From: Bacteroidota bacterium
Lineage (GTDB): Bacteria; Bacteroidota; Bacteroidia; Palsa-948
Length of the DNA stretch: 64,000 bases
Assembly: GCA_023251675.1 (NCBI GenBank)
Contig: JAHEYJ010000001.1
Location: 1,671 to 65,670, forward strand
Reading direction: 5' to 3'
Part shown: positions 1 to 64,000 of the stretch, in pieces
How positions within the stretch are numbered: the first letter of the stretch is position 1
Layout: the number at the start of each line of letters is the position of its first letter
Notes under the pieces: model-generated
What the model saw: only the letters and a program-made list of their open reading frames with translations
What the model was told of the DNA's origin: nothing
The model's database searches: none
Translations under genes and position numbers: made by a program

Positions 1-8074: not shown

Positions 8075-10042
8075 CTATTTGTTCTGAGCGCCGGCTGCAA
8101 TTTCTAATTCGTTAATTGTATTTTCTTCAACAGCAATTCCCTTTTCTTTCGCAGTGAGCAGATCCTGTAACGCTTCGGCATATTTACCCATCCCTTTATA
8201 AGCAAGCGAACGGTTGGTGTAAGCGCCGTAATTATCGGGTTTCAGTTCAAGGGATCTTGTAAAATCATTCACCGCTTCCTGGTATTTACCGCTCATGCTT
8301 AAAATAATTCCGCGGTTGTTGTACGCCTGTCCGTTATCCGAAGCAAACTCAATGGCTTTATTGATATCACTGAGCGCTTCCGGAAGATGATCGCTTTTTC
8401 CGTATGCTTCGGAACGGGCATAATAGCCTTCCCCGCTTTTGGGCTGCAGCTCAATGATCTTTGTAAAATCTTTTATCGCGTTTTCAAAATCATTTCTCTG
8501 AACATACATGGTGCCGCGGCTGAGGTAATTGGTATAATCATCGGGATGAAGTCGTATCTCTTCGGAGAAGGATCGGATGGCTTCATCGGTTTGCTTCAGG
8601 CGCTGGTGTACCAAACCTTTGTTGCGCCACGCTTTCGGATATTTTGGTTTCAGTTCTACCAATGAAATAAAATCTTTCAGCGCTTCTTCGTTACGGCTTG
8701 AATCCGTAAGAACAGCACCGCGGTTGGTATATAAAATGGCTGCTTTGTATCCGTTGTCAATGGCATCGGTATAAAGCCGAATGCTGTCGTGCCACACCTT
8801 TGTCCGCTGAAAGGTCAGGTAACAGAAAAACACCAGGTAAACAGCGGCAGCGGCAGTTGCAGTTTTATTTGTTATAAAAGGCGAAAAATAATACGCCGCA
8901 ATAAAAAATAATCCGATTGATGGAATGTATGTGTAGCGGTCGGCATACAAGGCATCACCGATGGGAAGGAGCTGAAGAACAAGAACAATGGTGATGAGAA
9001 AAAAGGCCGTTCCGAATAAGACCACTTTCGAATCACGAAAATATTTCCAAATGAGGAACGCAATAGCAAGCAGAACGGCCGGACTTATATAAACCCAGAC
9101 CGTATTGATCTTATCGTTGGTTTCCGGGTAAGGATAAAAGCAAGAAAGATTAATCGGAAGAATAATCTTGTGCAGATACGTCATCAAAGCATAGCAGGAA
9201 AAAAGGATCCGTTCGTAAAAAGGAAAATACTGGAACGTCTGCATGGCGCCGGCTTTCCCCTGGACTTTAATGGCAAGAATTCCGAAGGCAACGGCAAGGA
9301 CGAAGAAAGGGATTTTTTCCAAGATGGTTTTCTTTGTGAGCTTCCGGTTCAACAGAAAATCGACAGCAAAAAAAGTTACAGGAAGCACAACCGCCTGTGC
9401 TTTTGAAAGAAGCGCAAACAGAAAAAGTAAAAGAATCACTCCGACGCGGGCAAGGGACAGTGAACTTTTTTCTTCTTTCAGCGAAGGAGTAGAGATGTAA
9501 ACATACAGCCCCCATAAAAAGAAAAATCCATAGAGCACATCCTTTCGTTCCGCGATCCACACAACGGATTCCACGTGAAGCGGATGAATCCCGAACAACA
9601 AAGCGGTGAGAAATGCGGCCCACCCCCAACCCCTCCCCAAGGGAGGGGGGATTAATTTCTGCACGATCAAAAAAACCAGAAGGGTATTCAGTAAGTGCAA
9701 CAATAAATTTACAAGATGATAGCCGAAAGGATTTAGAGCAAAAAATTTATAATCCAGCATGTAGGAGAACATGGTAAGCGGCTGGTAGTTGCCTACAAAC
9801 TGTTCGGAGAAAATAGTTTTCAGGTTCTCGGCATTGATCGCTTTGATCACCGGATTTTCCAGTACGTACTGTGTATCGTCAAGGTTAACGAATTTGTTTT
9901 GAAGAGAAGGGAAGAAAACAAGAAAGGTAATTGCAAGAACAGCGGGAAGAAAATATTTTTCATATCCTGAAATAAATTCTATTTCAGGTTGGAGTTGTTT
10001 CGAAATGACTTTGGCTTTCTGCTTTGGCTTTGCCATGAGCAA
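8075..10042 (-). CDS. multi-pass membrane protein with C-terminal TPR repeats (TMTC/DUF1736-like)
   Basis: 655 aa. Many N-terminal TM helices. Motif ALLFGIHPLHVESVVWIAERKDVL typical of the DUF1736 loop. Tandem TPRs at the C-terminus. Contains an in-frame GC hairpin encoding PPPLGRGWGW. Confidence 0.7.
   Translation of the reverse strand: MLMAKPKQKAKVISKQLQPEIEFISGYEKYFLPAVLAITFLVFFPSLQNKFVNLDDTQYVLENPVIKAINAENLKTIFSEQFVGNYQPLTMFSYMLDYKFFALNPFGYHLVNLLLHLLNTLLVFLIVQKLIPPPLGRGWGWAAFLTALLFGIHPLHVESVVWIAERKDVLYGFFFLWGLYVYISTPSLKEEKSSLSLARVGVILLLFLFALLSKAQAVVLPVTFFAVDFLLNRKLTKKTILEKIPFFVLAVAFGILAIKVQGKAGAMQTFQYFPFYERILFSCYALMTYLHKIILPINLSCFYPYPETNDKINTVWVYISPAVLLAIAFLIWKYFRDSKVVLFGTAFFLITIVLVLQLLPIGDALYADRYTYIPSIGLFFIAAYYFSPFITNKTATAAAAVYLVFFCYLTFQRTKVWHDSIRLYTDAIDNGYKAAILYTNRGAVLTDSSRNEEALKDFISLVELKPKYPKAWRNKGLVHQRLKQTDEAIRSFSEEIRLHPDDYTNYLSRGTMYVQRNDFENAIKDFTKIIELQPKSGEGYYARSEAYGKSDHLPEALSDINKAIEFASDNGQAYNNRGIILSMSGKYQEAVNDFTRSLELKPDNYGAYTNRSLAYKGMGKYAEALQDLLTAKEKGIAVEENTINELEIAAGAQNK
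9632..9650. repeat. GC-rich perfect hairpin (CCCCTCCC-caa-GGGAGGGG) embedded in-frame in a CDS; encodes PLGRG
   Basis: 8-bp perfect stem seen directly. Same family as the hairpins at 27924 and 28327. Confidence 0.7.
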
Positions 10043-10051
10043 AAATAAGGA

Positions 10052-10381
10052 CTAAACCTTTTCTACAAACACAGCCGTTCCGTAGCAAAGGACCTCCGTA
10101 ACGCCTTGGGCCACTTCATTTGCATCGTAGCGCGCTCCGATGATCGCATTTGCTCCGATTTTGTCAGCATGATTTGCCATAATTTCGAATGCTTCTTCAC
10201 GTGCTTTTTCACAAAGTTCAGTATATAGAGAAATATTCCCTCCTACAAGGGTTTGAAAACTGGCGCCGATGGTTCCGAATACGCTTCGTGAACGCACGGT
10301 GATGCCGCGAACAACGCCGAGATTTTTAGTGATTCGGAATCCATCCAGTGTAAAGGCAGTGGTAATGTTGGTTCTTTCCAT
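10052..10381 (-). CDS. YbjQ/UPF0145 (DUF74) family protein
   Basis: 109 aa. Conserved …[11 protein letters not shown]… pattern of UPF0145. Confidence 0.75.
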
Positions 10382-10493
10382 GATAAGTTTTATTTAGGGA
10401 AACAAAGGTAATCGAAAAGAGTTGAGACGGAACAATCAGTTCTCAATACTTCGCCTTTGTAGAAACCTGCCTGCCTGCAGGCTCGAACTGACC

Positions 10494-11540
10494 TTACTTA
10501 TTTATAATGCCAACCGTTTTTGCCTTGATGCAAAACCATTTGATGTAATCGAAACTTAATTCCTGCGAGTTGTCTCCGCGGATTTTATTCAGCGGGCCTT
10601 CCCATGTTCCCATCCAGTCATCGCGTGAAAGCCAGTCGTGGTCGTACACTCCTATTGAAATGCTGTCGTCGGGATAATAATGGTACAGGCTGAACGTATC
10701 ATTTCCGGTATAGGTATCGGTTGATCTTTCAAAATCGGTTTTACAATAATACATATCACCCGGAGAATAAATCGTCCAGTAGATATCCGGATAGCTGCTG
10801 TTCCAGATGGTATTATCCATTCCCGCCGGTGTGAATATTGAATCATTCCGCAGCATCAATCCTTCGCCGTAAAGAAGGGTCTTGTAGATGGGCGGGATGT
10901 TTATTGAAAAAGAAACCGTTCCGTTGATCAGGGAACGTTCCGCATAGTTTTTGTAATAATACCGGGAAGTATCATGAAAAGTTTCATTCCACCTCAGAAC
11001 GCTTTGATCGGATTCAGAACAGAACCGGGTTTGAGAAATTTTTACTTCTATTTTTTGTTTGCCGGCTTTTAAATGCTGGAACGCATAGAAAGGGATCACC
11101 GCCTGAAATGAATAGATTTTTTTCAAACTTTCAGTGTCGCTTGAGAACACCAGAACAGAATCGATTTCTTTTCCCCATCCGTAATAGCCGGAATATTTTT
11201 CATTATCAGTTGGAAATAGTACTGCGCGATCAAGGGTAATGGGGTTTCCATTATTGAAACATTCTATTTTGAAAGCGGTTGAATACAAAGTATCTTTTGT
11301 ACTGTCAATTACCGGGAAAGGAAAATCCGGCGGAACCGTAAAATCAAATTTTATCCGCAGTTTATGATCGGTTGTATCCACTTGTATGGCCGAAACACAT
11401 TTTGAAAATTGCCTGGACCGTTCTTTCAATTGAAATTTAACCGGCGAGAAATATTCAGATTTAGGAGGCGAATAACTTCCGCATCTGCAAAGCAGCATAT
11501 AGAAAAAAGAAAACGGTAAAAAAGATTTTGAAATTTTCAT
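10494..11540 (-). CDS. hypothetical secreted protein or lipoprotein
   Basis: 348-aa ORF with N-terminal signal peptide and Cys (LLCRCGS). No recognisable domain. Confidence 0.5.
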   Translation of the reverse strand: MKISKSFLPFSFFYMLLCRCGSYSPPKSEYFSPVKFQLKERSRQFSKCVSAIQVDTTDHKLRIKFDFTVPPDFPFPVIDSTKDTLYSTAFKIECFNNGNPITLDRAVLFPTDNEKYSGYYGWGKEIDSVLVFSSDTESLKKIYSFQAVIPFYAFQHLKAGKQKIEVKISQTRFCSESDQSVLRWNETFHDTSRYYYKNYAERSLINGTVSFSINIPPIYKTLLYGEGLMLRNDSIFTPAGMDNTIWNSSYPDIYWTIYSPGDMYYCKTDFERSTDTYTGNDTFSLYHYYPDDSISIGVYDHDWLSRDDWMGTWEGPLNKIRGDNSQELSFDYIKWFCIKAKTVGIINK

Positions 11541-11623
11541 ATTGCCGGGAGTTGGTACAACCCCAGCAACGCAGTAGCCGAAAATTAGTTTAGCTAATAA
11601 ATGTCAATTAACGTTAATTAACA

Positions 11624-12367
11624 CTACTCTGTGATGTTCGCAAGCAGGTACTCGCGGTTCATCCGCGCAATATGGTGCAGCGAAATTCCCTTCGGGCAAA
11701 CAGATTCGCAGGAACCGGTGTTGGTGCAGTTCCCGAATCCTTCAACATCCATTTGCTTGACCATATTCATCACGCGGTCCTTGCGTTCTACTTTTCCCTG
11801 CGGAAGCAGGGCCATCTGCGAAACTTTTGCAGAAACAAAAAGCATGGCCGAAGAATTTTTGCACGACGCAACACATGCGCCGCAACCAATGCAGGCGGCT
11901 GCGCTGAATGATTCATCGGCATCGGCTTTTGGAACAGGCAGGCAGTTTGCGTCCTGCGCATTTCCGGTGTTCACCGAAACAAAACCTCCGGCTGCCATGA
12001 TGCGGTCAAAAGCAGAACGGTCCACCATCAGATCTTTTATCACCGGGAATCCTTTAGCTCTCCATGGTTCAATGACGATGGTTTCACCATCCTCAAATGC
12101 ACGCATGTGAAGCTGGCAAACGGTGGTGCGGGTCCACGGTCCGTGCGGACGGCCATTGATATGCATGGAACACATGCCGCAGATCCCTTCACGGCAATCA
12201 TGATCGAAAGCAATAGGTTCTTCGTTCTTTGCCACCAGGCGCTCGTTCAGCACGTCAAACATTTCCAGGAATGACATTTCCTTGGAAATTCCGTCCACCT
12301 GGTAGGTGACAAGTTTTCCTTCTTCTTTTGAATTTTTTTGTCTCCAGATCTTTAATGTTAAATTCAT
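11624..12367 (-). CDS. sdhB: succinate dehydrogenase/fumarate reductase iron-sulfur subunit
   Basis: 2Fe-2S and 4Fe-4S cysteine clusters ([10 protein letters not shown]…, [20 protein letters not shown]). Confidence 0.9.
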
Positions 12368-12370
12368 ATT

Positions 12371-12462
12371 CTTTTATTTTTCTTAGTGCTTCTTAGTGTA
12401 CTGCGTGTCTTAGTGGTAAAAAATTTCACCACTAAGGCACTAAGGCCACTCAGTTACACTAA
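12371..12462. repeat. ~90-bp palindromic intergenic repeat of the TTAGTG family (copy 1)
   Basis: CTTAGTG…CTTAGTG…CTGCGTG…TAGTGGTAAAAAATTTCACCACTAAGGCACTAAG. A related copy lies at 52775-52865. Confidence 0.6.
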
Positions 12463-12465
12463 GTA

Positions 12466-14445
12466 TTATTTATAACTCCTTTGCGACGGATGAACAACCT
12501 GATAATTCAGGTCTTCTTTGTTCAACTCCCATTCGCCCACATTTTTAAATTCCCAGGCAGCTGCGTAAGTGAAATTATCATCATCGCGTTTTGCTTCGCC
12601 TTCTTCGGTTTGATATTCCTCGCGGAAATGTCCGCCGCAGGATTCTTTCCGGTGAAGCGCATCTTTGCACATCAATTCTCCGAGTTCGAGAAAATCCGCA
12701 ACGCGAATTGCTTTTTCCAGTTCGGCATTCAATTCGTTTTGTCCGCCAGGGATCCGAACGTCTTTCCAGAACTCTTCACGCAATGCTTTTATTTCTCCGA
12801 TCGCTTCGGCCAGTCCTTTTTCATTTCGGGCCATTCCGCATTTGTCCCACATGATCTTACCGAGTCGTTTGTGGAAATGGTCCACGGATCTTGCTCCTTT
12901 GATGTTCATCAGTCGGTCTATTTGCTCCTGTATTTTTTTCTCTGTCTCCGCAAAAGCTTCGTGGTCGGTAGAGATTGCTTTTGTACGGATATCCTGCGAC
13001 AAATAGGTTCCTATTGTATAAGGGATCACAAAATAACCGTCGGCCAATCCCTGCATCAGTGCGGAAGCGCCGAGACGATTGGCGCCGTGATCGGAGAAGT
13101 TAGCTTCACCAAGCGCATACATCCCGGGAACAGTGGTCATCAGGTCGTAATCCACCCACAGGCCTCCCATAACATAATGGGCGGCAGGGTAAATACGCAT
13201 GGGAACTTCATAGGGGTTTTCTCCGGTAATTTTTTCATACATCTCGAAGAGGTTGCCATATTTTTCTGCCACTTCTGCTTTTCCGAGCTTTAAAATTTCC
13301 GCGCCAGAAGCAGTATGAAGCCCGAGTTGATTTGCTTTTGTTTTTCCATAGCGCTCGTAGGCAAAAGCAAAATCGAGGTACACTGCCATTTTAGAAACGC
13401 CGACACCGTAGCCCGCATCACATCGCTCTTTTGCAGCGCGTGAAGCTACGTCTCGAGGAACTAAATTTCCAAAGGCAGGATATCTTCTTTCCAAATAATA
13501 ATCTCTTTCATCTTCAGGAATCTCATTTGCCTTACGGGCCTCTCCTTGTTTTTTAGGAACCCAAATGCGTCCGTCATTTCTCAACGACTCACTCATCAAA
13601 GTCAATTTAGATTGATGGTCGCCCGCCACAGGAATGCAGGTAGGATGAATTTGTGTATAGCAGGGATTACCGAAGAACGCGCCTTTTTTATGTGCTTTCC
13701 AGATCGCAGTGGCATTGCAGCCCATGGCGTTGGTGGAGAGATAAAAAACATTTCCGTAACCGCCGGTGCAAAGCAACACCGCATGGCCGAAATGCCTTTC
13801 GAGTTTTCCGGAAATCAAATCCCTTGCAATAATTCCTCTTGCTTTTCCGTCAATAATCACTACATCGAGCATTTCATGGCGCGTATGCATTTCCACAGAA
13901 CCTTTTCCAATTTGTCTTGACAAAGCAGAATAAGCTCCAAGTAAAAGCTGCTGGCCGGTTTGGCCCGCTGCGTAAAACGTACGCTGCACTTGTGTTCCGC
14001 CAAAGGATCGGTTGTCCAAATAGCCTCCGTACTCACGCGCGAAAGGAACGCCCTGGGCGACGCACTGATCGATAATAGCCGAACTGACTTCAGCAAGTCG
14101 GTGCACATTTCCTTCGCGGGCACGGTAGTCTCCGCCTTTGATCGTATCGTAAAATAATCTGTATACGCTGTCGCCATCGTTCTGATAATTTTTTGCTGCG
14201 TTGATTCCGCCCTGTGCAGCAATGGAGTGCGCGCGGCGGGGAGAGTCCTGGAAGCAAAAACATTTTACTTTGTATCCCAGTTCAGCCAGTGATGCGGCGG
14301 CAGAGGCTCCTGCAAGGCCGGAGCCCACCACAATAATTTCAATGTTTCGTTTGTTGGATGGATTGACGAGCGGAACCGTGGATTTATATTTCGTCCACTT
14401 GGTTTCGAGCGGTCCGTCAGGAATTTTTGAATTTAGTTTTGTCAT
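12466..14445 (-). CDS. sdhA: succinate dehydrogenase/fumarate reductase flavoprotein subunit
   Basis: 659 aa. FAD-binding [13 protein letters not shown]. Covalent-FAD His region [14 protein letters not shown]. Confidence 0.9.
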
Positions 14446-14448
14446 ATA

Positions 14449-15132
14449 TTAGAAAGTTTTTCCGGCAATACCGAAATAGAACAGAATAGGGATAATTGAA
14501 AATCCGAGGCCTATGATCACAAAGGCAAAGAAACTTCCGAAAAGAGAAATAAGTGATTTGTATTTTTTTGCATTCATGCCGAAGGTGGTGAATGCGGATT
14601 GAAACCCGTGGTTAAGGTGGAAAGCAAGAAAGGCGGATGATCCGACATAAAGCAGAACAAACCAGGGATTATGGAAGGCTTCTTTAATGGTTTGCGCCAC
14701 ATTGGTCTGTCCTTCGCCACCGACGGTATCCATTATTCTGTAGGGAACAAAGAACTGCCACATATGAACTACAATAAAAAAGAAAATCAGGCTGCCGGTG
14801 ATTCCCATATTGCGTGAGAACCAGGAAGAGGTCTGGTCTACCTTGTAAACAGCGTATTTGACCGGGCGCGATTCACGGTTCTGCTTGGTGATATAGATGG
14901 CCTGAACCACATGCAGCACAATGGCCAGAAAAAGAAAAATTTCAATCAACCGGATAAGCATGCTGTGCACGAGCGTATGCGACCATTCGGTAAATGCAAC
15001 CCCCCCGTCAGTAAAGAGGAGAAGAAGGTTGCTGTAAAGATGTTCGATAAGGAATACACAGAGGAAAAGTCCCGTGGCCGCCATCACTGTTTTCCTGCCT
15101 ATGCTTGAATTGATGTATTGATCAATAGTCAT
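14449..15132 (-). CDS. sdhC: succinate dehydrogenase/fumarate reductase cytochrome b subunit
   Basis: 227-aa polytopic membrane protein immediately upstream of sdhA, the usual Bacteroidota sdhCAB order. Confidence 0.8.
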   Translation of the reverse strand: MTIDQYINSSIGRKTVMAATGLFLCVFLIEHLYSNLLLLFTDGGVAFTEWSHTLVHSMLIRLIEIFLFLAIVLHVVQAIYITKQNRESRPVKYAVYKVDQTSSWFSRNMGITGSLIFFFIVVHMWQFFVPYRIMDTVGGEGQTNVAQTIKEAFHNPWFVLLYVGSSAFLAFHLNHGFQSAFTTFGMNAKKYKSLISLFGSFFAFVIIGLGFSIIPILFYFGIAGKTF

Positions 15133-15240
15133 ATAATATGTATAATATGTTGCGGGGCAAATGTAATACGCGCGGGGAATTGGCGAAATAAAAAACCCCC
15201 AAAGTTGTTCACTTTGAGGGTCAATAAAGTATGATTTGCA

Positions 15241-16281
15241 TCATTGAAAGCTTGCCGCTGATTTGTACAGGAATGGATTCGGGTTGCCATATCGCAAAGA
15301 AATCTCAAAACCACCTTTTCCGGAGGTTGCTGATTTCAATCCCGAAACGTTCATATCATAGCTGAATCCAATGGTGTATTCTGCAATTTCAAGTTGAATG
15401 GAAGGAATGAAAGCATCTTTCACGCGCATATGTGTTCCAACGAGGATCGAGGCCCCTTTTACATAGCCGGTGAATTTAGATTCTTCACGAAGCGTGTAGC
15501 GGAAATACATGCCGGGCGTAAATTCAGCGGAAGGCCCTTGTTTCATATAAAGTAAATCGGGAACCAAAGCAAAATTTGTATTTTTTATTCCGATCAATGC
15601 GTCAGCATGTCCTACCATTTTCATAAAAAGGTTTTCATCGGACCCATAAAAGGAATATTTAGGCGTATTCAAATGATGGATTGCAAAGCCGGTATGAATA
15701 ATAAACATGTCGTTTGCGGTAGAATACATTTGCCCTTTATTAAACTGGTAAACAACGCCCAGCCCAAGATCCGGATAACCGAACTTATTGCTGCTCTGAA
15801 AAGCAGACTCACCGGTTGCATTAGTTGCACTATAAGCTCCGTTTTGATATTGCTCATCCCATGTCAGGTTAGAATAATCAATGCCGCGCGATGCAAATCC
15901 AGCCTCAAGGCATCCGCCCAACGTGTTTTTATCATCCAACTGGGTATGATATCCGAAAGAAAAAAGGCCTTGCGTGGTTTTCATGTTACCATCACCGGCT
16001 TTATCGCTGAAAATATCAACGCCCGCAGCAAGCCAATGTGTTTTCCATTTTTTCTGCAATAAGCGTGCATCGAAAGAAAAATTTATCGTCTTGTAAGCGT
16101 TAGGAGAAATGCTTGTCCACTGTGTTTTATAATTGGCAATTGCTTCCAGATTCCGGTACGCTCCTGCCTGTGCCGGATTGATGATCAGCGGAGACAGATT
16201 ATACTGAGAAAGGTGAATGTCCTGTCCAAAAACAGACAAACCAGACAATAACATTATGCCTGAGAGTAAATATTTTTTCAT
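15241..16281 (-). CDS. type IX secretion system membrane protein, PorP/SprF family
   Basis: 346 aa. N-terminal signature LSGLSVFGQDIHLSQYNLSPLIINPAQAG typical of PorP/SprF. Confidence 0.75.
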   Translation of the reverse strand: MKKYLLSGIMLLSGLSVFGQDIHLSQYNLSPLIINPAQAGAYRNLEAIANYKTQWTSISPNAYKTINFSFDARLLQKKWKTHWLAAGVDIFSDKAGDGNMKTTQGLFSFGYHTQLDDKNTLGGCLEAGFASRGIDYSNLTWDEQYQNGAYSATNATGESAFQSSNKFGYPDLGLGVVYQFNKGQMYSTANDMFIIHTGFAIHHLNTPKYSFYGSDENLFMKMVGHADALIGIKNTNFALVPDLLYMKQGPSAEFTPGMYFRYTLREESKFTGYVKGASILVGTHMRVKDAFIPSIQLEIAEYTIGFSYDMNVSGLKSATSGKGGFEISLRYGNPNPFLYKSAASFQ

Positions 16282-16294
16282 CTTGTAAGTTAAG

Positions 16295-16897
16295 GTGTTA
16301 ATTCAAAACGTAAAGATGCGAATATTCTTTGATGAGGCAAAATTTTTGATAAGATTTTCAGTACATTTGATTAATAAAATACCGGTGAAACTTAGTAATC
16401 CATACCTGCTTGTTTTTATTGTTTTTTCAGGAATTTTGATCTCTTCCTGTGTAAAGAAACCCAAATACCCTTCTGTGCCTGTTATCGCTTATAAAGATTT
16501 TCTCCGGTATGGCAATCCGCACAATCCGGATTCTGTGGAGATCGTGATCACCTTTACAGACAACGAAGGAGATATCGGACTTACACAAGCGGATACACTG
16601 GGGATCTTTAAGAAAGGGAATGTTTACATGTACGATTCCTACTGGGATACTACCGGGGTAGATCACTGGGCGGTGTATGATCCACCCATCACTCCGCAGG
16701 TTGATACTTCTTTTATTTATTACCGTGTTCCTCCTATTTTACCGGATGGCGATCCGAGTGAACCGGTAAAAGGCCAGATTTTTATTAAACAAAGGCCGTT
16801 TGTCAAAGTTTTTGACCGGATCAAGTATACTATATATATGTATGACCTTGCCAAACACAAGAGCAATACGATCGAGACTCCTCCCATTGATTTTTAG
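16295..16897 (+). CDS. hypothetical lipoprotein (start codon uncertain)
   Basis: Lipobox-like LLVFIVFSGILISSC. No recognisable domain. Confidence 0.4.
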   Translation: MLIQNVKMRIFFDEAKFLIRFSVHLINKIPVKLSNPYLLVFIVFSGILISSCVKKPKYPSVPVIAYKDFLRYGNPHNPDSVEIVITFTDNEGDIGLTQADTLGIFKKGNVYMYDSYWDTTGVDHWAVYDPPITPQVDTSFIYYRVPPILPDGDPSEPVKGQIFIKQRPFVKVFDRIKYTIYMYDLAKHKSNTIETPPIDF

Positions 16898-16909
16898 AAG
16901 ACGCTTATT

Positions 16910-17956
16910 GTGAATCCTATTTCTGTATTTCCTATACGTACAAAAAAAGATTTTGAAAAGAAGGCTTTGGAAGTTTTCCATTTTCAGGCTGAAAAGAATC
17001 CGGTTTATAAAAAGTACATTGAACAGATCGGCGTGATCCCCGGGAAGGTAAAATCTCTTAACGGGATTCCATTTTTACCTATCGGGTTTTTCAAAACACA
17101 AGAAGTAGTAACTGAGGAGCAAGCAACAAGCAACAAGTCACAAGTCACAAGTCACAAGTTGCAAATCACAAGTCATAAGTCACAAGTGTTTTTGAGCAGC
17201 GGCACTACCGGAACGGAGCGAAGCCGGCATACGGTGACGGATGTTTCGCTTTACGAAAAAAGTTTCCGGAAATGTTTTGAAAGATTTTATGGTAATCCAA
17301 AACAATATGCTTTCCTGGTGTTGCTTCCTTCTTATTACGAGAACAAAAATTCATCGTTGATCTATATGATGATGGACCTGATGAAAAGAAGCGGAAATCA
17401 ATTCAGTTCTTTTTATAATTCCAAAGATGAAACACTGATCCAGGTCCTTATGACACTTTTGAAGAAGAAACAAAAAGTGATCTTGTTTGGAGTTTCTTTT
17501 GCACTGCTGGACCTGGCATTCCCTCCGCTCCATGATAAACAAGCATCCGGGCTGATGTCCGGGCTTACGGTCATTGAGACCGGTGGCATGAAAGGGCGTA
17601 AGGAAGAAATAACAAGAGAAGAACTTCACAAGATCCTTTGCGGGAAATTCAAAGTAAAAAAAATTCATTCTGAATACGGAATGACCGAACTGCTTTCGCA
17701 GGCCTGGTCAAAAGGCGATGGACTTTTCAACTGTCCGCCCTGGATGAAAATCTTTATTCGTGATGTCAATGATCCTTTTCAGATTTTATCACATAGAAAA
17801 ACCGGGGCACTGAACATCATTGACCTGGCCAATATACATTCCTGCTCGTTCATTGCCACACAGGATCTTGGGAAAGTTTACCGGAACGGTTCGTTCGAGG
17901 TATTGGGGCGAATTGATAACAGCGACCTGAGGGGATGCAATTTGCTGGCGGTATAA
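16910..17956 (+). CDS. LuxE-like acyl-protein synthetase / acyl transferase family protein containing an in-frame heptanucleotide repeat
   Basis: 348 aa. SSGTTG adenylate-forming motif. Domain resemblance to PF04443. A 7-aa x3 repeat (V/I)TSHK(S/L)Q lies just upstream of SSGTTG. Confidence 0.6.
   Translation: MNPISVFPIRTKKDFEKKALEVFHFQAEKNPVYKKYIEQIGVIPGKVKSLNGIPFLPIGFFKTQEVVTEEQATSNKSQVTSHKLQITSHKSQVFLSSGTTGTERSRHTVTDVSLYEKSFRKCFERFYGNPKQYAFLVLLPSYYENKNSSLIYMMMDLMKRSGNQFSSFYNSKDETLIQVLMTLLKKKQKVILFGVSFALLDLAFPPLHDKQASGLMSGLTVIETGGMKGRKEEITREELHKILCGKFKVKKIHSEYGMTELLSQAWSKGDGLFNCPPWMKIFIRDVNDPFQILSHRKTGALNIIDLANIHSCSFIATQDLGKVYRNGSFEVLGRIDNSDLRGCNLLAV
17121..17188. repeat. ~9 tandem imperfect copies of heptamer AAGTCAC inside the LuxE-like CDS
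   Basis: Units seen directly: aagcaac aagcaac aagtcac aagtcac aagtcac aagttgc aaatcac aagtcat aagtcac. Confidence 0.8.
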
Positions 17957-19315
17957 TTATTTCAAACCGTACTTCGTTTTATATTTTTCATATAAAACTT
18001 TCTGTTCGTTGGAAAGGTCCAGTTTTTTCCCGCGGATGAATGCGTATTCCACGTTGTTGGTTTTCATATCGAGCGCATCTCCTGTAGAAATAAACAGCGT
18101 GGCGTCCTTTCCTTCTTCCAGCGAACCCACACGGGAATCAATGCCTAAAATTTTTGCCGTGTGGAGTGTGATCGAAGCCAGCGCTTCTTCTGTTGTGAGG
18201 CCGTAAGCGACAGCCGTGCCGGCCTGGAAGCAAAGATTCCGCGTGTTGGTCTGTTCCATGTCGCCGGAATTTTCAAGGCAGAAAAGTACGCCGGCTTTTT
18301 GAAGAAGAAAAGGAAGTTTATAGGGAAGGTCAACATCGTCTTCCGTTCGGTTCGGCAGATCGTGTAAGCGGTTCACCATCACGGCAATGTTATTTTCCTT
18401 GAGCAGGTCGGCCACCATCCAGGAATCCGTTCCTCCCACGATCACCATTTTTTTCACACCTTGTGATTTACTGAAAGCTACAGCATCTTCGATTTCCTTT
18501 ACATAATTCACATGAACAAAAAGAGTTTTGGAAGAATTGAAAAGTCCTTTCATGGCTTCGAGGCGGAGGTTTTTTTCCAAAGGACTTGTTTCACTATAAG
18601 CTTTTGCATCGGAAAAGAATTTTTTCAGTTCTGTTTTTGATTTTTCATATTCTTCCGATTTTTTCATCGGCGGAAATTCATTCGCATCTTCCGATTTTCC
18701 CCACTCGCGCCTGAACATGCGCGGCCAGTTCATGTGAATGCCGTCGTCTGTTTTCAGGGCCATGTCTTCCCAGTTCCAGCCATCAAGTTCCATTACCGAG
18801 GAAGTTCCGGAAATGGTTCCGCCTCTCGGTGTCACTTGCGCGATGAGCACCCCGTTCGTGCGAACGGTGGGAGGGATTTTAGAATCACTATTGAAGGCAA
18901 TCACGCTTCGTATGTGGGGATTGTACGCACCGGTCTCTGATTCATCGCGGGTGGCGCGTACGGATTCCACTTCCTGCAAACCCAACGTGGAATTAGGGGC
19001 AATGAATCCGGGATAGACGTGTTTGCCTGCAATGTTAATGATGGTATCGTAAGCCCCCTGCTGTAATTTGATGATTGTTGCATCCGCAACCAGAACTATT
19101 TTTCCATTCTTAAATCCAACAGCGGAATTCTCGATCACTGTTCCGTTGCCGATGTGGGCAATGCCGTTCATCAGCAAAATGCTTTTGGCCTGCCCAGGAG
19201 CGGGAATGGGATTTTGAGAAAATGAGGAATTCAGAATGCAGAATGCAGAATGCAACAGCAAACAATATCGAATCGCCTTGAACTTTGAACTAGAAACCAT
19301 GAACCAGAAACGCAT
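17957..19315 (-). CDS. secreted amidohydrolase-family metal-dependent hydrolase
   Basis: 452 aa. Signal peptide. Amidohydrolase fold motifs (…HVNYV…, …HDLP…). Confidence 0.75.
   Translation of the reverse strand: MRFWFMVSSSKFKAIRYCLLLHSAFCILNSSFSQNPIPAPGQAKSILLMNGIAHIGNGTVIENSAVGFKNGKIVLVADATIIKLQQGAYDTIINIAGKHVYPGFIAPNSTLGLQEVESVRATRDESETGAYNPHIRSVIAFNSDSKIPPTVRTNGVLIAQVTPRGGTISGTSSVMELDGWNWEDMALKTDDGIHMNWPRMFRREWGKSEDANEFPPMKKSEEYEKSKTELKKFFSDAKAYSETSPLEKNLRLEAMKGLFNSSKTLFVHVNYVKEIEDAVAFSKSQGVKKMVIVGGTDSWMVADLLKENNIAVMVNRLHDLPNRTEDDVDLPYKLPFLLQKAGVLFCLENSGDMEQTNTRNLCFQAGTAVAYGLTTEEALASITLHTAKILGIDSRVGSLEEGKDATLFISTGDALDMKTNNVEYAFIRGKKLDLSNEQKVLYEKYKTKYGLK
19233..19253. repeat. (AGAATGC)x3, the reverse complement of (GCATTCT)x3, in the signal-peptide codons of the amidohydrolase gene
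   Basis: Direct observation. Encodes LHSAFCILNS. The same repeat occurs at 38375. Confidence 0.8.
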
Positions 19316-19316
19316 G

Positions 19317-20273
19317 TTACTTATTGAGCCACTGGTAATACGGCTTTTTGGAATCTGGCGCAGGCGTATCGGATTTTTTCTTAGCGCTCATTCTCCATCC
19401 GATCGTGATCTCGTGCGTTCCGCCGGACTCGCCCATGCCTCCCGCCGAAGAAAATTCATAGGAATAATTGAAAATAAAATTATTGTAAGGAATTCCGCCT
19501 ATACCAAAGGCCATCGCTGTTTTTTTGTAAATGGGAGAGACCCAGATCCTGTTCTTATAGATAACAGGAACGGCAACTTCATAGTAAGTGTCAAAAGTGG
19601 TTTGTTTCACAAGATCGATTTTTGCAACGGGGTCGATTGTCCAGTCGTTGTTGAAGGAATATTTATACCCTAAATTGATCACTTCCTGGGTATTATTCAT
19701 ATAGACATTCTTTCCTTCATGATTCTTTATTTTGTTAGTGAGAACGCGGGGAGCGCCGATTCCAGCACTCAATCCCTTGAAACGATACAGGATTCCGAAT
19801 CCGGCATCAAAAACCATATCGGTCACATCCGCGTTATTGGCAGCAACCGGATCGTTCATTTGACCGGCAGCGCCGGCAATGTTAACATGGCTTTCCAGCA
19901 GCCCCAATCCCAGTCCGAAACTTAATGTATGTCCTCCCGAAAATTTTGCGTGGTAGGCATAACTTGCCATTGCAGAGAGGTTTTCAAATATCCCGGCGTT
20001 CTGGCTGGAAATGCTTCCGCCCAGCCCCATTTTTTTACAGATCAAACCATTTGCAGAAATCGTTTTGGTTTCAGGTGCACCCGGAATATTCATCCATTCG
20101 TTCCGATAGGTGCCGAATATCTCAAAACTTTCTCCGGTTCCTGCATAAGCAGGAGAAAGAGAGAATTTGTTGATGGTATATTGATTGGATAAAGGAAGCT
20201 GTTGTGCGAACAAGCTAACGGCTAATAGCCATAAGCTGCCAGCTAAAAAAATATTTTTATTTTGCATCGTCAA
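19317..20273 (-). CDS. T9SS membrane protein PorP/SprF family, paired with the upstream type-B CTD protein
   Basis: 318 aa. N-terminal LAVSLFAQQLPLSNQYTINKFSLSPAYAG. Lies immediately after a CTD-B gene on the same strand, the classic pairing. Confidence 0.8.
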   Translation of the reverse strand: MTMQNKNIFLAGSLWLLAVSLFAQQLPLSNQYTINKFSLSPAYAGTGESFEIFGTYRNEWMNIPGAPETKTISANGLICKKMGLGGSISSQNAGIFENLSAMASYAYHAKFSGGHTLSFGLGLGLLESHVNIAGAAGQMNDPVAANNADVTDMVFDAGFGILYRFKGLSAGIGAPRVLTNKIKNHEGKNVYMNNTQEVINLGYKYSFNNDWTIDPVAKIDLVKQTTFDTYYEVAVPVIYKNRIWVSPIYKKTAMAFGIGGIPYNNFIFNYSYEFSSAGGMGESGGTHEITIGWRMSAKKKSDTPAPDSKKPYYQWLNK

Positions 20274-20279
20274 TTATTA

Positions 20280-21794
20280 TTATCGAAGAATATTAATATT
20301 TCCTTTTAACATCTGCTTGCCATCACACTTGATGATGTAATAATAGGGACCCGCACCGAGCGCATCTCCATTGTTATTTGTCCCCTTCCATGCATTATTT
20401 TTATCAACTCTTTTGCTGTACACCCGTTCGTTCCACATATTGAAAACATTCAGCTCGCAGTTCTGGTAAGCTGCAATATCATTAATGATCAGTTCATCGT
20501 TGAATCCATCGCCGTTGGGAGTAAGAATAGACCCGGAAACGGAAAGCGTATCCGTATTATTTTCGCCTACAATAGTGATATTGGCAGATGCCGAGCAGCC
20601 GTTCAGATCGGTTCCGTTTACAATGTAAATACCAATGGAATCGGTTGTTATGCTGATGGCGTTTGCGCCTGTGTTCCATGTATAATAGTTTGCGCCGTTT
20701 GCAATCAAAGTAACACTTCCGCCATTATGCAAATTCGTATTGCTTGCGGAGATGGAAACAACGGGTAACGGATTCACCATAACCGGAATGGAAGCGATGT
20801 TCGAACATCCGTTTGCATCTGTAACGGTAACGGAATAATTCCCGGTGGCAGAAACGGAAACACTGGGTGCAGAAGATCCGGTGCTCCAGCTATAGGATGC
20901 AAACGAATTTCCCGGATCGAGTACAACGCTGTTCCCTGAACACAAGGTGGTACTTCCCCCCGGAGTAATGGTAACCAAGGGCAGCGCATTAACTGTAATG
21001 GAATGAGTGACTGTATCGCGGCACCCGCTTTGTGTAATAGCGATCAGGCCCACGGTATAGGTTCCGGCTGAAGCGTAGGTGTGGGTTGCGTTTCCGGAAG
21101 TCGAACTGCTGTTCCCATCCCCAAATTGCCATAGATAAAAATCAAGATTGGTAACTGTGCTGGTATTTGTAAATGGTGCGCTTGAATTTACACAGGTATT
21201 TGCAGCAGTAAACGCAGCCCCGGGATTCGGATAAACGGTGGTGGTCTTCTGCGCAAAAGCCGAACAACCTTTATTTGAAACGCAGGTAAGTTTTGTGATG
21301 TAGGTGGAGGGAGGCCCGCAGGTATATTGAACGGTATCATTTGAATTGTCATCGGTTACGCCGTCATTATTAAAATCCCAGAGAAACTGAGAAATAGAAC
21401 CGGGTGCAATGTTTGACAAACTGATATAGGTAGCAGAATGGGTAGCGCAAAGATTATTCGCCATGAAATTCACCTGGGGCAGCGGATCAATGATCACATT
21501 TTTAGTAAGGGAGTCGGGTGTGCCGGCGTTGGGCGTGATCTTTAACTTAACCGCAACGGTATCGTTAATGGTAATAAGTGTGATAATTGTTTTTCCGGAT
21601 AGATCATACGTTCCGTTTCCGTCCACGTCCCACATCCAGGAAGCAATGGAAGCATCGGGAAGGGAAGAGGAAGCCGTTAAAGTGGTCTGGTTTCCGAAAC
21701 AGGTTTGCGTATAACTGAAATTCGGATTCTGAGCGAAAACCCCGGTGGCCCACAGGCAACATCCAGCCGCAAATACGAGAGATTTATTTTTCAT
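20280..21794 (-). CDS. secreted PKD/Ig-like repeat protein with T9SS type-B (gliding-motility) C-terminal domain
   Basis: 504 aa. Signal peptide. C-terminus LTPNGDGFNDELIINDIAAYQNCELNVFNMWNERVY. Confidence 0.8.
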   Translation of the reverse strand: MKNKSLVFAAGCCLWATGVFAQNPNFSYTQTCFGNQTTLTASSSLPDASIASWMWDVDGNGTYDLSGKTIITLITINDTVAVKLKITPNAGTPDSLTKNVIIDPLPQVNFMANNLCATHSATYISLSNIAPGSISQFLWDFNNDGVTDDNSNDTVQYTCGPPSTYITKLTCVSNKGCSAFAQKTTTVYPNPGAAFTAANTCVNSSAPFTNTSTVTNLDFYLWQFGDGNSSSTSGNATHTYASAGTYTVGLIAITQSGCRDTVTHSITVNALPLVTITPGGSTTLCSGNSVVLDPGNSFASYSWSTGSSAPSVSVSATGNYSVTVTDANGCSNIASIPVMVNPLPVVSISASNTNLHNGGSVTLIANGANYYTWNTGANAISITTDSIGIYIVNGTDLNGCSASANITIVGENNTDTLSVSGSILTPNGDGFNDELIINDIAAYQNCELNVFNMWNERVYSKRVDKNNAWKGTNNNGDALGAGPYYYIIKCDGKQMLKGNINILR

Positions 21795-21878
21795 TTTTAA
21801 AAATAATTGAGCATTAGGATCGAAGCGAAAGTAATAATAATTTTAGTAACTTCACATCCTCAAAAATCATTTTTACCA

Positions 21879-24398
21879 ATGAAAAAATTAGCTATAGTTT
21901 TTGCCTGTTTCCTGTTGCCGGTTTATTATTCTTTTGCACAGGATTTACAAAAGAATAAAGACGGGGCGCATAGTGCCGAAATACTCTGCACGGCCATCAG
22001 CAGCGATGGAGCCTGGATCATTACAGGGGGTGCTGACAAGCGCGCCTACTTATGGGATGCAAAATCAGGAGAGAAAATAAAAGCCTTTGCTTTTTCTGCT
22101 CCCGTAACTGCTTCCGCTTTTAGTTCCAGCGGAAAAACTTTTGCTGTGGGAACGGCGGATGGCAAGCTCAATATCTTTGATACAAAAGAACAAAAACTTA
22201 AAAAGATCCTTAAAGAACATACGCTGGATATTACCTCAATTGCATTCAACCCGATCAACGATAACATTATCACCTCTTCAAAAGACAATACGGCAAGAGT
22301 ATGGGATGGCGTAGGAAGTTCTTCGTTATTCACGCTGAAAGATCATACTAAACCGGTGAACGGTGCGGTGTACAGTCCCGACGGAAAAACCATCGCGACC
22401 GCATCTGCTGATAACACGATTAAAATCTGGGATGCGGCAACCGGCCAATTGAAATCATCTCTGGATGCAGGCTCAAAAGAAGTCACTGCCATCACGTGGA
22501 GCCCCGATGGAAAATACCTCGCTACCGGCGGAAGCAGCGGAACCGTAGTGATCTGGGAAATGCCCGCCGGAACAAAGTTTGCCGAAACCAATTTCAAATC
22601 ACAGGTGAATTCGCTGGCCATCAGCTCGGATGTTCAATACCTTGCCTGCGGAGGCGCTGAAAAGAAAATCTCCATCTGGAACATTGAAACAAAAGCGCTG
22701 ACCAAAGAATTCGCTGCGCACGATGGCGATGTGACCGGAGTTGCGTTCTCGGATAATGGAAAATTATTTATTTCCGTGAGCAAAGATATGAGTTTAAAAT
22801 TTTGGGATGTTACCAACCTGAAAATCGGAAAGAAAAAATTCATGAAAGATGCCGGTGAACCCAAACTTTCAACGCTCAATGTGGTCATGAAAGAAGACAA
22901 CCGCAACGGCATCATTGAAAATCCCGAGAAGCCATCGATCAATTTCATCCTGAAAAATACAGGAAAGGGACAGGCCTATAATGTGGTTGCCAAAGTTTCT
23001 ATCGACGCCACCATTGTAGGATTGAAGTTTGAAAAAGAAGTGGTGATCGGAAACCTGGAAGCGGATAAATATACCAACGTTGTCCTTCCCATATATACGG
23101 ACTCCACCCTTGAATCCATGGGCGGAACGTTCACGGTAGATATTGCAGATGCAAACGGGTTTACCGCCCCCCAGTTCAAAATAAGTTTCCAGACACGCGG
23201 CGGTGTAAGTTACAGTTACGTAATGATCACCAGCCATGCCTACAGTTCAGCAACCGGAAAAGCGGAAGTGGGAGCGCCCATCACCCTGAAGCTGAAACTG
23301 AAAAATACATCCAGCGGTGAAGCAAGAAACGTAAAAATAAATTACGTCTTTCCTCCTAACGTGATGGCGGTGAATAAACTTTCTGAAACCGTTCCGGTGA
23401 TCGCGCCGGGGGAAGAAAAGGAACTCAGCGTTGAATTTTATGCAAGCAAGGAATACACAAAGCCTAAAATAAATATCGGGCTGAACCTGGAAGGCGCTTA
23501 CACGAACGCCAATGACCTGGTATTTGATGTGAAGATGAACGAGGCGCTGCCGACCACCGATATTGCCATTGCGCAAAACACCGCTCCGGTGGAGTTGCCC
23601 GAAACCCCTCTTTACCGCGGAAGCGGAGACCCGCTCAAGGGACTGAATGTCTCCAAAGCAAAAGATATGGTGATCGGAAAATATTACGCGCTCATCATCG
23701 GCGTAAATAAATATTCCGGAACCTGGCCTCCGCTTCAGAATGCGGTGAACGATGCAAAAGCCATTGAAGCCATGCTGAAATCAAAATACAAATTCGATGA
23801 TTTCAAAACCTTGTATGATGAACAGGCATCGCGGGTGGCCATCATTGACGCGTTTGACGTCCTGGCGAAAAATGCAAAACCGGAAGACAATGTTTTCATT
23901 TATTATTCCGGGCACGGTGAGTTCAAGCAGGAGCTGAACAAGGGTTTCTGGGTTCCGCAGGATGCCAAAACCAATTCCGTAGCCAATTATATTTCCAATG
24001 CGGACCTGCAGGCCTTCCTGGGCGGAATAAAATCCAAACATACGTTACTGGTTGCCGATGCCTGCTTCAGCGGCGATATTTTCAGAGGCAGCACAGTAAC
24101 AGTTCCTTTTGAAGAATCAGAAAAATATTACAAAGAAGTGCACGGCCTTTCTTCCCGGCAGGCAATGACTTCAGGCGGTATAGAGCCCGTTATGGACGGA
24201 GGAAAGGACGGCCACTCGGTTTTCGCGTATTACTTTCTGAAAACACTCGGCGATAACGAAAATAAATTCTTTGATGCCGGGCAGTTGTACAACAAAATAA
24301 AAATCCCGGTTATCAATAACTCCGAGCAAAGCCCCAAATTGGCGCCGGTAAAAAATACGGGCGACGAGGGCGGGCAGTTTATTTTCATCAAGAAATAA
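21879..24398 (+). CDS. WD40-repeat protein with C-terminal caspase (peptidase C14) domain
   Basis: Probable start at MKKLAIVFACFLLP (signal peptide). Multiple WD40 units. Caspase dyad region YYSGHGEF … LLVADACFSG. Confidence 0.8.
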   Translation: MKKLAIVFACFLLPVYYSFAQDLQKNKDGAHSAEILCTAISSDGAWIITGGADKRAYLWDAKSGEKIKAFAFSAPVTASAFSSSGKTFAVGTADGKLNIFDTKEQKLKKILKEHTLDITSIAFNPINDNIITSSKDNTARVWDGVGSSSLFTLKDHTKPVNGAVYSPDGKTIATASADNTIKIWDAATGQLKSSLDAGSKEVTAITWSPDGKYLATGGSSGTVVIWEMPAGTKFAETNFKSQVNSLAISSDVQYLACGGAEKKISIWNIETKALTKEFAAHDGDVTGVAFSDNGKLFISVSKDMSLKFWDVTNLKIGKKKFMKDAGEPKLSTLNVVMKEDNRNGIIENPEKPSINFILKNTGKGQAYNVVAKVSIDATIVGLKFEKEVVIGNLEADKYTNVVLPIYTDSTLESMGGTFTVDIADANGFTAPQFKISFQTRGGVSYSYVMITSHAYSSATGKAEVGAPITLKLKLKNTSSGEARNVKINYVFPPNVMAVNKLSETVPVIAPGEEKELSVEFYASKEYTKPKINIGLNLEGAYTNANDLVFDVKMNEALPTTDIAIAQNTAPVELPETPLYRGSGDPLKGLNVSKAKDMVIGKYYALIIGVNKYSGTWPPLQNAVNDAKAIEAMLKSKYKFDDFKTLYDEQASRVAIIDAFDVLAKNAKPEDNVFIYYSGHGEFKQELNKGFWVPQDAKTNSVANYISNADLQAFLGGIKSKHTLLVADACFSGDIFRGSTVTVPFEESEKYYKEVHGLSSRQAMTSGGIEPVMDGGKDGHSVFAYYFLKTLGDNENKFFDAGQLYNKIKIPVINNSEQSPKLAPVKNTGDEGGQFIFIKK

Positions 24399-24401
24399 AA
24401 A

Positions 24402-24441
24402 ATCCGGAAAGAAAAATATTCTTTCCGGATCTTATTTTTTC
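24402..24441. terminator. bidirectional rho-independent terminator between convergent genes
   Basis: Hairpin ATCCGGAAAG-aaaaatatt-CTTTCCGGAT followed by a T-run. Confidence 0.7.
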
Positions 24442-24454
24442 TTTCAGCGTCTGT

Positions 24455-24889
24455 TCAGACCCTATAATAATCTCCTCTCCAGTTTTTAATTGCTTTCTTA
24501 ATTTCTTCCGGTTTCATAGTGGTCTCGGCGGCTTTCTTTGCCAGTTCAGCAAATTCTTCATCCGATGCAAACCGTAAGGCAACAATTTGTTTTACGTGTA
24601 ACTTTTTATCCAATAATTTCCCTGTAAGCAGGTGATGGCGAAAATTTTCTTCTGCACGGATCGCGCGGTCTTGTGCCCTCAGTGCAAAGCCACGCATAAA
24701 AAAATAGGAGATCATCAATACAATGGAGATGGAAACAATAAGATCGGCCGAATAGATCCGCTCATGATCGCCAATGGATTTGTATAAATTCACAAATGAA
24801 CCGATCAGGATCAGCATAATGAATGCAGATAAAAAGTAATGATAGAGCGGGATAAACCGTCTGTGGTTTTTGTAGTTCTGATTTTCCAT
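24455..24889 (-). CDS. hypothetical small membrane protein
   Basis: 144 aa. Two predicted TM helices and a charged C-terminal tail. Confidence 0.4.
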   Translation of the reverse strand: MENQNYKNHRRFIPLYHYFLSAFIMLILIGSFVNLYKSIGDHERIYSADLIVSISIVLMISYFFMRGFALRAQDRAIRAEENFRHHLLTGKLLDKKLHVKQIVALRFASDEEFAELAKKAAETTMKPEEIKKAIKNWRGDYYRV

Positions 24890-25124
24890 AATATATTGTT
24901 TTAATTTTTCGCAAGCTACAAAATCAATAGTTATGATCGTGAGTCGTTATTATATACACGGCTTCAGCAACAGGCCTCCTCTTTTCACTGATATTTTTAC
25001 CTGAAAGAACTTTTTTTTCTTTCCTATCATTGCTATGCTTTTCATTACATTTGCTTAACCCTACGAATTACGAAATGCCCTGCATTCACGAACTCTTTTT
25101 GAAAAAAATAATAACTTGTGAGTA

Positions 25125-28100
25125 ATGAGGACGAATTACGAATGCAAATATTTTCTTGCACTAACTTCTTTTTTCCTTATTTCCCTTTTTCCGTATTCCT
25201 CTTCGGCACAGCGCAATAATTTTCAATCCTATTCTCTCGACCAGGGACTTCCGCAGGCCACCATTTATTGCATCATTCAGGATAACCGCGGCTACTTGTG
25301 GCTTGGTACCGATGGAGGTGGGCTTTGCCGTTTTGACGGGATCCATTTCAAAACCTATGGAAAAAGTGATGGTTTCAACGGGCAAAATATCCGGTCGTTG
25401 CTCCAGGACAGCAAAGGAAGGATATGGGCCGGAACAAAAGATGAAGGCATTGTGGTTTATGACGGCAATAAATTTGTTTCTATAGGAAAGAAAAATGGTT
25501 TGGCGGGCAGCGCCATCCTTTGCCTGCACGAAGATAAAGACGGAACGGTGTGGGCAGGCACGGATGATGGCGGCGTAAACAAGATCACGCCTGTTTTTAA
25601 AGGGAAAAGTTCCGGTCAAACGGTAGTTTCGGCAGTGAAAGATTCCTTTGTAGTAGAAGTTTTTGACGAGAACAAAGGGCTCAGCAGCAATTCCGTATTA
25701 GACATTCACCAGGATAAGGACGGGCATATCTGGCTGGCTACTTTTGGAGGAATAAATGTATTAACGCCCGGCAAAGATTCTGTTTCTATTGATCATTTAC
25801 GCGGCGGAAGAGAAATTCCCAGCGACCAGATCACTTCTGTTACCGAAGAAAAAAATGGAGCTTTGTGGTTTGGCACGTACGATGGAGGCATTTTCCGAAT
25901 CGCTCCCAAAAACGATACTAAAAATTTTAAACTGGATATTCTTTCCCGAAAAGTTACCTCTTTCAGCCAGGAAAACGGGTTCAACGCAAAAACCATCTGG
26001 CGGATTTTTACTTCCGATAATAATGAGCTCTGGTTTGCTTCTGTTGAAGACGGGCTTATCCGCTGTAGAAATACAGCCGCTTCCGATACCGGGAAAAAAG
26101 TATTCGAAAAATATACAGATAAGGAAGGACTGCCGTGCAACCAGATGCTGTGCATCTTTGAAGACAAAGAAAAAAATATCTGGATCGGAACCAACGGTGG
26201 GGGGCTTTGCAAGTTCAACGGAGATATGTTTGCTCATTATTCTGAAAAAGACGGGTTGCCTAGTAACAGCGTTCAGGGAATTGACATGGATTCATCCGGA
26301 ACGCTCTGGTTCGGGACCAGCGGCGGCGGATTGGTTAAAATGGATCTGCGATCGGGCGCACCGGTTTGCAATAACTTTTCGATAAAAGATGGTTTATCGG
26401 GAAACACCATTCTTTCAGTATCTGCCGGGAAGGTCATTCATAATCAGAACCTATGGTCCGCGGTTTCAAACGCCGGTATTTCAAAATACGATGGCAAAAC
26501 CTTTCTCAATTTTTCGGAGCGTGACGGCTTGCTGAACAACAGCGTGTACAGCATTTTCGTTGATAAGAACGGGATCGTTTGGATCGGCAGCAAGGATGGC
26601 ATCAGCCGTTTCGACGGATCGAAATTCCTGAACATCACCATGGAGACCATGAAAATTCCGGATAAAGATGTGAATGCCATCATCCAGGATGAAAAAGGAA
26701 ATCTATGGTTCGGTACCGGCGGCGGACTGGCCCGGTATTCAGGAGACGGAGCCATTACCACGTTTGATGAAGCGGAAGGATTGATGCACAAGGAAATAAA
26801 AGCGCTTGCTGAAGATCCGTTCGGAAATATCTGGATCGGGACCAACAACGGCGGGCTTTACCGTTTCAATGTTTTTACGGATGATTCGATAAAAATAAAA
26901 CTGATCGCTGACGATAGCCTGCTGAGTTCTAATTCCGTTCGCGCCATTATTTTCCTGGATGAAAAAACCACCGGCAACAAGGGAAAAGAAATGGTGGTAG
27001 GGACAGATAAGGGAATTGATAAAATAATTTTTGACGACAAAGGAAAGATCCTGAAGATCAGGAATTATAATGCTACCGACGGATTCATCGGCGTGGAGTG
27101 CAATGACAATGCCATGTACCGCGATGACCAGGGAAATATCTGGATCGGAACGGTGAAAGGGCTGACACGGTTTAATCCCTCAGCGGAAGTGCAGAATACG
27201 AACGCTCCGCAGGTTCATATTACCGATATAAAACTTTTCTTCAAAGATGTGGATTGGAGCTCGCGTGCTGATTCTGTTCTTCCCTGGTTTTCGCTTCCCA
27301 CTTCTTTGCAGCTTTCGTATACGGATAACCACCTGACGTTTGACTATGCCGCCATTTCACTTGGCAATTCACAAAAAATAAAATACCGTTACATGCTGGA
27401 AGGCGCAGAAGAAGAATGGTCGCCCGACCGGAAGGAAACATCGGTAACTTTTTCAGGGCTTTCTCCCGGCAAATACACTTTCAAGGTGATCGCGTCAGGA
27501 GCCAACGGAGTTTGGAATACGCAGCCTGCGGAATTTTATTTCACGATTAACCCTCCCTGGTACCGTTCCATGTTGGCTTACATTATTTACGCGATTGTTT
27601 TAATGGGCGGAACCTATTCCTATTCCAAGATCCGGGAAAGGGCGCTCATCCACGAAAAAAAGATCCTTGAAGAAAAAGTAGTGGAACGCACCGCCGAAGT
27701 GGTGAAACAGAAAGAAGAACTCGAACAGCAAAAACATGTGATCGAGGAAAAGAACAAAGACATCACCGACAGCATCAACTACGCGGAAAAGATCCAGCGT
27801 GCTATTTTGCCCGATCTTGCAAAAATTAAAAAGGCTTTGCCCCAGTCCTTTATTTTATTTGAGCCCCGCGACATTGTCAGCGGAGATTTCTTTTGGTATG
27901 TGGAAGTGAAAGCCCCACCCCGGCCCTCCCCATTGGGGAGGGGGATTGATGACCCCGACTATTTCACTGCAGATTCATCACTTTATCCTGCACTTAAGTC
28001 AAGGGCGGAAGAATTTAGGGATCATCCTACCGAAGCGGAAAATATTGCATGGGAACTTTTAAAAGGAAATAATATTGGTTTTCATATAAGGCGTCAACAC

Positions 28101-28973
28101 ATCATTGGAAAATATATAGTGGATTTTGTAAACATTAAAACAAAAACAGTTATAGAAATAGACGGCGATATTCATGATTATCAGAAAGAAGAAGATGAGC
28201 AGCGAACGAGCTGGCTGAAGAAGCATGGATTTGAAGTTATTCGTTTCAGAAACGAGGAAGTGATAGCAGCGTCAGATGGTTTTGCAGAAAAAGTAATAAA
28301 GGTATTGCAGGAACGCGAACAAAAAGTCCTCCCCATTGGGGAGGATTTAGGAGGGGCTTCTTCCATTTATCTTTTATCCGCGGCGGATTGTACGGGGCAC
28401 GGCGTTCCGGGCGCGTTCATGAGCATGATCAACACGTCGCTGCTCAACGAAGCGGTGAACCAGAAAAAAATTTACCAGCCGAACGAAATACTGGATGAAG
28501 CACGAAGAGGGATCATTACCGCGCTGAAGCAGACGGGCGCTTCCGGCGAACAAAAGGACGGAATGGATGTAAGTATCATTTCGCTTGAGATGAACGGCGA
28601 CACGTGCAAACTTCAATACGCCGGAGCCAACAACTCGCTCTATATAATAAGGAAGGGCGAAACATCGGAACTGGAAGAAATAGATCCCGACCCGATGCCC
28701 GTTGCCATCAGCGACCGTACGGGCGAGTTCACCAACAATGTGATCGACCTTCAGAAGGGCGACACCGTTTATATTTTCACCGACGGTTATGCCGATCAGT
28801 TCGGCGGGCCGAAAGGGAAAAAATTCAAGTATTCCAATTTCAAAAAACTCCTGCTTTCCATCCAGGATAAAAATATGGATGAACAGCACGACATCCTCAA
28901 GAAAACGATGGACGACTGGAAAGGCAACCTCGAACAGATTGACGACATACTGGTAATGGGTGTTAGGATATAG
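25125..28973 (+). CDS. large sensor protein: signal peptide, two-component-regulator beta-propeller repeats, Y_Y_Y domain, TM, coiled coil, PP2C/SpoIIE phosphatase domain carrying an in-frame DUF559 insertion
   Basis: 1282 aa. Repeated …LWxGTxxGGLxxFDG… propeller units. SpoIIE-type C-terminus (…SGDFFWY…, ADCTGHGVPGA, C-terminal IDDILVMGVRI). The homologous paralogue on the minus strand at 58674 lacks ~145 aa between the WY and ADCTGHG motifs. Confidence 0.8.
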   Translation: MRTNYECKYFLALTSFFLISLFPYSSSAQRNNFQSYSLDQGLPQATIYCIIQDNRGYLWLGTDGGGLCRFDGIHFKTYGKSDGFNGQNIRSLLQDSKGRIWAGTKDEGIVVYDGNKFVSIGKKNGLAGSAILCLHEDKDGTVWAGTDDGGVNKITPVFKGKSSGQTVVSAVKDSFVVEVFDENKGLSSNSVLDIHQDKDGHIWLATFGGINVLTPGKDSVSIDHLRGGREIPSDQITSVTEEKNGALWFGTYDGGIFRIAPKNDTKNFKLDILSRKVTSFSQENGFNAKTIWRIFTSDNNELWFASVEDGLIRCRNTAASDTGKKVFEKYTDKEGLPCNQMLCIFEDKEKNIWIGTNGGGLCKFNGDMFAHYSEKDGLPSNSVQGIDMDSSGTLWFGTSGGGLVKMDLRSGAPVCNNFSIKDGLSGNTILSVSAGKVIHNQNLWSAVSNAGISKYDGKTFLNFSERDGLLNNSVYSIFVDKNGIVWIGSKDGISRFDGSKFLNITMETMKIPDKDVNAIIQDEKGNLWFGTGGGLARYSGDGAITTFDEAEGLMHKEIKALAEDPFGNIWIGTNNGGLYRFNVFTDDSIKIKLIADDSLLSSNSVRAIIFLDEKTTGNKGKEMVVGTDKGIDKIIFDDKGKILKIRNYNATDGFIGVECNDNAMYRDDQGNIWIGTVKGLTRFNPSAEVQNTNAPQVHITDIKLFFKDVDWSSRADSVLPWFSLPTSLQLSYTDNHLTFDYAAISLGNSQKIKYRYMLEGAEEEWSPDRKETSVTFSGLSPGKYTFKVIASGANGVWNTQPAEFYFTINPPWYRSMLAYIIYAIVLMGGTYSYSKIRERALIHEKKILEEKVVERTAEVVKQKEELEQQKHVIEEKNKDITDSINYAEKIQRAILPDLAKIKKALPQSFILFEPRDIVSGDFFWYVEVKAPPRPSPLGRGIDDPDYFTADSSLYPALKSRAEEFRDHPTEAENIAWELLKGNNIGFHIRRQHIIGKYIVDFVNIKTKTVIEIDGDIHDYQKEEDEQRTSWLKKHGFEVIRFRNEEVIAASDGFAEKVIKVLQEREQKVLPIGEDLGGASSIYLLSAADCTGHGVPGAFMSMINTSLLNEAVNQKKIYQPNEILDEARRGIITALKQTGASGEQKDGMDVSIISLEMNGDTCKLQYAGANNSLYIIRKGETSELEEIDPDPMPVAISDRTGEFTNNVIDLQKGDTVYIFTDGYADQFGGPKGKKFKYSNFKKLLLSIQDKNMDEQHDILKKTMDDWKGNLEQIDDILVMGVRI
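27924..27942. repeat. GC hairpin (left flank of the DUF559 insertion); encodes SPLGRG
   Basis: 8-bp perfect stem with a 3-nt loop. Confidence 0.7.
28327..28345. repeat. GC hairpin (right flank of the DUF559 insertion); encodes LPIGED
   Basis: 8-bp perfect stem with a 3-nt loop. Confidence 0.7.
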
Positions 28974-28975
28974 CA
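28938..28975. repeat. direct repeat R1 = the last 11 codons plus stop of the SpoIIE-domain gene (IDDILVMGVRI*)
   Basis: ATTGACGACATACTGGTAATGGGTGTTAGGATATAGCA. Re-occurs at 29033-29070 (2-3 mismatches) and in degenerate form at 29893-29925. Confidence 0.8.
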
Positions 28976-29032
28976 CCGAAGAAAAGATTTTGCAGAAGCA
29001 GCATAGGAAATCCCGATGTGGCTTCCGTCGGG

Positions 29033-29070
29033 ATTGACGACATACTGGTGATGGGAGTCAGGATATAGCA
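29033..29070. repeat. direct repeat R2 (pseudo C-terminus IDDILVMGVRI*), preceded by hairpin AATCCCGA…TCGGGATT at 29009-29035
   Basis: Direct sequence comparison with R1. Confidence 0.8.
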
Positions 29071-29307
29071 TTGAAAAGGTGTACGGCAAATTTTGAAAGG
29101 ATGGCCACTTCGAGTTCCAGCGCTTCGCTGGAGTATCGAGAAGTGACAGAGGAAGGTTCTCGACCTGCCTGCCCATGCCTTGCTGCAGGCGGGCGGCAAG
29201 GCAGGTACGCGCTGCAAAGCCATCGCTACTCGAACTGACAATTTTGAAATGAGCCGTTAAATAAAATACATTCGCTGAAAATAAATTTCATCCCTTAATT
29301 TTCAAAC

Positions 29308-29880
29308 ATGAAAAAAATAATTGTTACCGTCATCACCACGCTGGTTGTTCTCGCAGTATTATTTACCGCGTACATCTATTCCGGCATGTATGATGTGAGC
29401 CAGCTCACGCCGCACAACGGGCTTACCAAATGGATGATACGCACCACCAAACACAAATCAATAAACAGCAGGCTGAAAGACATCCAGGTGCCTGCGCTGA
29501 ACGACACGGCGAACTTTGTCGAGGGCTTTGAGCATTACAACGAGATGTGCGTGATGTGTCACGGTGCGCCGGGCATTGAACCGATGGAAATGGCGAAAGG
29601 GCTTTATCCCAGGCCGCCGAAATTCTATAAAGCGGACGACCAGCCCGATCCCGATGAATCGTTCTGGATCATCAAGAACGGAATCAAGATGACGAGCATG
29701 CCGGGGTACGGCCCCACGCACGACGACAAAAAGATCTGGGCGATCACCGATTTCTTTTTGAATAAAATGAGCAAGATGACGCCCGAAGAATACCAGGCGT
29801 GGATAAAAAAATATTCTGAGAAAAGTGAAACGCCGGAGAGTAAAAGTTCAGAGGTGAAAGAAGAAGGAGACAAGGATTGA
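29308..29880 (+). CDS. membrane-anchored mono-heme cytochrome c
   Basis: 190 aa. N-terminal TM. Heme motif CVMCH. Confidence 0.75.
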   Translation: MKKIIVTVITTLVVLAVLFTAYIYSGMYDVSQLTPHNGLTKWMIRTTKHKSINSRLKDIQVPALNDTANFVEGFEHYNEMCVMCHGAPGIEPMEMAKGLYPRPPKFYKADDQPDPDESFWIIKNGIKMTSMPGYGPTHDDKKIWAITDFFLNKMSKMTPEEYQAWIKKYSEKSETPESKSSEVKEEGDKD

Positions 29881-29892
29881 TTTTTTGGGAGA

Positions 29893-29925
29893 ACGACATG
29901 CTGGTAATGTGCGTTTGGATATAGC
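29893..29925. repeat. direct repeat R3, a degenerate third copy of the SpoIIE gene end (FWENDMLVMCVWI*)
   Basis: ACGACATGCTGGTAATGTGCGTTTGGATATAGC, about 75% identical to R1. Confidence 0.6.
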
Positions 29926-29998
29926 GATGAAAGGTATCCCTGATTTTTATTCATCTACAAATTAAAATTCCGATAACTTAGCGGAATAAATATTTTTT

Positions 29999-31108
29999 AT
30001 GGCAAAAAAATCAAACATCGTTACGCCGCAGGCGCTGGAGTTTCTGAAAACGTATATCAACACGCCGTCGCCCACCGGCTTTGAATGCAAACTTCCGCAC
30101 GGGCAGAAGACCGGCCAGCAGGTTTGGCTGGAGTACATGAAACCTTACGTTGATGAATTCATTGTGGATACCTACGGCACAGCGGTCGGCATCATCAATC
30201 CGAAAGAAGAATATAAAATCGTGATCGAAGCGCATGCCGATGAGATTTCATGGTTCGTGCATTACATAACCAAAGAAGGTTTCATTTATCTCGTCCGCAA
30301 CGGCGGCAGCGACCACCAGATCGCGCCCAGCAAACGCGTGAACATCCACACCGAAAAAGGAATTGTGAAAGCGGTGTTCGGCTGGCCTGCCATCCATGTG
30401 CGTGAGCCCGGCAAAGAAGAACATCCTTCGGTAAAAAATATTTTTTTGGATTGCGGCGTGAAGTCAGACAAAGAGCTTGCAAAACTCGGCGTGCATGTGG
30501 GCTGTGTGGTAACGTACGAAGATGAGTTCATGATACTGAATAATACTTTTTACACAGGCCGTGCATTGGATAACCGCGCAGGCGGATTCATGATCGCGCA
30601 GGTGGCGCGGCTGATCAAAGAAAATAAAACAAAACTTCCGTTCGGGTTGTACATTGTGAATTCCGTGCAGGAAGAAGTCGGGCTGAACGGAGCCAAGATG
30701 ATCGCCAACCGCATCAGTCCCGCCGCCGCCATCATCACCGATGTAACGCACGATACACACACGCCGATGATGAACAAAGTCCACCAGGGCGATGTCACCT
30801 GCGGAAAAGGGCCAAGCGTAACGTACGGACCGGCCGTTCATAATAATCTTCTCAACCAGATCATCCAGACCGCCAAGAAAAATAAAATTCCGATTCAGCG
30901 TGAAGTGGCTTCGCGTTCCACCGGAACAGATACAGATGCATTTGCGTATTCCGGCAGCGGAATTGCTTCGGCATTGATCTCGCTTCCGCTGCGCTATATG
31001 CACACAACGGTGGAGTCAGTTCATAAAGATGATGTGGAAAGCGTCATCAAACTTATTTACGAAACACTGAAAGGAATAAAAAGAAATCTGAAGTTTGGAT
31101 ATTTGTAG
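29999..31108 (+). CDS. M42 family aminopeptidase (FrvX/CelM-like)
   Basis: 369 aa. Conserved HADEI and metal-ligand regions. Confidence 0.8.
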   Translation: MAKKSNIVTPQALEFLKTYINTPSPTGFECKLPHGQKTGQQVWLEYMKPYVDEFIVDTYGTAVGIINPKEEYKIVIEAHADEISWFVHYITKEGFIYLVRNGGSDHQIAPSKRVNIHTEKGIVKAVFGWPAIHVREPGKEEHPSVKNIFLDCGVKSDKELAKLGVHVGCVVTYEDEFMILNNTFYTGRALDNRAGGFMIAQVARLIKENKTKLPFGLYIVNSVQEEVGLNGAKMIANRISPAAAIITDVTHDTHTPMMNKVHQGDVTCGKGPSVTYGPAVHNNLLNQIIQTAKKNKIPIQREVASRSTGTDTDAFAYSGSGIASALISLPLRYMHTTVESVHKDDVESVIKLIYETLKGIKRNLKFGYL

Positions 31109-31420
31109 GAATAGTTAATGGTTGGAAGGTTTTTAGTTTTGGTTTTTTTAGTTCTTTGTTCCGGTTATTGATTCAACTAAACAAAACAGACTAAGGCCAT
31201 CCCGATAGCTATCGGGACTAAAAGAACTATAACTATCAACCCAAAACTATGAACCGCAAAAGCCCTGCTAATAATTTTTTCAGTGGCCGGCTGATTAACG
31301 ATCACCGGCTGTATACCGATCACCGGTTTTCGTTATCAACATTAAATTGTTTTAAAATCATGCGCCGTATGGTTGTCCTATGGTAATTTATATTTAGATT
31401 TGCTTTGTAAACTAATCACC

Positions 31421-32281
31421 ATGCGAAAAATACTTATTTACCCTATTACCCTTATTTCCTTTATTTCCTTTGCATTATTAACTTCCTGTGGAAACGGAAA
31501 AGACGAGCAAAGCGATAAGGCAATTGCTGCTGCAGCGGCAAAGGACACCAACAAAGTAGATGAACTCACGCAATTCAAATATGACAAGTTAATAAGCAAT
31601 GTTCCTATTCCGTTTGATATTCTGAAAGCACATGCCGATGTTCCGCTTGCATACAATGCAGATGCGGTTAATCCGGCTTCCAACCTCAACTATTATTCAT
31701 CCTCTACTTCTAAAGCATTGAACCTGGGAATTTACGGCGGTGATATGGCGTACAGTATCACGTACGAAAAATTTGAAGAGATGGGCAAGTACCTGAAGTG
31801 TGTAAAAAAACTGGCAGATGATCTGGGCATTCCGCTTGCATTTGACCAGAAAGCGTTAGGTACTTACAAAAAATACGGAACGAACAAGGACAGCCTCGAA
31901 AAGATTATTTTTTCTTCTTACAGCGAAGTCGATAAAACATTGAAATCAAATGAACGCATCGGTCTTGCCTCCCTCGTGGTTACCGGCGGATGGCTGGAAG
32001 GATTATATGCCACCCTCACAACGCTGGGCCCGGCTCCAAAGTCGGATAAAACGAAAGGGATATATAAAAAAATATGGGAACAGAAAAACCATCTCAACAT
32101 GATCATTGAACTTCTTTCCCAGTTCAAGGACGATGCCATTTTTTCTTCCGTTGTCACCGATCTTTCCGGAATAAAATCCGTTTATGAAAATCTCGCTGTT
32201 AAATCGGAGATCAATGAATCAGAACTGGCAACACTTACACAGAAAGTAGGTGAAATGCGGGCGAAGGTCATATCGCATTGA
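31421..32281 (+). CDS. hypothetical lipoprotein
   Basis: Lipobox LLTSCGNG. No recognisable domain. Confidence 0.5.
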   Translation: MRKILIYPITLISFISFALLTSCGNGKDEQSDKAIAAAAAKDTNKVDELTQFKYDKLISNVPIPFDILKAHADVPLAYNADAVNPASNLNYYSSSTSKALNLGIYGGDMAYSITYEKFEEMGKYLKCVKKLADDLGIPLAFDQKALGTYKKYGTNKDSLEKIIFSSYSEVDKTLKSNERIGLASLVVTGGWLEGLYATLTTLGPAPKSDKTKGIYKKIWEQKNHLNMIIELLSQFKDDAIFSSVVTDLSGIKSVYENLAVKSEINESELATLTQKVGEMRAKVISH

Positions 32282-32379
32282 TATTTTTTCCCTTTTCTTT
32301 TTACCTGCGCGGCGGATGAAGGATAGTATTATTCTTAATTCGTATATTCGTAATTCGTATTATTCATAATTTGTAGGCG

Positions 32380-33918
32380 ATGGCTATTCTTGGCAACATA
32401 ATCAAGCAGGCAATCGGGCTCAGCAATTCGCTGCCGCGCTCACCCAAAAACAGTGCGCGTATTCAGCAACGGACTTTACGAAGGCTGCTTTCCCGTGCAG
32501 AATACACGGCTTTCGGCGAACAGTATAATTTTTCCAAGATCTTGAATGAAAAGGATTTTGTGAAAGCGTTCCAGGGAGCTGTACCTACGCACGATTACAA
32601 CAAGATATTCCGCCGGTGGTGGTATCGTTCTTTAAATGGAGAGCCGTTCATCTGCTGGCCGGGAAAAGTAAAATACTTCGCGCTGAGTTCCGGCACTTCG
32701 GAAGCTTCGAGCAAACAGATCCCTGTCACCAAGGACATGATCCGCGCCATTAGACGGGCCAGCATGAAACAGATCCTCGCACAATCCCATTATAACTTAC
32801 CGAAAGAACATTTTGAAAGAGGAATTCTCATGCTGGGCGGCAGCACGCACCTGAACTTTAACGGAACTTATTTTGAAGGCGACCTGAGCGGGATCACGGC
32901 CAGCAATCTCCCGTTCTGGTTCCAGCATTTTTATAAACCCGGCAGAAGGATTTCCCGTGAGCGCGACTGGACCGCTAAACTGGATGAGATTGTGCAGAAT
33001 GCAAAGAGCTGGGACCTGTCTACCATCTGCGGGGTGCCGGCGTGGGTGACCATTCTTTTCGAGCGCATCATCGCGCATTACAATGTGCAAACCATTCACG
33101 ATATATGGCCCAACCTGAATATTTATGTTCACGGAGGTGTTTCACTTTCCCCTTACAAAAAAGGATTTGAGAAACTGACTTCAAGGCCGCTTATCTTTAT
33201 GGAGACCTATCTTGCCAGCGAAGGTTTCATTGCCTATGATGATAATCCCAACCGCGAAGGCATGCGGCTGGTGCTGGACAACGGAATATTCTTTGAATTC
33301 GTTCCCTTTACAGAAACTAATTTCAGCAGTGATGGCAACCTGAAAGACAACCCCGAAACACTTTCGATCGGTGAAGTTGCGGAAGGAGTGGAATATGCGC
33401 TTCTGCTTTCTACCTGTTCCGGCGCGTGGCGTTACCTGATCGGCGATACCATCAAGTTCACTTCGCTTGCCAACCAGGAAATAATTATCACCGGCAGGAC
33501 CAAACATTTTCTGAGCTTGTGCGGAGAACATCTTTCACAGGATAATATGAACCGCGCCGTGGAACTCGTGGCCCGCGACCTGAACATTGAGATAAAGGAA
33601 TTTACCGTGATTGGCATTCCCTACGGATCGCTGTTCGCCCATAAATGGTATATCGGAACAGATGAAGTGGCCGATAAAAATGTTTTGAAAGAAAAACTGG
33701 ACGAACACCTGAAAACCCTGAACGACGATTACCGCGTGGAACGCATTGCTGCACTCAAGGATGTGCTTGTGGAAGTGCTCCCTTCCAGCGTATTTTATGA
33801 CTGGATGGAGCAAAAAGGAAAAATGGGAGCACAGAATAAATTTCCACGGGTGATGAAAAACAAACATCTTGCAGAATGGGAAGAGTTCCTGAGATCAAAA
33901 CATCTTACTAATACCTGA
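32380..33918 (+). CDS. GH3 auxin-responsive-promoter family protein (acyl-acid amido synthetase-like)
   Basis: 512 aa. Family-typical N-terminal region and SSGTS motif. Confidence 0.75.
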   Translation: MAILGNIIKQAIGLSNSLPRSPKNSARIQQRTLRRLLSRAEYTAFGEQYNFSKILNEKDFVKAFQGAVPTHDYNKIFRRWWYRSLNGEPFICWPGKVKYFALSSGTSEASSKQIPVTKDMIRAIRRASMKQILAQSHYNLPKEHFERGILMLGGSTHLNFNGTYFEGDLSGITASNLPFWFQHFYKPGRRISRERDWTAKLDEIVQNAKSWDLSTICGVPAWVTILFERIIAHYNVQTIHDIWPNLNIYVHGGVSLSPYKKGFEKLTSRPLIFMETYLASEGFIAYDDNPNREGMRLVLDNGIFFEFVPFTETNFSSDGNLKDNPETLSIGEVAEGVEYALLLSTCSGAWRYLIGDTIKFTSLANQEIIITGRTKHFLSLCGEHLSQDNMNRAVELVARDLNIEIKEFTVIGIPYGSLFAHKWYIGTDEVADKNVLKEKLDEHLKTLNDDYRVERIAALKDVLVEVLPSSVFYDWMEQKGKMGAQNKFPRVMKNKHLAEWEEFLRSKHLTNT

Positions 33919-33924
33919 TTATGA

Positions 33925-34581
33925 ATGATTGAATCGTTGTTTCGTGCCATTGTAGAAGGGATCGGCCTGGGGCTCACCCTGGCGATCCTGACAGGTCCGG
34001 CGTTCTTCGCCCTTCTGCAAACCAGCATACGCAACGGGTATAAATCAGGAATTGCTTTTGCCATCGGTGTTTTCATCAGCGACACCACACTCATCTCGCT
34101 TTCGTATCTCGGCGCACTGAATCTTTTCAGGGACCCGAAAAATAATTTCATCATCGGGATCATCGGCGGCACGATCATGATCATGTTCGGCATCTTCAAT
34201 ATTTTTCAAAAACATCCGCTGGACCTGGAGAAAGAAGAGGGCGCGGCAGAAAAGCTGGCTGTAAAAAAAGTGAACCTGGGTTTTGTTGCATTGAAAGGAT
34301 TTGCCATCAACCTGGTGAATCCGTTCGTCATACTTTTCTGGGTGGGGGTGGTGAGCGTAGAAAGCACACGTTACGATTTTTCTCATCTGCACATCATTGC
34401 TCTTTTTTCAGCAACCCTGCTTACGGTGTTCGGTACCGATATCTTAAAATCGCTCGGTGCAAACAAGATCACCAGTTTTCTGAATCCCAAAATTCTTATC
34501 TGGATCAACCGCATTGCCGGGGTGATTCTTATCGTTTCGGGAATGAGCCTGATCTGGAAGGTGGTGAAAACTTTCCTCTGA
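33925..34581 (+). CDS. LysE/RhtB family amino-acid exporter
   Basis: 218-aa, 6-TM protein. N-terminal GLTLAILTGPAFFALLQTSIRNG signature. Confidence 0.8.
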   Translation: MIESLFRAIVEGIGLGLTLAILTGPAFFALLQTSIRNGYKSGIAFAIGVFISDTTLISLSYLGALNLFRDPKNNFIIGIIGGTIMIMFGIFNIFQKHPLDLEKEEGAAEKLAVKKVNLGFVALKGFAINLVNPFVILFWVGVVSVESTRYDFSHLHIIALFSATLLTVFGTDILKSLGANKITSFLNPKILIWINRIAGVILIVSGMSLIWKVVKTFL

Positions 34582-34585
34582 GATC

Positions 34586-36199
34586 TTATTTCTTTTCTTT
34601 TTCCTGAACCACGTCCGTTACGATCCGGTCCTTCCGGTTGGCCACTTCCCATGCTGTATAGAAGACCAGCTGCGCCCGTTTTGCAAGGATGTCAAAATTT
34701 ATTTTTGACACTTCATCCGTTTCCTGGTGGTAATCTTCATGCGTTCCGTTGAAATAAAAAATAATGGGAACGCCTTTCTTCGCAAAGTTATAATGGTCGG
34801 ACCGGAAATAAAAACGGTTCGGGTCATTCGGGTCGTTGTATTTGTAATCCAGTTTCAGGTGCGTGTAAGTGGAGTTGGCATGCTCGTTTATTTTATGCAG
34901 TTCGGTGCTGATCTTATCCGAACCGATGATGTATACATAATCGACCGTGTCTTTGTAATGATCATCCGTACGCCCGATCATATCGATGTTCAGGTCACAA
35001 ACGGTTTTTTCAATAGGGAAAATGGGATTGTTGGTGTAATACGATGACCCCAGCAATCCTTTCTCCTCTCCGGCTACGGTCATGAAAACAAGGGTCCGCT
35101 TGGGCGCAGATCCTGTTTCTTTTGCCTTCTCAAAAGCGTTTGCTATTTCCATTACGCCCACCGTTCCGGATCCGTCATCATCCGCCCCGTTAAATACTTT
35201 TCCATCGCGCACACCCAGGTGATCATAATGCGCGGTAATAAAAACAACTTCTTCAGGATGTTCGGTGCCTTTAATTATCCCCAGAACATTTTCAGAATAT
35301 ATTTTATCTTCTTTGCTGGAAACAGCCAGTTCAAAAGAAGATTTTATTTCAAAAGAAACGGATTGTTTGGTTGAACGTATTTTCTTGATCAGGGCATCCA
35401 GATTTTCTGGCGCTATTATTTCATTCGCCGTTTTGACGGAAATTCCAACCTGGGGCAGTTTCTTTTTTTGATCCTTTTCTGCAGGAACAGGCCCCACCGT
35501 TTTTTCTTTACTGGTATCCGGTTCCAGTTTCAGCGATGGTGATGCAAGAAAATGTTTCATGAGTTCCAGGTTGCCGGCAAAGTTTTCATTGATCACGATC
35601 AGTGCCGCAGCTCCTTTTTCTTTCGCCAGGTCAGATTTCTTGCGGTAGCTGTTTGTCCAGTCGGAAAGTTCTTTTTTACCGCTGATGAATGAAACAGAAT
35701 CTTCAGAAATGGGTTCTCCTCCGATCACCAGCAGTACCTTATCTTTTACGTCTGTATTTTTATAATCATCGTATTTTGCATCCGAGATCCCGTAACCGAG
35801 GAATAAAATACGCTTTGCTTCCATCGTTAACGGTTTCCCGTACGGGAGCACATAAAAGTCTTTATTGTTTTCATATTTTTTTCCGCCGATCACCAGGTCA
35901 GCGCCGGCAGGCGTTGAAAGGACAAGCGGAAATTTCTGAAGATAGGTTTCATCGGTAGCCGATACCAGCCCGATCTTTTTGAAATCATCAGCAATATATT
36001 TCGCCGCTTTTTTCTGGCCTTCTTTTCCGGTCTCGCGGCCTTCGTATTCATCAGAAGCAAGAACAGAGAGGTGCTTTTTGGCATCTTCAGCCGTAATGAC
36101 AGGAGCGAATTTCATTGCGGTTGAGTCGGGCGTTTGGGAAAACCCCGCAGAACAGGCAAAAAACAACAACAGGGACGAAAGGGTAAGATCTTTTTTCAT
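34586..36199 (-). CDS. M28 family peptidase with PA domain
   Basis: 537 aa. Signal peptide. Zn-ligand motifs HYDHLG and DDDGSG. Confidence 0.85.
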   Translation of the reverse strand: MKKDLTLSSLLLFFACSAGFSQTPDSTAMKFAPVITAEDAKKHLSVLASDEYEGRETGKEGQKKAAKYIADDFKKIGLVSATDETYLQKFPLVLSTPAGADLVIGGKKYENNKDFYVLPYGKPLTMEAKRILFLGYGISDAKYDDYKNTDVKDKVLLVIGGEPISEDSVSFISGKKELSDWTNSYRKKSDLAKEKGAAALIVINENFAGNLELMKHFLASPSLKLEPDTSKEKTVGPVPAEKDQKKKLPQVGISVKTANEIIAPENLDALIKKIRSTKQSVSFEIKSSFELAVSSKEDKIYSENVLGIIKGTEHPEEVVFITAHYDHLGVRDGKVFNGADDDGSGTVGVMEIANAFEKAKETGSAPKRTLVFMTVAGEEKGLLGSSYYTNNPIFPIEKTVCDLNIDMIGRTDDHYKDTVDYVYIIGSDKISTELHKINEHANSTYTHLKLDYKYNDPNDPNRFYFRSDHYNFAKKGVPIIFYFNGTHEDYHQETDEVSKINFDILAKRAQLVFYTAWEVANRKDRIVTDVVQEKEKK

Positions 36200-36213
36200 T
36201 TATGCCAAAGCCA

Positions 36214-36295
36214 CTGCGAATTACTAATTTTCGAATTACGAATAGGGTGCAAACATATAGTATTCATTCGTAATTTGGCTATTCGTAATTCGCAG
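36214..36295. promoter_or_regulatory. 82-bp inverted repeat built from four copies of CGAATTACGAA/TTCGTAATTCG in the divergent M28-peptidase/hppD intergenic region
   Basis: ctgcgaattactaattttcgaattacgaata … tattcattcgtaatttggctattcgtaattcgcag. The same 11-mer occurs at 25063, 25131 and 32336-32373. Confidence 0.5.
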
Positions 36296-36517
36296 GTCAA
36301 TTTAATTTTCAAAAACTGATGTTATAATAAAACAGATGGCAAACCTAAGAAATAATTCCTTTTTTGTAATTTCGCTTGTGATGAACAAAAAAGTTTTGAA
36401 TCTCCTCTCCCAGCAATTGGCCATGTGGTCGTAAGTGGCAGTTGAATAGCAGATGCGTGAATGATGGAATTCACTCATACACACAAACCCCCATTATTCA
36501 TTTTTAAAAATAAAATT

Positions 36518-37663
36518 ATGACGACCGCAACCACATCAATAAACAAATTGGAAGAACTTCACAAGAACAGCGCTCCGGATTTTCTTCCGCTGAAAGGAAC
36601 CGATTATATAGAATTTTATGTAGGCAACGCAAAACAATCCGCTTACTATTATCAATCCGCCCGGGGCTATGAACTGGTAGCCTACGCCGGTCTTGAAACA
36701 GGCGTTAAAGACCGCGCCTCGTATGTGCTTCAGCAGGGAAAGATCCGGCTGGTGCTGACCACTTCCCTGGATCCCGACAGCGAGATCACCAAACACGTTG
36801 CACGTCACGGAGATGGCGTGAAAGTGCTGGCACTTTGGGTGGATGATGCTGAAAAAGCATACAGCGAAACTGTAAAACGAGGAGCAAGATCTTTTTCTAA
36901 GCCGCAGACATTGAAAGATGAGTTCGGTGAAGTAAAGGTGGCTTCCATTTATACCTACGGAGAAACGCTGCATACGTTTGTGGAAAGAAAAAATTATAAG
37001 GGGGCCTTCCTTCCGGGATACAAACCGGCAAAATCACTTCTCAAAACGACTCCGGTCGGATTAAAAGTAGTGGATCATTGCGTGGGCAATGTGGAGTTGG
37101 GAAAAATGAATGAGTGGGTGAAATTTTACGAAGAGGTGATGGGATTTAAATTACTTCTGACTTTTGACGATAAGGATATTTCCACGGAATATACCGCGCT
37201 GATGAGCAAAGTGGTCAGCAACGGGAACGGGTATGTCAAATTCCCCATCAACGAACCGGCGAAAGGAAAAAAGAAATCACAGATCGACGAGTACCTTGAG
37301 TTCTACAACGGCGCCGGATGCCAGCACATTGCCGTTCTGACCGACGACATCATCACAACCGTGACCGAACTTCGCAAACGCGGTGTTGATTTTCTTTATG
37401 TGCCCGACACGTATTATGACGACCTGCAGCAGCGCGTTGGAAAGATCGATGAGAACATTGAACAGATAAAAAAACTGAACATCCTTGTTGACCGGGATGA
37501 AGAAGGATACCTGCTCCAGCTTTTTACCAAGCCGGTAGAAGACCGGCCGACGGTTTTCTTTGAGGTCATCCAGCGCAAGGGAGCAAAAAGTTTCGGCAAG
37601 GGAAATTTCAAAGCGTTGTTTGAATCGATCGAACGGGAACAGGAACAGAGAGGGACCTTATAA
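36518..37663 (+). CDS. hppD: 4-hydroxyphenylpyruvate dioxygenase
   Basis: Start at MTTATTSINK preferred over the upstream ATG. Two vicinal-oxygen-chelate modules. C-terminal FEVIQRKG…GNFKALFESIE signature. Confidence 0.9.
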   Translation: MTTATTSINKLEELHKNSAPDFLPLKGTDYIEFYVGNAKQSAYYYQSARGYELVAYAGLETGVKDRASYVLQQGKIRLVLTTSLDPDSEITKHVARHGDGVKVLALWVDDAEKAYSETVKRGARSFSKPQTLKDEFGEVKVASIYTYGETLHTFVERKNYKGAFLPGYKPAKSLLKTTPVGLKVVDHCVGNVELGKMNEWVKFYEEVMGFKLLLTFDDKDISTEYTALMSKVVSNGNGYVKFPINEPAKGKKKSQIDEYLEFYNGAGCQHIAVLTDDIITTVTELRKRGVDFLYVPDTYYDDLQQRVGKIDENIEQIKKLNILVDRDEEGYLLQLFTKPVEDRPTVFFEVIQRKGAKSFGKGNFKALFESIEREQEQRGTL

Positions 37664-37735
37664 AACAAAAATGCGGATTCCGGGTTGCGGATTAAATCCG
37701 TAATTTTGTCAATTCGAAATCCGAAATCCTGAAAA

Positions 37736-38308
37736 ATGCACGCAGCACAGAACTACATCTATATTTTATTTGCGGTCCTGTATATTATATACAGTCTCGT
37801 CAAGGCAGTAAAAAAGAATGCGAAACACCCGCCTGTTTCTTCTTCTAATCCTCCGGCGCAGAAAAAAGATGAATACAAACCGGTGCAGCCTCCTGTTTCT
37901 TCCCCCGCTCCTGATCCCGGAGAGGATATCAGGAAAATGCTGGAACAGGTATTGGGCAGAAACCAGGAAAGTAAAGCCCCGGAAAAAAAAACAGTTGCCT
38001 CCAAACAACATACAGGTCAGCTGAAAACACCTCCCAAATTGACACGGCAGCAGTGGGCAACCAAAGAGACTCCGACTTCCCGCGACGATGAAAAAAAATC
38101 GTTCCATAAAGACAGAAAGGAGAAAGCGGACCTGGCACACAAAACGGAGATGCATCATCGATCCGAAAGGACCTTTCTTTCCGGCGAACAGGTTCTTCCC
38201 AAAAAAGTTTTTTCAGAAATGGCCATTGCTGACGAAGAGACCGCTGTTGATTTTGATTTCCGGCAGGCGGTGATTTATTCTGAAATTCTGAAACGGCCTC
38301 AGTACTGA
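37736..38308 (+). CDS. hypothetical Pro-rich membrane-anchored protein
   Basis: 190 aa. One N-terminal TM. Low-complexity P/S/K-rich region. Confidence 0.4.
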   Translation: MHAAQNYIYILFAVLYIIYSLVKAVKKNAKHPPVSSSNPPAQKKDEYKPVQPPVSSPAPDPGEDIRKMLEQVLGRNQESKAPEKKTVASKQHTGQLKTPPKLTRQQWATKETPTSRDDEKKSFHKDRKEKADLAHKTEMHHRSERTFLSGEQVLPKKVFSEMAIADEETAVDFDFRQAVIYSEILKRPQY

Positions 38309-38337
38309 AATGGCGGAGAAACTTTTTAACTTCGCTT

Positions 38338-41300
38338 ATGCTTTCCAAACGATTTGTATTTCTTTTTGGCATTTGCATTCTGCATTCTGCATTCTGCATT
38401 CTGAATTGTTTTTCCCAATCCTATAATTTCAAGAACTATTCTGTCGGGCAGGGGCTTCCGTTTGTGCAGGTCTATGCCATTTACCAGGACAGCAAAGGTA
38501 ATTTGTGGACGGGCGGTTACGGCGGGCTCAGCCGGTTCGATGGAAAAACGTTCACCAACTATACGCCTAAGAATGGTTTGGCTGATCACTGGGTAACCTC
38601 CATTGCTGAAGATGCACAGGGAAATATATGGATCGGAACCATCAGCGGCCTTACCCGGTATGACGGAAAAACCTTTTCAACGTTTACCAAATCGCATGGG
38701 CTGGCAGGCGATTACATCAACTCACTGACACGGGATAAAAACGGAAACCTTTGGATCGCAACCACTGAAGGCATTACCATTTACGATGGAAAAACGTTTT
38801 CTTCCATCAAAAAGAAAAACGGATTAGCCGCCGATAATGTTTCCCTGATCTATGCCGATAAGAATGGGAATATCTGGATGAATACAGCAAGCGGAGTCGG
38901 CAAGATCGTTTTCACAAATAAAAACCCGCAGGACCGTTCGTTTGATAATTACACCATCATGAACAGTGTGTATGATTCTTCCATCACTTCCATCACTGAA
39001 GATGGAATTGGAAATATCTGGTTCGGGACAAACAGCGGCGCTGTAAAATACGACGGGGTGAATTTCAAAACCTATACTTCCAAAAACGGTTTGCTGGATA
39101 ATTCCATCCAGGCCGTGATGAAAAGCGAAAATAATAATGAGATCTGGATCGGAACCGGCAAAGGGCTGAATAAGATCTCTGAAAACGGTGTGGTGGAATC
39201 GTACCGGGTGAGCGAAACACAGAACGGAAATAAGATCGGTAAACTTTATAAAGATACGGAGGGAAACCTATGGCTCGGAACGTCCAACGGACTGTATCGT
39301 TTCCGCGATCCTTCGTTTGCAACCTATTCGGATAAAGACGGACTGCTGAACCCCTTCGTGTTCCCGATCTTCCGCGATCATAAAAAAAATCTTTGGGTGG
39401 GTACGCTGGAGAATGGATTTTACAAATACGATAACAGGGAATTTAAAAGCTTTACAGAAAAAGACGGGCTCATCGGAACAGAAATGTATTCGGGCATGGA
39501 AGATAAGGATGGATTTATTTTAATGGGAACCAATAAAGGATTATCGGTTTATAACGGGAATGGTTTCAAAAATTTTCACGGAAAAAAAGACGGGCTTCGC
39601 GGCGATTCGGTTACCGCCGTTATCCAGGACCGGAAAGGAAGGATCTGGCTGGGCGGAAATAAAGGCGGAACGATCTGGAACGGCAGCCGCTTCCGCACGT
39701 TTGATCTTCAATCGGATGCAGGCAACTTTGACGTATGGTATTTATTTGAAGACAGCAAAGGATCTATCTGGATGGGAACTTATCTGGGCGGCATTTTCCG
39801 GTACAACCCGAAGAACGATATGGGATCCACGGAAAAGGCCATTGAAGACATGACCAAAAAACTTAACCTGAAAAGTAAAACGTATTTTTCGATTTGCGAG
39901 GACAGGGATGGAATCATATACATGGGAAGTTTTGACGGCCTGTATATTTACAATCCATCAACAGAAAAAGTTTCTACTATAACAGAAAAAAACGGATTGA
40001 GCTGCGATCTGATTTATGTCATGGCCTTTGATTCAGCCTACGAGAACTTATATATCGGTACGAACCAGGGCGTAAACAAATTCAATGCAACGGAATTTAA
40101 CCGTACCGGAAAAATCATCCTGAAACAATACGGCATTGAAGAAGGGTTCAGCAGCCTGGAAACCAACTCGAACGGGGTCTGGCGTGATATGGACGGAACA
40201 TTCTGGTTCGGCACGGTGAACGGGCTCATTCATTTCAATCCCTATCTCGTTCCGCACAATTCTACAGAAGCAAAGGTCAGTATTAAAAATATCCGGATCT
40301 TTTATAACGATACCGTTCTTTCCGATAACGCGGAGCTTCCTTATTACCTCAATAATATTTCCTTTGAATACATCGGCATCTGTCTCACGAATCCGGAAAA
40401 AGTACGGTACAAGTATATGCTTCAGGGACTGGATAAGATGTGGTCGCCGGAAACACAGGAAACCAGCGTCCACTTTCCCAATCTTCAGCCGGGCAAATAT
40501 GTTTTTAAAATAATGGCCTGCAACAACGAAGGCGTATGGAGCAAAGAACCGGTGACTTTTTCATTTACGATCACACCGCCGGTCTGGAAGACCTGGTGGT
40601 TCAGGATCTCCATGAGCATTTCTCTTATTATCCTGATTGGGATTTTTATTCGGGTGCGGGTAGATGCAATACGAAAGAAGGAGGCGGAAAAACTTTCGCA
40701 TGAGATCGAGCTGGCCAATAACGAGCTCAAAGCACTTCGGGCGCAGATGGATCCTCATTTCATTTTCAATTCACTTACTTCCATCCAGAGTTTCATTATG
40801 GCAAAAGACGAAGAGTCGGCGCTTCGCTACCTGAACAAATTTGCCAAGCTCATGCGCATGATTCTTTCCAACAGTGAAAAATCATCCATCACCCTTCGTG
40901 AAGAACTGGACTCCCTGAAACTTTACCTTGAACTGGAAAGGCTTAGATGGGACAACAAGTTCGATTATTTCGTGGAGATCGATGACAGCGTTGAAATGGA
41001 TGATCACAAGATCCCGACGATGCTGATTCAGCCTTATGTAGAGAATGCCGTTCTGCACGGAGTGGTCCCTAAAACCAACGGCAAGGGAAGGATCGATATT
41101 CGCCTGTCTCAAACGGATAAACATATAATATGTACGATCCTGGACAATGGAATCGGCAGAAAAAGATCGCAGGAGTTGCGCACCGATTCCAACAAGTCGC
41201 TTCATGAATCTATGGGAATGAAAATTACCAGTGAGCGGCTCGAAGTATTGAATAAAATGCATCGGTCAGAACTAAGCGCCAAAATCATGGACCTGTATGA

Positions 41301-41352
41301 TGAAAAAGGAGAAGCCACGGGAACAAAAGTGGAAATATTCATTCCGATTTAA
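38338..41352 (+). CDS. LytS-type sensor histidine kinase with periplasmic two-component-regulator propeller repeats and Y_Y_Y domain
   Basis: 1004 aa. Propeller repeats, TM, His_kinase (…DPHFIFNSL…) and HATPase_c (NAVLHG…). The signal peptide is encoded by (GCATTCT)x4. Confidence 0.85.
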   Translation: MLSKRFVFLFGICILHSAFCILNCFSQSYNFKNYSVGQGLPFVQVYAIYQDSKGNLWTGGYGGLSRFDGKTFTNYTPKNGLADHWVTSIAEDAQGNIWIGTISGLTRYDGKTFSTFTKSHGLAGDYINSLTRDKNGNLWIATTEGITIYDGKTFSSIKKKNGLAADNVSLIYADKNGNIWMNTASGVGKIVFTNKNPQDRSFDNYTIMNSVYDSSITSITEDGIGNIWFGTNSGAVKYDGVNFKTYTSKNGLLDNSIQAVMKSENNNEIWIGTGKGLNKISENGVVESYRVSETQNGNKIGKLYKDTEGNLWLGTSNGLYRFRDPSFATYSDKDGLLNPFVFPIFRDHKKNLWVGTLENGFYKYDNREFKSFTEKDGLIGTEMYSGMEDKDGFILMGTNKGLSVYNGNGFKNFHGKKDGLRGDSVTAVIQDRKGRIWLGGNKGGTIWNGSRFRTFDLQSDAGNFDVWYLFEDSKGSIWMGTYLGGIFRYNPKNDMGSTEKAIEDMTKKLNLKSKTYFSICEDRDGIIYMGSFDGLYIYNPSTEKVSTITEKNGLSCDLIYVMAFDSAYENLYIGTNQGVNKFNATEFNRTGKIILKQYGIEEGFSSLETNSNGVWRDMDGTFWFGTVNGLIHFNPYLVPHNSTEAKVSIKNIRIFYNDTVLSDNAELPYYLNNISFEYIGICLTNPEKVRYKYMLQGLDKMWSPETQETSVHFPNLQPGKYVFKIMACNNEGVWSKEPVTFSFTITPPVWKTWWFRISMSISLIILIGIFIRVRVDAIRKKEAEKLSHEIELANNELKALRAQMDPHFIFNSLTSIQSFIMAKDEESALRYLNKFAKLMRMILSNSEKSSITLREELDSLKLYLELERLRWDNKFDYFVEIDDSVEMDDHKIPTMLIQPYVENAVLHGVVPKTNGKGRIDIRLSQTDKHIICTILDNGIGRKRSQELRTDSNKSLHESMGMKITSERLEVLNKMHRSELSAKIMDLYDEKGEATGTKVEIFIPI
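38375..38402. repeat. (GCATTCT)x4 perfect heptanucleotide tandem repeat in the signal-peptide codons of the sensor kinase
   Basis: Direct observation. Encodes ILHSAFCILHSAFCILN. Confidence 0.85.
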
Positions 41353-41374
41353 ATGCTATTAGTAAATTCGTAAA

Positions 41375-42118
41375 ATGATAAAGACCGTAATCATCGAAGA
41401 TGAAAAAAAAAGCAGCGATGCGCTTTTGCACCTTCTTCAGAAAAACTGTCCGGATATTAGCGTGGCCGGTGTTGCTGCCAGTGTGAAAGAAGGGATCGAA
41501 ACGGCGAAGAACCTGAGGCCCGAACTTATTTTCCTGGATGTGATGATGCCCGATGGAAGTGGATTCGATGTGCTGGAGAAATTATCCGATCTGAAATTCG
41601 ACCTGATCTTTACCACTGCATCTGAAAAATTTGCCGTGAAGGCGATCAAATACAGTGCGCTGGACTATCTCCTTAAGCCGATCGATGCCGAAGAACTCAA
41701 GCTGGCCGTTAAAAAAGTAGCGGACCGGAAAAGCAACACGTCTTCAGAAAAAAATCTGGCATCGCTTCTCGAGAACATTAAAAAGAGCGATGAGCAATAC
41801 AGCAAGATCACACTGCCAACCGGCAACGCCTATGAAGTGGTGCAGGTGAAAGACATTATCCGCTGCGAAGCCAACGATAACTACACGAACATTTACATGG
41901 TGGGCGGAAAAAAATTCCTCGTTTCCGGAACGTTGAAACATTATGAAGAACTTTTGCCGGAAAAGGATTTCGTCCGGGTACACCATTCCCACCTTATCAA
42001 TATGATCCACATGCTGCGCTTTCTTAAGGAAGACGGCGGTTATGCGGTAATGAGCGACGGAAGCAAAGTGGAGATCTCCCGCCGGAAAAAGGAAGATTTC
42101 CTGAAGCGCCTGAAATAA
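41375..42118 (+). CDS. LytTR-family response regulator
   Basis: 247 aa. Receiver domain (…FLDVMMPDGSGFD…) plus C-terminal LytTR DNA-binding domain. Confidence 0.9.
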   Translation: MIKTVIIEDEKKSSDALLHLLQKNCPDISVAGVAASVKEGIETAKNLRPELIFLDVMMPDGSGFDVLEKLSDLKFDLIFTTASEKFAVKAIKYSALDYLLKPIDAEELKLAVKKVADRKSNTSSEKNLASLLENIKKSDEQYSKITLPTGNAYEVVQVKDIIRCEANDNYTNIYMVGGKKFLVSGTLKHYEELLPEKDFVRVHHSHLINMIHMLRFLKEDGGYAVMSDGSKVEISRRKKEDFLKRLK

Positions 42119-42153
42119 TTTCCTGCTGAAACCAGCCACTTCCTCATTGGTGT

Positions 42154-42168
42154 CCGCCACTTACTAAA
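42154..42168 (+). promoter_or_regulatory. CCGCCACTTACTAAA motif (copy 1) downstream of the LytTR regulator gene
   Basis: Identical 15-mer recurs at 42354. Confidence 0.4.
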
Positions 42169-42353
42169 TGGAGCACCTGTTTGATTTTTTAATGGCGTAA
42201 GTTTGGGCAAAAGAAAATTTACGCTCAATGAATTTAATCTTACATCATGATTAAAAATTTTTACGCAGCCAATTTTACCGCCTCGCCCTCTTTTCTGTCC
42301 CCTGCCGGATTAACAACCGGCCCCGGTTGTAATTTTTTTGCAGGCAGCACGAT

Positions 42354-42389
42354 CCGCCACTTACTAAAAAAATACAACCACTTACTAAT
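42354..42389 (+). promoter_or_regulatory. two direct CCACTTACTAA repeats with a 21-bp period (LytTR-type operator architecture) upstream of the TonB-dependent receptor gene
   Basis: CCGCCACTTACTAAA at 42354 and CAACCACTTACTAAT at 42375. The 21-bp periodicity equals the 9+12 bp spacing typical of LytTR sites. Confidence 0.45.
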
Positions 42390-42685
42390 TCGCAGGGACG
42401 GATTTTTAAGTTCAAACCTTATTTTTTCGGATAGGAAAAGTTTTTTGAATATTATCCAAAAATGCTTTAAAAATTATTTGGCGAGGACATTTATTTATTT
42501 ATACATTTGTCCGCTCTTTTTATTAAACGCTTTCTCCATTTTCAGGCTCATGAACGGGAAAGCAAAACATTTTTTAGGATTGAAATTGAATCGCCCGATA
42601 TTCAGTGCATCTATTCTCTATAGGGAAACGCATGAGGTTCCCTTTAAAACAATTTTCAGAAATCAAACTTTAAACACTTAAGAAT

Positions 42686-45600
42686 ATGCTTAAGAAAATC
42701 TATGCTGTCTTATTAATGGCTTTAACTGCCGGAACAGTAGCCATCGCTCAATCAGGGGCCCTCAAAGGAAAAGTGGTGGATGAGACCAATGGGGAAGGGA
42801 TCTCCTTTGCCAATGTTCAGCTTGAACAGGAAGGCAATGCCGTTGCAAAAACGGTAGCTGACATAGATGGGAACTTTACCATTAAGCCGATTGCTCCGGG
42901 TAAGTACGATCTGAAAGCCGGCACCGTAGGTTTTCAGCCGCTGATCATAAAGGGTGTGATCATTGGAGGTGATAAAACCACTTACCAGGACCTGAAAATG
43001 AAATCCACGGCGGTTGAAATGACCACTTTTGAAGTAGTTGAATACACAGAACCGCTGATCGATCCGGATACGAAAACGGGCGGAACCGTTACCCGTGAAG
43101 AGTTCCAGGCAATGCCTTCAAAGAACATTAATTCAGTTGCTTCCACTACTGCTGGTGTTTTCCAGCAGGATGAAGGAGATGCAATCAGCATCAGGGGATC
43201 CCGTAAAAACGAATCGAATGGTGAAAAAGGTGCTGTGGATTATTATATTGACGGCGAAAAGGTGCGTGGTGCATCTGCCGGACTTCCGCAATCCAGTATT
43301 GAACAGATCTCGGTTATTACCGGCGGTGTGCCGGCCCAATACGGTGACGCAACGGGTGGAATTATCAATATTACAACAAGGGGTGGCGTGCGTAATGATT
43401 ATTACGGAGGAGTGGAATTGATTTCTTCCCAGCTTACGGATGCCTATGACTACAATTTTGCCGGATTCAATGTGGGCGGACCTATTGTTGTCAAGAAAGA
43501 CAGTTCAGGCAACCGGCAGGGAAAAGTAGGATTCAACATTTCCGGGGAAGTTTCTACAGAAAAAGATCCGGATCCATCTGCCGTAGGGATTTACAAAGTG
43601 AAGGATGAAAAAATGGCTTCGCTGGAAAAAGAACCGCTTGCTGCTTCTGAAACAGGCGGCGGAACGCTTTTAAATGCCGAATTGCTTCACATGTCCGATC
43701 TTGAAAAGATAAAAGCGCGTCAGAATGTTAAAAGTAATTTCTTTCGCCTTAACGGGAAAATTGATATCAAAGCTACCGAGAATATTACATTTACGCTGGG
43801 CGGATCAATGGAATACAACCGGTACCATGAATTTTCTTACGAGTATGCCCTTCTTAATTCCGCCAACAATGCGGAGTATATTAAAAACACAATGAGGGTG
43901 TATGGAAGAATTTCCCATAAACTCGGGCATCAAAAGAATTCTAAAGACGATAAAACCACATCGTTGTTCAGCAACCCCTATTATACTTTACAGGTAGGGT
44001 ATTCAAAAAATAAAAATATCAGGCAGGACGATACGCACCAGGACAAAGTTTTTGATTACGGTTATATTGGAAAATTTGAAACTGAAAAAGCCCCCTCTTT
44101 TGCAGCCGTAGTAGATACCGCTGGAAACACGCTATATTATAACCAGATCGCAACTTCTGACACCCAGGTGGTTTTCACTGCCGGTACACAAAACGAGCTT
44201 GCTGCCAATTACACCAGCCAGTATTATGACCTGGTTTCCGGAGATCCAAATACCCTTTCAGACATTCAGGCCGGTTACGGCCTTTTGAATGGTGACCGCC
44301 CAAGATCGGTTTACTCTATCTGGTACAATACAGGAAGACAGTATAATAATTATTATACCCAGGATTTAACGCAGCTGCGGGTATCGGGGCAGTTTTCTAC
44401 AGATATAAAAAACCATGCTTTGCAGCTGGGATTTGAATATGAAAAACGGGATGACCGTTATTGGTCAGTCAACCCGATCGGGTTGTGGACGGTGATGCGC
44501 CAGCTTGCAAACAAGCATATCACACAGCTGGATCTTAATGACTCTACACTCTATGCCGGTCCTTTTAATTCCAGCATGAATCCGGCTTTCAATTATTATG
44601 TCCATCCGTATAAAGTAGCAACTGATCAACAATCACAATTTGACAAATCATTCCGTGCGCAGGAAAATATTGCGGACAATGTCTGGATCGATATTGACTC
44701 GTATGATCCTTCAAAATTCAGCCTCAGTATGTTCAGTCCTCAGGAATTACTGGATAACACGTTGGTTTCTTATTATGGCTATTCCTATGACGGAAAGAAA
44801 CTCGGCAAAACAGCTTATGATGTTGCTTCTTTGGAAAATTTTTACAGGGCCAAAGATGCGAATGGAAATTATTCTCGTATTGTTCCTTCCTTTCAGCCGG
44901 TTTACATGTCCGGCTACATCCAGGATAAATTTGATATAAAAGACATGAAGTTCAATATCGGGCTTCGTATCGATCACTTTGATGCTAAACAACCGGTGTT
45001 GAGTGACCCTTATCTTTTGAATGAAGCAAAAACAGTTGCAGATGTTCCCGGAAGCAGAAATCCGAATCACAGCCACCCGACGAACATACCAACTACTGCT
45101 GTCGTTTATGTGGAAGACGCTACCAATCCTAACTCATCTATTCTTGGCTATCGTGACGGCGACAAATGGTATAATGCTTTGGGGGTTCTGATCTCTGATC
45201 CTGTTTCAATCACCCCTTCATCAGGTACCATTCAGCCTGCACTCGTTTACCCGAAAGAAAAAGCATTGCTGGATTCTTCTGCTGCAGATAAAGTATTTAA
45301 AATGTATGATGCGCAGAATACCTTTATGCCGCGTATCGCATTTGCATTCCCGATCTCCGGTAATGCAAACTTCTTTGCCCATTATGATGTGCTCACGCAG
45401 CGGCCTCCCAATTACCTTCGGCTTATTCCTACCGATTACTTGTATATTCAAACCGTTGGATCGATAATAAATAATCCTGCACTTAAACCGGAACGCACGA
45501 CCGATTACGAAGTAGGTTTCAGCCAGGTTCTCAATGAAAGAAAAAATTCTTCACTTACCATTTCCGCCTTTTACAGGGAGATGCGTGATATGATCCAGGA

Positions 45601-46420
45601 AATTAATCGTTATGGCGCTTATCCTATTAAATACATCACATTTGGCAATATAGATTTTGGAACAGTAAAAGGATTTTCAGTTGCCTATGACCTTCGCAGA
45701 ACCGGAAATGTTCAAATGACCGCATCTTATACACTACAGTTTGCTGAAGGTACCGGATCGGCAGCTACATCGGGCGCCAATATCATTTCAGCAGTTGGCC
45801 AGACCAATCTCCGGACCACCATGCCGCTTGATTTTGACCAGCGTCATGCCATCGTGTTAAATACCGATTATCGTTTTGGTTCAGGAAAAGATTACTCCGG
45901 CCCGCAGGCATCCTGGGCAAAGATGATCTTTGAGAATCTTGGTGGAAATCTGGTGATGCGTGTAGGAAGCGGCTTGCCATACAGCCGTCAGAAAAACGTT
46001 ACTTCCGGTAACGGAGATAATTCCAGCGCAGTGGTATTTGGTATCAACCAGCGCACTTCGCTTAAAGGAAAACTTAACGGATCTAACCTGCCATGGCAAT
46101 ACCGCATGGATCTTCGTGTAGACAAAAACATAACGCTTGTTTGGAAGAAAGGAGAAGGAGAAGATAAAGGCAAAACATCCAACCTGAATGTTTATGTCCA
46201 GGTGTTGAATGTCCTGAATACAAAGAACGTGATCAATCTGTACCGTTACACAGGAGATCCAAGTGATGACGGCTACCTCCAGGCTCCTGAAAACGCAGCC
46301 CTTACAACAGGTGCTGTTGATCCGCAATCGTATGTGGATATGTACACAGCCAAAATCGAGAACCCGTCTCATTTCAGTATTCCCAGAAGGATACGTTTAG
46401 GTATAGCGCTTGACTTTTAA
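42686..46420 (+). CDS. TonB-dependent outer-membrane receptor (carboxypeptidase-regulatory-like N-terminal domain + plug + barrel)
   Basis: 1244 aa. Signal peptide. CarbopepD_reg-like N-terminus. Plug motifs. C-terminal aromatic barrel terminus …GIALDF. Confidence 0.85.
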   Translation: MLKKIYAVLLMALTAGTVAIAQSGALKGKVVDETNGEGISFANVQLEQEGNAVAKTVADIDGNFTIKPIAPGKYDLKAGTVGFQPLIIKGVIIGGDKTTYQDLKMKSTAVEMTTFEVVEYTEPLIDPDTKTGGTVTREEFQAMPSKNINSVASTTAGVFQQDEGDAISIRGSRKNESNGEKGAVDYYIDGEKVRGASAGLPQSSIEQISVITGGVPAQYGDATGGIINITTRGGVRNDYYGGVELISSQLTDAYDYNFAGFNVGGPIVVKKDSSGNRQGKVGFNISGEVSTEKDPDPSAVGIYKVKDEKMASLEKEPLAASETGGGTLLNAELLHMSDLEKIKARQNVKSNFFRLNGKIDIKATENITFTLGGSMEYNRYHEFSYEYALLNSANNAEYIKNTMRVYGRISHKLGHQKNSKDDKTTSLFSNPYYTLQVGYSKNKNIRQDDTHQDKVFDYGYIGKFETEKAPSFAAVVDTAGNTLYYNQIATSDTQVVFTAGTQNELAANYTSQYYDLVSGDPNTLSDIQAGYGLLNGDRPRSVYSIWYNTGRQYNNYYTQDLTQLRVSGQFSTDIKNHALQLGFEYEKRDDRYWSVNPIGLWTVMRQLANKHITQLDLNDSTLYAGPFNSSMNPAFNYYVHPYKVATDQQSQFDKSFRAQENIADNVWIDIDSYDPSKFSLSMFSPQELLDNTLVSYYGYSYDGKKLGKTAYDVASLENFYRAKDANGNYSRIVPSFQPVYMSGYIQDKFDIKDMKFNIGLRIDHFDAKQPVLSDPYLLNEAKTVADVPGSRNPNHSHPTNIPTTAVVYVEDATNPNSSILGYRDGDKWYNALGVLISDPVSITPSSGTIQPALVYPKEKALLDSSAADKVFKMYDAQNTFMPRIAFAFPISGNANFFAHYDVLTQRPPNYLRLIPTDYLYIQTVGSIINNPALKPERTTDYEVGFSQVLNERKNSSLTISAFYREMRDMIQEINRYGAYPIKYITFGNIDFGTVKGFSVAYDLRRTGNVQMTASYTLQFAEGTGSAATSGANIISAVGQTNLRTTMPLDFDQRHAIVLNTDYRFGSGKDYSGPQASWAKMIFENLGGNLVMRVGSGLPYSRQKNVTSGNGDNSSAVVFGINQRTSLKGKLNGSNLPWQYRMDLRVDKNITLVWKKGEGEDKGKTSNLNVYVQVLNVLNTKNVINLYRYTGDPSDDGYLQAPENAALTTGAVDPQSYVDMYTAKIENPSHFSIPRRIRLGIALDF

Positions 46421-46450
46421 CCATTAATTTCATTCGAAGAAACATATCAA

Positions 46451-49400
46451 ATGAATAATTACAAAAAAAATATGAAGAACAAAGGTTTTTTAATCATCCC
46501 CGCATTGATTGCAGCAATCAGTGCCCCTGACTTTGTTTCAGCACGCGAAAATGTAAATAGTGGAAGTGGTAAGATTTCTCAGCCGCCTCCTTCTATTAAT
46601 GCGTCCTGTTCGGAAGCCACCGCGCAATCGGATCTGGCTGTAAATAATGTGCGTTGCCGCATATTAATGGGTGACATGTGGTGGGACCTGACGAACGGGC
46701 TGTATATTATTCCTAAAGCAGGAACGATCGGTTCAATCTTCGCCGGTTCTTTATGGATCGGTGGTATTGACATTGGAGGACAATTGAAAGTGGCTGCACA
46801 AACCTACCGCCAGACAGGAAACGATTTCTGGCCGGGGCCGCTTGATACAACCAGCGCTTCTACAGAATTGAATAATTGTGTTAAGTATGACAAACATTTT
46901 AGAATTACCAGGAAAGAGGTGGAGACCTTTGTCGCTTCCGGAACAATTACTTCCGGAATTACCAACTGGCCCGGAAACGGAGATGTGTCCAAAGGCCAGG
47001 CGCAATACCTCGCTCCCTTCTTTGATAAAGACGGCGATGGAATTTATAATTCTTCAGCCGGCGATTACCCGGGTTATGATCTTGTTGCAGGAGATAACTA
47101 CGGAGATTGCCGTGAAGTGAACTGTACCCCTGTTGACCAGCTGTTTGGAGATGAAACACTTTGGTGGGTGTTCAATGATGAAGGTAATATCCATAGTGAA
47201 ACAGGCGGAAAGGCAATTGGCCTGGAGATCCGCGCACAGGCGTTTGGATTTTTCACGGATGATGAAATCAATGACATGACCTTCTATAACTACCGTGTAT
47301 TTAACCGCTCTACTTACGAAGTGGACTCCTGTTATTTCGGGGTCTGGTGTGATGCCGATCTTGGAAACTATAACGATGACTTTGTAGGATGCGATGTTAA
47401 AAGAGGATTAGGCTTTACTTATAATGGTGATAATGATGACGAGGTGGGTTCCGCAGGTTACGGCGCTAATCCGCCTGCTATTGGGATTGATTATTTCCGC
47501 GGACCTCTTGCCGATCAGTATAAAGCGGATGGAGTTACGCCGGAAGGAAAAGACAATAACCGGAACTGTCAGATCGATGAGCCTTGCGAACAGGCGATCA
47601 TGTCCGGCTTTATGTATTACAATAATACCAACGGTGTCCCTAATGGGAATCCAAGCGGTGCTACGCATTTCTACAATTACCTTAAAATGAAATGGGGTGA
47701 CGGAACAGACGTGAAATACGGCGGAGACGGATATTCAAGTTCCGGGCCGGTTTGTAACTTTATGTTCCCGGGAAGTCCTACTTCGGATGAGCATGATTGG
47801 GGGATCGGAGGCAATTGTTCTACAACCCCTTCGCTTTTAGGATGGGATGAAAATACGGCAGGCAACACACCTGCTGACCGTCGTATGCTTTTATCTGCCG
47901 GACCGTTTACGTTAAAACCCGGAGCGCTGAATGTGATCACTACCGGAGTGGTTTGGGCAAGAGCATCTTCAGGAGGTGCGCAGGCATCTGTAACAAAGTT
48001 ACGTATCGTTGACGATAAAGCGCAAGCCCTTTTTGATAATTGTTTTAAAGTACTGGACGGGCCTAATGCTCCTGATGTAACCATTCAGGAAATGGACAAA
48101 GAACTTATACTCTATCTTTCAAACACAGATCCGACTTCAAATAACTTCAACGAAACCTACCAGGAGTTTGATCCGCTGATCGCATTGCAGGATACGGGTG
48201 GAAATAAAGTTAAGGTGGATACTACTTATAACTTTGAAGGATATAAAATTTACCAGTTAAAAAAATCGACAGTAACGGCTAATGATCTGGATAATCCGGA
48301 CCTGGCACGCCTGATCGGACAGTGTGATGTGAAGAACGGAGTATCACGCATCATCAACTATGAATTTGACCAGTCACTCGGCGCTGGTGTTCCAAAAGAA
48401 AAAGTGAATGGAGGCGATGTGGGCATCGCACATACATTTAAAGTTACATCGGATGCTTTTTCTTCGGGAGCCAGCACGCTTATTAATCAGAAGACCTATT
48501 ATTTCATGGTCGTAGCGTACGGGTATAATGAATTTAAGAAATACCAGCCGGATACGCCTCCGGGTGATAATCCATTTACGCCGGCCTATAACGGTCAGAA
48601 GAAACCCTATAAGCAAGGGCGTAAAAATATTTATCCTTATGCGGCTATTCCCCATATTCCAACGCCGGAAACCGGAGGAACAGTAGCTAATTCCGAATAT
48701 GGAACCAATCCTTCCATTACAAGAATTGAGGGAACCGGAAACGGAGGGCTGCAACTTGAATACACTTCAGCAACAGTAAGTGCGATCCTTGCATCCGCAG
48801 ACAGCAGGTACAAAACGCCTTCCTATGTTGCAGGATACGGGCCGGTCAATGTAAAAGTTATTGATCCTCTTAATGTACCCGAAGGCAATGCATTCACTTT
48901 AAAGTTTGATACGGTTCCGTTGATTGTGTACACAGGAAACGTGGGAGCATTTCAGGTAGGTGAAACAATTTCTACCTCGGTTCTCCCTACCCCAGGCAAA
49001 CCTTCAGCTGTTGTTGTTGATAATAATGGAAAGAGGATGCATATAAAGGATATTGCAAACGGCCCATTTTTGGTCAATGATTCGATTATCGGCAGTACAA
49101 GTTCTGCTTATGCCAAGGTGGAGCGTTATTCTAATCCTGGAAGAAATATTACAAATTCCAATTGGATATTGACCAATAATACAACCGGTGAAAAGGTTTG
49201 GTCAGATCAGACCATTCAGGCTGTAAATGAACAGTTGTTTATGAATTGGGGCCTTTCTATTTCAATTGAGCAAGTGATCGATCCGGGTCTTGCAGGTTCT
49301 ATTAATAATGGCTTTATCGGGGCGTCAATGACCTTTTCCGATCCATCTAAAAAGTGGCTTTCAGGAGTTGCTGACCAGGACGGGCCGTATTATGAAAACT

Positions 49401-51034
49401 GGATCCGTTCAGGAACAATAACAGGCAGTGACGCATTCCAGAATGATTATACCACCGTGGATGACAAGCAGGTTTATGAAGCTGTAATCGGAGCAACATG
49501 GGCCCCTTACCGGCTAACTGCCTGCACGGATGCATTAATGACTGCGGGATATGATGGAACTAAATTTTACGGAGGTCCTGGCTTCAAGGCCAGCTTTATG
49601 AATCAACCGCAGATGAAAGACCTTGCCAGTGTTGATATTGTTCTGACAAGTGATAAAAGTTTGTGGACACGGGCAGCAGTTATTGAAATGAGTGAAGACA
49701 CCAATTATTCTTTAAACACTTCAGGCGCTGCCAAGAAAGCTAGGAAACTGGATTACAGGAGATCTCCTTCTGTGGATAAGAATGGCGTTGCCAACTACCC
49801 ATCTGCCGATAACAATGATTTCGCTGACGGTATGGGCTGGTTCCCGGGTTATGCTATTAATCTTGAAACAGGGGAGCGGCTCAATATTGCTTTTGGTGAA
49901 AACTCTGCTCTTAATGCGAATGGAGGAGCACTGGTTAGAGATACAATTTCCGGTACTTTCCAGGTAGGTGAATTGGTTACCGGAGGAACATCCGGTGCAA
50001 CCGGAACGATCCTTTCTAACAGCGGATCGTCAAATGGCGCCACCATGAATCTGAAAACAGTTTCAGGTACATTTAAAGTAGCAGAGACCATCACCGGCGG
50101 AACAAGCGGCGCTTTGGGAAAAGTGGTTAAGTATACTTCGTTTGATCAGAATGGAGCGGATATGAAATGGAACCCGACTGCAAAAACTACCGGTGTTGTG
50201 CCTTGGGTAGCAGGAGCTACCGGCCCGGTTTTCGGAGGACAACATTATATTTATGTATTCGGACACAATAAAGACAATACGCCTCCGCCACCTCCTCTGG
50301 TTACGCCTTTAGATTCTATTAATGTTCCGCGTTACGACCGTGGTTATAGAATCCGTCAGATATTAAGCTGGGATAACGGGCAGCCTGCTGATGCAAAAAA
50401 ACGTGAACTCTATCGTGATGCAATGTGGGTAAGCATCCCTCTTCTTCAGTCAGGACAAAGTTTACTTTCTTCAGATGTGACCATTCGTTTGAGGGTAGGA
50501 AAATCGTATAAGCCAGGATATTCTCCTGCCTATTATACAAACGGAACCGCCTCGGTTTATACAGATACAGCTTCAACCGCATTCGGGCAAAATTATAATT
50601 TGCCTATGTATACATTTTCGACGGAAGGACTTTCCACAACCATTAATGATCATGATCTGGCCGTTTCGGCTCTTGACCTGATTAAGGTTGTTCCAAATCC
50701 GTACTATGCATTCTCAGCGTATGAAAATGGGACCCTTGATAACCGGGTGAAGATCACCAATCTGCCTGAGACCTGCACAATTTCAATTTATAACCTGAGC
50801 GGTACACTCATTCGTAAATTCGTAAAAGGTGAACCGAGCACCAACCATACGCCTAAAGGTTTATCGGATCCTGCCTCATGGCACAATGAAAGTCTTGACT
50901 GGGATTTGAAGAACACAGCTACAATTCCTATTTCAAGCGGTATCTATATTTTCCATGTGGAAGTGCCCGGTGTGGGTGAAAAAGTGGTCAAGTGGTTTGG
51001 TATCATGCGGCCGATCGATCTCGATTCATTCTAA
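46451..51034 (+). CDS. very large secreted protein of unknown function ending in a T9SS type-A C-terminal sorting domain
   Basis: 1527 aa. Signal peptide. C-terminal ~90 aa …KVVPNPY…ISIYNLSGTLIRKF…SGIYIFHVEVPGVGEKVVKWFGIMRP fits Por_Secre_tail. No terminator before the downstream OMP gene. Confidence 0.7.
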   Translation: MNNYKKNMKNKGFLIIPALIAAISAPDFVSARENVNSGSGKISQPPPSINASCSEATAQSDLAVNNVRCRILMGDMWWDLTNGLYIIPKAGTIGSIFAGSLWIGGIDIGGQLKVAAQTYRQTGNDFWPGPLDTTSASTELNNCVKYDKHFRITRKEVETFVASGTITSGITNWPGNGDVSKGQAQYLAPFFDKDGDGIYNSSAGDYPGYDLVAGDNYGDCREVNCTPVDQLFGDETLWWVFNDEGNIHSETGGKAIGLEIRAQAFGFFTDDEINDMTFYNYRVFNRSTYEVDSCYFGVWCDADLGNYNDDFVGCDVKRGLGFTYNGDNDDEVGSAGYGANPPAIGIDYFRGPLADQYKADGVTPEGKDNNRNCQIDEPCEQAIMSGFMYYNNTNGVPNGNPSGATHFYNYLKMKWGDGTDVKYGGDGYSSSGPVCNFMFPGSPTSDEHDWGIGGNCSTTPSLLGWDENTAGNTPADRRMLLSAGPFTLKPGALNVITTGVVWARASSGGAQASVTKLRIVDDKAQALFDNCFKVLDGPNAPDVTIQEMDKELILYLSNTDPTSNNFNETYQEFDPLIALQDTGGNKVKVDTTYNFEGYKIYQLKKSTVTANDLDNPDLARLIGQCDVKNGVSRIINYEFDQSLGAGVPKEKVNGGDVGIAHTFKVTSDAFSSGASTLINQKTYYFMVVAYGYNEFKKYQPDTPPGDNPFTPAYNGQKKPYKQGRKNIYPYAAIPHIPTPETGGTVANSEYGTNPSITRIEGTGNGGLQLEYTSATVSAILASADSRYKTPSYVAGYGPVNVKVIDPLNVPEGNAFTLKFDTVPLIVYTGNVGAFQVGETISTSVLPTPGKPSAVVVDNNGKRMHIKDIANGPFLVNDSIIGSTSSAYAKVERYSNPGRNITNSNWILTNNTTGEKVWSDQTIQAVNEQLFMNWGLSISIEQVIDPGLAGSINNGFIGASMTFSDPSKKWLSGVADQDGPYYENWIRSGTITGSDAFQNDYTTVDDKQVYEAVIGATWAPYRLTACTDALMTAGYDGTKFYGGPGFKASFMNQPQMKDLASVDIVLTSDKSLWTRAAVIEMSEDTNYSLNTSGAAKKARKLDYRRSPSVDKNGVANYPSADNNDFADGMGWFPGYAINLETGERLNIAFGENSALNANGGALVRDTISGTFQVGELVTGGTSGATGTILSNSGSSNGATMNLKTVSGTFKVAETITGGTSGALGKVVKYTSFDQNGADMKWNPTAKTTGVVPWVAGATGPVFGGQHYIYVFGHNKDNTPPPPPLVTPLDSINVPRYDRGYRIRQILSWDNGQPADAKKRELYRDAMWVSIPLLQSGQSLLSSDVTIRLRVGKSYKPGYSPAYYTNGTASVYTDTASTAFGQNYNLPMYTFSTEGLSTTINDHDLAVSALDLIKVVPNPYYAFSAYENGTLDNRVKITNLPETCTISIYNLSGTLIRKFVKGEPSTNHTPKGLSDPASWHNESLDWDLKNTATIPISSGIYIFHVEVPGVGEKVVKWFGIMRPIDLDSF

Positions 51035-51071
51035 ATAAATTGAAATAAATTAAGAATAAAAAACAGAAGAT

Positions 51072-52148
51072 ATGAAGCAGAAATTAAAAATCATCACAGC
51101 GATCCTGACCACCGGTTTTATTGCTGGTAATGCATTTGCCGGCAATCAGGATCGTGCGGGATCAGCCGGAGCATCGGAGCTGCTGCTCAATCCATGGGCA
51201 AGAACTTCCGGATGGGGCAGTTCAAATGTTGCCGGTGTGAGAGGGCTGGAAGGACAATTCCTCAATGTAGCAGGAACGGCCTTTACCAAGAAAACAGAAT
51301 TATTGTTTTCGCATACCAATTATCTGAAAGGAACCGGGATAGGAGTTAACGCATTTGGTTTTACCCAGAGAGTGGGTGAGACCGGCGTACTGGGCCTTGG
51401 ATTCATGTCGATGAACTTTGGTGATATCGAAGTGACCACCACCGATATGCCTGAAGGCGGATTGGGAAAATATTCTGCGACCTTTATGAATATGGGGATA
51501 TCTTATGCAAAAGGATTTACCGATCATATTTTCGGAGGCCTTTGTGTAAGAGCGATCAACCAGCAGATCCCTGATGCAAAAGCGTCCGGTGTTGCGTTGG
51601 ATGCCGGCATTCAATACGTGGCAGGAAAACAGGACAATGCCCACTTCGGTATTTCCTTAAAAAATGTGGGTCCAAAAATGCAATTCAGGGGAGATGGCCT
51701 TTCATTCAGAGAAGTGCTGGACTATAATGGAACTTCCTGGACCGTTGATCAGCGCTCAGAATCATTTGAAATGCCTTCACAGGTTAATATCGGGGGCGCT
51801 TATGATTTCTATCTTGGCGGTGACACATCAAAGGTGCATCGGGTCACACTGGCAGGAGCCTTTGTTTCCAACTCATTTACAAAAGATGAGTTCAGATTCG
51901 GATTGGAATATGGATTCAGATCCTTCCTGATGCTTCGCGCCGGGTACGGATATGAAAAAGGAATTGGTACCGACGATCAATCAAAAGATAACTACAGAAC
52001 AACCGCACAAAAAGGCCTTAGCGCCGGTTTTACAGTGGAACTTCCGCTCAGCAAAACAAAAGGTACCACCTTTGGTTTGGATTATTCTTATCGCGCTACA
52101 GCGCCATTTGATGGAACACACAGCATTGGAATCAGAATGAATTTGTAA
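51072..52148 (+). CDS. outer-membrane beta-barrel protein, possibly PorV/LptO-like (FadL-like) T9SS component
   Basis: 358 aa. Signal peptide. Alternating amphipathic strands. C-terminal aromatic residue. Immediately downstream of a CTD-bearing cargo gene. The family assignment is not verified. Confidence 0.35.
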   Translation: MKQKLKIITAILTTGFIAGNAFAGNQDRAGSAGASELLLNPWARTSGWGSSNVAGVRGLEGQFLNVAGTAFTKKTELLFSHTNYLKGTGIGVNAFGFTQRVGETGVLGLGFMSMNFGDIEVTTTDMPEGGLGKYSATFMNMGISYAKGFTDHIFGGLCVRAINQQIPDAKASGVALDAGIQYVAGKQDNAHFGISLKNVGPKMQFRGDGLSFREVLDYNGTSWTVDQRSESFEMPSQVNIGGAYDFYLGGDTSKVHRVTLAGAFVSNSFTKDEFRFGLEYGFRSFLMLRAGYGYEKGIGTDDQSKDNYRTTAQKGLSAGFTVELPLSKTKGTTFGLDYSYRATAPFDGTHSIGIRMNL

Positions 52149-52180
52149 GTCAAATAGATTTTCTTACCTTTGTTCAGGGA

Positions 52181-52216
52181 TTATCCAGACGCAAAACGTC
52201 TGGATAATCTTTTTTA
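52181..52216 (+). terminator. rho-independent terminator ending the TonB-receptor/CTD-protein/OMP transcription unit
   Basis: TTATCCAGACG-caaaa-CGTCTGGATAA followed by TCTTTTTT. Confidence 0.75.
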
Positions 52217-52244
52217 ATTAACCCACTTTACAATATTATTTACC

Positions 52245-52715
52245 ATGGCAGCCAGTTATGTTACAGAAGAAGGTCTTAAGAAATTAAAAGATGAACTTCA
52301 GCAGCTCAAGACCAAAGACCGTCCTTCCATTTCAAAGCAGATTGCTGAAGCTCGCGATAAAGGCGATCTGTCCGAGAATGCGGAATACGATGCCGCCAAG
52401 GAAGCGCAAGGCATGTTAGAGATGAGAATTTCAAAGCTGGAGGCCACGGTCCGCAATTCTAAAGTAGTGGGAAATACCAATCTGGATACTTCCAAAGTTG
52501 CCATACTCACCAAAGTGAAGATCAAAAATACAGCGAGCGGAAAGACGATGACGTATCATATTGTCCCGGAAACGGAAGCCAACTTAAAAGAAGGAAAGAT
52601 CTCAGTGGATTCTCCGATCGCAAAAGGATTGCTTGGAAAAAAAGTTAAAGATAAAGTAGAAGTGCAGGCCCCTGCCGGCAAACTTGTTTTTGAAATTATT
52701 GAAATCGGAAAATAA
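52245..52715 (+). CDS. greA: transcription elongation factor GreA
   Basis: 156 aa. N-terminal coiled coil with …DLSENAEYDAAKE…. C-terminal FKBP-like domain. Confidence 0.9.
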   Translation: MAASYVTEEGLKKLKDELQQLKTKDRPSISKQIAEARDKGDLSENAEYDAAKEAQGMLEMRISKLEATVRNSKVVGNTNLDTSKVAILTKVKIKNTASGKTMTYHIVPETEANLKEGKISVDSPIAKGLLGKKVKDKVEVQAPAGKLVFEIIEIGK

Positions 52716-52774
52716 TAAAGCATCGAAAAACGAAACGGTATGAAAAACAGTGTACGACAAATTTCCTCCTTAGT

Positions 52775-52865
52775 GTTTCTTAGTGATCTTAGTGCCTGCG
52801 TGGTAAATATTTTTCACCACTAAGCCACTTAGAGCACAAAGGTTCACTAAGAATACAAAATACAT
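52775..52865. repeat. ~90-bp palindromic TTAGTG-family repeat (copy 2)
   Basis: CTTAGTGTTTCTTAGTGATCTTAGTGCCTGCGTGGTAAATATTTTTCACCACTAAGCCACTTAG…, related to 12371-12462. Confidence 0.6.
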
Positions 52866-52957
52866 GACCTTTAATACAAGGAATTTTTGTCGTACGTCGT
52901 ATGAAAAATACGAAAGATGAAACATATTTGATTTTCGTGCTTTCGTATTAATTCTTT

Positions 52958-53365
52958 TTGAAGATTTACATGTCTGCCATTTTTTCAAAAATAGTTTCAG
53001 GAGAGATCCCCTGTTATAAAATAGCTGAATCAGAAAACTTTCTTGCATTTCTTGATGTGTTTCCTCTTGCGAAAGGGCATACGCTGGTGATTCCTAAAAA
53101 AGAAACGGATTATATTTTTGATATCAGCGATGAAGGTTTTTCCGGGCTGCATTTATTTTCTAAGAAAGTCGCCAAAGCAATTGAAAAAGCAGTTCCGTGC
53201 AAGCGGATCGGCGTAGCGGTGATCGGGCTGGAAGTGCCGCACGCACACATTCATCTCATTCCGCTTAATCATGTGAGCGATATTAATTTCTCTCGTCCTA
53301 AACTGGACGTGCCGAAAGAAGAGATGGAAGCGATCGCAAAAAAGATCCGTGAACAGCTATCCTGA
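52958..53365 (+). CDS. HIT-family (histidine triad) protein
   Basis: 135 aa. Histidine triad HAHIHLIP. Confidence 0.85.
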   Translation: MKIYMSAIFSKIVSGEIPCYKIAESENFLAFLDVFPLAKGHTLVIPKKETDYIFDISDEGFSGLHLFSKKVAKAIEKAVPCKRIGVAVIGLEVPHAHIHLIPLNHVSDINFSRPKLDVPKEEMEAIAKKIREQLS

Positions 53366-53947
53366 TTTTTTTCCTGGATTTAATTTTCTCTCCGGATTTT
53401 CTGATAAAAAGGATTTCCATCCTGAAAATTTCTTATTTGAAACGGTATTTTTCCTGATGGATTGCATGTTGTATTCAAAGTAATGACACAGGGCGGCGCC
53501 CAACGCATCAGTGGCATCCAGGTAATGCGGAAGGTTTTTTATATGAAGGATCTGCTGCAGCATGGCAGCCACCTGTTCTTTCGATGCGTTTCCGCTTCCG
53601 GTGATGGCCTGTTTTATTTTTTTGGGAGCATATTCAAAGATGGGGACTTCGCGCACCAATGCGGCTGCAATTGCAATGCCCTGCGCGCGCCCGAGTTTTA
53701 ACATGCTTTGAACGTTCTTTCCGAAAAAGGGAGATTCAATGGACAATTCATCGGGCTTGAACTGTTCGATCAGGTCGATCGTCCCTTCAAAGATCCTTTT
53801 CAACTTGAGCGGATGATCTTTCAGTTTTTGCATGGTAATGATCCCGGCTCCGAGCAATTTTATCTCGCGGCCAATGATATGAATGGCTCCATAACCCATG
53901 ATATTCGTACCGGGGTCAATTCCTAATATTACCTTATCGTTCTTCAT
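53357..53947 (-). CDS. ruvC: crossover junction endodeoxyribonuclease RuvC
   Basis: ILGIDPGTNIMGYGAI RNase-H-fold N-terminus. Catalytic acidic residues conserved. Confidence 0.9.
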   Translation of the reverse strand: MKNDKVILGIDPGTNIMGYGAIHIIGREIKLLGAGIITMQKLKDHPLKLKRIFEGTIDLIEQFKPDELSIESPFFGKNVQSMLKLGRAQGIAIAAALVREVPIFEYAPKKIKQAITGSGNASKEQVAAMLQQILHIKNLPHYLDATDALGAALCHYFEYNMQSIRKNTVSNKKFSGWKSFLSENPERKLNPGKKSG

Positions 53948-53990
53948 TGAATATATTTGCAAAGCTAATCTCTTAACGTTTTTGCTTTAA

Positions 53991-55115
53991 ATGATGATTT
54001 TCTTTTTACTAACATTCCTTGTTTGCGGAGTTTACCTGGCTTTGATGATCTTTTATTTCATCGGATGGAAAAATACTTCCCCCGAAACCATTTTGATCCC
54101 AGGGTCGAACACACAGACCCGAACCAAAGTGAGTATAATTCTTCCTGTACGAAACGAAGAAAAAAATATTCAACGGATTCTGAATCATCTTTCAAATCAG
54201 GACTATGAAAAAAATAAATATGAGATACTTGTTGTGGATGACTTCTCTGAAGACAGAACTTCGGAACTGGTAAAATCGGCCGGCATTTCAAATCTGAAGA
54301 TCGTCAGCCTGACGAAAAATGGGGGAAAGAAAAATGCGATCACTGAAGGAATATACCATTCAAAAGGAGAATTGATCATCACAACCGATGCCGATTGTGA
54401 GATGGGGGAGAAGTGGATCTCAACCCTCGTTTTTTTTTATGAGAAACAGCATCCTAAAATGATCGTTGCGCCTGTTTTGCTGAAAGACGAAACCACTTTT
54501 TCGGAAATCATGCAATCGCAGGAAATGACGGTACTTACCGCTTCTGCGTGCGCCTCCATTTATTATGAGACGCCCATTCTTTGCAGCGGGGCAAATCTTG
54601 CCTATGAAAAAGAAGCATTCCTTGCCGTGAATGGATTTGAGGGCGTCAACAAGACGGCGACGGGAGATGATGTTTTCCTGATGCTGAAAATCCAAAAATG
54701 TTTTCCGGGCGGAATTAAATACCTGAGGTCAAAAGAGGCCATTGTTTTTACTCATCCCGAGCCAAACTATTTTTCAGCATTGCGCCAGCGCCGCCGCTGG
54801 GCTTCAAAGACTTTTTCCTATGGATTCAGCCATGTGACAGGGGTGGCCATACTCATTTTCACAATGAATTTTTTTATTCTTCTTTCCGGAATCCTTTCCG
54901 CCATAAATGTTAAATTTGTGTTCGCCCTGATTATGCTGCTTTCGCTCAAATGCATTGTTGACCTTATGCTGCTACAATCTGCATCTTCCTTTTTCGGAAA
55001 AAGAATTCATTATGTCTTTTTCTTAATTGCTTCCATTCTATATCCCGTATACGTGACTTTCGTTGGCGTACTATCACCCATCACCAGTTATTCCTGGAAA
55101 GGAAGGAAATCTTAG
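53991..55115 (+). CDS. family-2 glycosyltransferase (membrane)
   Basis: 374 aa. IILPVRNEE…LVVDDFSEDRT DXD-type GT2 signatures. C-terminal TM helices. Confidence 0.8.
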   Translation: MMIFFLLTFLVCGVYLALMIFYFIGWKNTSPETILIPGSNTQTRTKVSIILPVRNEEKNIQRILNHLSNQDYEKNKYEILVVDDFSEDRTSELVKSAGISNLKIVSLTKNGGKKNAITEGIYHSKGELIITTDADCEMGEKWISTLVFFYEKQHPKMIVAPVLLKDETTFSEIMQSQEMTVLTASACASIYYETPILCSGANLAYEKEAFLAVNGFEGVNKTATGDDVFLMLKIQKCFPGGIKYLRSKEAIVFTHPEPNYFSALRQRRRWASKTFSYGFSHVTGVAILIFTMNFFILLSGILSAINVKFVFALIMLLSLKCIVDLMLLQSASSFFGKRIHYVFFLIASILYPVYVTFVGVLSPITSYSWKGRKS

Positions 55116-55118
55116 AAT

Positions 55119-56378
55119 ATGTTCGGAAAAAAAGTAAAGCGCAAGCGTTCATCATTTTCATTCCCCGCCATGATGTGGCACCGCCTGCGCAGGAACAGAT
55201 CGGCTTTGTTCGGAATGGTGGTGATCGGTATATCTATCATTATTGCATTACTGGGTTATTCCATCACGCCTGATTCTACTCCCAATGGAAATTTACAGTT
55301 CCCTGAGTTAAATATCAAAAGCCCCGGCTTCTCCATGCGGTTTCTGAAGGTGAGAAAAAATGATAATACGCCCAGTGTTGGTTTTTTCACAAAGATGCAG
55401 AACGGGGAACCCAATATCTGGCAGCTGATCCCGCTTTATGATTATTATTTTGAAGGCAACGATATTGTTGTTGAAGAATTTACCGGCACAACACCCAATG
55501 ACGGGCCCCAGATCAGGTTTAATTTAGCGGATGTGGTGTATGCAATGGATCTGAACCAGCCGTTTCACAGCTACCCCAACCGCGGGATAATGGAATTTTA
55601 TATCGTTGGAGATCCCACTCTTCAGAGCCTGACCATCGAGCAACTGCGCCATGAAGTGGAGACAAACTATATTGTAAACAAAAAATATTTACTTGGAACA
55701 GACCGGCTGGGACGTGATATGCTCAGCCGTTTGATGCTGGGCACCCGTGTTTCGCTGACGGTGGGATTGGTGTCAGTGCTCATCTCGTTGGTGATTGGTG
55801 TGGCCATCGGCGCTGTAGGCGGGTTTTTCCGCGGATGGGTGGATAATATTATCATGTGGGTCATCAACGTAGTCTGGTCCATTCCGACTTTATTGCTTGT
55901 CATTGCTATTACGCTTGTGCTCGGAAAAGGATTAGTTCAGGTATTTATCGCCGTCGGATTAACCATGTGGGTAGATGTTGCACGCGTAGTGCGCGGTCAA
56001 ACGCTCGGCATCCGGGAACAGGAATTCATTGAAGCGGGAAGAGCATTGGGCTTCACCAATCTTCGTCTTATCTTCAGGCATGTAATGCCAAACATTTTAG
56101 GGCCTGTCATAGTGATCTGTGCGGATAATTTTGCAAACGCAATTCTCATTGAAGCCGGACTGAGTTTTCTCGGTTTAGGCGCACAGCCGCCCACTCCGTC
56201 ATGGGGTGCGATGATCAGTGAACACCGGCCGTATATAACTACCGATGCCGCCTATCTTGCTATCATACCGGGACTTGCCATTATGATCATGGTTCTTGCT
56301 TTTGTGATCCTTGGCAATGGCCTGCGCGATGCAATTGATGTAAAAGCCGTTCAAAAAGAACAGGTGGCGGGATATTAA
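55119..56378 (+). CDS. ABC transporter permease (Opp/Dpp C-type)
   Basis: 419 aa. BPD_transp_1 EAA-like region …EAGRALGF…. Confidence 0.8.
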   Translation: MFGKKVKRKRSSFSFPAMMWHRLRRNRSALFGMVVIGISIIIALLGYSITPDSTPNGNLQFPELNIKSPGFSMRFLKVRKNDNTPSVGFFTKMQNGEPNIWQLIPLYDYYFEGNDIVVEEFTGTTPNDGPQIRFNLADVVYAMDLNQPFHSYPNRGIMEFYIVGDPTLQSLTIEQLRHEVETNYIVNKKYLLGTDRLGRDMLSRLMLGTRVSLTVGLVSVLISLVIGVAIGAVGGFFRGWVDNIIMWVINVVWSIPTLLLVIAITLVLGKGLVQVFIAVGLTMWVDVARVVRGQTLGIREQEFIEAGRALGFTNLRLIFRHVMPNILGPVIVICADNFANAILIEAGLSFLGLGAQPPTPSWGAMISEHRPYITTDAAYLAIIPGLAIMIMVLAFVILGNGLRDAIDVKAVQKEQVAGY

Positions 56379-56402
56379 TATTTTCACCAATCTTTCTTAC
56401 TT

Positions 56403-57287
56403 TTGCTCGCGGTTATTACCATGATTACGCTTCATCCCAAAGAACTTTCTATCCCTGCTTTGCAGGCCTATCTTGTACATGCTATTGCGCCGCGCCCGGT
56501 GGCATTTGTAAGTACAATGGATAAAAAAGGTAATGTGAATCTCAGCCCTTTCAGTTTTTTTAATGCCTTCAGCACCAATCCGCCTATCGTTGTTTTTTCG
56601 CCGGCAAGAAGCGGCAAAACCAATGCTACAAAACACACCCATGATAATATCCTGGAGGTCCCTGAAGCAGTTATTAATGTGGTGAACTATGAAATGGTGC
56701 ACCAGGTATCACTTTCAAGCAGTGACTATCCGAAAGGGGTGAATGAGTTTGAAAAAGCAGGATTCACGATGATGGATTCGGAACAGGTGAAACCGCCGCG
56801 CGTGAAGGAATCGCCTGTGCAGATGGAGTGCAAAGTAAAAGATATTATAGAACTTGGCAAGAATGCAGGTGCCGGCAATCTCGTGGTGTGCGAAGTGGTG
56901 CTCCTGCATATAAGTGATTCCGTTCTGAATGAAAAGAAACAAATAGATCAACATAAACTGGACTTGGTTGGAAGATTGGGCGCCAATTGGTACGTACGCG
57001 CTTCCGGCGATGCGTTGTTCGAACTGATCAAACCCCGTGGAGTTGGAATGGGGGTCGATGCCTTGCCTGAAAAAATAAGAAACAGCAAAGTGCTTTCCGG
57101 GAATAATCTGGGCCAGCTCGGAAATGCCGAAAAAATTCCTGCAAGAGAAGAGGTGATCACCTATAAAAACACGCATTTGAAAGGCATTACTTCTGAGGCA
57201 GAGATCCATTCTATAGCCAAAAAACTTTTAGATGAAGGCAGGGTAGAAGATGGATGGAAAACATTACTTTCACTTGAAAATCAATAA
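56403..57287 (+). CDS. flavin reductase-like FMN-binding domain protein
   Basis: Flavin_Reduct signature …RPVAFVST…GNVNLSPFSFFN…. Confidence 0.7.
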   Translation: MLAVITMITLHPKELSIPALQAYLVHAIAPRPVAFVSTMDKKGNVNLSPFSFFNAFSTNPPIVVFSPARSGKTNATKHTHDNILEVPEAVINVVNYEMVHQVSLSSSDYPKGVNEFEKAGFTMMDSEQVKPPRVKESPVQMECKVKDIIELGKNAGAGNLVVCEVVLLHISDSVLNEKKQIDQHKLDLVGRLGANWYVRASGDALFELIKPRGVGMGVDALPEKIRNSKVLSGNNLGQLGNAEKIPAREEVITYKNTHLKGITSEAEIHSIAKKLLDEGRVEDGWKTLLSLENQ

Positions 57288-57299
57288 AACTCTATACAA

Positions 57300-64000: not shown

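What the first reader, a model, noticed from the sequence alone, without database searches (positions are those of the whole stretch)
9632..9650. GC-rich PLGRG-encoding hairpins embedded in-frame in unrelated proteins
The TPR/DUF1736 membrane protein contains CCCCTCCC-caa-GGGAGGGG, which encodes PPPLGRGWGW between two conserved TM segments. Homologues have a short loop at that position. The hairpin belongs to the same family as the two hairpins flanking the DUF559 insert (27924, 28327). All three encode P-L/I-G-R/E-G in the host frame. This suggests a class of miniature palindromic elements that insert into coding sequences without breaking the frame. A solo hairpin would be a footprint of the larger DUF559 element, or its minimal form.
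Basis: partly seen in the sequence, partly recalled or inferred. Interest (0 to 1): 0.6.

Follow-up and report, generated by a model that had tools for sequence, protein, structure and literature searches.

The report
Solo end-repeat of DUF559 element
The GC-rich hairpin inside the membrane-protein gene is a stray, translated copy of the 36-47-base hairpin-plus-G-box module that forms both ends of a widespread, apparently undescribed family of nuclease (DUF559) elements sitting in frame inside bacterial housekeeping genes.

Summary
The hairpin is real: CCCCTCCC-CAA-GGGAGGGG at 9630-9648, 2 nt from the stated coordinates. It encodes PPPLGRGWGW in an intact 655-aa gene.

It is more than a hairpin. 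It is a full-length copy (window 9611-9657, minus strand; 40.7 bits, E 2e-9) of a hairpin-plus-G-box module. That module, in inverted orientation, forms both ends of the DUF559 insert at 27905-28364 and of 16 related DUF559 inserts in other genomes. All 17 inserts lie in frame inside host genes (LeuRS, acetyl-CoA synthetase, Tgt, phosphoglycerate mutase, SpoIIE sensors) in Bacteroidota and Patescibacteria.

Evidence that the module is a nucleic-acid unit:
- The stem keeps pairing through compensatory changes (6 of 8 pairs).
- Lone modules and back-to-back pairs without the nuclease gene outnumber full elements in a metagenome sample.
- Lone modules have sharp boundaries and unrelated flanks.
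- About a third lie in long open frames; the rest appear intergenic.

The "PLGRG" peptide follows from C-run/G-run composition and appears in every frame.

Most orthologues have a short loop here. Carriers of an insert are scattered on the tree.

I found no published description. How the module moves is inferred, not shown.

The parts
9611..9657 (-). Solo hairpin + G-box module. In gene orientation: AATTAAT-CCCCCCTCCC-TTG-GGGAGGGG-TT-GGGGGTGGG-CCGCATTT. It has the same orientation in its host gene as the right-hand end module of full DUF559 elements, and is closest in sequence to the left-end subtype.
   Evidence: cmsearch with model R1: 40.7 bits, E 1.9e-9, model positions 1-47 of 47. 35/40 identical to the L026 left end and 31/38 to the window's left end.
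9630..9648 (.). Perfect 8-bp stem with a 3-nt loop (CCCCTCCC-CAA-GGGAGGGG on the + strand). This is the palindromic core of the module.
   Evidence: DNA fold -11.3 kcal/mol.
8075..10042 (-). Host gene: 655-aa membrane protein with a PMT_2-like N-terminal part and C-terminal TPR repeats. It is intact. The module encodes aa ~130-143 (IPPPLGRGWGWA) in the loop before the conserved LLFGIHPLHVESV motif.
   Evidence: 100% identical protein P0001 lies on a 325-kb metagenome contig.
27905..27951 (+). Left end module of the full DUF559 element: C-box GCCCCACCCC + GG + hairpin CCCTCCCC-ATT-GGGGAGGG + GGATTGAT. It encodes KAPPRPSPLGRGID.
   Evidence: cmsearch hit on the minus strand, 41.7 bits; sequence.
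27952..28317 (+). DUF559 (Vsr-like PD-(D/E)XK nuclease) coding segment. It is in frame with the host on both sides, and the motifs VDF ... E-I-D-G-D-I-H-D-Y-Q-K-E-E-D ... R-F are intact.
   Evidence: Pfam PF04480, E 3e-30. PDB 3HRL, E 2e-16. Invariant columns across 15 in-frame copies.
28318..28364 (+). Right end module: AAAAAGTCCTCCCC-ATT-GGGGAGGATTTAGGAGGGGC. It encodes KVLPIGEDLGGAS.
   Evidence: cmsearch 44.8 bits.
25125..28973 (+). Host gene of the full element: 1282-aa Reg_prop / Y_Y_Y / SpoIIE (PP2C) sensor. The element sits between SGDFFWY and the ADCTGHGVPGA motif.
   Evidence: Orthologous insertion in L025 (67% identity) and a nuclease-less pair at the same site in L143.

Best explanation
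Window 9611-9657 is one copy of a discrete hairpin-plus-G-box DNA module of about 36-47 nt. The same module, in inverted orientation, forms the two ends of a family of elements. Their only gene is a DUF559 (Vsr-like) nuclease that is translated as an inserted domain of the host protein.

The solo copy has no coding capacity of its own, so it is non-autonomous. It persists inside the gene for three reasons: it lies in a loop that tolerates extra residues; its C-run/loop/G-run composition has no stop codon in any frame; and only changes that are a multiple of three survive. Here the net change is +6 codons, with 12 element-coded residues replacing about 6 host residues.

Most likely mechanism (inferred, not shown): the module is the cis-acting site on which the DUF559 nuclease acts, as REP sequences are for RAYT transposases. 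Cleavage at or near the palindrome, followed by break repair or gene conversion, would copy, delete or leave behind single modules. This would generate the series full element -> paired modules -> solo module.

The absence of a target-site duplication and the loss of host nucleotides at the solo fit a repair-based route rather than cut-and-paste transposition.

Family membership of the solo is close to certain (about 0.95). The confidence given (0.55) is for the whole statement, including the mechanism.
For: Shown:
(a) The solo matches the end-module model over its full length, including the asymmetric G-box (40.7 bits, E 1.9e-9). Hairpin-only look-alikes score 18-22 bits over a partial model.
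(b) 17 of 17 related DUF559 inserts carry the module at both ends in inverted orientation and are in frame in large host ORFs.
(c) The stem is 98% paired, with compensatory changes in 6 of 8 pairs: CCCTTTCC/GGAAAGGG, CTCTCCCC/GGGGAGAG, CCCTTCCCC/GGGGAAGGG. The encoded peptide changes while the pairing is kept, so selection acts on nucleic acid.
(d) In 684 kb of metagenome contigs found with the right-end pattern there are, at 30 bits or more, 62 solos, 37 back-to-back pairs and 8 full elements.
(e) 28 high-scoring solos share sharp boundaries (AAGYCCTCCCC ... GGGGY) with unrelated flanks.
(f) Intermediates exist. L143 has left module + 17 nt + right module at the very site of the window's full element. 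L005 versus its sister L004 shows loss of the left module by a 30-nt in-frame deletion.
(g) The nuclease motif ExDGDIHDYQKEED is invariant across hosts and phyla.
(h) Half of the 148 closest 50%-identity cluster representatives are 300 aa or longer, and at least 42 have the domain embedded in diverse enzymes.
(i) Most orthologues have an empty site, and carriers are scattered on the tree.
Against: - No activity of DUF559 on the module has been shown. A lone PD-(D/E)XK nuclease cannot by itself catalyse strand transfer.
- No presence/absence polymorphism between near-identical strains was observed, so current mobility is unproven.
- The window's three copies are only about 75-85% alike, so there is no sign of very recent spread within this genome.
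- The solo has no orthologue with a larger element at this loop, so its own history cannot be read directly.
- Two orthologues (P0024, P0009) carry decayed versions at the same codon. This would also fit one old insertion plus several losses.
- The NJ tree has short internal branches and no support values.
- The recurrence of inserts at two loops could reflect tolerance of those loops rather than targeting.
Confidence: 0.55

Rival explanations
1. Pure deletion remnant. A larger element (a pair of modules or a full DUF559 element) once sat in this loop. In-frame deletions trimmed it to one module, which never moved on its own and is simply decaying.
For: Direct examples of trimming exist: full -> pair at the SpoIIE site (L143) and pair -> solo by a 30-nt deletion in sister orthologues (L004/L005). 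LeuRS in L151 has only a right module at the site where other genomes carry the full element. Orthologous copies in L001 and L002 are decayed (19 bits and no hit).
Against: None of about 115 orthologues has a pair-sized or full insert at this loop. Solos elsewhere have a sharp inner boundary at the base of the stem, not ragged deletion end points, and no C-box upstream as hairpin-to-hairpin recombination would leave. Solos outnumber pairs and full elements. The window copy keeps a perfect 8-bp stem although its nearest relatives on the tree have empty sites.
Confidence: 0.3
2. Landing pad. The solo module is not a product of the element but its target. The DUF559 nuclease cuts the palindrome, and repair from a full element (which shares the module at its ends) copies the nuclease gene in. 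Solos would then be potential future sites of full elements.
For: Full elements are bounded by the module on both sides, which would supply homology for such repair. Ends are sometimes stacked: two modules at the L026 left end and at the L033 right end. Solos and full elements occur at identical host sites in LeuRS and SpoIIE sensors.
Against: This does not explain how solos reach new sites. L143 retains a few codons matching the DUF559 C-terminus (ENEKQK versus EREQK) between its two modules. That points to loss of the nuclease gene rather than a pre-insertion state.
Confidence: 0.1
3. Host-selected feature. The PPPLGRGWGW loop, or the hairpin in the mRNA/DNA (for example an internal terminator or attenuator), is a functional part of this gene and only resembles the DUF559 flanks by convergence.
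For: The host ORF is intact. A lenient scan flags the + strand (antisense) hairpin as terminator-like because of a weak T-rich tail.
Against: The segment is absent from about 85% of orthologues, including the closest ones. There is no T-run on the sense strand and no Rfam match. The similarity extends beyond the palindrome into the G-box and inner flank. The same module occurs in unrelated genes and in intergenic DNA.
Confidence: 0.03
4. Chance GC-rich palindrome.
For: C-run/G-run sequences fold well by composition alone (z -1.0). A 17-nt hairpin-only query picks up unrelated hairpins in viral contigs.
Against: The exact pattern is expected 0.00 times in shuffles. The full-length model match has E 1.9e-9. 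Only three such hits occur in 64 kb, and the other two bound a DUF559 gene.
Confidence: 0.01

Closest known systems
Rickettsia palindromic elements (RPE; Ogata et al. 2000 Science, 2002 Genome Res, as summarised in PMC10969869)
   Same: Short palindromic repeats inserted in frame in many unrelated protein-coding genes. They are translated as extra peptide segments that the host protein tolerates.
   Different: RPEs are about 100-150 bp, confined to Rickettsia, unrelated in sequence, and have no known associated nuclease or autonomous partner. The unit here is 36-47 nt (about 90 nt as a pair), occurs in Bacteroidota and Patescibacteria, and is the end repeat of a nuclease-coding element.
REP / REPIN sequences with RAYT transposases
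   Same: A 20-40 nt imperfect palindrome plus a short conserved asymmetric box. It occurs as singlets and as inverted doublets, and the associated nuclease gene is itself flanked by the repeats in inverted orientation. It is multi-copy and non-coding by itself.
   Different: REPs carry a GTAG or CGTC head (PMC3733652), are extragenic, and are tied to an HUH Y1 transposase. Here the box is RGGWGGGG/GGGGTGGGG, the partner is a DUF559 PD-(D/E)XK nuclease, and many copies, including every full element seen, are inside ORFs in frame.
[quoted passage not shown]
   Same: The paired form (left + right module, no gene) is a short non-autonomous derivative that shares terminal inverted repeats with a coding element. 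This was shown at one and the same host site (L143 versus the window).
   Different: No DDE or other transposase is present, and no target-site duplication is seen. The solo in question has one end repeat only.
Inteins and Vsr-like/EDxHD homing endonucleases (Dassa et al. 2009, PMC2677866; Taylor et al. 2011, I-Bth0305I)
   Same: Full elements sit in frame just upstream of highly conserved motifs of conserved enzymes (LeuRS VFTTRPDT, Acs WCTADVGW, Tgt, SpoIIE ADCTGHG). The same site is occupied in different phyla. The nuclease fold family is one already known to include homing endonucleases.
   Different: There is no Hint/splicing domain (Pfam finds only DUF559 in the 154-aa insert), no intron, and the elements have hairpin-containing terminal inverted repeats. 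The insert apparently stays in the mature protein.

Membership tests
End-module family of in-frame DUF559 elements (defined here) | Full-length match to the hairpin + G-box model built from element ends | tested here: met
   40.7 bits, E 1.9e-9, model positions 1-47/47. Hairpin-only controls score 18-22 bits over a partial model.
End-module family of in-frame DUF559 elements (defined here) | The same module bounds DUF559 genes in inverted orientation | tested here: met
   17 of 17 elements (window + L025-L040). 8 further full elements in metagenome loci.
End-module family of in-frame DUF559 elements (defined here) | Palindrome maintained by compensatory substitutions | tested here: met
   98.1% of cells paired. 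6 of 8 pairs have changes on both sides. 0 of 500 shuffles reach the observed pairing or covariation score.
MITE | Two terminal inverted repeats bounding a short non-coding element | tested here: not met
   The solo has a single module. The upstream sequence is host TM-helix coding with no second repeat. Paired forms elsewhere do meet this feature.
MITE | Target-site duplication | tested here: inconclusive
   No direct repeat flanks the solo. Compared with empty orthologues, about 18 nt of host loop are replaced. Flanks of intergenic solos are T-rich on both sides, but no fixed duplication was resolved.
MITE | Related autonomous element encoding a transposase | tested here: not met
   The only associated gene is a DUF559 nuclease. 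Pfam finds no transposase family in the insert.
Rickettsia palindromic elements | In-frame insertion of a palindromic repeat in unrelated ORFs | tested here: met
Rickettsia palindromic elements | Sequence membership in RPE families, about 100-150 bp, in the genus Rickettsia | tested here: not met
   The unit is 36-47 nt. The hosts are Bacteroidota and Patescibacteria MAGs. No direct sequence comparison with RPE consensus sequences was run.
REP/REPIN-RAYT | Conserved GTAG or CGTC head next to the palindrome | tested here: not met
   The consensus is AAGYCCTCCCC-N3-GGGGAGGRTTTRGGWGGGG. The defining heads are taken from PMC3733652.
REP/REPIN-RAYT | Associated RAYT (Y1 HUH transposase) flanked by the repeats | tested here: not met
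   The flanked gene is DUF559 (PF04480).
Intein | Hint/protein-splicing domain bounding the endonuclease | tested here: not met
   The 154-157-aa insert matches only DUF559 and the related MTES_1575 family. About 110 aa of it are the nuclease, and the rest is module-coded Pro/Gly peptide.
Homing endonuclease gene | Cleavage of the empty allele and copying by repair | not testable with these tools
   Only indirect evidence: the same conserved site is occupied in different phyla.
Intrinsic terminator | GC-rich stem followed by a T-run on the transcribed strand | tested here: not met
   On the sense strand the stem is followed by TTGGGGGTGGGCC. Only the antisense strand has a weak T-rich tail.

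The most novel reading that the evidence does not exclude
The solo hairpin is the minimal cis-site of a previously undescribed class of mobile element. In this class a Vsr-like (DUF559) nuclease has no promoter, intron or intein. It is expressed as a permanent, linker-flanked inserted domain of essential host enzymes (LeuRS, Acs, Tgt, RecJ-, UvrB- and MetH-like proteins and others). It acts on a hairpin + G-box module to copy itself, its nuclease-less doublets and single modules within and between genomes, including across phyla (Bacteroidota <-> Patescibacteria). In doing so it seeds Pro/Gly-rich loops into proteins.
Probability: 0.35. Interest if true: 0.85.

Novelty: new variant of a known kind. 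Interest (0 to 1): 0.7.

Why it matters
In-frame palindromic DNA in protein genes has so far been regarded mainly as a Rickettsia peculiarity. Here a comparable phenomenon appears in free-living Bacteroidota and in Patescibacteria, and it comes with a candidate enzyme partner. Three points follow.

- It offers a testable system for how selfish DNA colonises coding sequence without splicing.
- It explains many 'SPxPxxGEG / LPxGEDLGG' peptides, split or over-long gene calls, and odd 'endonuclease domain-containing' annotations in metagenome-derived proteins.
- It shows one route by which new loops enter proteins. Two loops of this membrane protein family have been hit repeatedly.

For annotation, the module model can flag such insertions and restore the host protein.

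Tried and rejected
- **Hairpin-only search.** Scanning viral contigs with CCTCCCCATTGGGGAGG gave 17 hits that look like ordinary terminators or chance hairpins. They have no shared flanks and only partial model matches. I therefore dropped the hairpin-only definition in favour of hairpin + G-box.
- **Whole-genome census of the source organism.** Not possible. The source is not among the GTDB representatives searched, and the DNA of its 325-kb contig could not be fetched.
- **Known RNA family.** No Rfam match at E <= 1.
- **Folding energy as evidence.** Not significant against shuffles.
- **Intrinsic terminator.** Only a lenient antisense match.
- **Decayed module in the second loop of the window protein (9440-9493).** No model hit even with filters off. 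The resemblance rests on the protein alignment only.
- **Single-origin test.** The NJ tree scatters carriers among empty-site orthologues, but it is star-like and unsupported, so it is not decisive.
- **Literature.** Nine searches on DUF559, homing, palindromic elements, in-frame insertions, Vsr-like nucleases and Patescibacteria/Bacteroidota found no description of this element. The library covers open-access papers only, so prior description elsewhere is not excluded.
- **Unused resources.** The third word-indexed protein search and the structure-prediction tools were not used. They would not have changed the verdict.
Full report
**1. The observation**

The window has 43% GC. At 9630-9648 it contains a perfect 8-bp GC stem with a 3-nt loop, CCCCTCCC-CAA-GGGAGGGG. 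This is 2 nt upstream of the stated coordinates.

The hairpin lies in the minus-strand ORF 8075..10042, which encodes 655 aa with TPR repeats at the C-terminus. An identical protein, P0001, sits on a 325-kb metagenome contig. The hairpin region reads QKL-IPPPLGRGWGW-AAF.

The only comparable hairpins in the window are at 27924-27942 and 28327-28345. They flank a DUF559 domain (Pfam E 3e-30) that is in frame inside a 1282-aa Reg_prop/Y_Y_Y/SpoIIE sensor.

**2. The unit is larger than the hairpin**

The copy at 9620-9660 and the left flank of the DUF559 insert share sequence beyond the stem: GCCC(C)ACCCC..hairpin..GGGGGATTRAT.

I fetched relatives of the DUF559 insert from one genome per species. 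All 16 loci have the domain in frame inside a large host ORF:
- an orthologue of the window's sensor, at the same site (L025, a Flavobacteriales MAG);
- leucyl-tRNA synthetase in Bacteroidota and in Patescibacteria (Saccharibacteria and Uhrbacteria MAGs and one unclassified MAG);
- acetyl-CoA synthetase;
- tRNA-guanine transglycosylase (a Zambryskibacteria MAG);
- phosphoglycerate mutase.

Nearly every insert is bounded by the same module in inverted orientation; a few ends, such as the left ends of L025 and L035, are decayed:
- Right end: AARGYCCTCCCC-N3-GGGGAGGR-TTTR-GGWGGGG.
- Left end: its reverse complement, that is a C-box CACCCCAYCCC, two bases, then the hairpin.

In an alignment of 25 ends plus the solo (A1), the 8-bp stem is paired in 98.1% of cells. 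Six of eight pairs show compensatory double changes, for example CCCTTTCC/GGAAAGGG and CTCTCCCC/GGGGAGAG. No shuffle out of 500 reaches the observed pairing or covariation score, and slid registers drop to 76% or less. The encoded peptide changes while the pairing is kept. Selection therefore acts on the nucleic acid, not on a 'PLGRG' peptide.

**3. The solo is a full member**

A covariance model of the module (R1) finds exactly three full-length hits in the window:
- 9611-9657(-), 40.7 bits, E 1.9e-9;
- 27905-27951(-), 41.7 bits;
- 28318-28364(+), 44.8 bits.

Hairpin-only sequences taken from viral contigs match only the stem part, at 18-22 bits. Two full-length 26-bit matches, at a site whose matched segment is 79% GC, and one 23.7-bit match in a mid-GC contig set a practical threshold near 30 bits.

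In host-gene orientation the solo reads like a right end (hairpin, then G-box). In sequence it is closest to the left-end subtype: 35/40 identical to the left end of the LeuRS element in L026, including the ATTAAT inner flank, and 31/38 to the window's own left end.

**4. Why the peptide looks the same everywhere**

The core is open in all six frames in the solo and in the GGGTTTGGG subfamily, and in four of six in the GGATTTAGG subfamily. Every frame gives a Pro/Ser/Leu-rich stretch followed by a Gly/Arg/Glu/Trp-rich stretch: SPLGR, PPLWGG, LPFGEG, LPKGEG, SPKGR, PPQRGG. Five of these frames occur in real host ORFs, in both orientations (11 same, 12 opposite). 'In frame' is therefore a survivorship property: a stop-free unit, with only net changes that are a multiple of three retained.

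**5. Orthologues of the host gene**

Of about 115 aligned orthologues, most have KKL-SGND-LVAF at this loop (L1). The window protein has 12 element-coded residues in place of about 6, a net gain of 6 codons.

- Two orthologues carry decayed versions at the same codon. P0024 reads ATCCCTCTCCCTGCTGGGAGGGGCAAGGGGTGGGCG and scores 19 bits. P0009 gives no model hit.
- Others carry different short GC-rich inserts there, for example P0022 with CCCTT-CGG-AAGGG.
- On an NJ tree built without the loops, carriers are scattered. The window protein groups with empty-site proteins P0002 and P0021. The tree is star-like and has no support values, so it is suggestive only.

A second loop (L2, about aa 180-215) is also a hot spot. 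L004, L006 and L002 carry left + right module pairs there, and L005 carries a near-perfect solo of 46.8 bits. The sisters L004 and L005 share the right module in the same frame, but L005 lacks 30 nt that cover the left module. This is a direct case of pair -> solo.

**6. Census beyond the window**

Nine stretches were found in viral contigs.

Classifying the model hits of 30 bits or more gave:

| Form | Count | In long open frames (≥150 aa, or ≥60 aa cut by a contig end) |
|---|---|---|
| Solo | 62 | 20 |
| Back-to-back pair (gap -8 to 57 nt) | 37 | 11 |
| Full element with DUF559 | 8 | 8 |
| Solo next to DUF559 | 5 | 4 |
| Solo at a contig edge | 12 | 4 |

- Several of the solos counted as 'in long open frames' sit at the 5' edge of the frame. 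I estimate that about a quarter are truly intragenic.
- In sequence not selected for modules, the picture differs. In the TPR-gene loci and the 10-kb flanks of DUF559 loci, most copies are intragenic.
- Twenty-eight solos of 38 bits or more show conservation that starts sharply at AAG(T/C)CC and ends at GGGG(Y). Their flanks are unrelated and somewhat T-rich. A T-A <-> C-G covariation extends the stem to 11-12 bp. These are discrete units, not ragged deletion stumps.

**7. Intermediates at shared host sites**

L143 is a SpoIIE sensor. At exactly the site where the window and L025 hold the full element, it has left module + 17 nt (ENEKQK, compare EREQK at the end of the window's DUF559) + right module. 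L151 has only a right module at the LeuRS site. The series full -> pair -> solo therefore exists in nature.

**8. The nuclease**

The domain matches PDB 3HRL, an 'endonuclease-like protein', at E 2e-16. Across 15 in-frame copies from different hosts and phyla, VDF, E-x-D-G-D-I-H-D-Y-Q-K-E-E-D, R-T and R-F are invariant. This suggests that an active enzyme is maintained.

A search of 1.84 billion cluster representatives gave 17,465 matches at E <= 1e-3. Of the best 148, 74 are 300 aa or longer, and at least 42 have the domain embedded with more than 60 aa on both sides. Judging from the flanking motifs alone, which I did not verify, the hosts look like LeuRS, SpoIIE sensors, SpoIID-like, RecJ-like, B12-binding/MetH-like, RsmI-like, Tgt, glycosyltransferases, DegT-type aminotransferases, UvrB-, BirA- and RecQ-like proteins. 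Their flanks are typically SPxPxxGEG ... xGGxG. Free-standing DUF559 genes of about 120-130 aa also exist.

**9. Mechanism**

Shown:
- family membership of the solo;
- the inverted-repeat architecture;
- compensatory maintenance of the palindrome;
- in-frame translation being required for full elements (all 25 full elements seen lie in long open host frames; continuity on both sides was read directly for 17);
- the existence of nuclease-less doublets and singlets with defined ends;
- replacement of host nucleotides without a target duplication at the solo.

Inferred: the module is the nuclease's cis-site, by REP/RAYT-like logic. Break repair or gene conversion would spread and trim the elements. 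The position of full elements, a few residues upstream of highly conserved motifs, and the same site being occupied in two phyla both fit homing-like targeting of conserved DNA. The two hot loops in the TPR/PMT protein could instead reflect tolerance of those loops.

**10. Comparison and novelty**

The closest known systems are:
- Rickettsia palindromic elements, for the in-frame palindromes (PMC10969869);
- REP/REPIN-RAYT, for the palindrome + box, singlets and doublets, and a flanked nuclease gene (PMC3733652);
- MITEs, for the nuclease-less doublets;
- Vsr-like/EDxHD homing endonucleases and inteins (PMC2677866, PMC9403480, PMC3424549).

Defining features of each are not met: size, sequence and taxon for RPE; the GTAG/CGTC head and HUH transposase for REP; a transposase and target duplication for MITEs; a Hint domain for inteins. 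Nine literature searches found no description of this element. The library is open-access only.

**11. Verdict**

The solo is ordinary in the sense that it is probably a neutral passenger. The family it belongs to is unusual and apparently undescribed.

Noticed in passing
window 27905-28364 (host ORF 25125..28973): A full DUF559 element is in frame in a SpoIIE-type sensor, between SGDFFWY and ADCTGHGVPGA. The same site is occupied in L025 (67% identical nuclease). In L143 it holds both end modules but no nuclease gene.
   Followed up: yes
L026, L027-L031, L033 (LeuRS); L032, L036-L040 (acetyl-CoA synthetase); L034 (Tgt); L035 (phosphoglycerate mutase): Related DUF559 elements occupy the same LeuRS site, just upstream of VFTTRPDT, in Bacteroidota and in Patescibacteria MAGs. 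This suggests cross-phylum transfer or homing to a conserved site. All lie a few residues upstream of highly conserved motifs.
   Followed up: partly
window 9440-9493 (aa ~183-200 of the 8075..10042 protein): A second loop of the same protein (STPSLKEEKSSLSLARVG) aligns with positions where orthologues L004, L006 and L002 carry clear module pairs and L005 a near-perfect solo. The window copy may be a decayed remnant, but the model gives no hit.
   Followed up: partly
L070 1119-4142 and L122 6595-7502: Single very long open frames (1023 and 1243 aa) contain several module pairs, solos and a full DUF559 element within 1-3 kb, that is arrays or nested insertions. P0163 shows the same at the protein level, with repeated TLPQGEG..SPPLEGLGEV units on both sides of DUF559.
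   Followed up: no
L041-L049 (IMG/VR viral contigs): Nine viral-contig stretches carry right-end modules (13 solos at 30 bits or more) with no DUF559 gene nearby. Phage or prophage DNA may carry or spread the modules.
   Followed up: no
28 solo modules in L050-L169: Intergenic solos are typically flanked by T-rich sequence on both sides (TTTTT-AAGYCC...GGGGY-TTTT). This could reflect a target preference, a short T-tract duplication, or an association with terminators.
   Followed up: no
P0121-P0239: Many database 'proteins' annotated as endonuclease, RecG or LeuRS fragments are mis-called pieces of host genes interrupted by these elements. Examples: P0129 DUF559 + AMP-binding, P0186 DUF559 + LeuRS, P0198 DUF559 + RNase H-like, P0128/P0193/P0200 DUF559 + an unidentified host C-terminus (precomputed Pfam PF14667).
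   Followed up: partly
L035 6004-6060: The right end of this element has an extra unrelated hairpin (CCTGCC-GGACG-GGCAGG) inserted between the stem and the G-box. The module itself can therefore be a target for further small insertions.
   Followed up: no

Follow-up and report, generated by a model that had tools for sequence, protein, structure and literature searches.

A heptanucleotide array kept in frame within a PaaK/LuxE-type enzyme gene of Bacteroidota: probably a linker microsatellite rather than a switch

Within a 64,000-nucleotide stretch of Bacteroidota DNA (hereafter called the window), a tandem array of heptanucleotide units lies inside the gene of a conserved enzyme, and we consider it most probably, at a probability of roughly 0.6, to be an old in-frame microsatellite that occupies a structurally permissive linker in a PaaK/LuxE-type enzyme and not a switch. 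The initial annotation of this DNA had pointed to the array as a candidate switch of slipped-strand phase variation. Coding repeats with a non-triplet unit are, indeed, usually read as phase-variation switches of pathogens, and the present case would show that such a reading can fail; for annotation, the case warns that the anatomy of a repeat alone is insufficient to call a contingency locus. In terms of evolution, furthermore, a heptamer array may last very long in an essential-looking enzyme of environmental bacteria, staying in frame, changing in three-unit steps and having its units swapped by lineage. The site would then represent a clean natural case of a bacterial microsatellite undergoing concerted evolution at a single orthologous position, where the minimum length of the linker may trap the array.

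The array, its gene and the encoded loop

The features relevant to the array are as follows, all of them on the plus strand.

16295..16897: hypothetical gene (200 aa), preceding the next gene with a 12-nt gap
16910..17956: gene of a LuxE/PaaK-family adenylate-forming enzyme (348 aa, GTG start), from the ORF list, Pfam and fold
17114..17188: heptanucleotide array, in frame, residues 69-93 (EEQATSNKSQVTSHKLQITSHKSQV), from the sequence, Tandem Repeats Finder (TRF) and unit parsing; units in order GAGGAGC, AAGCAAC x2, AAGTCAC x3, AAGTTGC, AAATCAC, AAGTCAT, AAGTCAC and AAGTG
17133..17159: longest perfect stretch, 27 nt or 3.9 units of AAGTCAC, from lag-7 run analysis
17170..17176: variant unit AAGTCAT, which together with the next unit forms TAA, an in-array stop upon an upstream frame shift
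17195..17212: SSGTTG P-loop motif, residues 96-101, from the sequence, two codons 3' of the array

In the TRF analysis, the top-scoring short-period array of the window was found at 17133-17187 (period 7, 7.9 copies, 83% matches, score 82), and a separate sub-array of 2.6 perfect copies with the same period was reported at 17120-17137. The repeat of about nine units that had been noticed initially corresponds to 17121-17188, namely the units from the first AAGCAAC to the final AAGTG; it is real and, with the degenerate unit GAGGAGC at 17114-17120, slightly longer than described, amounting to 75 nt, 10.7 imperfect units and 25 codons. The unit AAGTCAC differs from six of the ten full array units, and the perfect stretch of 27 nt is likely to be the sole part of the array with an appreciable slippage rate. 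TRF also proposed a period of 28 (1.9 copies, 92% matches), but at that period the array is simply being read at every fourth unit, and the comparisons are too few for this reading to be preferred. An assembly artefact was ruled out; the tract of 75 nt is shorter than a typical read, and the identical protein is recorded on three contigs (10-20 kb, 50-200 kb and 0.2-1 Mb; NCBI, Logan and ENA).

By a lag-score criterion, the window contains three period-7 arrays, while 0.04 per window was expected from 50 second-order Markov simulations, and arrays with a period of 4-6 or 8-12 were not found in the window by the same criterion. The array belongs to the class of heptanucleotide long simple sequence repeats (SSRs), with a unit within 5-11 nt and a length beyond what composition predicts. 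Its fold energy was no better than that of shuffled sequences (z -0.58), showing no secondary structure of its own; around the array, there was no terminator-like site, and promoter-like sites were unremarkable.

The 348-aa protein matches the Pfam family PF04443 (LuxE) over residues 15-345 with 39 bits (cut-off 24.9, E 6e-10), and its sole sequence relative in the PDB is the LuxE chain 7xc6_E (E 2e-6); the gene had been called LuxE-like at the outset, and this match, a PaaK-like fold and the SSGTTG P-loop bear out that name. The score against the LuxE equivalog in NCBIfam (NF052244) was, nonetheless, 46.9 bits and hence far below the cut-off of 550, and no lux genes were found near 16910..17956 among the ORFs and neighbourhood examined. 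An AlphaFold model built from 57 homologues (pLDDT 84, pTM 0.84) gave, as the top fold matches in Foldseek, the phenylacetate-CoA ligase PaaK1 (2y27, E 4e-11) and the Bacteroides acyl-CoA ligase BT_0428 (4r1l). Because the equivalog score is low and the best folds are PaaK1 and BT_0428, the protein is an adenylate-forming enzyme of PaaK/LuxE type rather than LuxE proper.

The array is translated as EEQ-ATSNKSQ-VTSHKLQ-ITSHKSQ-V, in which the three 7-aa peptide repeats are seen as previously described, and F-L-SSGTTG comes directly after it, so that the repeat is also placed correctly as lying immediately upstream of the P-loop motif. S96, S97, G98 and T99 of this motif are invariant across the 57 homologues, and a DSSP strand in the model, QVFL at residues 92-95, joins the array to the P-loop. 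The model is confident except that residues 63-91 are coil without secondary structure and that pLDDT drops below 50 at residues 72-87; the 25 residues encoded by the array are therefore predicted to form a disordered surface loop or linker.

Homologues of the protein are distributed across Bacteroidota (Flavobacterium, Mucilaginibacter and Aquimarina, for example, among the matches listed), and the clade of the window keeps a gene order of succinate dehydrogenase genes, PorP/SprF, the small hypothetical gene and the LuxE-like gene. Judging from these comparisons, the gene encodes a conserved, Bacteroidota-wide enzyme and is no obvious surface or contingency gene.

Arrays at the orthologous site in relatives

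Length varies more in the segment from a conserved PFLPIEFFK motif to F-x-SSGT, which we call the spacer, than in any other part of the family. Scans of contigs gave almost only distant orthologues (49-55% identity, among the matches listed), and these were used as an array-less baseline: of about 150 distant orthologous loci among the matches listed, 139 have a spacer of 14 aa, the DNA of which lacks a lag-7 identity signal. Closer relatives, with 55-72% identity to the window, came from metagenome-assembled genomes (MAGs) and metagenome contigs labelled Bacteroidetes or Bacteroidota, many of them from groundwater; their modal spacer is 17 aa, and a 7-aa periodicity is seen in many. At least three identities at lag 7 were present within the spacer in 26 of 118 homologues, the corresponding numbers being 0-5 at lags 4, 5, 6, 8, 9 and 10. 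In the DNA of ten lineages, heptanucleotide arrays end at the same Phe codon, and each lineage has its own homogenised unit. The arrays of relatives, given by locus with the protein in parentheses, include the following.

L161 (P0022): AAGTCTC, AAGTCAC, AAATCAC, AAATCAC and AAGT, 4.7 units
L162 (P0013): ATCTCAC x4.7, perfect, 33 nt
L165 (P0016): AGTCGCC, AGTCGTC x3, AGTCATC and AGT, 5.4 units
L171 (P0043): AATCTGC, AACCTGC, AACCTAT, AATCTGC and AACTA, of the AAYCTGC type, 4.7 units
L169 (P0023): GTCAGGR x4, an A-rich stretch and then ACTCCGC x3
L168 (P0002, the closest relative, 72% identity): degenerate ACTCCGA, ACCCCAG and ACTCCAT, that is, ACTCCRN x3
L172 (P0141): AGGGACC x3.6
L081: AAATCGC array interrupted by a hairpin insert of 45 nt
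L167 (P0066): GGTCAGT units adjoining a tandem element of about 66 nt

The array of L162 is the same in three samples from Hainich well H41 (ERZ1292628, ERZ1292630 and ERZ1292633), which were picked by an exact-protein look-up. Also, a distant MAG at 49% identity (L073) has a 65-aa expansion made of AAGAAAY-type heptamers, which apparently arose independently.

In terms of length, array-type spacers fall into classes of 17 aa (n = 46), 24 aa (n = 4) and 31 aa (n = 1, the window); these classes are separated by steps of three units (21 nt, 7 aa), and the window is six units above the mode. Steps of three units alone do not account for spacers of 18, 22, 23 and 30 aa, which have additional insertions, and those of 27-34 aa (mostly 30 aa) contain an extra block, GSGVR...LRTPxS. 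A hairpin reading of the 30-aa spacers, with GTCAGGR units and then the same units in inverted complement, was also considered and dropped, since in L169 the second array, ACTCCGC, does not complement the first. Because the units are homogenised within lineages and the copy number differs between lineages, a slippage-type turnover at the site over evolutionary time is supported by these sequences.

The inserted blocks bring up another explanation, namely that small mobile palindromic elements insert and excise at the site and that the arrays are their target duplications or footprints rather than products of slippage. The hairpin of L081 (z -4.0) is flanked on either side by heptamers of the AAATCGC array, and the tandem element beside the GGTCAGT array of L167, the GSGVR...LRTPxS block and other in-frame hairpin-like insertions at other positions in homologues would fit with it. 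No inserted element is, however, present in the arrays of the window, L161, L162, L165, L171 and L172, the window array is devoid of secondary structure as noted above, and heptamers of other units occur without such elements at unrelated sites, for example in signal peptides. Furthermore, we know of no transposase or other mechanism yielding 5-10 tandem copies of a target site, and footprints of mobile elements are thus a very improbable source of the arrays.

The encoded peptides differ almost wholly by lineage (KSQVTSH, ISHLTSH, SRQSSVV, NLQPATY and RDQGPGT, for example), as would be expected if what is passed on is the DNA unit rather than the peptide. This bears on the possibility that the repeat is kept for its peptide, a tunable flexible heptad linker that modulates the activity, oligomerisation or partner binding of the enzyme. 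The last four residues of every array share a pattern, x-S/Q-x-[VIL] (KSQV, ISHL, SSV, KSEI and NLQL), that feeds the strand before F-x-SSGTTG, and the modal length of 17 aa is strongly conserved, being found in 46 homologues; in NeuO of Escherichia coli K1, also, the repeat number is reported to modulate the activity, with longer repeat regions said to be catalytically more active (PMC13001214). The divergence of the peptides nonetheless speaks against this possibility, the region is predicted to be disordered, and most Bacteroidota orthologues, among the matches listed, manage with a 14-aa non-repetitive linker. The common pattern at the array ends would, moreover, be explained by the strand that has to follow and not by the repeat. 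Maintenance of the array for the sake of its peptide therefore seems unlikely to us.

Frame, length and the phase-variation reading

The unit of the array is not a multiple of three and is situated inside an ORF, so that slips shift the frame. Indeed, when one or two array units were added or removed in simulation, translation stopped after 84-99 aa, and the truncated products lacked the P-loop and the catalytic domain; with one unit gained or two lost, the products end in ...ANHKS* at the TAA derived from AAGTCAT. A change of a single unit would thus break the frame, as had been stated at the outset.

The best-studied coding heptanucleotide switch is neuO, and its (AAGACTC)n array is, by anatomy, the closest analogue of the array described here. 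It is located in the 5' coding region of an O-acetyltransferase gene of the prophage CUS-3 in E. coli K1 (PMC13001214). In both cases, a heptamer repeat within the coding sequence of an enzyme yields a 7-aa peptide repeat, its translation passing through all three phases, and only a unit count that holds the frame allows the full-length protein to be made. The neuO repeat is, however, N-terminal, whereas the LuxE-like array has an internal position with two codons between it and the P-loop motif; in addition, neuO is a mobile, prophage-borne and surface-modifying gene, while the LuxE-like gene is chromosomal and encodes a phylum-conserved enzyme.

With neuO as a precedent (PMC13001214), the array might be read as a contingency locus, in which heptamer slippage toggles the LuxE-like enzyme ON and OFF and the repeat is kept for its mutability. 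The truncation caused by gains or losses of one or two units would be consistent with it, and lineage-homogenised repeats across a deep clade need an ongoing turnover. Other heptamers of the same genomes, furthermore, are found in signal-peptide codons or just before start codons, which are typical phase-variable positions.

Two protein searches were conducted, and both flanking motifs were in one frame in 152 of 158 non-redundant homologues. Among the six missing the motif pair, three are of full length and escaped the pattern because their motif is a variant, and P0161 is a member of the array-less group. The fifth, a 264-aa protein on a 14-kb contig (P0141) with a start right behind the P-loop, was a candidate OFF allele, but its DNA (L172) contains an intact, in-frame gene of which the GTG start was mis-called; P0043 likewise has a mis-called start. 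The last of the six, P0066 (262 aa), starts inside its array, and its contig, L167, begins within the inserted tandem element of about 66 nt. In the second search, the query was the part downstream of the array, with which C-terminal OFF fragments would rank equal to full-length proteins, and no confirmed OFF allele was obtained in that search. Confirmed frameshifts were hence seen in none of 85 homologues with an expanded spacer, a set found as proteins in which disrupted alleles are under-sampled, as opposed to the OFF state of neuO in 42 of 64 complete genomes (PMC13001214). Also, no out-of-frame array was found in metagenome assemblies, the consensus of which hides minority length variants.

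The lengths of the arrays lead in the same direction. Within ten clusters at 90% identity (28 sequences), no variation was found in the spacer length, the nearest database relative of the window protein being at 72% identity; single cultures are, by comparison, mixed in the case of neuO, with 93% having 21 units and the rest 20 or 22 (PMC13001214). The repeat number compared with relatives, which had been suggested as a check, thus differs between lineages but is invariant within these clusters, every array recovered is in frame, and the sequences of close relatives provide no sign of copy-number polymorphism with OFF alleles. The arrays are short (4.7-10.7 units, mostly 4.7), and a long, near-perfect tract for fast slipping is absent from the imperfect array of the window, where 3.9 units is the maximum; neuO has 3-53 perfect units, with 20 as the commonest number (PMC13001214). 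Length classes three units apart, and a Bacteroidota-wide gene in a conserved neighbourhood beside succinate dehydrogenase genes, which does not suggest a dispensable surface trait, are further points against a contingency locus. In several lineages the arrays are homogenised and nearly perfect (L162, for example, has 33 perfect nt), which implies that turnover outpaces point mutation; this, however, is expected of a selected contingency locus as well. Taken together, these sequences do not support an ON/OFF phase-variation switch, while a low switching rate would be compatible with them, and we regard maintenance of the repeat for its mutability as improbable. Of the slipped-strand switch proposed in the initial annotation, therefore, the slipped-strand origin is supported by the homogenised units and varying copy number, whereas the switch is not supported.

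The reading of an in-frame microsatellite in a permissive linker would account for these observations as follows. Most of the ancestral 14-aa linker may have been replaced by a heptamer array in the common ancestor of these uncultured Bacteroidota, and the array would since have been reshaped by slippage during replication or by unequal exchange. Survivors would keep the frame, chiefly by gaining or losing units in threes (21 nt, 7 aa), and such changes would be tolerated because the loop is disordered; cycles of gain and loss, from 4.7 to 7.7 and back to 4.7 units, for example, could overwrite some of the units and thereby produce concerted evolution in each lineage. The linker is supposed to have a floor of about 14 aa, and loss of three units from an array of 4.7 units would leave 10 aa; the 4.7-unit array may thus be trapped and persist because an in-frame loss would go below this floor. 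Slips of a single unit would inactivate the enzyme and would be rare and purged rather than used as a switch, and the need for x-S/Q-x-[V/I/L] at the array end to fit the following strand would limit the heptamers allowed. The allele in the window may be a six-unit expansion (from a 17-aa to a 31-aa linker) in which point substitutions are now eroding the repeat. We infer the common ancestry of the arrays, the three-unit mechanism of turnover and the minimum-length constraint from these comparisons; it is also possible that arrays originated recurrently and independently at a hot spot, and the array units of different lineages differ at 2-4 of the 7 positions.

Heptamers elsewhere in the window and in known systems

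The other two strong arrays of the window are both (TGCATTC)n, and both are in signal-peptide codons.

19227-19254, minus strand: (TGCATTC)n, as read on the coding strand, in the signal-peptide codons of a nearby amidohydrolase (...CLLLHSAFCILNSSFSQ)
38369-38407: (TGCATTC)n, as read on the coding strand, in the signal-peptide codons of a 1004-aa Reg_prop/Y_Y_Y/His_kinase sensor (...ICILHSAFCILNCFSQ)

In relatives, the N-termini of amidohydrolase orthologues contain GAACTTG x4 (L168) and TCATTTA x5 (L171), and that of PorP/SprF contains CCTTCTG x3 (L172). When the clade loci and the window were combined (134 kb, score of at least 10), 13 period-7 arrays, about 5-6 of which are outside the LuxE-like site, were found, together with no arrays of period 5, 6, 8 or 10; an outgroup of 927 kb, at the same score, had 8 period-7 arrays as against 22 of period 6 and 16 of period 8. 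Heptamers are the dominant short tandem-repeat period of this genome and clade.

It is conceivable, though rather doubtful, that a clade-wide heptamer system exists, in which arrays are made or kept by a specific mechanism or by selection at orthologous permissive positions in many genes: namely, the linker of the LuxE-like enzyme, the signal peptides of the amidohydrolase, sensor kinase and PorP/SprF, and leaders before start codons. The chance that the LuxE-like array is part of such a broader heptamer-based variation system of the clade is modest. If the system were real, its arrays would outlast divergence at the family level with their units replaced by concerted evolution, and it would amount to a slow, genome-wide layer of contingency or evolvability in free-living environmental bacteria. 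Should the genome-wide heptamers of the clade prove polymorphic in populations, SSR-based variation would extend to free-living Bacteroidota.

Gene-associated heptamers are also known in Haemophilus influenzae, where TGAAAGA is located upstream of hmw1A and hmw2A, AATTTTG within hmw1A, and AACAACC in or near genes of TonB-dependent receptors (PMC2651432). These tracts have 6-38 units (13-38 in hmw), vary among strains and are frameshifted in some of them (PMC2651432). Some are thus in ORFs where a change in length shifts the frame, as in the LuxE-like gene, but they affect adhesins and receptors, whereas the gene described here encodes a conserved cytoplasmic enzyme. In function, our array resembles the switches of neuO and H. 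influenzae only trivially, in that a slip would shift the frame.

In terms of classification, the array is filed as a coding heptanucleotide long SSR. According to the account of Mrazek 2007 given in PMC4679880, long SSRs with 5-11-nt units exceed expectation, heptamers are the commonest and predominate in some prokaryotes, polymerase slippage was proposed as their origin, and those in coding regions are mostly multiples of three. Period 7 is, likewise, the sole over-represented short period in the window; unlike those coding repeats, however, a non-triplet unit is held in frame here at one orthologous site with lineage-specific units. In the literature searched, we found no description of an in-frame heptamer that is retained at one orthologous internal site of an enzyme with lineage-specific units.

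Tandem heptamer arrays also include the STRR heptamers of cyanobacteria (CCCCAGT and relatives). Direct repeats of the heptamer TAACTGA, furthermore, occur in Beggiatoaceae, Cyanobacteria and some Bacteroidetes (MacGregor 2015, PMC4679880), where the arrays are scattered; they often lie just before start codons and occasionally within ORFs, in parts that encode the periphery of the protein (PMC4679880). None of the units at the LuxE-like site (AAGTCAC, ATCTCAC, AGTCGTC and others) equals TAACTGA or the CCCCAGT type; TAACTGA contains a stop in each forward frame and is found mainly between genes, whereas the units at the LuxE-like site are stop-free, coding and lineage-specific. Besides its strong arrays, the window has weaker ones that immediately precede the ATGs at 37736 and 32380, and these two resemble the TAACTGA arrays in their position before a start codon.

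Inserted elements and expansion in the LuxE-like gene

In relatives, small structured elements were found inserted in the LuxE-like gene with the frame kept:

Locus L081, about 1102-1150: 45-nt hairpin inside the heptamer array; z of -4.0 for fold energy against shuffled sequence
Locus L167, 1-131: ~66-nt tandem element at the heptamer array

Also, we noticed recurrent peptide insertions in other loops of the LuxE-like homologues, such as PARLNGFSRSGG, LPAGQAG, and PLSRGRGVRGE (protein alignment A1), the first of which has the same sequence in the two homologous proteins P0039 and P0046. All these insertions look like miniature palindromic repeats tolerated within coding sequence. At the array site itself, a distant Bacteroidota MAG with 49% identity (locus L073, 3175-3369) has a spacer of 65 aa, which is composed of degenerate AAGAAAY-type heptamers (DNA identity at a 7-position offset, 0.61) and is apparently an independent, far larger expansion.

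Overlooked GTG starts

In two relatives, the GTG start of the LuxE-like gene was overlooked by the gene callers (L171, about 155-280, and L172, 1890-2153), leaving the N-terminally truncated products P0043 (295 aa, from L171) and P0141 (264 aa, from L172). These truncated calls might be taken wrongly for disrupted alleles.

Heptamer arrays in other genes

In the window, two unrelated genes, encoding an amidohydrolase and a sensor kinase, share one heptamer array, (TGCATTC)4-5 ending in TGAATT, in both cases on the coding strand:

19227-19254, minus strand: signal-peptide codons of the amidohydrolase, 17957..19315(-)
38369-38407, plus strand: signal-peptide codons of a 1004-aa Reg_prop/Y_Y_Y/His_kinase sensor, 38338..41352(+)

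At the N-terminus of the amidohydrolase orthologue, other heptamers were found, namely GAACTTG x4 in L168 and TCATTTA x5 in L171. Further arrays are present in relatives:

L172, 4262-4282: (CAGAAGG)3, in the N-terminal codons of an opposite-strand PorP/SprF gene
L172, 3308-3370: two short heptamer arrays, in a gap where other genomes have the amidohydrolase gene
L167, 967-997: (AAGTYCC)n, within a small ORF lying 3' of the LuxE-like gene

Two short heptamer-like arrays in the window resemble in position the start-proximal heptamer repeats of MacGregor 2015 (PMC4679880):

37709-37734: CAATTCG AAATCCG AAATCCT, ending 1-2 nt 5' of the ATG at 37736
32326-32375: GTATTATTCTTAATTC / GTATATTC / GTAATTC repeats, ending a few nt 5' of the ATG at 32380, the start of a GH3-family gene

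Tandem repeats with other unit lengths are also found in the window:

18262-18312: 27-nt repeat, 1.9 copies, TRF score 65, inside the amidohydrolase gene
31231-31326: 14-nt and 18-nt repeats, TRF scores 48 and 59, between ORFs 29999..31108 and 31373..32281

Follow-up and report, generated by a model that had tools for sequence, protein, structure and literature searches.

Vsr-like 'EDxHD' homing endonucleases, including I-Bth0305I (Dassa et al. 2009, PMC2677866; Taylor et al. 2011, PMC3239194), are selfish, sporadically distributed elements that occupy conserved sites of conserved genes, move horizontally and have histories incongruent with those of their hosts. They reside in group I introns, between the halves of split inteins ('fractured genes'), antisense within inteins, or free-standing. 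I-Bth0305I is a homodimer specific for a 14-bp pseudopalindrome (PMC3239194), and its catalytic domain (3R3P) is grouped with Vsr and DUF559 in one nuclease fold clade (PMC3424549). Inteins, too, are selfish elements lying in-frame at conserved motifs in essential proteins (aminoacyl-tRNA synthetases, helicases, metabolic enzymes), are co-translated with their host, and re-invade the same site in different lineages. In REP/REPIN–RAYT systems and IS200/IS605 elements, an enzyme gene lies between two inverted hairpin repeats and the repeat is also dispersed alone, while IS elements and MITEs combine terminal inverted repeats, an autonomous coding form and short non-coding derivatives. Rickettsia palindromic elements (RPEs) were reportedly described by Ogata et al. 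in 2000. They are palindromic repeats that lie in-frame in functional genes and are tolerated in surface loops (PMC3733652).

Here, we describe a nuclease cassette, found in a 64,000-nucleotide stretch of Bacteroidota DNA (the window), that shares features with each of these systems. It belongs to the fold clade of the EDxHD enzymes (Foldseek TM 0.81 to 3R3P) and is distributed as they are, but it is read through in-frame within the host protein instead of occupying an intron or intein, carries 31-bp palindromic terminal inverted repeats, lacks the large N-terminal DNA-binding region of I-Bth0305I and replaces the literal, contiguous EDxHD by E-x-D-G-D-x-H-D. It inserts and recurs as inteins do; unlike them, it has neither a Hint splicing domain nor junction nucleophiles, and the mature protein evidently retains the insert. 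Its solo three-arm units behave like RPEs, yet RPEs span 100–150 bp, encode no enzyme and occur in different phyla, whereas the cassette encodes a conserved nuclease and its solo units measure ~31–34 bp. The layout is that of REP/REPIN–RAYT and IS200/IS605, but the enzyme is a PD-(D/E)xK nuclease rather than a Y1 HUH transposase, GTAG and CGTC tags are absent, and the location is intragenic and in-frame, not extragenic. In contrast to IS elements and MITEs, finally, the cassette has no DDE, serine or tyrosine transposase and no detected target-site duplication, and its ATG-less coding region depends on in-frame read-through. No earlier description of such a cassette was found in the literature.

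Anatomy of the cassette and its host gene

The host gene encodes a 1282-aa sensor with nine Reg_prop repeats (a beta-propeller), a Y_Y_Y domain and a C-terminal SpoIIE/PP2C phosphatase (SpoIIE match at aa 1082–1281), all assigned by Pfam, as well as a transmembrane/coiled-coil region. The original prediction held that, relative to a paralogue, this protein carries ~145 extra in-frame residues forming a full DUF559 domain, free of stops and intein motifs and flanked by two perfect 8-bp GC hairpins with att loops. All of this was borne out: we counted ~148 extra residues between two PP2C beta-strands, where the paralogue has 27 residues with neither DUF559 nor palindrome; PF04480 matched aa 957–1061 (E=9.3e-29; 99.9 bits against a cutoff of 20.6) and the insert scanned alone (E=3e-30); and Pfam returned no Hint or intein family in the sensor or the other cassette hosts. 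The prediction had also taken the hairpins, exactly as described in sequence, for the junctions of an element at 27910–28350. The location stands; the hairpins, however, form only the inner portion of three-arm repeats of ~31 bp, and the limits were corrected to ~27912–28357 (~450 bp, ends ±2 nt). The features of the window, with the evidence for each, are:

25125..28973 (+): host gene, membrane sensor of 1282 aa; uninterrupted in the ORF list, frame open through the insert
27912..27942 (+): left terminal inverted repeat, three-arm; sequence, hairpin scan, comparison of left with reverse-complemented right ends (52 elements)
27943..27992 (+): N-terminal extension of the nuclease module (..DPDYFTADSSLYPALKSRAEEFR); alignment and predicted helix 25–37
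27993..28307 (+): DUF559 core, Vsr-like PD-(D/E)xK; PF04480, 3HRL match, Foldseek, invariant residues
28327..28357 (+): right terminal inverted repeat, three-arm; sequence, hairpin scan, synonymous-site test
28358..28973 (+): host PP2C domain 3' of the insert (..SSIYLLSAADCTGHG...), in-frame and intact; Pfam SpoIIE
59217..59366 (−): unoccupied equivalent loop in the paralogous TPR-SpoIIE gene (58674..60941, −)
9617..9650 (−): solo three-arm unit in a GT39/TPR membrane protein (8075..10042); insertion relative to 40 homologues

The left repeat consists of an outer arm, GCCCCACCCC (27912–27921), a GG spacer and the inner palindrome CCCTCCCC-ATT-GGGGAGGG (27924–27942), and is translated as APPRPSPLGRG, residues that are disordered in the AF2 model. 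In the right repeat, the inner palindrome TCCTCCCC-ATT-GGGGAGGA (28327–28345) is followed by a TTT spacer and the outer arm AGGAGGGGC (28349–28357); it is read in a frame other than that of the left copy, as VLPIGEDLGGA, and the right end KVLP[ILNF]GEDLGG recurs in cassettes of LeuRS, ACS, MetH and other hosts. Both repeats contain the 17-mer CCTCCCCATTGGGGAGG as a perfect direct repeat (27925–27941 and 28328–28344), read in two different frames; a search for it that tolerated up to three mismatches returned 5 matches, where chance predicts 0.04.

Between the repeats, a family-wide Y-x-T-x-D...L...R segment (Y17, T19, L28 and R36 nearly invariant) precedes the Pfam DUF559 core, which matches 3HRL (E=3e-16; Foldseek TM 0.88). 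The nuclease alignment has 16 invariant residues, including D71, E82, D84, G85, H88, D95 and R98, and cassette dN/dS values of 0.06–0.26 (about 0.1) indicate purifying selection. The nuclease is probably catalytically active and presumably cuts DNA. No ATG occurs in the host frame of the insert, only TTG (codons 7 and 131) and GTG (codons 69 and 116). The AF2 model puts the insert, flanked by strands 82–89 and 240–250, in a beta-hairpin loop of the PP2C fold, the kind of site that the original prediction had raised; the DUF559 fold and two disordered linkers fill its 148 aa, leaving no room for a Hint fold. Given host dN/dS of 0.06–0.07 on either side of the insert (against the related locus L001) and a PP2C core pLDDT >90, we take the host to be intact; host proteins probably work with the insert in place.

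A cassette family embedded in-frame in many host genes

From genomes and metagenomes we retrieved ~100 related loci, in independent assemblies that share this architecture. In 69 of 100, the cassette is embedded in-frame in a large conserved protein (≥60 aa of open frame on each side), with a stop-free insert and the downstream host frame preserved; it is internal in 52 of the best 150 library representatives. Hosts confirmed by Pfam are LeuRS (two sites), MetRS, IleRS, MetH (two sites), acetyl-CoA synthetase (ACS), RecG, TGT, iPGM, DegT, CinA, BirA, HsdM, a Type ISP enzyme, MeaB, GcpE, Gmk, an epimerase and SpoIIE, and the organisms belong to the Bacteroidota and Patescibacteria. Free-standing, hairpin-flanked DUF559 copies, for which the original prediction had proposed a search, were also among the related loci. 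Insertion points precede strongly conserved motifs (VFTTRPDT, ATVKGDVHDIGKN, WCTADVGWITGHSY, DCTGHG and VWFDAPIGY) by 0–10 residues. The nearest neighbour of a cassette sits in the same host gene for 49 of 69 (shuffles: mean 8, maximum 19), and mean cassette identity is 57% at the same site versus 51% at different sites, with some close relatives (70–72% identity) in different genes. Repeated occupation of the same conserved sites by this large family is closer to the behaviour of inteins and homing endonuclease genes than to random transposition.

A perfect hairpin is present at 68% of left and 66% of right cassette ends, compared with 1.4% per 150 nt of flanking DNA (a 47-fold enrichment); the cassette interior has none. 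The stems and loops of the two ends show inverted-repeat covariation, and the left and right repeats are mutually complementary over ~19–31 nt; in free-standing copies the hairpins fall outside the ORF. At synonymous positions the pairing base is fixed, Pro being encoded by CCC in 82% (background 21%) and Gly by GGG in 97% (background 13%). Folding energies of the single sequence are unexceptional for its composition (z = −0.45 for the left, −2.05 for the right repeat), and the case for the hairpins therefore rests on comparative data, not thermodynamics. These data indicate that the palindromes are maintained at the nucleotide level, as nucleic-acid features and not merely linker coding, although template-switch mutation can also maintain perfect palindromes. 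The solo unit at 9617..9650, CCCCCCTCCC-TT-GGGGAGGGG-TT-GGGGGTGGGCC, has the architecture of the right terminal repeat and is read in-frame as IPPPLGRGWGW. Another solo unit (L001 7776) shares its gene with a cassette (L001 7440) and almost exactly matches the right repeat of that cassette, and repeat units are stacked beside cassettes at four loci (L005, L011, L025 and P0179).

Among the best 120 of 7,591 homologues matching the host, PF04480 occurs in only two (P0001 and P0002). Syntenic orthologues at 70–80% identity, with a WD40-caspase gene upstream and an M42 peptidase gene downstream, have a 9–45-residue loop in place of the insert. Host and insert identities to the sensor are inverted: P0002 shares 77.5% of the host PP2C domain and 47.6% of the insert, P0139 44.8% and 80.1%, and L004 53.7% and 70.1%. 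In three close pairs, cassette dS is below that of the host flanks (0.26 vs 0.59–0.66; 0.20 vs 0.84–1.16; 0.40 vs 0.67–0.88). At least 12 distinct SpoIIE-family proteins carry DUF559 at the sensor's position, and at least two cassette lineages, only 48–51% identical, occupy this site. A target-site duplication and an exact empty/filled junction were sought and neither was definable, the loop being hypervariable and the empty alleles compared not near-identical. Host and insert trees disagree and the cassette is younger than the host divergence. Because of this disagreement and the 2 of 120 best-matching homologues with an insert, the insert is not an ancient fusion, and the original prediction's favoured view, a hairpin-bounded DUF559 element that entered the gene while keeping the ORF open, by analogy with RPEs, is supported.

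Modes of spread

At a probability of roughly 65%, we favour a selfish, horizontally mobile, non-splicing nuclease cassette that spreads in a homing-like manner by nuclease-triggered copying. In its complete form, it comprises a 31-bp three-arm GC palindromic repeat, an ATG-less DUF559/Vsr-like nuclease ORF and an inverted copy of the repeat. Seated in a surface beta-hairpin loop of the PP2C domain, it would be transcribed and translated within a host protein that stays functional, with the Pro/Gly stretches from the repeats as disordered linkers and no splicing of RNA or protein; since it would be translated as part of the host protein, expression of the nuclease would depend wholly on the host gene. 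A break or nick in an insert-free allele of the same conserved site may then lead to recombinational repair, with the conserved flanking motifs as homology, and new genes would be reached by occasional jumps. The palindromic repeats may be cis-acting DNA sites, plausibly bound or cut by a dimeric nuclease, and single in-frame units may be leftovers of decay or one-ended events. We infer the homing route against several observations: classical homing needs no terminal repeats; insertion should destroy the recognition site, whereas the palindromes at both cassette ends are intact; ~110–145 aa, with no further DNA-binding domain, makes a small nuclease module for recognising upwards of 20 distinct, long host sites; cassettes at one site exceed those at different sites only slightly in identity, and some close relatives lie in different genes; the SpoIIE site was taken by more than one lineage; no duplication or exact junction is definable; and in the membrane-anchored sensor the nuclease would be membrane-tethered.

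Several of these points fit a repeat-directed transposon, a possible though doubtful alternative. Here the repeats would be recognised by the DUF559 nuclease, unaided or together with host factors, and the unit, cut out or copied, would be placed at nearly any position, purifying selection sparing only in-frame insertions in permissive loops. Solo units would be non-autonomous or one-ended products mobilised in trans, comparable to MITEs or to REPINs with RAYT. The conservation of 31-bp inverted repeats at both ends of embedded and free-standing copies, the in-frame solo units (above all L001 7776), the stacked units, close relatives in different hosts, one site held by distant lineages, and the fact that I-Bth0305I-type enzymes are dimers reading pseudopalindromes all speak for it. 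However, no target-site duplication was seen, and we know of no strand-transfer activity for a lone Vsr-like nuclease. Random insertion plus selection hardly accounts for sites immediately upstream of the most conserved motifs and leaves the 49 of 69 same-site neighbours unexplained, while lower dS in the cassette than in related hosts at the same site fits allele-to-allele copying.

Removal of the cassette after transcription or translation, for instance by repeat-paired mRNA cleavage and religation or by non-Hint protein splicing, would yield mature host proteins without the insert and is improbable. The complementary repeats could juxtapose the junctions in RNA, a position next to active-site motifs in essential enzymes is classically that of self-splicing elements, and unusual introns are abundant in Patescibacteria (10.1101/2025.07.03.662931). 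Against this, RNA splicing needs neither the preserved frame nor the stop-free insert of the 69 embedded loci, and free-standing copies have the same repeats though splicing is unneeded there. Besides the lack of space for Hint, no conserved Cys/Ser/Thr or His-Asn was found at cassette junctions, and neither an Rfam match nor an intron signature was found for the cassette; an intron is disfavoured because the downstream frame is always preserved, which introns need not do. The intact ORF, purifying selection on the insert and the recurrence of DUF559 in SpoIIE-family proteins could suggest a domesticated nuclease that is a functional part of the sensor-phosphatase, vertically inherited and lost in most relatives. 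This other view in the original prediction is very unlikely, being contradicted by the 118 of the best 120 (of 7,591) homologues without insert, the inverted identities and the same cassette and repeats in more than 20 unrelated enzymes; moreover, cassette-bearing SpoIIE hosts are not each other's closest relatives. Scarcely credible, lastly, is the notion that the hairpins arose by chance or as a by-product of Pro/Gly linker coding (CCN/GGN) around a one-off domain insertion or assembly chimera. Pro and Gly codons are naturally complementary and the folding z-scores are weak, but the synonymous-site test and the untranslated hairpins of free-standing copies contradict this reading, as do the 17-mer read in two frames, the enrichment at cassette ends and the number of independent assemblies.

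Under the favoured reading of homing-like copying, these cassettes would spread like intein and homing-endonuclease elements, but without splicing machinery.

The DUF559 segment of the sensor gene

In the sensor, Pfam recognises Reg_prop propeller repeats (nine copies), a Y_Y_Y domain and, at the C-terminus (aa 1082–1281), a SpoIIE/PP2C phosphatase domain, and the reading frame passes uninterrupted through a full-length DUF559 domain (PF04480; aa 957–1061, E=9e-29). The original prediction of a complete DUF559 domain within an open frame was borne out, with PF04480 scoring 99.9 bits in the full sensor and 104.7 bits in the excised insert (E=3e-30) at a cutoff of 20.6. NCBIfam PRK09767 scored 69.6 bits, under its equivalog cutoff of 218. 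No further DUF559 copy was found in the 64-kb window by tblastn, and PADLOC returned only a marginal DpdF match as to defence-system membership. The relevant features of the window are:

21807–24398 (+): protein of 863 aa with a WD40 propeller at its N-terminus and a caspase domain (Peptidase_C14) at its C-terminus, directly upstream of the sensor
25125..28973 (+): sensor ORF, 1282 aa
27912–27942 (+): left terminal repeat of the insert, encoding APPRPSPLGRG
28327–28357 (+): right terminal repeat of the insert, encoding VLPIGEDLGGA
58674..60941 (–): paralogue, a TPR-SpoIIE protein

Of the 120 homologues that best match the full-length sensor, only the query itself and P0002 (71% identical) have PF04480. 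Fifteen orthologues at 60–79% identity (P0003–P0017) have no PF04480 and thus supply the anticipated empty sites in SpoIIE genes of relatives; in its place they carry a hypervariable loop of 9–45 residues, between SGDFFWY.E. and LLAAADCTGHG. Orthology of the sensor is supported by a synteny common to the window and the loci of P0003 (L020) and P0013 (L111), namely the WD40-caspase gene upstream and an M42 peptidase gene downstream. The paralogue is free of the insert, as had been noted, and has 27 residues at the equivalent position; we rejected this loop as a decayed cassette remnant, there being no palindrome in it. Identities to the window were inverted between host and insert: 77.5% in the host PP2C domain and 47.6% in the insert for P0002, as opposed to 44.8% and 80.1% for the homologue P0139, and 53.7% and 70.1% for a Flavobacteriales locus (L004). 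Therefore, different cassette lineages have taken the same SpoIIE loop independently, and near-identical cassettes reside in distant SpoIIE genes. With both empty orthologues and PF04480 similarity in hand, we take the DUF559 segment, from these sequence comparisons, to be an insertion and not an ancestral fusion.

The same loop holds short inserts in P0009 and P0013, which we considered as possible deletion derivatives of a cassette; their DNA has only degenerate C-rich/G-rich arms. Separately, P0004, P0005 and P0012 carry differing short in-frame inserts in this PP2C loop and in a second loop about 80 residues downstream (for example VIGNQSSVIGKQTPNTDHRLPN, and repeats of the TPNSKLQ.../GTWNLELGTWNL type), which suggests that other small-repeat families, too, exploit these permissive loops.

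The host protein appears intact around the insert. Host dN/dS between the two insert-bearing orthologues was 0.06–0.07 both upstream and downstream of it, and AF2 modelled the PP2C core at pLDDT >90. In the modelled fragment, the insert leaves the loop between strands 82–89 (SGDFFWYV) and 240–250 (IYLLSAADC), in keeping with the idea that it sits in a loop of the PP2C fold.

Elsewhere in the window, three tandem genes have 5′ regions that are almost identical (95% over 300 nt, 2190 nt apart) at 173–516, 2363–2706 and 4763–4865. By its sequence, this arrangement looks like a polymorphic-toxin cassette array:

635–1984 (+): first ORF, ending in a Colicin_E5 ribonuclease toxin domain
2825–4246 (+): second ORF, with a different C-terminus and no Pfam match there
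5205–7586 (+): third ORF, with a CHU_C type IX secretion signal

Embedded cassettes, their hosts and their nuclease

The nearest relatives of the 145-aa insert were mostly inner segments of large proteins, including two word-index matches in which DUF559 was fused to fragments of leucyl-tRNA synthetase (LeuRS) and acetyl-CoA synthetase (ACS). A scan of GTDB species genomes yielded 16 loci, 16/16 of them embedded in-frame: seven in LeuRS (flanked by GKSEG...F.I and VFTTRPDT), six in ACS (flanked by NVFQY and YWCTADVGWITGHSY), and one each in SpoIIE (at a site identical to the window's), iPGM and tRNA-guanine transglycosylase (TGT). Their hosts are Bacteroidia, Flavobacteriales and Patescibacteria, the last represented by Uhrbacteria, Zambryskibacteria and one unclassified genome on contigs of 44–90 kb. 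Exhaustive HMMER searching of a 50%-identity representative library gave 17,544 DUF559 matches at E≤1e-3, and in 52 of the best 150 representatives the domain was flanked on either side by 60 or more residues. From a metagenome scan with 530 relatives we kept 80 loci. Viral contigs gave only distant relatives (28–44% identity over the best segment, some <50 residues), and a phage origin was set aside.

Across 100 loci, mostly from metagenome-assembled genomes or metagenome contigs, 69 cassettes were embedded, having 60 aa or more of open frame on each side; eight lay at or near a C-terminus, three were N-terminal or split, and four were truncated by contig ends. The remaining 16 were free-standing; in such copies the hairpins are outside the ORF, past the stop codon or before the start codon. 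Frame was kept in 69/69 embedded loci. One locus, L006, has probably been mis-binned, given its 96% identity to a Bacteroidetes locus. Lesions were seen in two host genes: an ACS gene with a cassette at the second ACS site (L002 5273–7690, contig_3955) is split into three ORFs by two frameshifts of a kind typical of long-read assemblies, one of them far from the cassette, and a LeuRS fragment (L003 716) is interrupted by one in-frame stop. Such lesions may stem from assembly errors or mark true pseudogenes.

Clustering of host flanks together with Pfam scans identified LeuRS, MetRS and IleRS as tRNA-synthetase hosts, along with MetH, ACS, RecG, TGT, iPGM, DegT, CinA, BirA, HsdM, a Type ISP restriction enzyme, a MeaB-B12 protein, GcpE, guanylate kinase, an epimerase and SpoIIE; LeuRS, MetH and ACS are each entered at two sites. 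Because they are essential, the insert-bearing LeuRS, MetRS and IleRS are presumably active. Insertion points typically lie 0–10 residues upstream of the domain's most conserved motif. For 49 of the 69 embedded cassettes the nearest neighbour resides in the same host gene (shuffles: mean 8, maximum 19), a clustering partly confounded with vertical inheritance.

Sixteen residues are invariant in 24 cassettes from different hosts (T40, E43, W47, R60, Q62, I69, D71, F72, E82, D84, G85, H88, D95, R98, R111 and N114), and the acidic and histidine residues D71, E82, D84, H88 and D95 are candidates for the predicted catalysis. Cassette dN/dS (Nei-Gojobori) was 0.06–0.26 in most comparable pairs and 0.41 in one. 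In close pairs, cassette dS fell below that of the host flanks (0.26 vs 0.59–0.66 for L006/L008, 0.20 vs 0.84–1.16 for L053/L056, 0.40 vs 0.67–0.88 for L018/L019, and 0.22 vs 0.32–0.58 for L012/L013). The cassettes thus postdate the divergence of their host genes, suggesting that they recently spread laterally to the same site.

The sole solved sequence relative of the insert is 3HRL (phmmer E=3e-16). AF2 modelled the insert at pLDDT 82.7 with disordered repeat-encoded ends, and a Foldseek search with this model ranked 3HRL first (TM 0.88), then 3R3P, the catalytic domain of I-Bth0305I (TM 0.81), with Vsr itself (1VSR) lower; the predicted structure is thus a Vsr-like alpha/beta nuclease fold. 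Vsr, DUF559 and 3R3P have been placed in one clade (PMC3424549). The DUF559 model also matched several apicomplexan and ciliate mitoribosomal proteins (9g6k/9i05/6z1p; Foldseek probability ~1.0), consistent with a related nuclease-like fold in these proteins.

Palindromic terminal repeats and solo units

Perfect 8-bp hairpins had been noted at both junctions of the insert. Both exist, at 27924–27942 and 28327–28345, but they form only the inner part of longer terminal repeats. Comparison of left ends with reverse-complemented right ends across cassettes revealed a terminal inverted repeat with three arms, about 31 bp long and composed of an outer arm ((G/A)CC(C/T)C..CCC(C/T)), a 2–3-nt spacer and an inner perfect palindrome, in which a 7–9-nt pyrimidine C-rich arm and a complementary G-rich arm enclose a 3-nt loop. 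In many copies (L092, L090, L057 and L085 among them) the two ends are nearly identical over 35–40 bp. Stems and loops vary between cassettes and agree within one cassette, the right loop usually being the reverse complement of the left (aaa/ttt, gaa/ttc, caa/ttg, gtg/cac, cttg/caag); the window loops, att/att, are one central mismatch off reverse complementarity. The window unit spans ~446 bp, its ends uncertain by 2 nt. Both of its hairpins contain a perfect 17-nt direct repeat, CCTCCCCATTGGGGAGG, a search for which at ≤3 mismatches gave five matches vs 0.04 expected by chance. As the two terminal repeats encode different peptides, this one 17-mer is read in two frames. The cassette ORF lacks its own ATG start codon and reads through both repeats.

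Perfect C-arm/G-arm hairpins of at least 6 bp were found at 68/100 left ends and 66/100 right ends, against a background of 0.014 per 150 nt of flanking DNA and zero inside cassettes. Folding z-scores of the single window repeats (–0.45 and –2.05) were unremarkable for their composition, because shuffled C-runs and G-runs fold equally well; we therefore set thermodynamic support aside and used comparative tests. Since counting covariation on hairpins selected for pairing would be circular, we picked 39 cassettes solely by the protein motif [LFSH]P.G[EGK] and inspected synonymous sites. Third codon positions in the motif were fixed to the pairing base:

Codon usage in the motif of 39 cassettes and in flanking host ORFs
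Codon, motif, flanking host ORFs
Pro CCC, 82%, 21%
Gly GGG, 97%, 13%
Glu GAG, 72%, 25%
Leu CTC, 49%, 10%

Such fixation would reflect either selection or templated palindrome correction, and we read the palindromes as features at the nucleic-acid level.

Single three-arm units also occur alone, in-frame. The sole further C-arm/G-arm hairpin within the 64 kb (9630–9648) belongs to such a solo unit:

9617–9650 (–): solo unit in a GT39/TPR membrane glycosyltransferase-like protein (ORF 8075..10042), reading IPPPLGRGWGW

Its sequence is CCCCCCTCCC-TT-GGGGAGGGG-TT-GGGGGTGGGCC. The unit keeps the frame, falls in a short loop that connects TM helices, and constitutes an insertion relative to 40 homologues. 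The P0002 gene holds four solos in addition to its cassette (L001 4675, 4837, 7684 and 7776), the last of which, TTCCCCCCTTTGGGGGGTGGGGGTGGC, is almost the same as that cassette's right repeat (L001 7440); a further in-frame solo lies at L020 3040. At a second sensor site, after GG.NKIT, P0002 (L001 4675–4710) and P0009 (L110 1451–1490) carry the solos PLSSGRGAGGEV and PLSYSGGDAGRGL, respectively, and P0003 has nothing. The window has here a longer, palindrome-free segment (25590–25637, +), PVFKGKSSGQTVVSAV, which, from its position and sequence, may be a decayed solo unit. At one end of some cassettes, two or three palindromic units are stacked; extra units adjoin the cassettes of L005 (3006–3053), L011 (3428–3485), L025 and P0179 (aa ~300–336). 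In P0179, a right unit of the window type (KVLPIGEDLGG) stands beside a cassette of another lineage and repeat type, an arrangement that suggests successive invasions and turnover at the SpoIIE site.

Proposed mode of spread and relation to known elements

On this computational evidence, we regard the DUF559 segment as a mobile, selfish in-frame cassette with a probability of about 0.9. Its expression would be confined to a loop domain within the host protein, and it would spread horizontally, its nuclease triggering copying into empty alleles with the conserved flanks serving as homology. Whether this route is homing-like we consider an even bet. Clustering by site, insertion next to conserved motifs, sporadic distribution among orthologues and a cassette dS below that of the host recall both homing endonuclease genes and inteins and favour nuclease-triggered copying and, like a homing gene, the cassette is sporadic at a conserved site and its phylogeny is incongruent with that of its host. 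Classical homing, however, leaves unexplained the conserved palindromic repeats, the solo units, the close cassette relatives found in different genes (70–72% identity) and the weak separation by site (mean cassette identity 57% at the same site vs 51% at different sites). All four fit repeat-directed transposition, in which a dimeric nuclease would read its own palindromic ends. I-Bth0305I acts as a homodimer and recognises a 14-bp pseudopalindrome (PMC3239194). Against this mechanism, which we judge rather unlikely, hallmarks of IS elements and MITEs are missing: the ~31-bp terminal inverted repeats match theirs (near-identical left vs reverse-complemented right in many copies), but the cassette has neither a recognised transposase domain nor a target-site duplication, no direct repeat flanking its ends in comparisons whose nearest empty alleles are 79–85% identical and hypervariable in the loop.

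We consider splicing of the cassette out of RNA or protein unlikely. A group I or group II intron, or another known RNA element, was rejected, as an E-value scan of 27500–28800 against Rfam covariance models gave only two chance-level matches and all 69 embedded loci keep the downstream frame, which RNA splicing would not need. An intein was likewise rejected: as originally noted, intein motifs are absent, with no Pfam match to Hint/intein families in sensor or insert and no conserved junction nucleophile, the junction residues varying among A, V, I, F and E. Moreover, the 148 residues are taken up by the DUF559 fold and the disordered ends, leaving no room for another fold.

We class the mobile in-frame cassette as a homing-endonuclease-type selfish element with a new vehicle, in that it has no Rfam intron, Hint domain or ATG start codon of its own. 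Described settings of Vsr-like homing endonucleases are group I introns, fractured genes between split-intein halves, antisense positions within inteins, and free-standing genes (PMC2677866, PMC3239194). A homing endonuclease cuts insert-free alleles close to or at the insertion point, and insertion of its gene disrupts that site, which does not predict the cassette's intact palindromes at both ends. REP/RAYT systems likewise consist of an enzyme gene flanked by inverted hairpin repeats. Their enzyme, however, is a Y1 HUH transposase, their tag is GTAG/CGTC and they are extragenic, whereas the cassette has PF04480 and (A)GCCCC repeat ends and is intragenic. In-frame palindromic repeats are known in Rickettsia as RPEs (PMC3733652). 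The solo units behave similarly, being short palindromes in-frame within functional genes; as they have no sequence homology to Rickettsia RPEs, the likeness is one of behaviour and not of membership, and the full cassette differs further by encoding a nuclease. In the literature covered, which lay mostly outside subscription journals, we found no account of DUF559 cassettes that are in-frame, non-splicing and repeat-bounded and lie in housekeeping genes.

Tentatively, and conceding that the odds are somewhat against it, we propose that cassettes and solos together form an unrecognised class of mobile element, whose minimal Vsr-like PD-(D/E)xK nuclease would have the element's palindromic end-units as its substrate. 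Such a class, equally conjectural in this respect, would employ a transposition or homing chemistry outside the DDE, HUH, serine and tyrosine enzymes and classical homing endonucleases, the element living unspliced and in-frame inside essential genes across Bacteroidota and Patescibacteria. If real, it would account for short Pro/Gly-rich in-frame inserts in several proteins of these metagenome-assembled genomes.

To our knowledge, homing endonuclease genes are thought to enter essential genes only under the protection of a self-splicing intron or intein, the gene being broken otherwise. The cassettes suggest a third strategy: to be in-frame, small, well folded and joined by flexible repeat-encoded linkers, such that the host carries the nuclease as a loop domain. 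If confirmed, mobilisation of DNA by a Vsr-like nuclease via palindromic ends would become directly testable, and the cassettes may provide small palindrome-specific nucleases. They would also map natural permissive sites in LeuRS, MetRS, IleRS, MetH, ACS, RecG, TGT and PP2C, of use in protein engineering, and would reveal one origin of the domain insertions and short Pro/Gly in-frame inserts that bacterial proteins carry. For DUF559, a very large orphan family, confirmation would bring a biological role.

Follow-up and report, generated by a model that had tools for sequence, protein, structure and literature searches.

Why does the end of one phosphatase gene occur three times around a small cytochrome c gene? 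Duplicated gene ends are normally taken as att-site scars of integrase-bearing islands. At the locus described here, this signature is attached to a single conserved regulatory gene, recurs in several uncultured species of Bacteroidota, and comes with tiny inserts and no recombinase in sight. An original prediction, made on the 64 kb stretch of DNA analyzed here (the window), proposed site-specific integration or, as a second option, illegitimate recombination among SpoIIE paralogues. The answer we prefer, with a probability of about 45%, is that each of the three tails is a version of the last 12 codons of the SpoIIE gene, left in succession by two insertion events.

Three gene ends before one peptidase gene

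The features of the locus, all on the forward strand except where no strand applies, are as follows.

25125..28973, + strand: SpoIIE/PP2C-family sensor phosphatase gene (ORF, 1282 aa), the target whose tail recurs
28937..28980, + strand: R1, the tail now in use (IDDILVMGVRI*, stop at 28971-28973, ~7 nt trailing)
28974..29008, + strand: spacer from the R1 stop to the hairpin, ~74% identity to the L092 spacer
29009..29035, + strand: conserved hairpin, AATCCCGA-11 nt-TCGGGATT, with its 3′ arm fused to R2
29032..29075, + strand: R2, putatively a recently orphaned tail copy (89% identity, IDDILVMGVRI*)
29069..29098, + strand: first part of IG′, the putative intergenic copy after R2, ending in the first AATTTTGAAA repeat
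29099..29239, no strand: GC-rich self-complementary element, 141 nt, between the two AATTTTGAAA repeats
29240..29307, + strand: second AATTTTGAAA repeat and second part of IG′, directly 5′ of the cytochrome c gene
29308..29880, + strand: cytochrome c gene, 190 aa (Pfam Cytochrome_CBB3 PF13442, E=5e-13), the inserted cargo
29888..29931, + strand: R3, the putative decayed original tail (75% identity, ENDMLVMCVWI*)
29926..29998, + strand: putative native SpoIIE-M42 intergenic region, matching M42-upstream spacers of relatives
29999..31108, + strand: M42-family peptidase gene, conserved downstream neighbor and anchor of synteny

The phosphatase combines Y_Y_Y/Reg_prop sensor domains, a SpoIIE domain and an in-frame DUF559 insert (Pfam). 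Its orthologues, at 71-79% identity, all have the C-terminus ...EQIDDILVIGVR[IV]*. A repeat search of the window grouped this tail into a single family, with three direct copies of 44 nt. The three copies first reported are real, as are their translations, with coordinates adjusted to 28937-28980, 29032-29075 and 29888-29931. A degenerate 34-nt tail pattern matches R1 and R2 only in the 64 kb (expected 0, from 100 shuffles), and R3 was recovered by blastn-short (E=1e-4). The concern that the repeated 38-mer might be a widespread sequence unrelated to gene ends can be set aside, as it is the conserved end of the present SpoIIE family. Extra tails occur at none of the 12 more distant SpoIIE gene ends examined and are confined to the present orthologous gene. 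Elsewhere in the same window, an orphan toxin/immunity-type array occupies positions 1-7600.

R2 and R3 differ from R1 in opposite ways. R2 has 3 substitutions, each at a synonymous third-codon position (G>A, A>T and C>T when read from R2 to R1). In contig L002, which comes from another sample, R2 has a non-synonymous polymorphism (I to V). R3 has 8 substitutions relative to R1, none of them synonymous, as neutral decay would predict, and has the synonymous states GTA and GTT in common with R1. A diversity-generating retroelement (DGR) was rejected: the differences are not limited to adenines, and none of the window proteins has an RT domain.

The hairpin between R1 and R2 has its arms at 29009-29016 and 29028-29035, with the 3′ arm overlapping the first R2 codon (ATT). 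It had been described with a loop of 10 nt; the hairpin is there, and its loop measures 11 nt. The same hairpin-to-tail junction is found in three other species (L092/95/98; L100, twice; L102/103/114), with the boundary between …GGATT and GAYGAY at the identical nucleotide in all four species. The spacer before the hairpin shrinks to 14 nt in L100 and is absent in L102, and the hairpin lies 0-34 nt past the stop codon. Alignment of the hairpins gives 97.8% of cells paired, with compensatory changes at two pairs. In L102, the two hairpin copies agree at 28/28 positions, although the orphan tail next to them has ~10% changes plus indels. The hairpin is under constraint, and may be a terminator-like 3′ structure of the phosphatase transcript or a recombination site. 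We rejected a native terminator that is kept at empty sites, as the hairpin is absent from L093, L094, L101, L122 and L123. We also rejected an origin of spacer and hairpin in the L090 TPR-cyclase gene, the end of which has no hairpin.

Downstream of R2, IG′ is interrupted by the GC-rich element. A self-complementary segment of ~200 nt between direct repeats had been noted; the segment and its repeats (10 nt, at 29089-29098 and 29240-29249) are present, with a shorter core of 141 nt. Its GC content is ~0.6, and it folds better than shuffled sequences, with z = -2.6 on one strand and -3.1 on the other. Rfam gave nothing relevant at E<=10 in 28700-30100, hairpin and GC-rich element included. In a gathering-score search of the whole window, the sole Rfam match is a tRNA at 62289-62373. 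The element has only an imperfect 15-nt inverted repeat near its ends. It has the look of a short insert that duplicated 10 bp of its target. A MITE is expected in multiple copies; the window and 1.2 Mb of related loci contain just this one, and plasmid and phage collections contain none. Contig L001, from another assembly, begins inside the element, at 29106.

An old insertion and probably imported tails

The locus in relatives was compared as the original prediction had proposed. In three species (L093, L094 and L101) the site is empty: a single SpoIIE end is followed by 58-72 nt and then by the M42 gene, with no cytochrome c gene before it. Other loci carry other things at this site: a TPR-cyclase gene in L090/L099, a glycosyltransferase gene in L123, tail repeats alone (a triplication) in L100, and in L102 a toxin-antitoxin pair with a tail-hairpin-tail copy on either side, a duplication of ~140-150 nt. 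R2 of L100 is a chimera, its 5′ part from R3 and its 3′ part from R1, as unequal crossing-over would yield. The arrangement in the window, whose occurrence in relatives had been named as counting against the original prediction, is shared with them in parts only. The cytochrome c-R3-M42 segment is common to the window and L086 (91% identity), and R1-hairpin-R2 is common to the window and three other species; these parts of the arrangement are therefore old. In the genome collection, the closest M42 gene (82% identity) has a different upstream gene, and no close relative has the present SpoIIE-cytochrome c-M42 arrangement.

By synteny, then, the cytochrome c gene is an insertion at the SpoIIE-M42 locus. 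Its product has an N-terminal membrane anchor and a CxxCH motif. Its closest homologues outside this lineage, P0002-P0005 (79-86% identity), sit in DUF179-x-cytochrome c-H+-PPase neighborhoods, and the homology of those loci to the window covers the ORF only, possibly with a few nucleotides past the stop.

The tail on the far side of the insert points to the original gene end. The region 29926..29998 aligns locally to the M42-upstream spacers of L100, L101, L093, L086 and L123 (0/1000 shuffles each). Homology at R3 begins at least 57 nt before the stop and continues through the intergenic region; at the L102 toxin-antitoxin insertion it reaches ~75 nt upstream. Relative to L086, ~30 nt are deleted at R3; the L086 remnant reaches further upstream into native coding sequence, to W..KGNLGQIDDLLVTGMRR*. 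On these alignments, R3 is the original gene end, now displaced, and the spacer that follows is the native intergenic region. With non-synonymous changes only, and shared with a relative at 91% identity, R3 is the old tail.

The incoming DNA probably also duplicated a promoter region. The second part of IG′ is identical at 31 of 38 positions to the native M42-upstream spacer of L100 (1/1000 shuffles), and this likeness makes a duplicated promoter region probable; it is the one significant comparison among six for the region upstream, the other relatives giving non-significant results. IG′ showed no significant similarity to the R3-M42 spacer of the window itself, and the post-R2 region showed none to its counterpart in L092 (11/300 shuffles). 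A sigma70-like match at 29244-29272 is weak evidence.

The synonymous pattern bears on where the extra tails came from. When the proximal and distal tails of four species are pooled, 22 of 24 differences are synonymous (P~2e-8, against a null in which one tail copy is constrained and the other neutral). L102 alone contributes 10 differences, all 10 synonymous. This excess excludes simple copy-and-decay, and extra tails of the R2 type would thus derive from other alleles. The practical lesson is that orphan tails differing only synonymously point to imported DNA rather than local duplication.

The arrangement is the product of two separate events of unequal age, and not a single element with three att sites. 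The ancestor would have had the SpoIIE tail, a spacer of ~60 nt and the M42 gene. In the older event, which we take as established, a cytochrome c segment of ~0.6 kb entered ~57 nt before the SpoIIE stop, and with it came another tail and another intergenic region. Because the insert brought a tail, the phosphatase gene stayed intact; because it brought the intergenic copy, the cytochrome c gene came to lie downstream of duplicated M42 upstream sequence. R3, as the original tail, was orphaned before M42 and then decayed, and R2 would have been the working tail. In a second and recent event, which we infer, a tail-spacer-hairpin module (R1 plus 57 nt) would have landed before R2 and orphaned it. 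The order of events is read solely from the level of decay of 36-nt sequences.

How the inserts arrived

Incoming DNA carrying its own synonymously diverged tail copy may have recombined in or beside the resident tail, by Campbell-type or otherwise homology-guided duplicative insertion, with the orthologous locus of related strains as the source. Once two tails were present, they would favor more unequal exchange, duplication and cargo capture, for which L100 and L102 may be compared. No integrase, tyrosine or serine recombinase, or transposase was found in the 64 kb window, and none was found in ~15 orthologous loci with 6-8 kb of flanking DNA. The duplications vary in length, from 36-44 nt for R2 to ~140-150 nt in L102. 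Based on these two observations, we favor a hotspot at which homology guides duplicative insertion, rather than the action of a dedicated integrase.

Classical site-specific integration, possible but unlikely in our assessment, would make the SpoIIE tail an attB, mimicked by an attP, with the hairpin as an element-side arm. R1-spacer-hairpin-R2 would be an integrase-less micro-CIME and the cytochrome c segment a second, decayed element, added by tandem accretion. Direct repeats of the target 3′ end do flank the inserts, relatives do have empty sites, the conserved hairpin meets the tail at a constant junction in four species, and an element-borne tail mimic would give synonymous divergence between tails. 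Published precedents exist in the Dehalococcoides ssrA islands (PMC3146451) and streptococcal CIMEs (PMC7563491). Against this stand the missing recombinases and the size of the supposed R1-R2 elements, which are merely 28-80 nt in all four species, none with cargo. The crossover is fixed at the boundary of hairpin and ATT in those species, but both cargo insertions, cytochrome c and the L102 toxin-antitoxin pair, used other junctions with longer duplications, seen in the R3/L086 extension and in A′ of L102. Paralogous SpoIIE tails are equally conserved yet unoccupied, and scans of viral contigs gave 0 matches for the hairpin-tail pattern and 0 for the tail pattern. What survives of the integration first proposed is that the cytochrome c gene was inserted and the functional tail regenerated by an insert-borne copy; evidence of a dedicated integrase was not found, and the duplications flanking cargo share no fixed boundary.

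Several points speak against the homology-guided reading. A fixed junction beside a conserved element-side motif is the expected trace of a site-specific recombinase. Homology-guided transfer alone leaves the origin of the first hairpin-to-tail junction unexplained, as well as the "fresh" distal tails in every species. Neither a donor allele nor a circular intermediate was observed. A more specific form of recombinase action would treat tail-spacer-hairpin as a tiny non-autonomous module that inserts before the ATT of ...Q-IDD, 36 nt before the stop, with a hairpin-recognizing recombinase acting in trans and the resulting repeats capturing single genes such as cytochrome c, and toxin-antitoxin pairs. 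The module would bring its own replacement tail, so its insertion would be phenotypically silent. We regard this as doubtful. If true, it would describe a new "tail-replacing" mobile module and a gene-capture platform in Bacteroidota.

Local replication errors need no horizontal input. The fork would stall, switch template or slip at the hairpin, and the cytochrome c gene would be copied from the same chromosome. Duplications of 100-150 nt flanking templated insertions typify template switching, and the two cargo events are alike in geometry, with inserts of ~0.6-0.7 kb and flanking duplications of ~125-150 nt. The L100 triplication resembles unequal exchange, and the states GTA and GTT shared by R3 and R1 fit as well. 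After such errors, however, the copies should start out identical and the orphan should then decay neutrally, which is at odds with 22 of 24 synonymous differences, and clear microhomology is not visible at the cytochrome c junctions. Local error is quite unlikely as the source of the arrangement.

Less probable again is that the hairpin and R2 form a selected cis-acting element of the transcript (a terminator or 3′-stabilizer with a decoy tail), inherited vertically and repeatedly lost, the cytochrome c gene being unrelated. The conservation of the hairpin, its compensatory pairs and its position just after the stop codon are consistent with this, and AAATCCCGC…GCGGGATTTT stems are ordinary terminators in Sphingobacteriia loci. 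In a neighbor-joining tree of the C-terminal 200 aa, hairpin-bearing loci are interspersed with empty ones rather than grouped, which fits repeated loss; the tree is star-like, so gain and loss of the hairpin cannot be told apart. However, the AATCCCGA/TCGGGATT stem of 8-9 bp is followed by GACGAC and has no U-tract, the terminator scan did not call it, and no Rfam family matches. R2 has no consistent frame or start codon among species (R1-to-R2 offsets of 95, 117, 75 and 64 nt); the inconsistent frames also led us to reject a small ORF, readthrough or bypass covering R2. The codon-like constraint on an untranslated copy would be left unexplained.

An origin of R2 and R3 in tandem SpoIIE paralogues, or in illegitimate recombination between such paralogues as first suggested, is largely refuted and highly improbable. 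The family does have several paralogues with similar ends, among them a second SpoIIE gene in the window (58692-60941) and a related sensor gene at 38338-41352. However, no more than the last 12-20 codons are found, R3 is followed by this locus's native intergenic region, and R2 is truncated at one and the same point in four species. The second SpoIIE gene ends differently and has no extra tail copy, and no examined paralogue has extra tails. Both the tail copies and the sequence around them correspond to the orthologous locus, and the site is empty in relatives.

Homology-guided insertion and a dedicated system would carry different meanings. If a dedicated mechanism exists, it is a new way of adding single genes without harm to the target gene. 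If none does, the locus is a natural example of a short conserved coding tail serving as a portable homology anchor, by which genes can be captured and promoters duplicated across related genomes.

Comparison with known systems

In rhs and cdiA genes, orphan C-terminal toxin/immunity cassettes arise when a shared stretch recombines and the old end is displaced downstream. The present locus is similar in that an incoming conserved stretch displaces the resident 3′ end. Displaced rhs/cdiA ends encode different toxins, so that function changes, whereas all tails at this locus encode the same peptide.

Integron gene cassettes also carry small cargo, a single gene or a toxin-antitoxin pair, have a hairpin-forming boundary site, and are mobilized in trans. 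Small cargo and a boundary hairpin are both found here, and mobilization in trans would explain the absent recombinase. In contrast to integrons, there is no intI integrase gene in the window and no attI site, and the cargo is not placed between tail and hairpin. An attC site has a long imperfect stem with extrahelical bases; we rejected that identity for the hairpin, with its stem of 8-9 bp and its lack of the core motifs RYYYAAC/GTTRRRY.

As in tycheposon-seeded islands, repeated integration at one site would have shifted older copies downstream and left partial-target scars (bioRxiv 10.1101/2020.12.28.424599). Tycheposons differ in being well-defined, integrase-bearing elements that target tRNA or tmRNA genes (bioRxiv 10.1101/2020.12.28.424599).

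The ssrA islands of Dehalococcoides have tandem direct repeats of a gene 3′ end downstream of the gene, and a conserved motif immediately precedes each repeat; an integration module is missing from 15 islands (PMC3146451). The hairpin here may be compared to that motif, as both are conserved non-gene sequences directly 5′ of each repeat. Unlike the present inserts, ssrA islands are kilobases long, and many have the serine recombinase DsiB (PMC3146451). The ssrA repeat is 20 bp of an RNA gene; here, 36-44 nt of coding sequence are repeated, and their divergence follows a codon pattern.

A further parallel is the ICESt1/ICESt3 family, whose members integrate at the 3′ end of a protein-coding gene (fda) and supply a replacement end, with CIMEs and microCIMEs as their decayed derivatives (PMC7563491). 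In both cases end repeats bracket the insert, the gene stays intact through the incoming tail, and relatives have empty sites. Tandem stacking of insertions and remnants that lack recombination genes are further likenesses to CIMEs and microCIMEs. The SpoIIE locus differs in that no recombinase is seen, the inserts are 28-800 nt rather than kilobases, cargo insertions have no fixed crossover, and one orthologous gene is used despite many tail-sharing paralogues.

Tail copies at the SpoIIE gene and its orthologues

The tail of one SpoIIE gene records two insertions of different age, and a duplicate copy of that tail accompanied each of them. Relatives have an empty site, a conserved hairpin stands at a junction whose position does not change, and the tails have an imported, synonymously diverged ancestry. 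The original prediction of three direct copies of this gene end was borne out by a repeat search, which returned three 44-nt direct copies of a single family. Across the 64 kb, a 34-nt degenerate pattern matched R1 and R2 and nothing else (0 expected), and blastn-short recovered R3 (E=1e-4). R1 and R2 both translate as IDDILVMGVRI*, and R3 as ENDMLVMCVWI*. The repeat is the conserved C-terminus of the protein family in about 75 homologues (...EQ[IV]DD[IV]LVIG[VI][RK][IVL]*), so the copies are gene-tail copies and not the widespread, dispersed repeat that the 38-mer might have been.

Features at the insertion site (window coordinates)
25125-28973, + strand: SpoIIE gene, 1282 aa, with Reg_prop/Y_Y_Y sensor domains, a SpoIIE (PP2C) phosphatase domain and an in-frame DUF559 insert
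28937-28980, + strand: R1, the reference copy and true gene end
29009-29035, + strand: hairpin AATCCCGA-11 nt-TCGGGATT, its 3′ arm overlapping the first codon of R2
29032-29075, + strand: R2, 89% identity to R1
29089-29098 and 29240-29249: 10-nt direct repeats AATTTTGAAA, flanking the GC-rich core
29099-29239: GC-rich element of 141 nt with several hairpins, within the duplicated spacer and between the 10-nt repeats
29308-29880, + strand: cytochrome c gene (Pfam PF13442)
29888-29931, + strand: R3, 75% identity to R1

The window, which was the 64 kb of the genome covered by the analysis, lies on a 325-kb Bacteroidota metagenomic contig and has T9SS genes close by. The identical arrangement occurs in two other assemblies at 99.9% identity; the source samples are ENA ERZ27297709 and ERZ27279563 and SRA SRR14366756. 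In a contig from a second sample (L002 248-280, equal to window 29036-29068), a single A>G in R2 changes IDDILVMGVRI to IDDVLVMGVRI, an I to V polymorphism consistent with R2 being unconstrained now.

Within the PP2C domain of the SpoIIE gene lies, in frame, a DUF559/Vsr-like endonuclease domain (PF04480, E=3e-30; 27885-28364) that looks like a mobile domain insertion. It is flanked by two copies of a 17-nt palindrome, CCTCCCCATTGGGGAGG (27926-27942 and 28328-28344). The L093 orthologue (P0122) has the insert too, L102 retains a short piece of it at the corresponding position, and most orthologues (1120-1180 aa) are without it. Elsewhere, at 1-7600, there are three copies of a 300-nt direct repeat (217-516, 2407-2706 and 4810-5109; 95% and 71% identity). 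It encodes a T9SS sorting tail (Por_Secre_tail), with a different ORF after each copy. An Rhs/YD-like core-end motif is present in two of these ORFs (1079-1149 and 3269-3339), a Colicin_E5 RNase domain in one (635-1981). The region resembles an orphan polymorphic-toxin cassette array, and is the second instance in the genome where cassettes are bracketed by repeated gene ends.

The orthologous locus (WD40 - SpoIIE - ... - M42 peptidase gene - 300-aa ORF - GH3) was compared in about 15 related lineages at 71-88% amino-acid identity; the tree of these loci is star-like. Relatives that lack cytochrome c and end the SpoIIE gene only once, as anticipated, were found in L093, L094 and L101. Besides the window, only four other lineages have extra tails.

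The SpoIIE-M42 interval in related loci
L093, L094, L101: M42 58-72 nt after SpoIIE with nothing between (empty site)
L090/L099: TPR-adenylate/guanylate cyclase gene between SpoIIE and M42
L123: glycosyltransferase gene between SpoIIE and M42
L096, L097, L104, L121, L122: single tails, other neighbours
Window (and L086), L092/95/98, L100, L102/103/114: extra tail copies

Which single gene occupies the slot between SpoIIE and M42 varies among species. The cyclase gene in L090 (8374-10197, 607 aa, TPR plus guanylate/adenylate cyclase) starts 2 nt past the SpoIIE stop, and the gene in L123 (9565-10269) encodes a family-2 glycosyltransferase on the reverse strand; neither locus has a tail duplication. 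L086 carries, relative to the window, an insertion of ~84 nt with (CTATACC)n tandem repeats immediately 5′ of the M42 start codon (about 760-840).

The older insertion: cytochrome c and R3

Cytochrome c is a relocated newcomer at the SpoIIE-M42 locus. Its closest homologues outside the lineage (P0002-P0005, 79-86% identity) sit in a conserved neighbourhood, SHMT - DUF179 - small ORF - cytochrome c - H+-PPase. Similarity of the window to those loci is limited to the ORF, with ~10 nt past the stop that may also be related on a by-eye alignment. Since L086 also has cytochrome c - tail remnant - M42 (cytochrome c 91% and M42 92% identical to the window), the insertion is older than the split of the two.

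R3 is the original tail. The 73 nt from R3 to the M42 start align to the native M42-upstream spacers of L100, L101, L093, L086 and L123 (each 0/1000 shuffles), in L093 over nearly the whole spacer, from 5 nt past its SpoIIE stop. The R3 remnant of L086 reaches further upstream into coding sequence (W..KGNLGQIDDLLVTGMRR*), and the window has lost ~30 nt of that stretch. All eight differences between R3 and R1 are non-synonymous and the R3 copies of the window and L086 differ by roughly 30%, in keeping with neutral decay that began before the two diverged. Directly 5′ of cytochrome c, 58 nt (29250-29307) show similarity to the native L100 spacer (31/38 identical; 1/1000 shuffles). From this one significant comparison, it is moderately supported that the duplication probably spanned tail and intergenic region, about 125 nt, and, likewise moderately, that cytochrome c would now be preceded by a copy of the sequence upstream of M42.

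A probably recent insertion: R2 and the hairpin

R2 and its hairpin are part of a second, recurrent structure. The order working tail - (0-34 nt) - hairpin - orphan tail also occurs in three further lineages, and every time the hairpin 3′ arm is joined at the same nucleotide to ATT/GTT-GAY-GAY. L092/95/98 carries the module once, L100 carries two tandem copies (period 75 nt) followed by M42, and L102/103/114 has it as well. The stem is retained (97.8% of cells paired), with two compensatory pairs in L102 (C-G to U-A and U-A to C-G). The loops are unrelated.

L100 (8568-8753) has three tandem tails and two nearly identical 39-nt hairpin spacers, with no cargo; the hairpin loop contains TTTTCGAG, which occurs again after the last stop codon. 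Its middle tail is chimeric between the outer two, which is what unequal crossing-over among repeats already present would produce. The L102 locus has a UPF0175/DUF3368 toxin-antitoxin pair (Pfam) flanked on each side by a copy of a ~140-nt unit made of about 75 nt of gene end, hairpin and tail of the orthologous SpoIIE gene. The pair (8686-9397) comprises a 92-aa UPF0175 and a 151-aa DUF3368 PIN-like protein, and a Bacteroidetes-type -7 box (TATCTTTG) is found just 5′ of the antitoxin. The gene-end part of the downstream unit has ~10% substitutions and two deletions; the hairpin is unchanged (28/28). By hand estimate, ~5-6 changes would be expected in the hairpins at the orphan-tail decay rate, making the observed zero unlikely.

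The origin of the tails was read from comparison of working and distal tails in four species.

Differences between working and distal tails
Window, R1/R2: 3 differences, 3 synonymous
L092, R1/R2: 5 differences, 4 synonymous
L100, R1/R3: 6 differences, 5 synonymous
L102, R1/R2′: 10 differences, 10 synonymous
Pooled, four species: 24 differences, 22 synonymous

A local duplication with one copy constrained and the other neutral predicts ~36% synonymous differences, and the observed excess has P = 2e-8. Neutral-like contrasts behave otherwise (0/8 synonymous for window R3, 1/3 for L102 R2 vs R2′). This excess indicates that the distal tails were coding until recently, in another allele or lineage. 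The orphan tails are thus not simple local duplicates; DNA with a diverged but functional tail was joined to the resident tail. R2 has no non-synonymous change, against eight in the much older R3, so it probably served as the working tail once cytochrome c had been inserted, and was probably orphaned only recently, via the arrival of R1, spacer and hairpin. This order of events is drawn from the decay of 36-nt sequences.

The predicted GC-rich, self-complementary segment between direct repeats is present, with a core of 141 nt and not ~200 nt. The predicted fold of the core is somewhat more stable than those of shuffled sequences (z = -2.6 and -3.1), and the 10-nt repeats at both sides suggest a small insertion with target duplication. 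A second copy was found in none of the sequences searched, and the proposed Rfam check returned no RNA family. Logan contig L001, from another assembly, begins inside the element at 29106, a break that may hint at its repetition elsewhere in the genome.

Route of entry and known systems

We favor a homology-guided, Campbell-type duplicative insertion, by which the DNA would have come from the orthologous locus of related strains. Several lines of evidence point this way. First, cargo-flanking duplications vary in length and boundary: R2 is 36-44 nt and the L102 unit about 140-150 nt, and for R3 the homology begins 57 nt or more before the stop and takes in the intergenic region. Second, only this orthologue is affected, although paralogues have the same tail. 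Finally, no recombinase was seen in the 64-kb window or in any related locus (~15 lineages), and scans of viral contigs found nothing.

Site-specific integration, as originally proposed, keeps its tail repeats at the insert and its empty sites, but it would need a recombinase acting in trans. The crossover position is constant at the hairpin-tail junction in four species and differs for the cytochrome c insertion and the L102 toxin-antitoxin insertion. Site-specific integration is a serious, though less likely, rival. The invariant hairpin-tail junction and the conserved hairpin are the strongest argument against homology-guided insertion, and they have a close parallel in Dehalococcoides islands, where a conserved motif precedes every ssrA direct repeat (PMC3146451). 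The synonymous pattern disfavors pure replication slippage or template switching, a weaker explanation. Also weaker is a regulatory RNA, which accounts for the hairpin but leaves the codon-patterned tail unexplained. An origin of the tails as paralogue remnants, or by recombination among SpoIIE paralogues, is essentially excluded, as the window's other SpoIIE gene (about 58692-60941, minus strand) ends differently and has no extra copy, and extra tails occur in 0/12 more distant SpoIIE genes.

The locus lacks the defining features of an integron attC site, a DGR, an intrinsic terminator or any Rfam family, and, in the sequences searched, the copy number of a MITE. It is like the att-site scars of gene-3′-end integrative elements and their decayed CIME/microCIME derivatives (PMC7563491), but differs from them in having no visible recombinase and, for the cargo insertions, no fixed crossover point. 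Another likeness is to the remnants stacked at tRNA or tmRNA genes (bioRxiv 10.1101/2020.12.28.424599; PMC3146451). We classify it as a gene-tail duplication scar at an insertion hotspot, with no visible recombinase, unusually small inserts and a conserved hairpin.

Follow-up and report, generated by a model that had tools for sequence, protein, structure and literature searches.

Heptanucleotide repeat arrays in the signal-peptide codons of unrelated exported proteins in a Bacteroidota lineage

To our knowledge, coding DNA normally loses microsatellites whose unit is not a triplet, and exceptions are known only from contingency genes of host-adapted pathogens. Among the long simple sequence repeats (long SSRs, or LSSR) of prokaryotes, heptanucleotides form the commonest class, with slippage of the polymerase put forward as their source (Mrazek 2007, as cited in PMC4679880); in cyanobacteria such heptamers are called STRR. 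Beggiatoaceae, cyanobacteria and a few Bacteroidetes have TAACTGA arrays, which are placed shortly before start codons (MacGregor 2015, PMC4679880). Repeats within coding sequence are described from the opa genes of Neisseria, where CTCTT pentamers occupy leader-peptide codons and variation at ~1e-3 per generation was shown experimentally (PMC3960869), and from the 5' coding regions of other exported proteins, as a CT repeat in Helicobacter oipA (as outlined in PMC10564699) and a homopolymer in Gardnerella nanH3 (bioRxiv 10.1101/2020.09.16.300947). We analysed heptamer tracts in a 64,000-nucleotide stretch of the genome of an uncultured Bacteroidia bacterium (hereafter, the window) and in related loci (L-numbers). 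Like LSSR, STRR and TAACTGA arrays, they consist of tandem 7-nt units, period 7 dominates over every other period, and identical or related units recur at several loci per genome; the units are lineage-specific, and inverted array pairs occur. Unlike STRR and TAACTGA arrays, which are described as mainly intergenic, most arrays here are translated in frame as the core of a signal peptide, and unlike all three kinds they keep register between species while the sequence of the unit turns over. As in oipA and nanH3, the repeat lies in the 5'/signal region of an exported-protein gene, where slippage would cause a frameshift; by contrast with those mono- and dinucleotide repeats, which are known to vary between strains, these are heptamers in in-register arrays conserved across species. 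We conclude that the window tracts are heptanucleotide SSRs of the LSSR/STRR type already known, but that the coding niche they occupy is unusual.

The longer tract, a perfect (GCATTCT)x4 at 38375..38402 on the plus strand, encodes ICILHSAFCIL in the leader of a sensor histidine kinase (38338..41352, plus strand; 1004 aa) that has a Reg_prop/Y_Y_Y periplasmic domain and a LytS-type His_kinase domain (PF06580). A partner LytTR response regulator is encoded 3' of the kinase (41375..42118). The perfect period-7 run spans 38374-38403 (30 nt), TRF reports 5.7 copies at 38369-38407, and the imperfect array, which consists of GGCATTT, the four units and GAATTGT, covers 38364-38413. The signal-peptide codons (38338..38418, plus strand) specify an MLSKR n-region, the h-region FVFLFGICILHSAFCIL, and NCFS followed by Q. 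Both the start ATG and the CFSQSYNFKNYS junction are kept in 10 orthologous loci, and the leader is 26-28 aa long in most array-carrying orthologues. The second tract, a perfect (GCATTCT)x3 at 19233..19253 with its coding strand on the minus strand, encodes LLHSAFCIL within a perfect run of 23 nt (19232-19254) and an imperfect array at 19220-19264. It belongs to an exported amidohydrolase (Amidohydro_1, PF01979; 17957..19315, minus strand; 452 aa), the leader of which is coded by 19214-19315 and reads MRFWFMVSSSKFKAIR / YCLLLHSAFCIL / NSSFS, then QNPIP. The n-region of this leader, RFWFMVSSSKFK, is itself encoded by a degenerate heptamer array (CGTTTCT GGTTCAT GGTTTCT AGTTCAA AGTTCAA; 19277..19312, minus strand; 19286-19316 by TRF) that is orthologous to (AAGTTAC)3 in L180, (AAAATTC)3 in L182 and (AGGTTTC) in L130. 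The amidohydrolase gene comes directly after PorP/SprF, in a type IX secretion (T9SS)/gliding-type cluster.

Both tracts had been reported in an earlier note, and we found them at the same coordinates and copy numbers. The note had also assigned them to the signal-peptide codons of two unrelated genes for secreted or membrane proteins, and this was borne out: both leaders have the layout of a Sec-type (signal peptidase I) signal, with a basic n-region, a hydrophobic h-region and a short c-region, as assigned by inspection and Kyte-Doolittle window hydropathy, and the junction between leader and mature protein is conserved among orthologues of the kinase and of the amidohydrolase. In Bacteroidota, cleavage is expected before Gln. 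Two details of the note needed correction. The repeats do not follow immediately after the start codons, since 37 nt separate them from it in the kinase gene and 62 nt in the amidohydrolase gene, which puts them within the hydrophobic core of the leader; and the kinase peptide had been written with one 7-residue period too many, the correct form being ...GICILHSAFCILNCFSQ. Chance is ruled out as the source of either tract. We observed five matches to the 14-mer with at most one mismatch, compared with 0.03 expected, a count reached by 0 of 100 shuffles; the 21-mer, with up to three mismatches, matched only the kinase and amidohydrolase loci in the window (0.00 expected).

We next changed the number of units in silico. 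The kinase remained intact with 1, 4 or 7 units and the amidohydrolase with 0, 3 or 6, whereas other unit numbers led to stops within 12-77 codons. Either gene would thus be thrown out of frame if a single unit were added or lost, and because such a step destroys the ORF, the geometry of the tracts permits frameshift switching. Judged from this geometry, phase variation at the two tracts is possible. An alternative kinase start, ATG 38310, would rescue the kinase at 0, 3 or 6 units; we rejected it, as orthologues show a conserved hairpin at this position and no conserved in-phase start.

Arrays of period 7 are abundant in this lineage. Pooled over 177,155 nt of lineage DNA, we found 30 period-7 arrays, compared with 0-5 for the other periods from 4 to 12. 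At a strict threshold, the window itself contains three, with 0-1 at other periods and none in shuffled sequence, and L121 and L122 contain seven and six, respectively, each in 23 kb, with 0-2 at other periods. Twelve of 21 arrays fall within the opening 120 nt of an ORF that is 150 aa or longer, a compartment that makes up 7.4% of the DNA (binomial, 4e-9), although this statistic is inflated because the kinase and amidohydrolase genes were themselves used to retrieve the loci; with those two genes removed, ~3 of ~11 arrays are N-terminal. Genes that were not used for fetching also carry leader arrays, namely those for PorP/SprF and a WD40 protein in L121; a Por_Secre_tail protein in L122 has a further array of this type, yet it was not scored as N-terminal in the census. 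Many arrays are situated 3-50 nt past the start codon of a gene for an exported protein (kinase, amidohydrolase, PorP/SprF and WD40 protein); others lie inside ORFs, and few are intergenic. A single unit can occur at several loci: GCATTCT is present at two loci in the 64 kb of the source genome covered here, and in the sister genome L121 TTTTTAA is present in both the amidohydrolase and the WD40 leader, with 18-nt identity. Inverted pairs of arrays were seen in L122 (293-362) and L180 (17343-17800). The third heptamer array of the window (17114..17189, plus strand) comprises (CAAGCAA)~2.6 and (ACAAGTC)~8 and is read in frame in a surface-loop insertion (EEQATSNKSQVTSHKLQITSHKSQV) of a cytoplasmic LuxE-like acyl-protein synthetase, the orthologues of which have arrays of different units in the same loop.

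In orthologous genes the arrays occupy corresponding positions and keep a common register, but each species has its own unit. In alignments, kinase units include GCATTCT, ACAATGT and GCCTTGT, and amidohydrolase units include GCATTCT, GCAATCT and GCCTTTT, aligned as TCTGCAT, TCTGCAA, TTTGCCT and TTTTMAT. The PorP/SprF leader has clean arrays in orthologues, (GCCTTCT)3-4 in L180 and L182 and (GGCTTCT)3 in L121, and a relic in the window, where a decayed 7-nt periodicity is visible at 20209..20243 on the minus strand (GCTGGCA GCTTATG GCTATTA GCCGTTA GCTTGTT). Arrays of GCNTTNT type recur in the kinase, amidohydrolase and PorP/SprF leaders across the lineage, and the units found in this trio of leaders resemble one another more closely than units with shuffled letters do (2.68, compared with 3.27 +/- 0.11; 0 of 2000 shuffles as low). 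Turnover of the leaders is evident at short distances as well: the flanking genes of L180 and L182 are ~90% identical and their leaders cannot be aligned by blastn, and leaders differ between proteins that fall in one 90% cluster. L122 gives a view of coding constraint: its third TCATTAG unit is instead TCATTCG, exactly where a perfect copy would create an in-frame TAG. Since relatives carry arrays at matching positions, we regard the arrays as a lineage-wide habit, in which DNA prone to slippage lodges in leader peptides, and not as a proven on/off switch.

These observations are probably best explained by heptanucleotide SSRs of the LSSR/STRR kind that are made by slippage, homogenised, and kept where the protein tolerates them. 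We infer that slippage or misaligned repair with a strong 7-nt preference would create the arrays and go on homogenising them, and that they would persist at tolerant sites, chiefly the hydrophobic core of Sec signal peptides, where the segment would need only hydrophobicity, but also a variable LuxE loop and parts of the intergenic DNA. A 7-nt unit is read in all three frames, and the coding strand would keep only T-rich, stop-free units; GCATTCT, read as A-F-C-I-L-H-S, makes an acceptable h-region. Survival of only such units would also account for the "sense" orientation of both window arrays on their opposite genomic strands. The arrays in the leaders of the kinase, the amidohydrolase and PorP, being orthologous and in register across species, are probably old, with concerted evolution carrying a lineage's own variant of the unit across the whole array, and the window genome would simply happen to carry GCATTCT at two loci of one GCNTTNT family. 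Slips of a single unit would yield frameshifted null alleles as a by-product, with the in-frame state fixed wherever sampled. Pure purifying selection sits awkwardly with the concerted evolution of non-triplet units within an ORF: each single-unit step is a frameshift, so steps of three units, conversion within the array or transient null alleles are needed. Tolerance alone also leaves unexplained the long persistence of arrays at the same three leaders and the presence of an identical unit in two leaders of one genome. An environmental lineage that holds 7-nt arrays in frame in its leaders over long evolution, while the units turn over, would have built and rebuilt signal-peptide cores from microsatellite DNA, and would offer a natural system for asking why slippage prefers 7 nt.

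The arrays could alternatively be adaptive contingency loci, kept for ON/OFF switching of exported proteins by slipped-strand mispairing. The placement of a non-triplet unit within leader codons, with each gene ON only at every third unit number, is consistent with this idea, as are the presence of arrays in several exported or surface-related genes per genome and the retention and re-homogenisation of arrays at corresponding sites in different species, an indication that slippage continues. The opa leader repeats of Neisseria provide a precedent: there too a non-triplet repeat lies in hydrophobic leader codons and is readable in every frame, one unit occurs in several exported-protein genes, and the reading frame depends on how many units are present. 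The opa genes, however, form a paralogous family, whereas the genes here are unrelated and their host is free-living and environmental. Tracts in opa are longer than the ones in this lineage, and isolates include ON as well as OFF alleles. By contrast, the window tracts have only three or four perfect units, and all 15 leader arrays that we checked at the DNA level, from different genomes (5 kinase, 5 amidohydrolase, 3 PorP, 1 WD40 and 1 Por_Secre_tail), were in frame, with no OFF allele among them (P ~7e-8 if the three frames were equally likely). The "textbook" ON/OFF configuration of the earlier note is therefore overstated. Several candidate OFF alleles, namely P0009 (which starts MYNVHCFSQ), P0003 and ten amidohydrolase calls of ~404 aa (403-416) starting MNG or MGG, resembled frameshifted alleles; those for which DNA was fetched proved to be in frame from the conserved ATG, their starts having been mis-called. 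Close relatives, moreover, differ by substitution at constant length: within 90% protein clusters we saw substitutions and one 3-aa indel, with the unit number unchanged. The only second assemblies of the same strains were 100% identical (L001 to the window, L181 to L180), and as the same reads possibly lie behind both members of each pair, they are uninformative about unit number. Decay of the arrays in L125, L127, L129, L130 and the window PorP, and the occurrence of an array in a loop of LuxE, a cytoplasmic housekeeping-type enzyme, also argue against selection for switching. Overall, we consider it unlikely that the tracts are adaptive contingency loci, and improbable that the arrays in the kinase, amidohydrolase, PorP/SprF, WD40 and T9SS-cargo leaders are actively maintained, genome-wide reversible frameshift switches. 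If they were, they would constitute a contingency-locus system outside host-adapted pathogens, and concerted evolution of the units would be the footprint of constant switching; the arrays in any case flag concrete loci for phase-variation tests in free-living Bacteroidota.

We also considered the recent spread of a cassette, in which a (GCATTCT)n block or an entire leader was copied between the two genes by gene conversion or as a mobile repeat. The two window arrays share unit, orientation and reading frame, and both end in ...GCATTCTGAATT; in L121, TTTTTAA is likewise shared between the amidohydrolase and WD40 leaders, and elsewhere dispersed copies of one heptamer are seen (five in 6.9 kb of L032, five in L148). 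However, the amidohydrolase array has an in-register GCAATCT orthologue in L180, kinase orthologues in L121 and L128 have units of xCATTGT type, the last unit of the window kinase array is still GAATTGT, and the "AAT T" that follows both arrays is the codon for a conserved c-region Asn in both protein families. The flanks have no other similarity, terminal repeats or target duplications. Hence, the dispersed repeat family proposed in the earlier note stands insofar as GCNTTNT arrays occupy three leaders lineage-wide and TTTTTAA occurs twice in L121, but not as recent copying, each window array having an in-register orthologue with a unit 1-3 substitutions away; we regard a recent cassette as very unlikely. 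A cis-acting mRNA or DNA signal, with the heptamers serving as regulator binding sites at the 5' end of exported-protein messages, would suit the consistent position of arrays 3-50 nt downstream of start codons and has a precedent in the TAACTGA arrays beside start codons in Beggiatoaceae, for which such a role was proposed (PMC4679880), but is scarcely credible, because units vary within one genome (ACAATGT, TTTTTAA and GGCTTCT in L121) and between orthologues, such that no single sequence-specific binder fits, and Rfam contained no family for the arrays, its sole match in the window being a tRNA.

GCATTCT is not a special, cosmopolitan heptamer. In a scan of one genome per species, (GCATTCT)3 was found at at least 119 loci in many phyla, many of them (AGAATGC)n-loop-(GCATTCT)n hairpins; a crude mapping of these loci onto ORFs yielded no information, owing to the spurious ORFs that GC-rich genomes contain. 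In viral contigs GCATTCT was found at 24 loci, compared with 9 and 14 for two composition-matched control heptamers; as the controls are nearly as common, GCATTCT is favoured at most ~twofold. A protein search with the synthetic peptide (AFCILHS)6 matched nothing but hypothetical ORFs in other phyla, 28-74 aa in length, and so gave no evidence of long translated GCATTCT leaders elsewhere, and a metagenome scan with a degenerate SQSYNFKNYS pattern returned only six loci. ORFs starting MQNAEC... are present antisense to the tracts at 37929..38399 (minus strand) and 19236..19673 (plus strand); they overlap conserved genes on the opposite strand, and it is therefore reasonable to treat them as artefacts, as the earlier note did. 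A practical consequence of the arrays is that gene callers misplace start codons there, giving, for example, a 977-aa product in place of 994 aa and a 404-aa product in place of ~450 aa.

The kinase tract, an error-free (GCATTCT)4 at 38375–38402 on the forward strand, lies in the ORF of a 1004-aa sensor kinase (38338..41352, forward strand; Reg_prop/Y_Y_Y sensor plus LytS-type His_kinase domain, with a LytTR regulator next); its perfect period-7 run covers 38374–38403, and Tandem Repeats Finder gave an imperfect array at 38369–38407. The other tract, (GCATTCT)3 at 19233–19253 on the reverse strand, lies in the ORF of a 452-aa amidohydrolase (17957..19315, reverse strand; Amidohydro_1); a PorP/SprF gene immediately precedes it, within a T9SS (type IX secretion)- and gliding-related cluster. 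Both repeats are perfect, as the earlier note described, and exceed chance: a two-unit 14-mer with at most one mismatch had five matches in the window, all inside the two tracts (expected 0.03; a count of 5 was reached in 0 of 100 dinucleotide-preserving shuffles), and a 21-mer with three mismatches allowed matched the two tracts only. The same note placed the repeats directly behind the start codons and gave the kinase translation one period too many; they begin 12 (kinase) and 20 (amidohydrolase) codons after the ATG. The corrected leaders read MLSKRFVFLFGICILHSAFCILNCFSQ followed by SYNF (kinase) and MRFWFMVSSSKFKAIRYCLLLHSAFCILNSSFSQ followed by NPIP (amidohydrolase), and the repeats therefore encode the hydrophobic core. 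The antisense MQNAEC... ORFs are present and overlap conserved genes on the opposite strand. The sequence comes from a 325-kb contig of a metagenome assembly (ENA ERZ27297709); the sole Rfam match in the window is a tRNA gene (62289–62373, reverse strand).

The closest kinase homologues, 60–75% identical proteins from Bacteroidota/Bacteroidia MAGs, have 7-residue periodic leaders of differing sequence (e.g. FIANCLLPIANCLSQ, IVYCLLSTVYCHSQ, FIPHTLYLIPSFSQ); the leaders of more distant homologues (45% identity) are ordinary. Orthologue DNA carries heptamer arrays at the position matching the window kinase array and, with the conserved TTTTCCCAA (FSQ) junction as alignment anchor, these are in register (kinase alignment A3): GGCATTT, four GCATTCT and GAATTGT in the window; TCATTGT, three ACAATGT and ACATTGT in lineage relative L121; GCCTTGC, ACCTTGC, GCCTTGT and GCCTTGT in relative L128. 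Most kinase orthologues with arrays have leaders of ~26–28 aa. The amidohydrolase leader holds two arrays, each orthologous across five genomes (alignment A2). Its n-region has degenerate GTTYMWR x5 in the window, AAGTTAC x3 in L180, AAAATTC x3 in L182 and AGGTTTC in L130; its h-region has TCTGCAT x3 in the window, TCTGCAA x4–5 in L180 (a one-base difference in unit), TTTGCCT in L182 and TTTTMAT in L121. PorP/SprF leaders contain (GCCTTCT)3–4 in L180 and L182, (GGCTTCT)3 in L121 and, in the window, a decayed GCTnnnn periodicity (20209–20243). Units are alike inside each array and different between species. Between L180 and L182, flanking genes are ~90% identical and the leaders unalignable by blastn, forming a hypervariable island (L180 9988–10118; L182 1010–1129); likewise, two protein pairs from the same 90% clusters (P0124 and P0252, P0025 and P0249) have mature parts at least 90% identical and unrelated leaders. 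These patterns show old arrays undergoing concerted evolution.

Period 7 is a genome-level property. Among periods above 6, perfect runs in the window occur at period 7 only. With a 16-of-21 match criterion, L121 (GCA_016195025.1, 23 kb) has seven period-7 arrays and none at other periods from 4 to 12, L122 has six, and nine lineage loci pooled (177,155 nt) have 30, against 0–5 at any other period. Twelve of 21 arrays fall in the 5'-terminal 120 nt of ORFs encoding 150 aa or more, DNA that makes up 7.4% of the total (binomial 4e-9, a figure inflated because the loci were fetched via the kinase and amidohydrolase genes). Bystander leaders with arrays include those of PorP/SprF in L121, L180 and L182, a WD40 protein in L121 and a Por_Secre_tail protein in L122.

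The unit is read in all three frames, and the translations of GCATTCT (AFCILHS), GCCTTCT (AFCLLPS) and GGCTTCT (GFWLLAS) are all usable as hydrophobic cores. Both window arrays are T-rich in the sense orientation despite lying on opposite genomic strands, and the third TCATTAG unit of L122 is TCATTCG precisely where a perfect unit would give an in-frame TAG. Heptanucleotides are the commonest class of long SSRs in prokaryotes, proposed to arise by polymerase slippage with a 7-nt footprint (Mrazek 2007, as summarised in PMC4679880). The dispersed heptamer families STRR (cyanobacteria) and TAACTGA (Beggiatoaceae, cyanobacteria and a few Bacteroidetes) share with the leader tracts the 7-nt unit, period-7 excess and unit recurrence, but are described as intergenic (PMC4679880), which the leader tracts are not. 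The leader tracts are heptanucleotide SSRs of this known kind that reside in signal-peptide codons, with in-register conservation and unit turnover. We favor, with moderate confidence, the interpretation that the leader tracts are tolerated SSRs homogenised by slippage.

The earlier note took the tracts for a textbook ON/OFF switch, and the geometry permits this: in silico, the kinase ORF is intact solely at n = 1, 4 or 7 units and the amidohydrolase ORF solely at n = 0, 3 or 6, with a stop within 12–77 codons otherwise. Moreover, concerted evolution implies recurrent slippage, and frameshifted null alleles must therefore arise at some rate. However, a search at the DNA level for OFF alleles among leader arrays from different genomes found none, with 15/15 ON; reading from the conserved ATG stays in frame at all ten kinase loci, the tracts have only 3–4 units, and close relatives vary by substitution at constant length. 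The only second assemblies are byte-identical (L001 to the window, L181 to L180) and may derive from the same reads. The opa leader CTCTT repeat, the classic analogue, switches at ~1e-3 per generation (PMC3960869) and has a similar geometry; the heptamer leaders yielded ON alleles only. We regard an adaptive phase switch as unlikely. Candidate OFF or truncated alleles (P0009, P0003 and ~404-aa amidohydrolases) proved, where their DNA was read, to be in frame, with mis-called starts. An upstream ATG at 38310, in frame with the kinase at n = 0, 3 or 6, lies inside a conserved hairpin and is not conserved as a start. This 7-bp hairpin (GGCGGAG ... CTTCGCT; window 38312–38336, L121 ~9924–9948, L128 ~1510–1534) lies past the stop of the 190-aa gene upstream and ends 3 nt short of the kinase ATG; one pair changes from G-U to A-U, with no compensatory changes. 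The hairpin may be either a terminator or a structure that affects translation.

Recent copying of one cassette into both genes is quite improbable: judging by the orthologous leaders, each window tract descends from an array previously present at its own locus, so the two would not be recent copies of each other. The GCNTTNT-type units of the three leaders do resemble one another (mean rotation-minimised distance 2.68, against 3.27 +/- 0.11 for letter-shuffled units; 0/2000 shuffles as low), which could stem from an ancient common origin or from the coding constraint they share. Scanning one genome per species gave at least 119 (GCATTCT)3 loci, in Verrucomicrobiota, Acidobacteriota, Planctomycetota, Clostridia, Bacteroidales, Chloroflexota, cyanobacteria and others, often as inverted pairs with adjacent single-substitution variant units. 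Same-composition control heptamers were nearly as common in viral contigs (9 and 14 loci versus 24 for GCATTCT); the frequency of GCATTCT reflects general heptanucleotide repeat abundance. A synthetic (AFCILHS)6 protein query matched short hypothetical ORFs only. That the tracts act as cis-regulatory sites is very improbable. In other phyla there are many (GCATTCT)n arrays per genome (up to five in 6.9 kb), typically as intergenic (AGAATGC)n-loop-(GCATTCT)n hairpins with single-substitution variants beside them (L032 and L096, Chthoniobacteraceae JTS-RE83; L075, L061 and L114, Gemmataceae SMAG_U11228; L098; L148).

Public gene calls begin within or behind arrays, at a repeat-made ATG or the next Met (P0009, L121 10001 instead of 9950; P0170, P0150 and similar, L130 6482 instead of 6344), giving 977 rather than 994 aa and 404 rather than ~450 aa; signal peptides are missing from database entries for this reason. 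A second type of repeat occurs in leader codons of amidohydrolase and kinase genes (L132 ~2540–2680; P0141, P0149, P0160, P0166, P0171; kinases P0013, P0016 and L126): the palindrome CTCCCCTTTGGGGAG, which is GC-rich and reads ...SPLGRQRG... or ...LGEGLGV... in translation. Its presence suggests that signal-peptide DNA is a landing place for small palindromic elements too.

Arrays were also observed outside leaders. A third window array, (CAAGCAA)~2.6 plus (ACAAGTC)~8 at 17114–17189, is translated in frame in a loop of a cytoplasmic LuxE-like acyl-protein synthetase, ~12 residues longer there in the window; four species have in-frame arrays at this variable loop (also L130 8432–8471, L180 12651–12692 and L182 3145–3183), with species-specific coding-strand units (AGTCACA, CAATCCC, GGTCATC, ACAGGGG). 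L122 has an inverted pair (GGAGTYC / GAACTCC-like, 293–362) inside a Y_Y_Y/SpoIIE protein gene, in its C-terminal portion as called, and a related third array at 46–77. In L180, inverted arrays (GATAAGC / GCTTATC; 17343–17377 and 17768–17800) bracket an insertion between sdhA and sdhB, a 129-aa gene of bAvd / 23S-rRNA-IVP type; at this site the window has just a short inverted repeat (12380–12446), without the gene.
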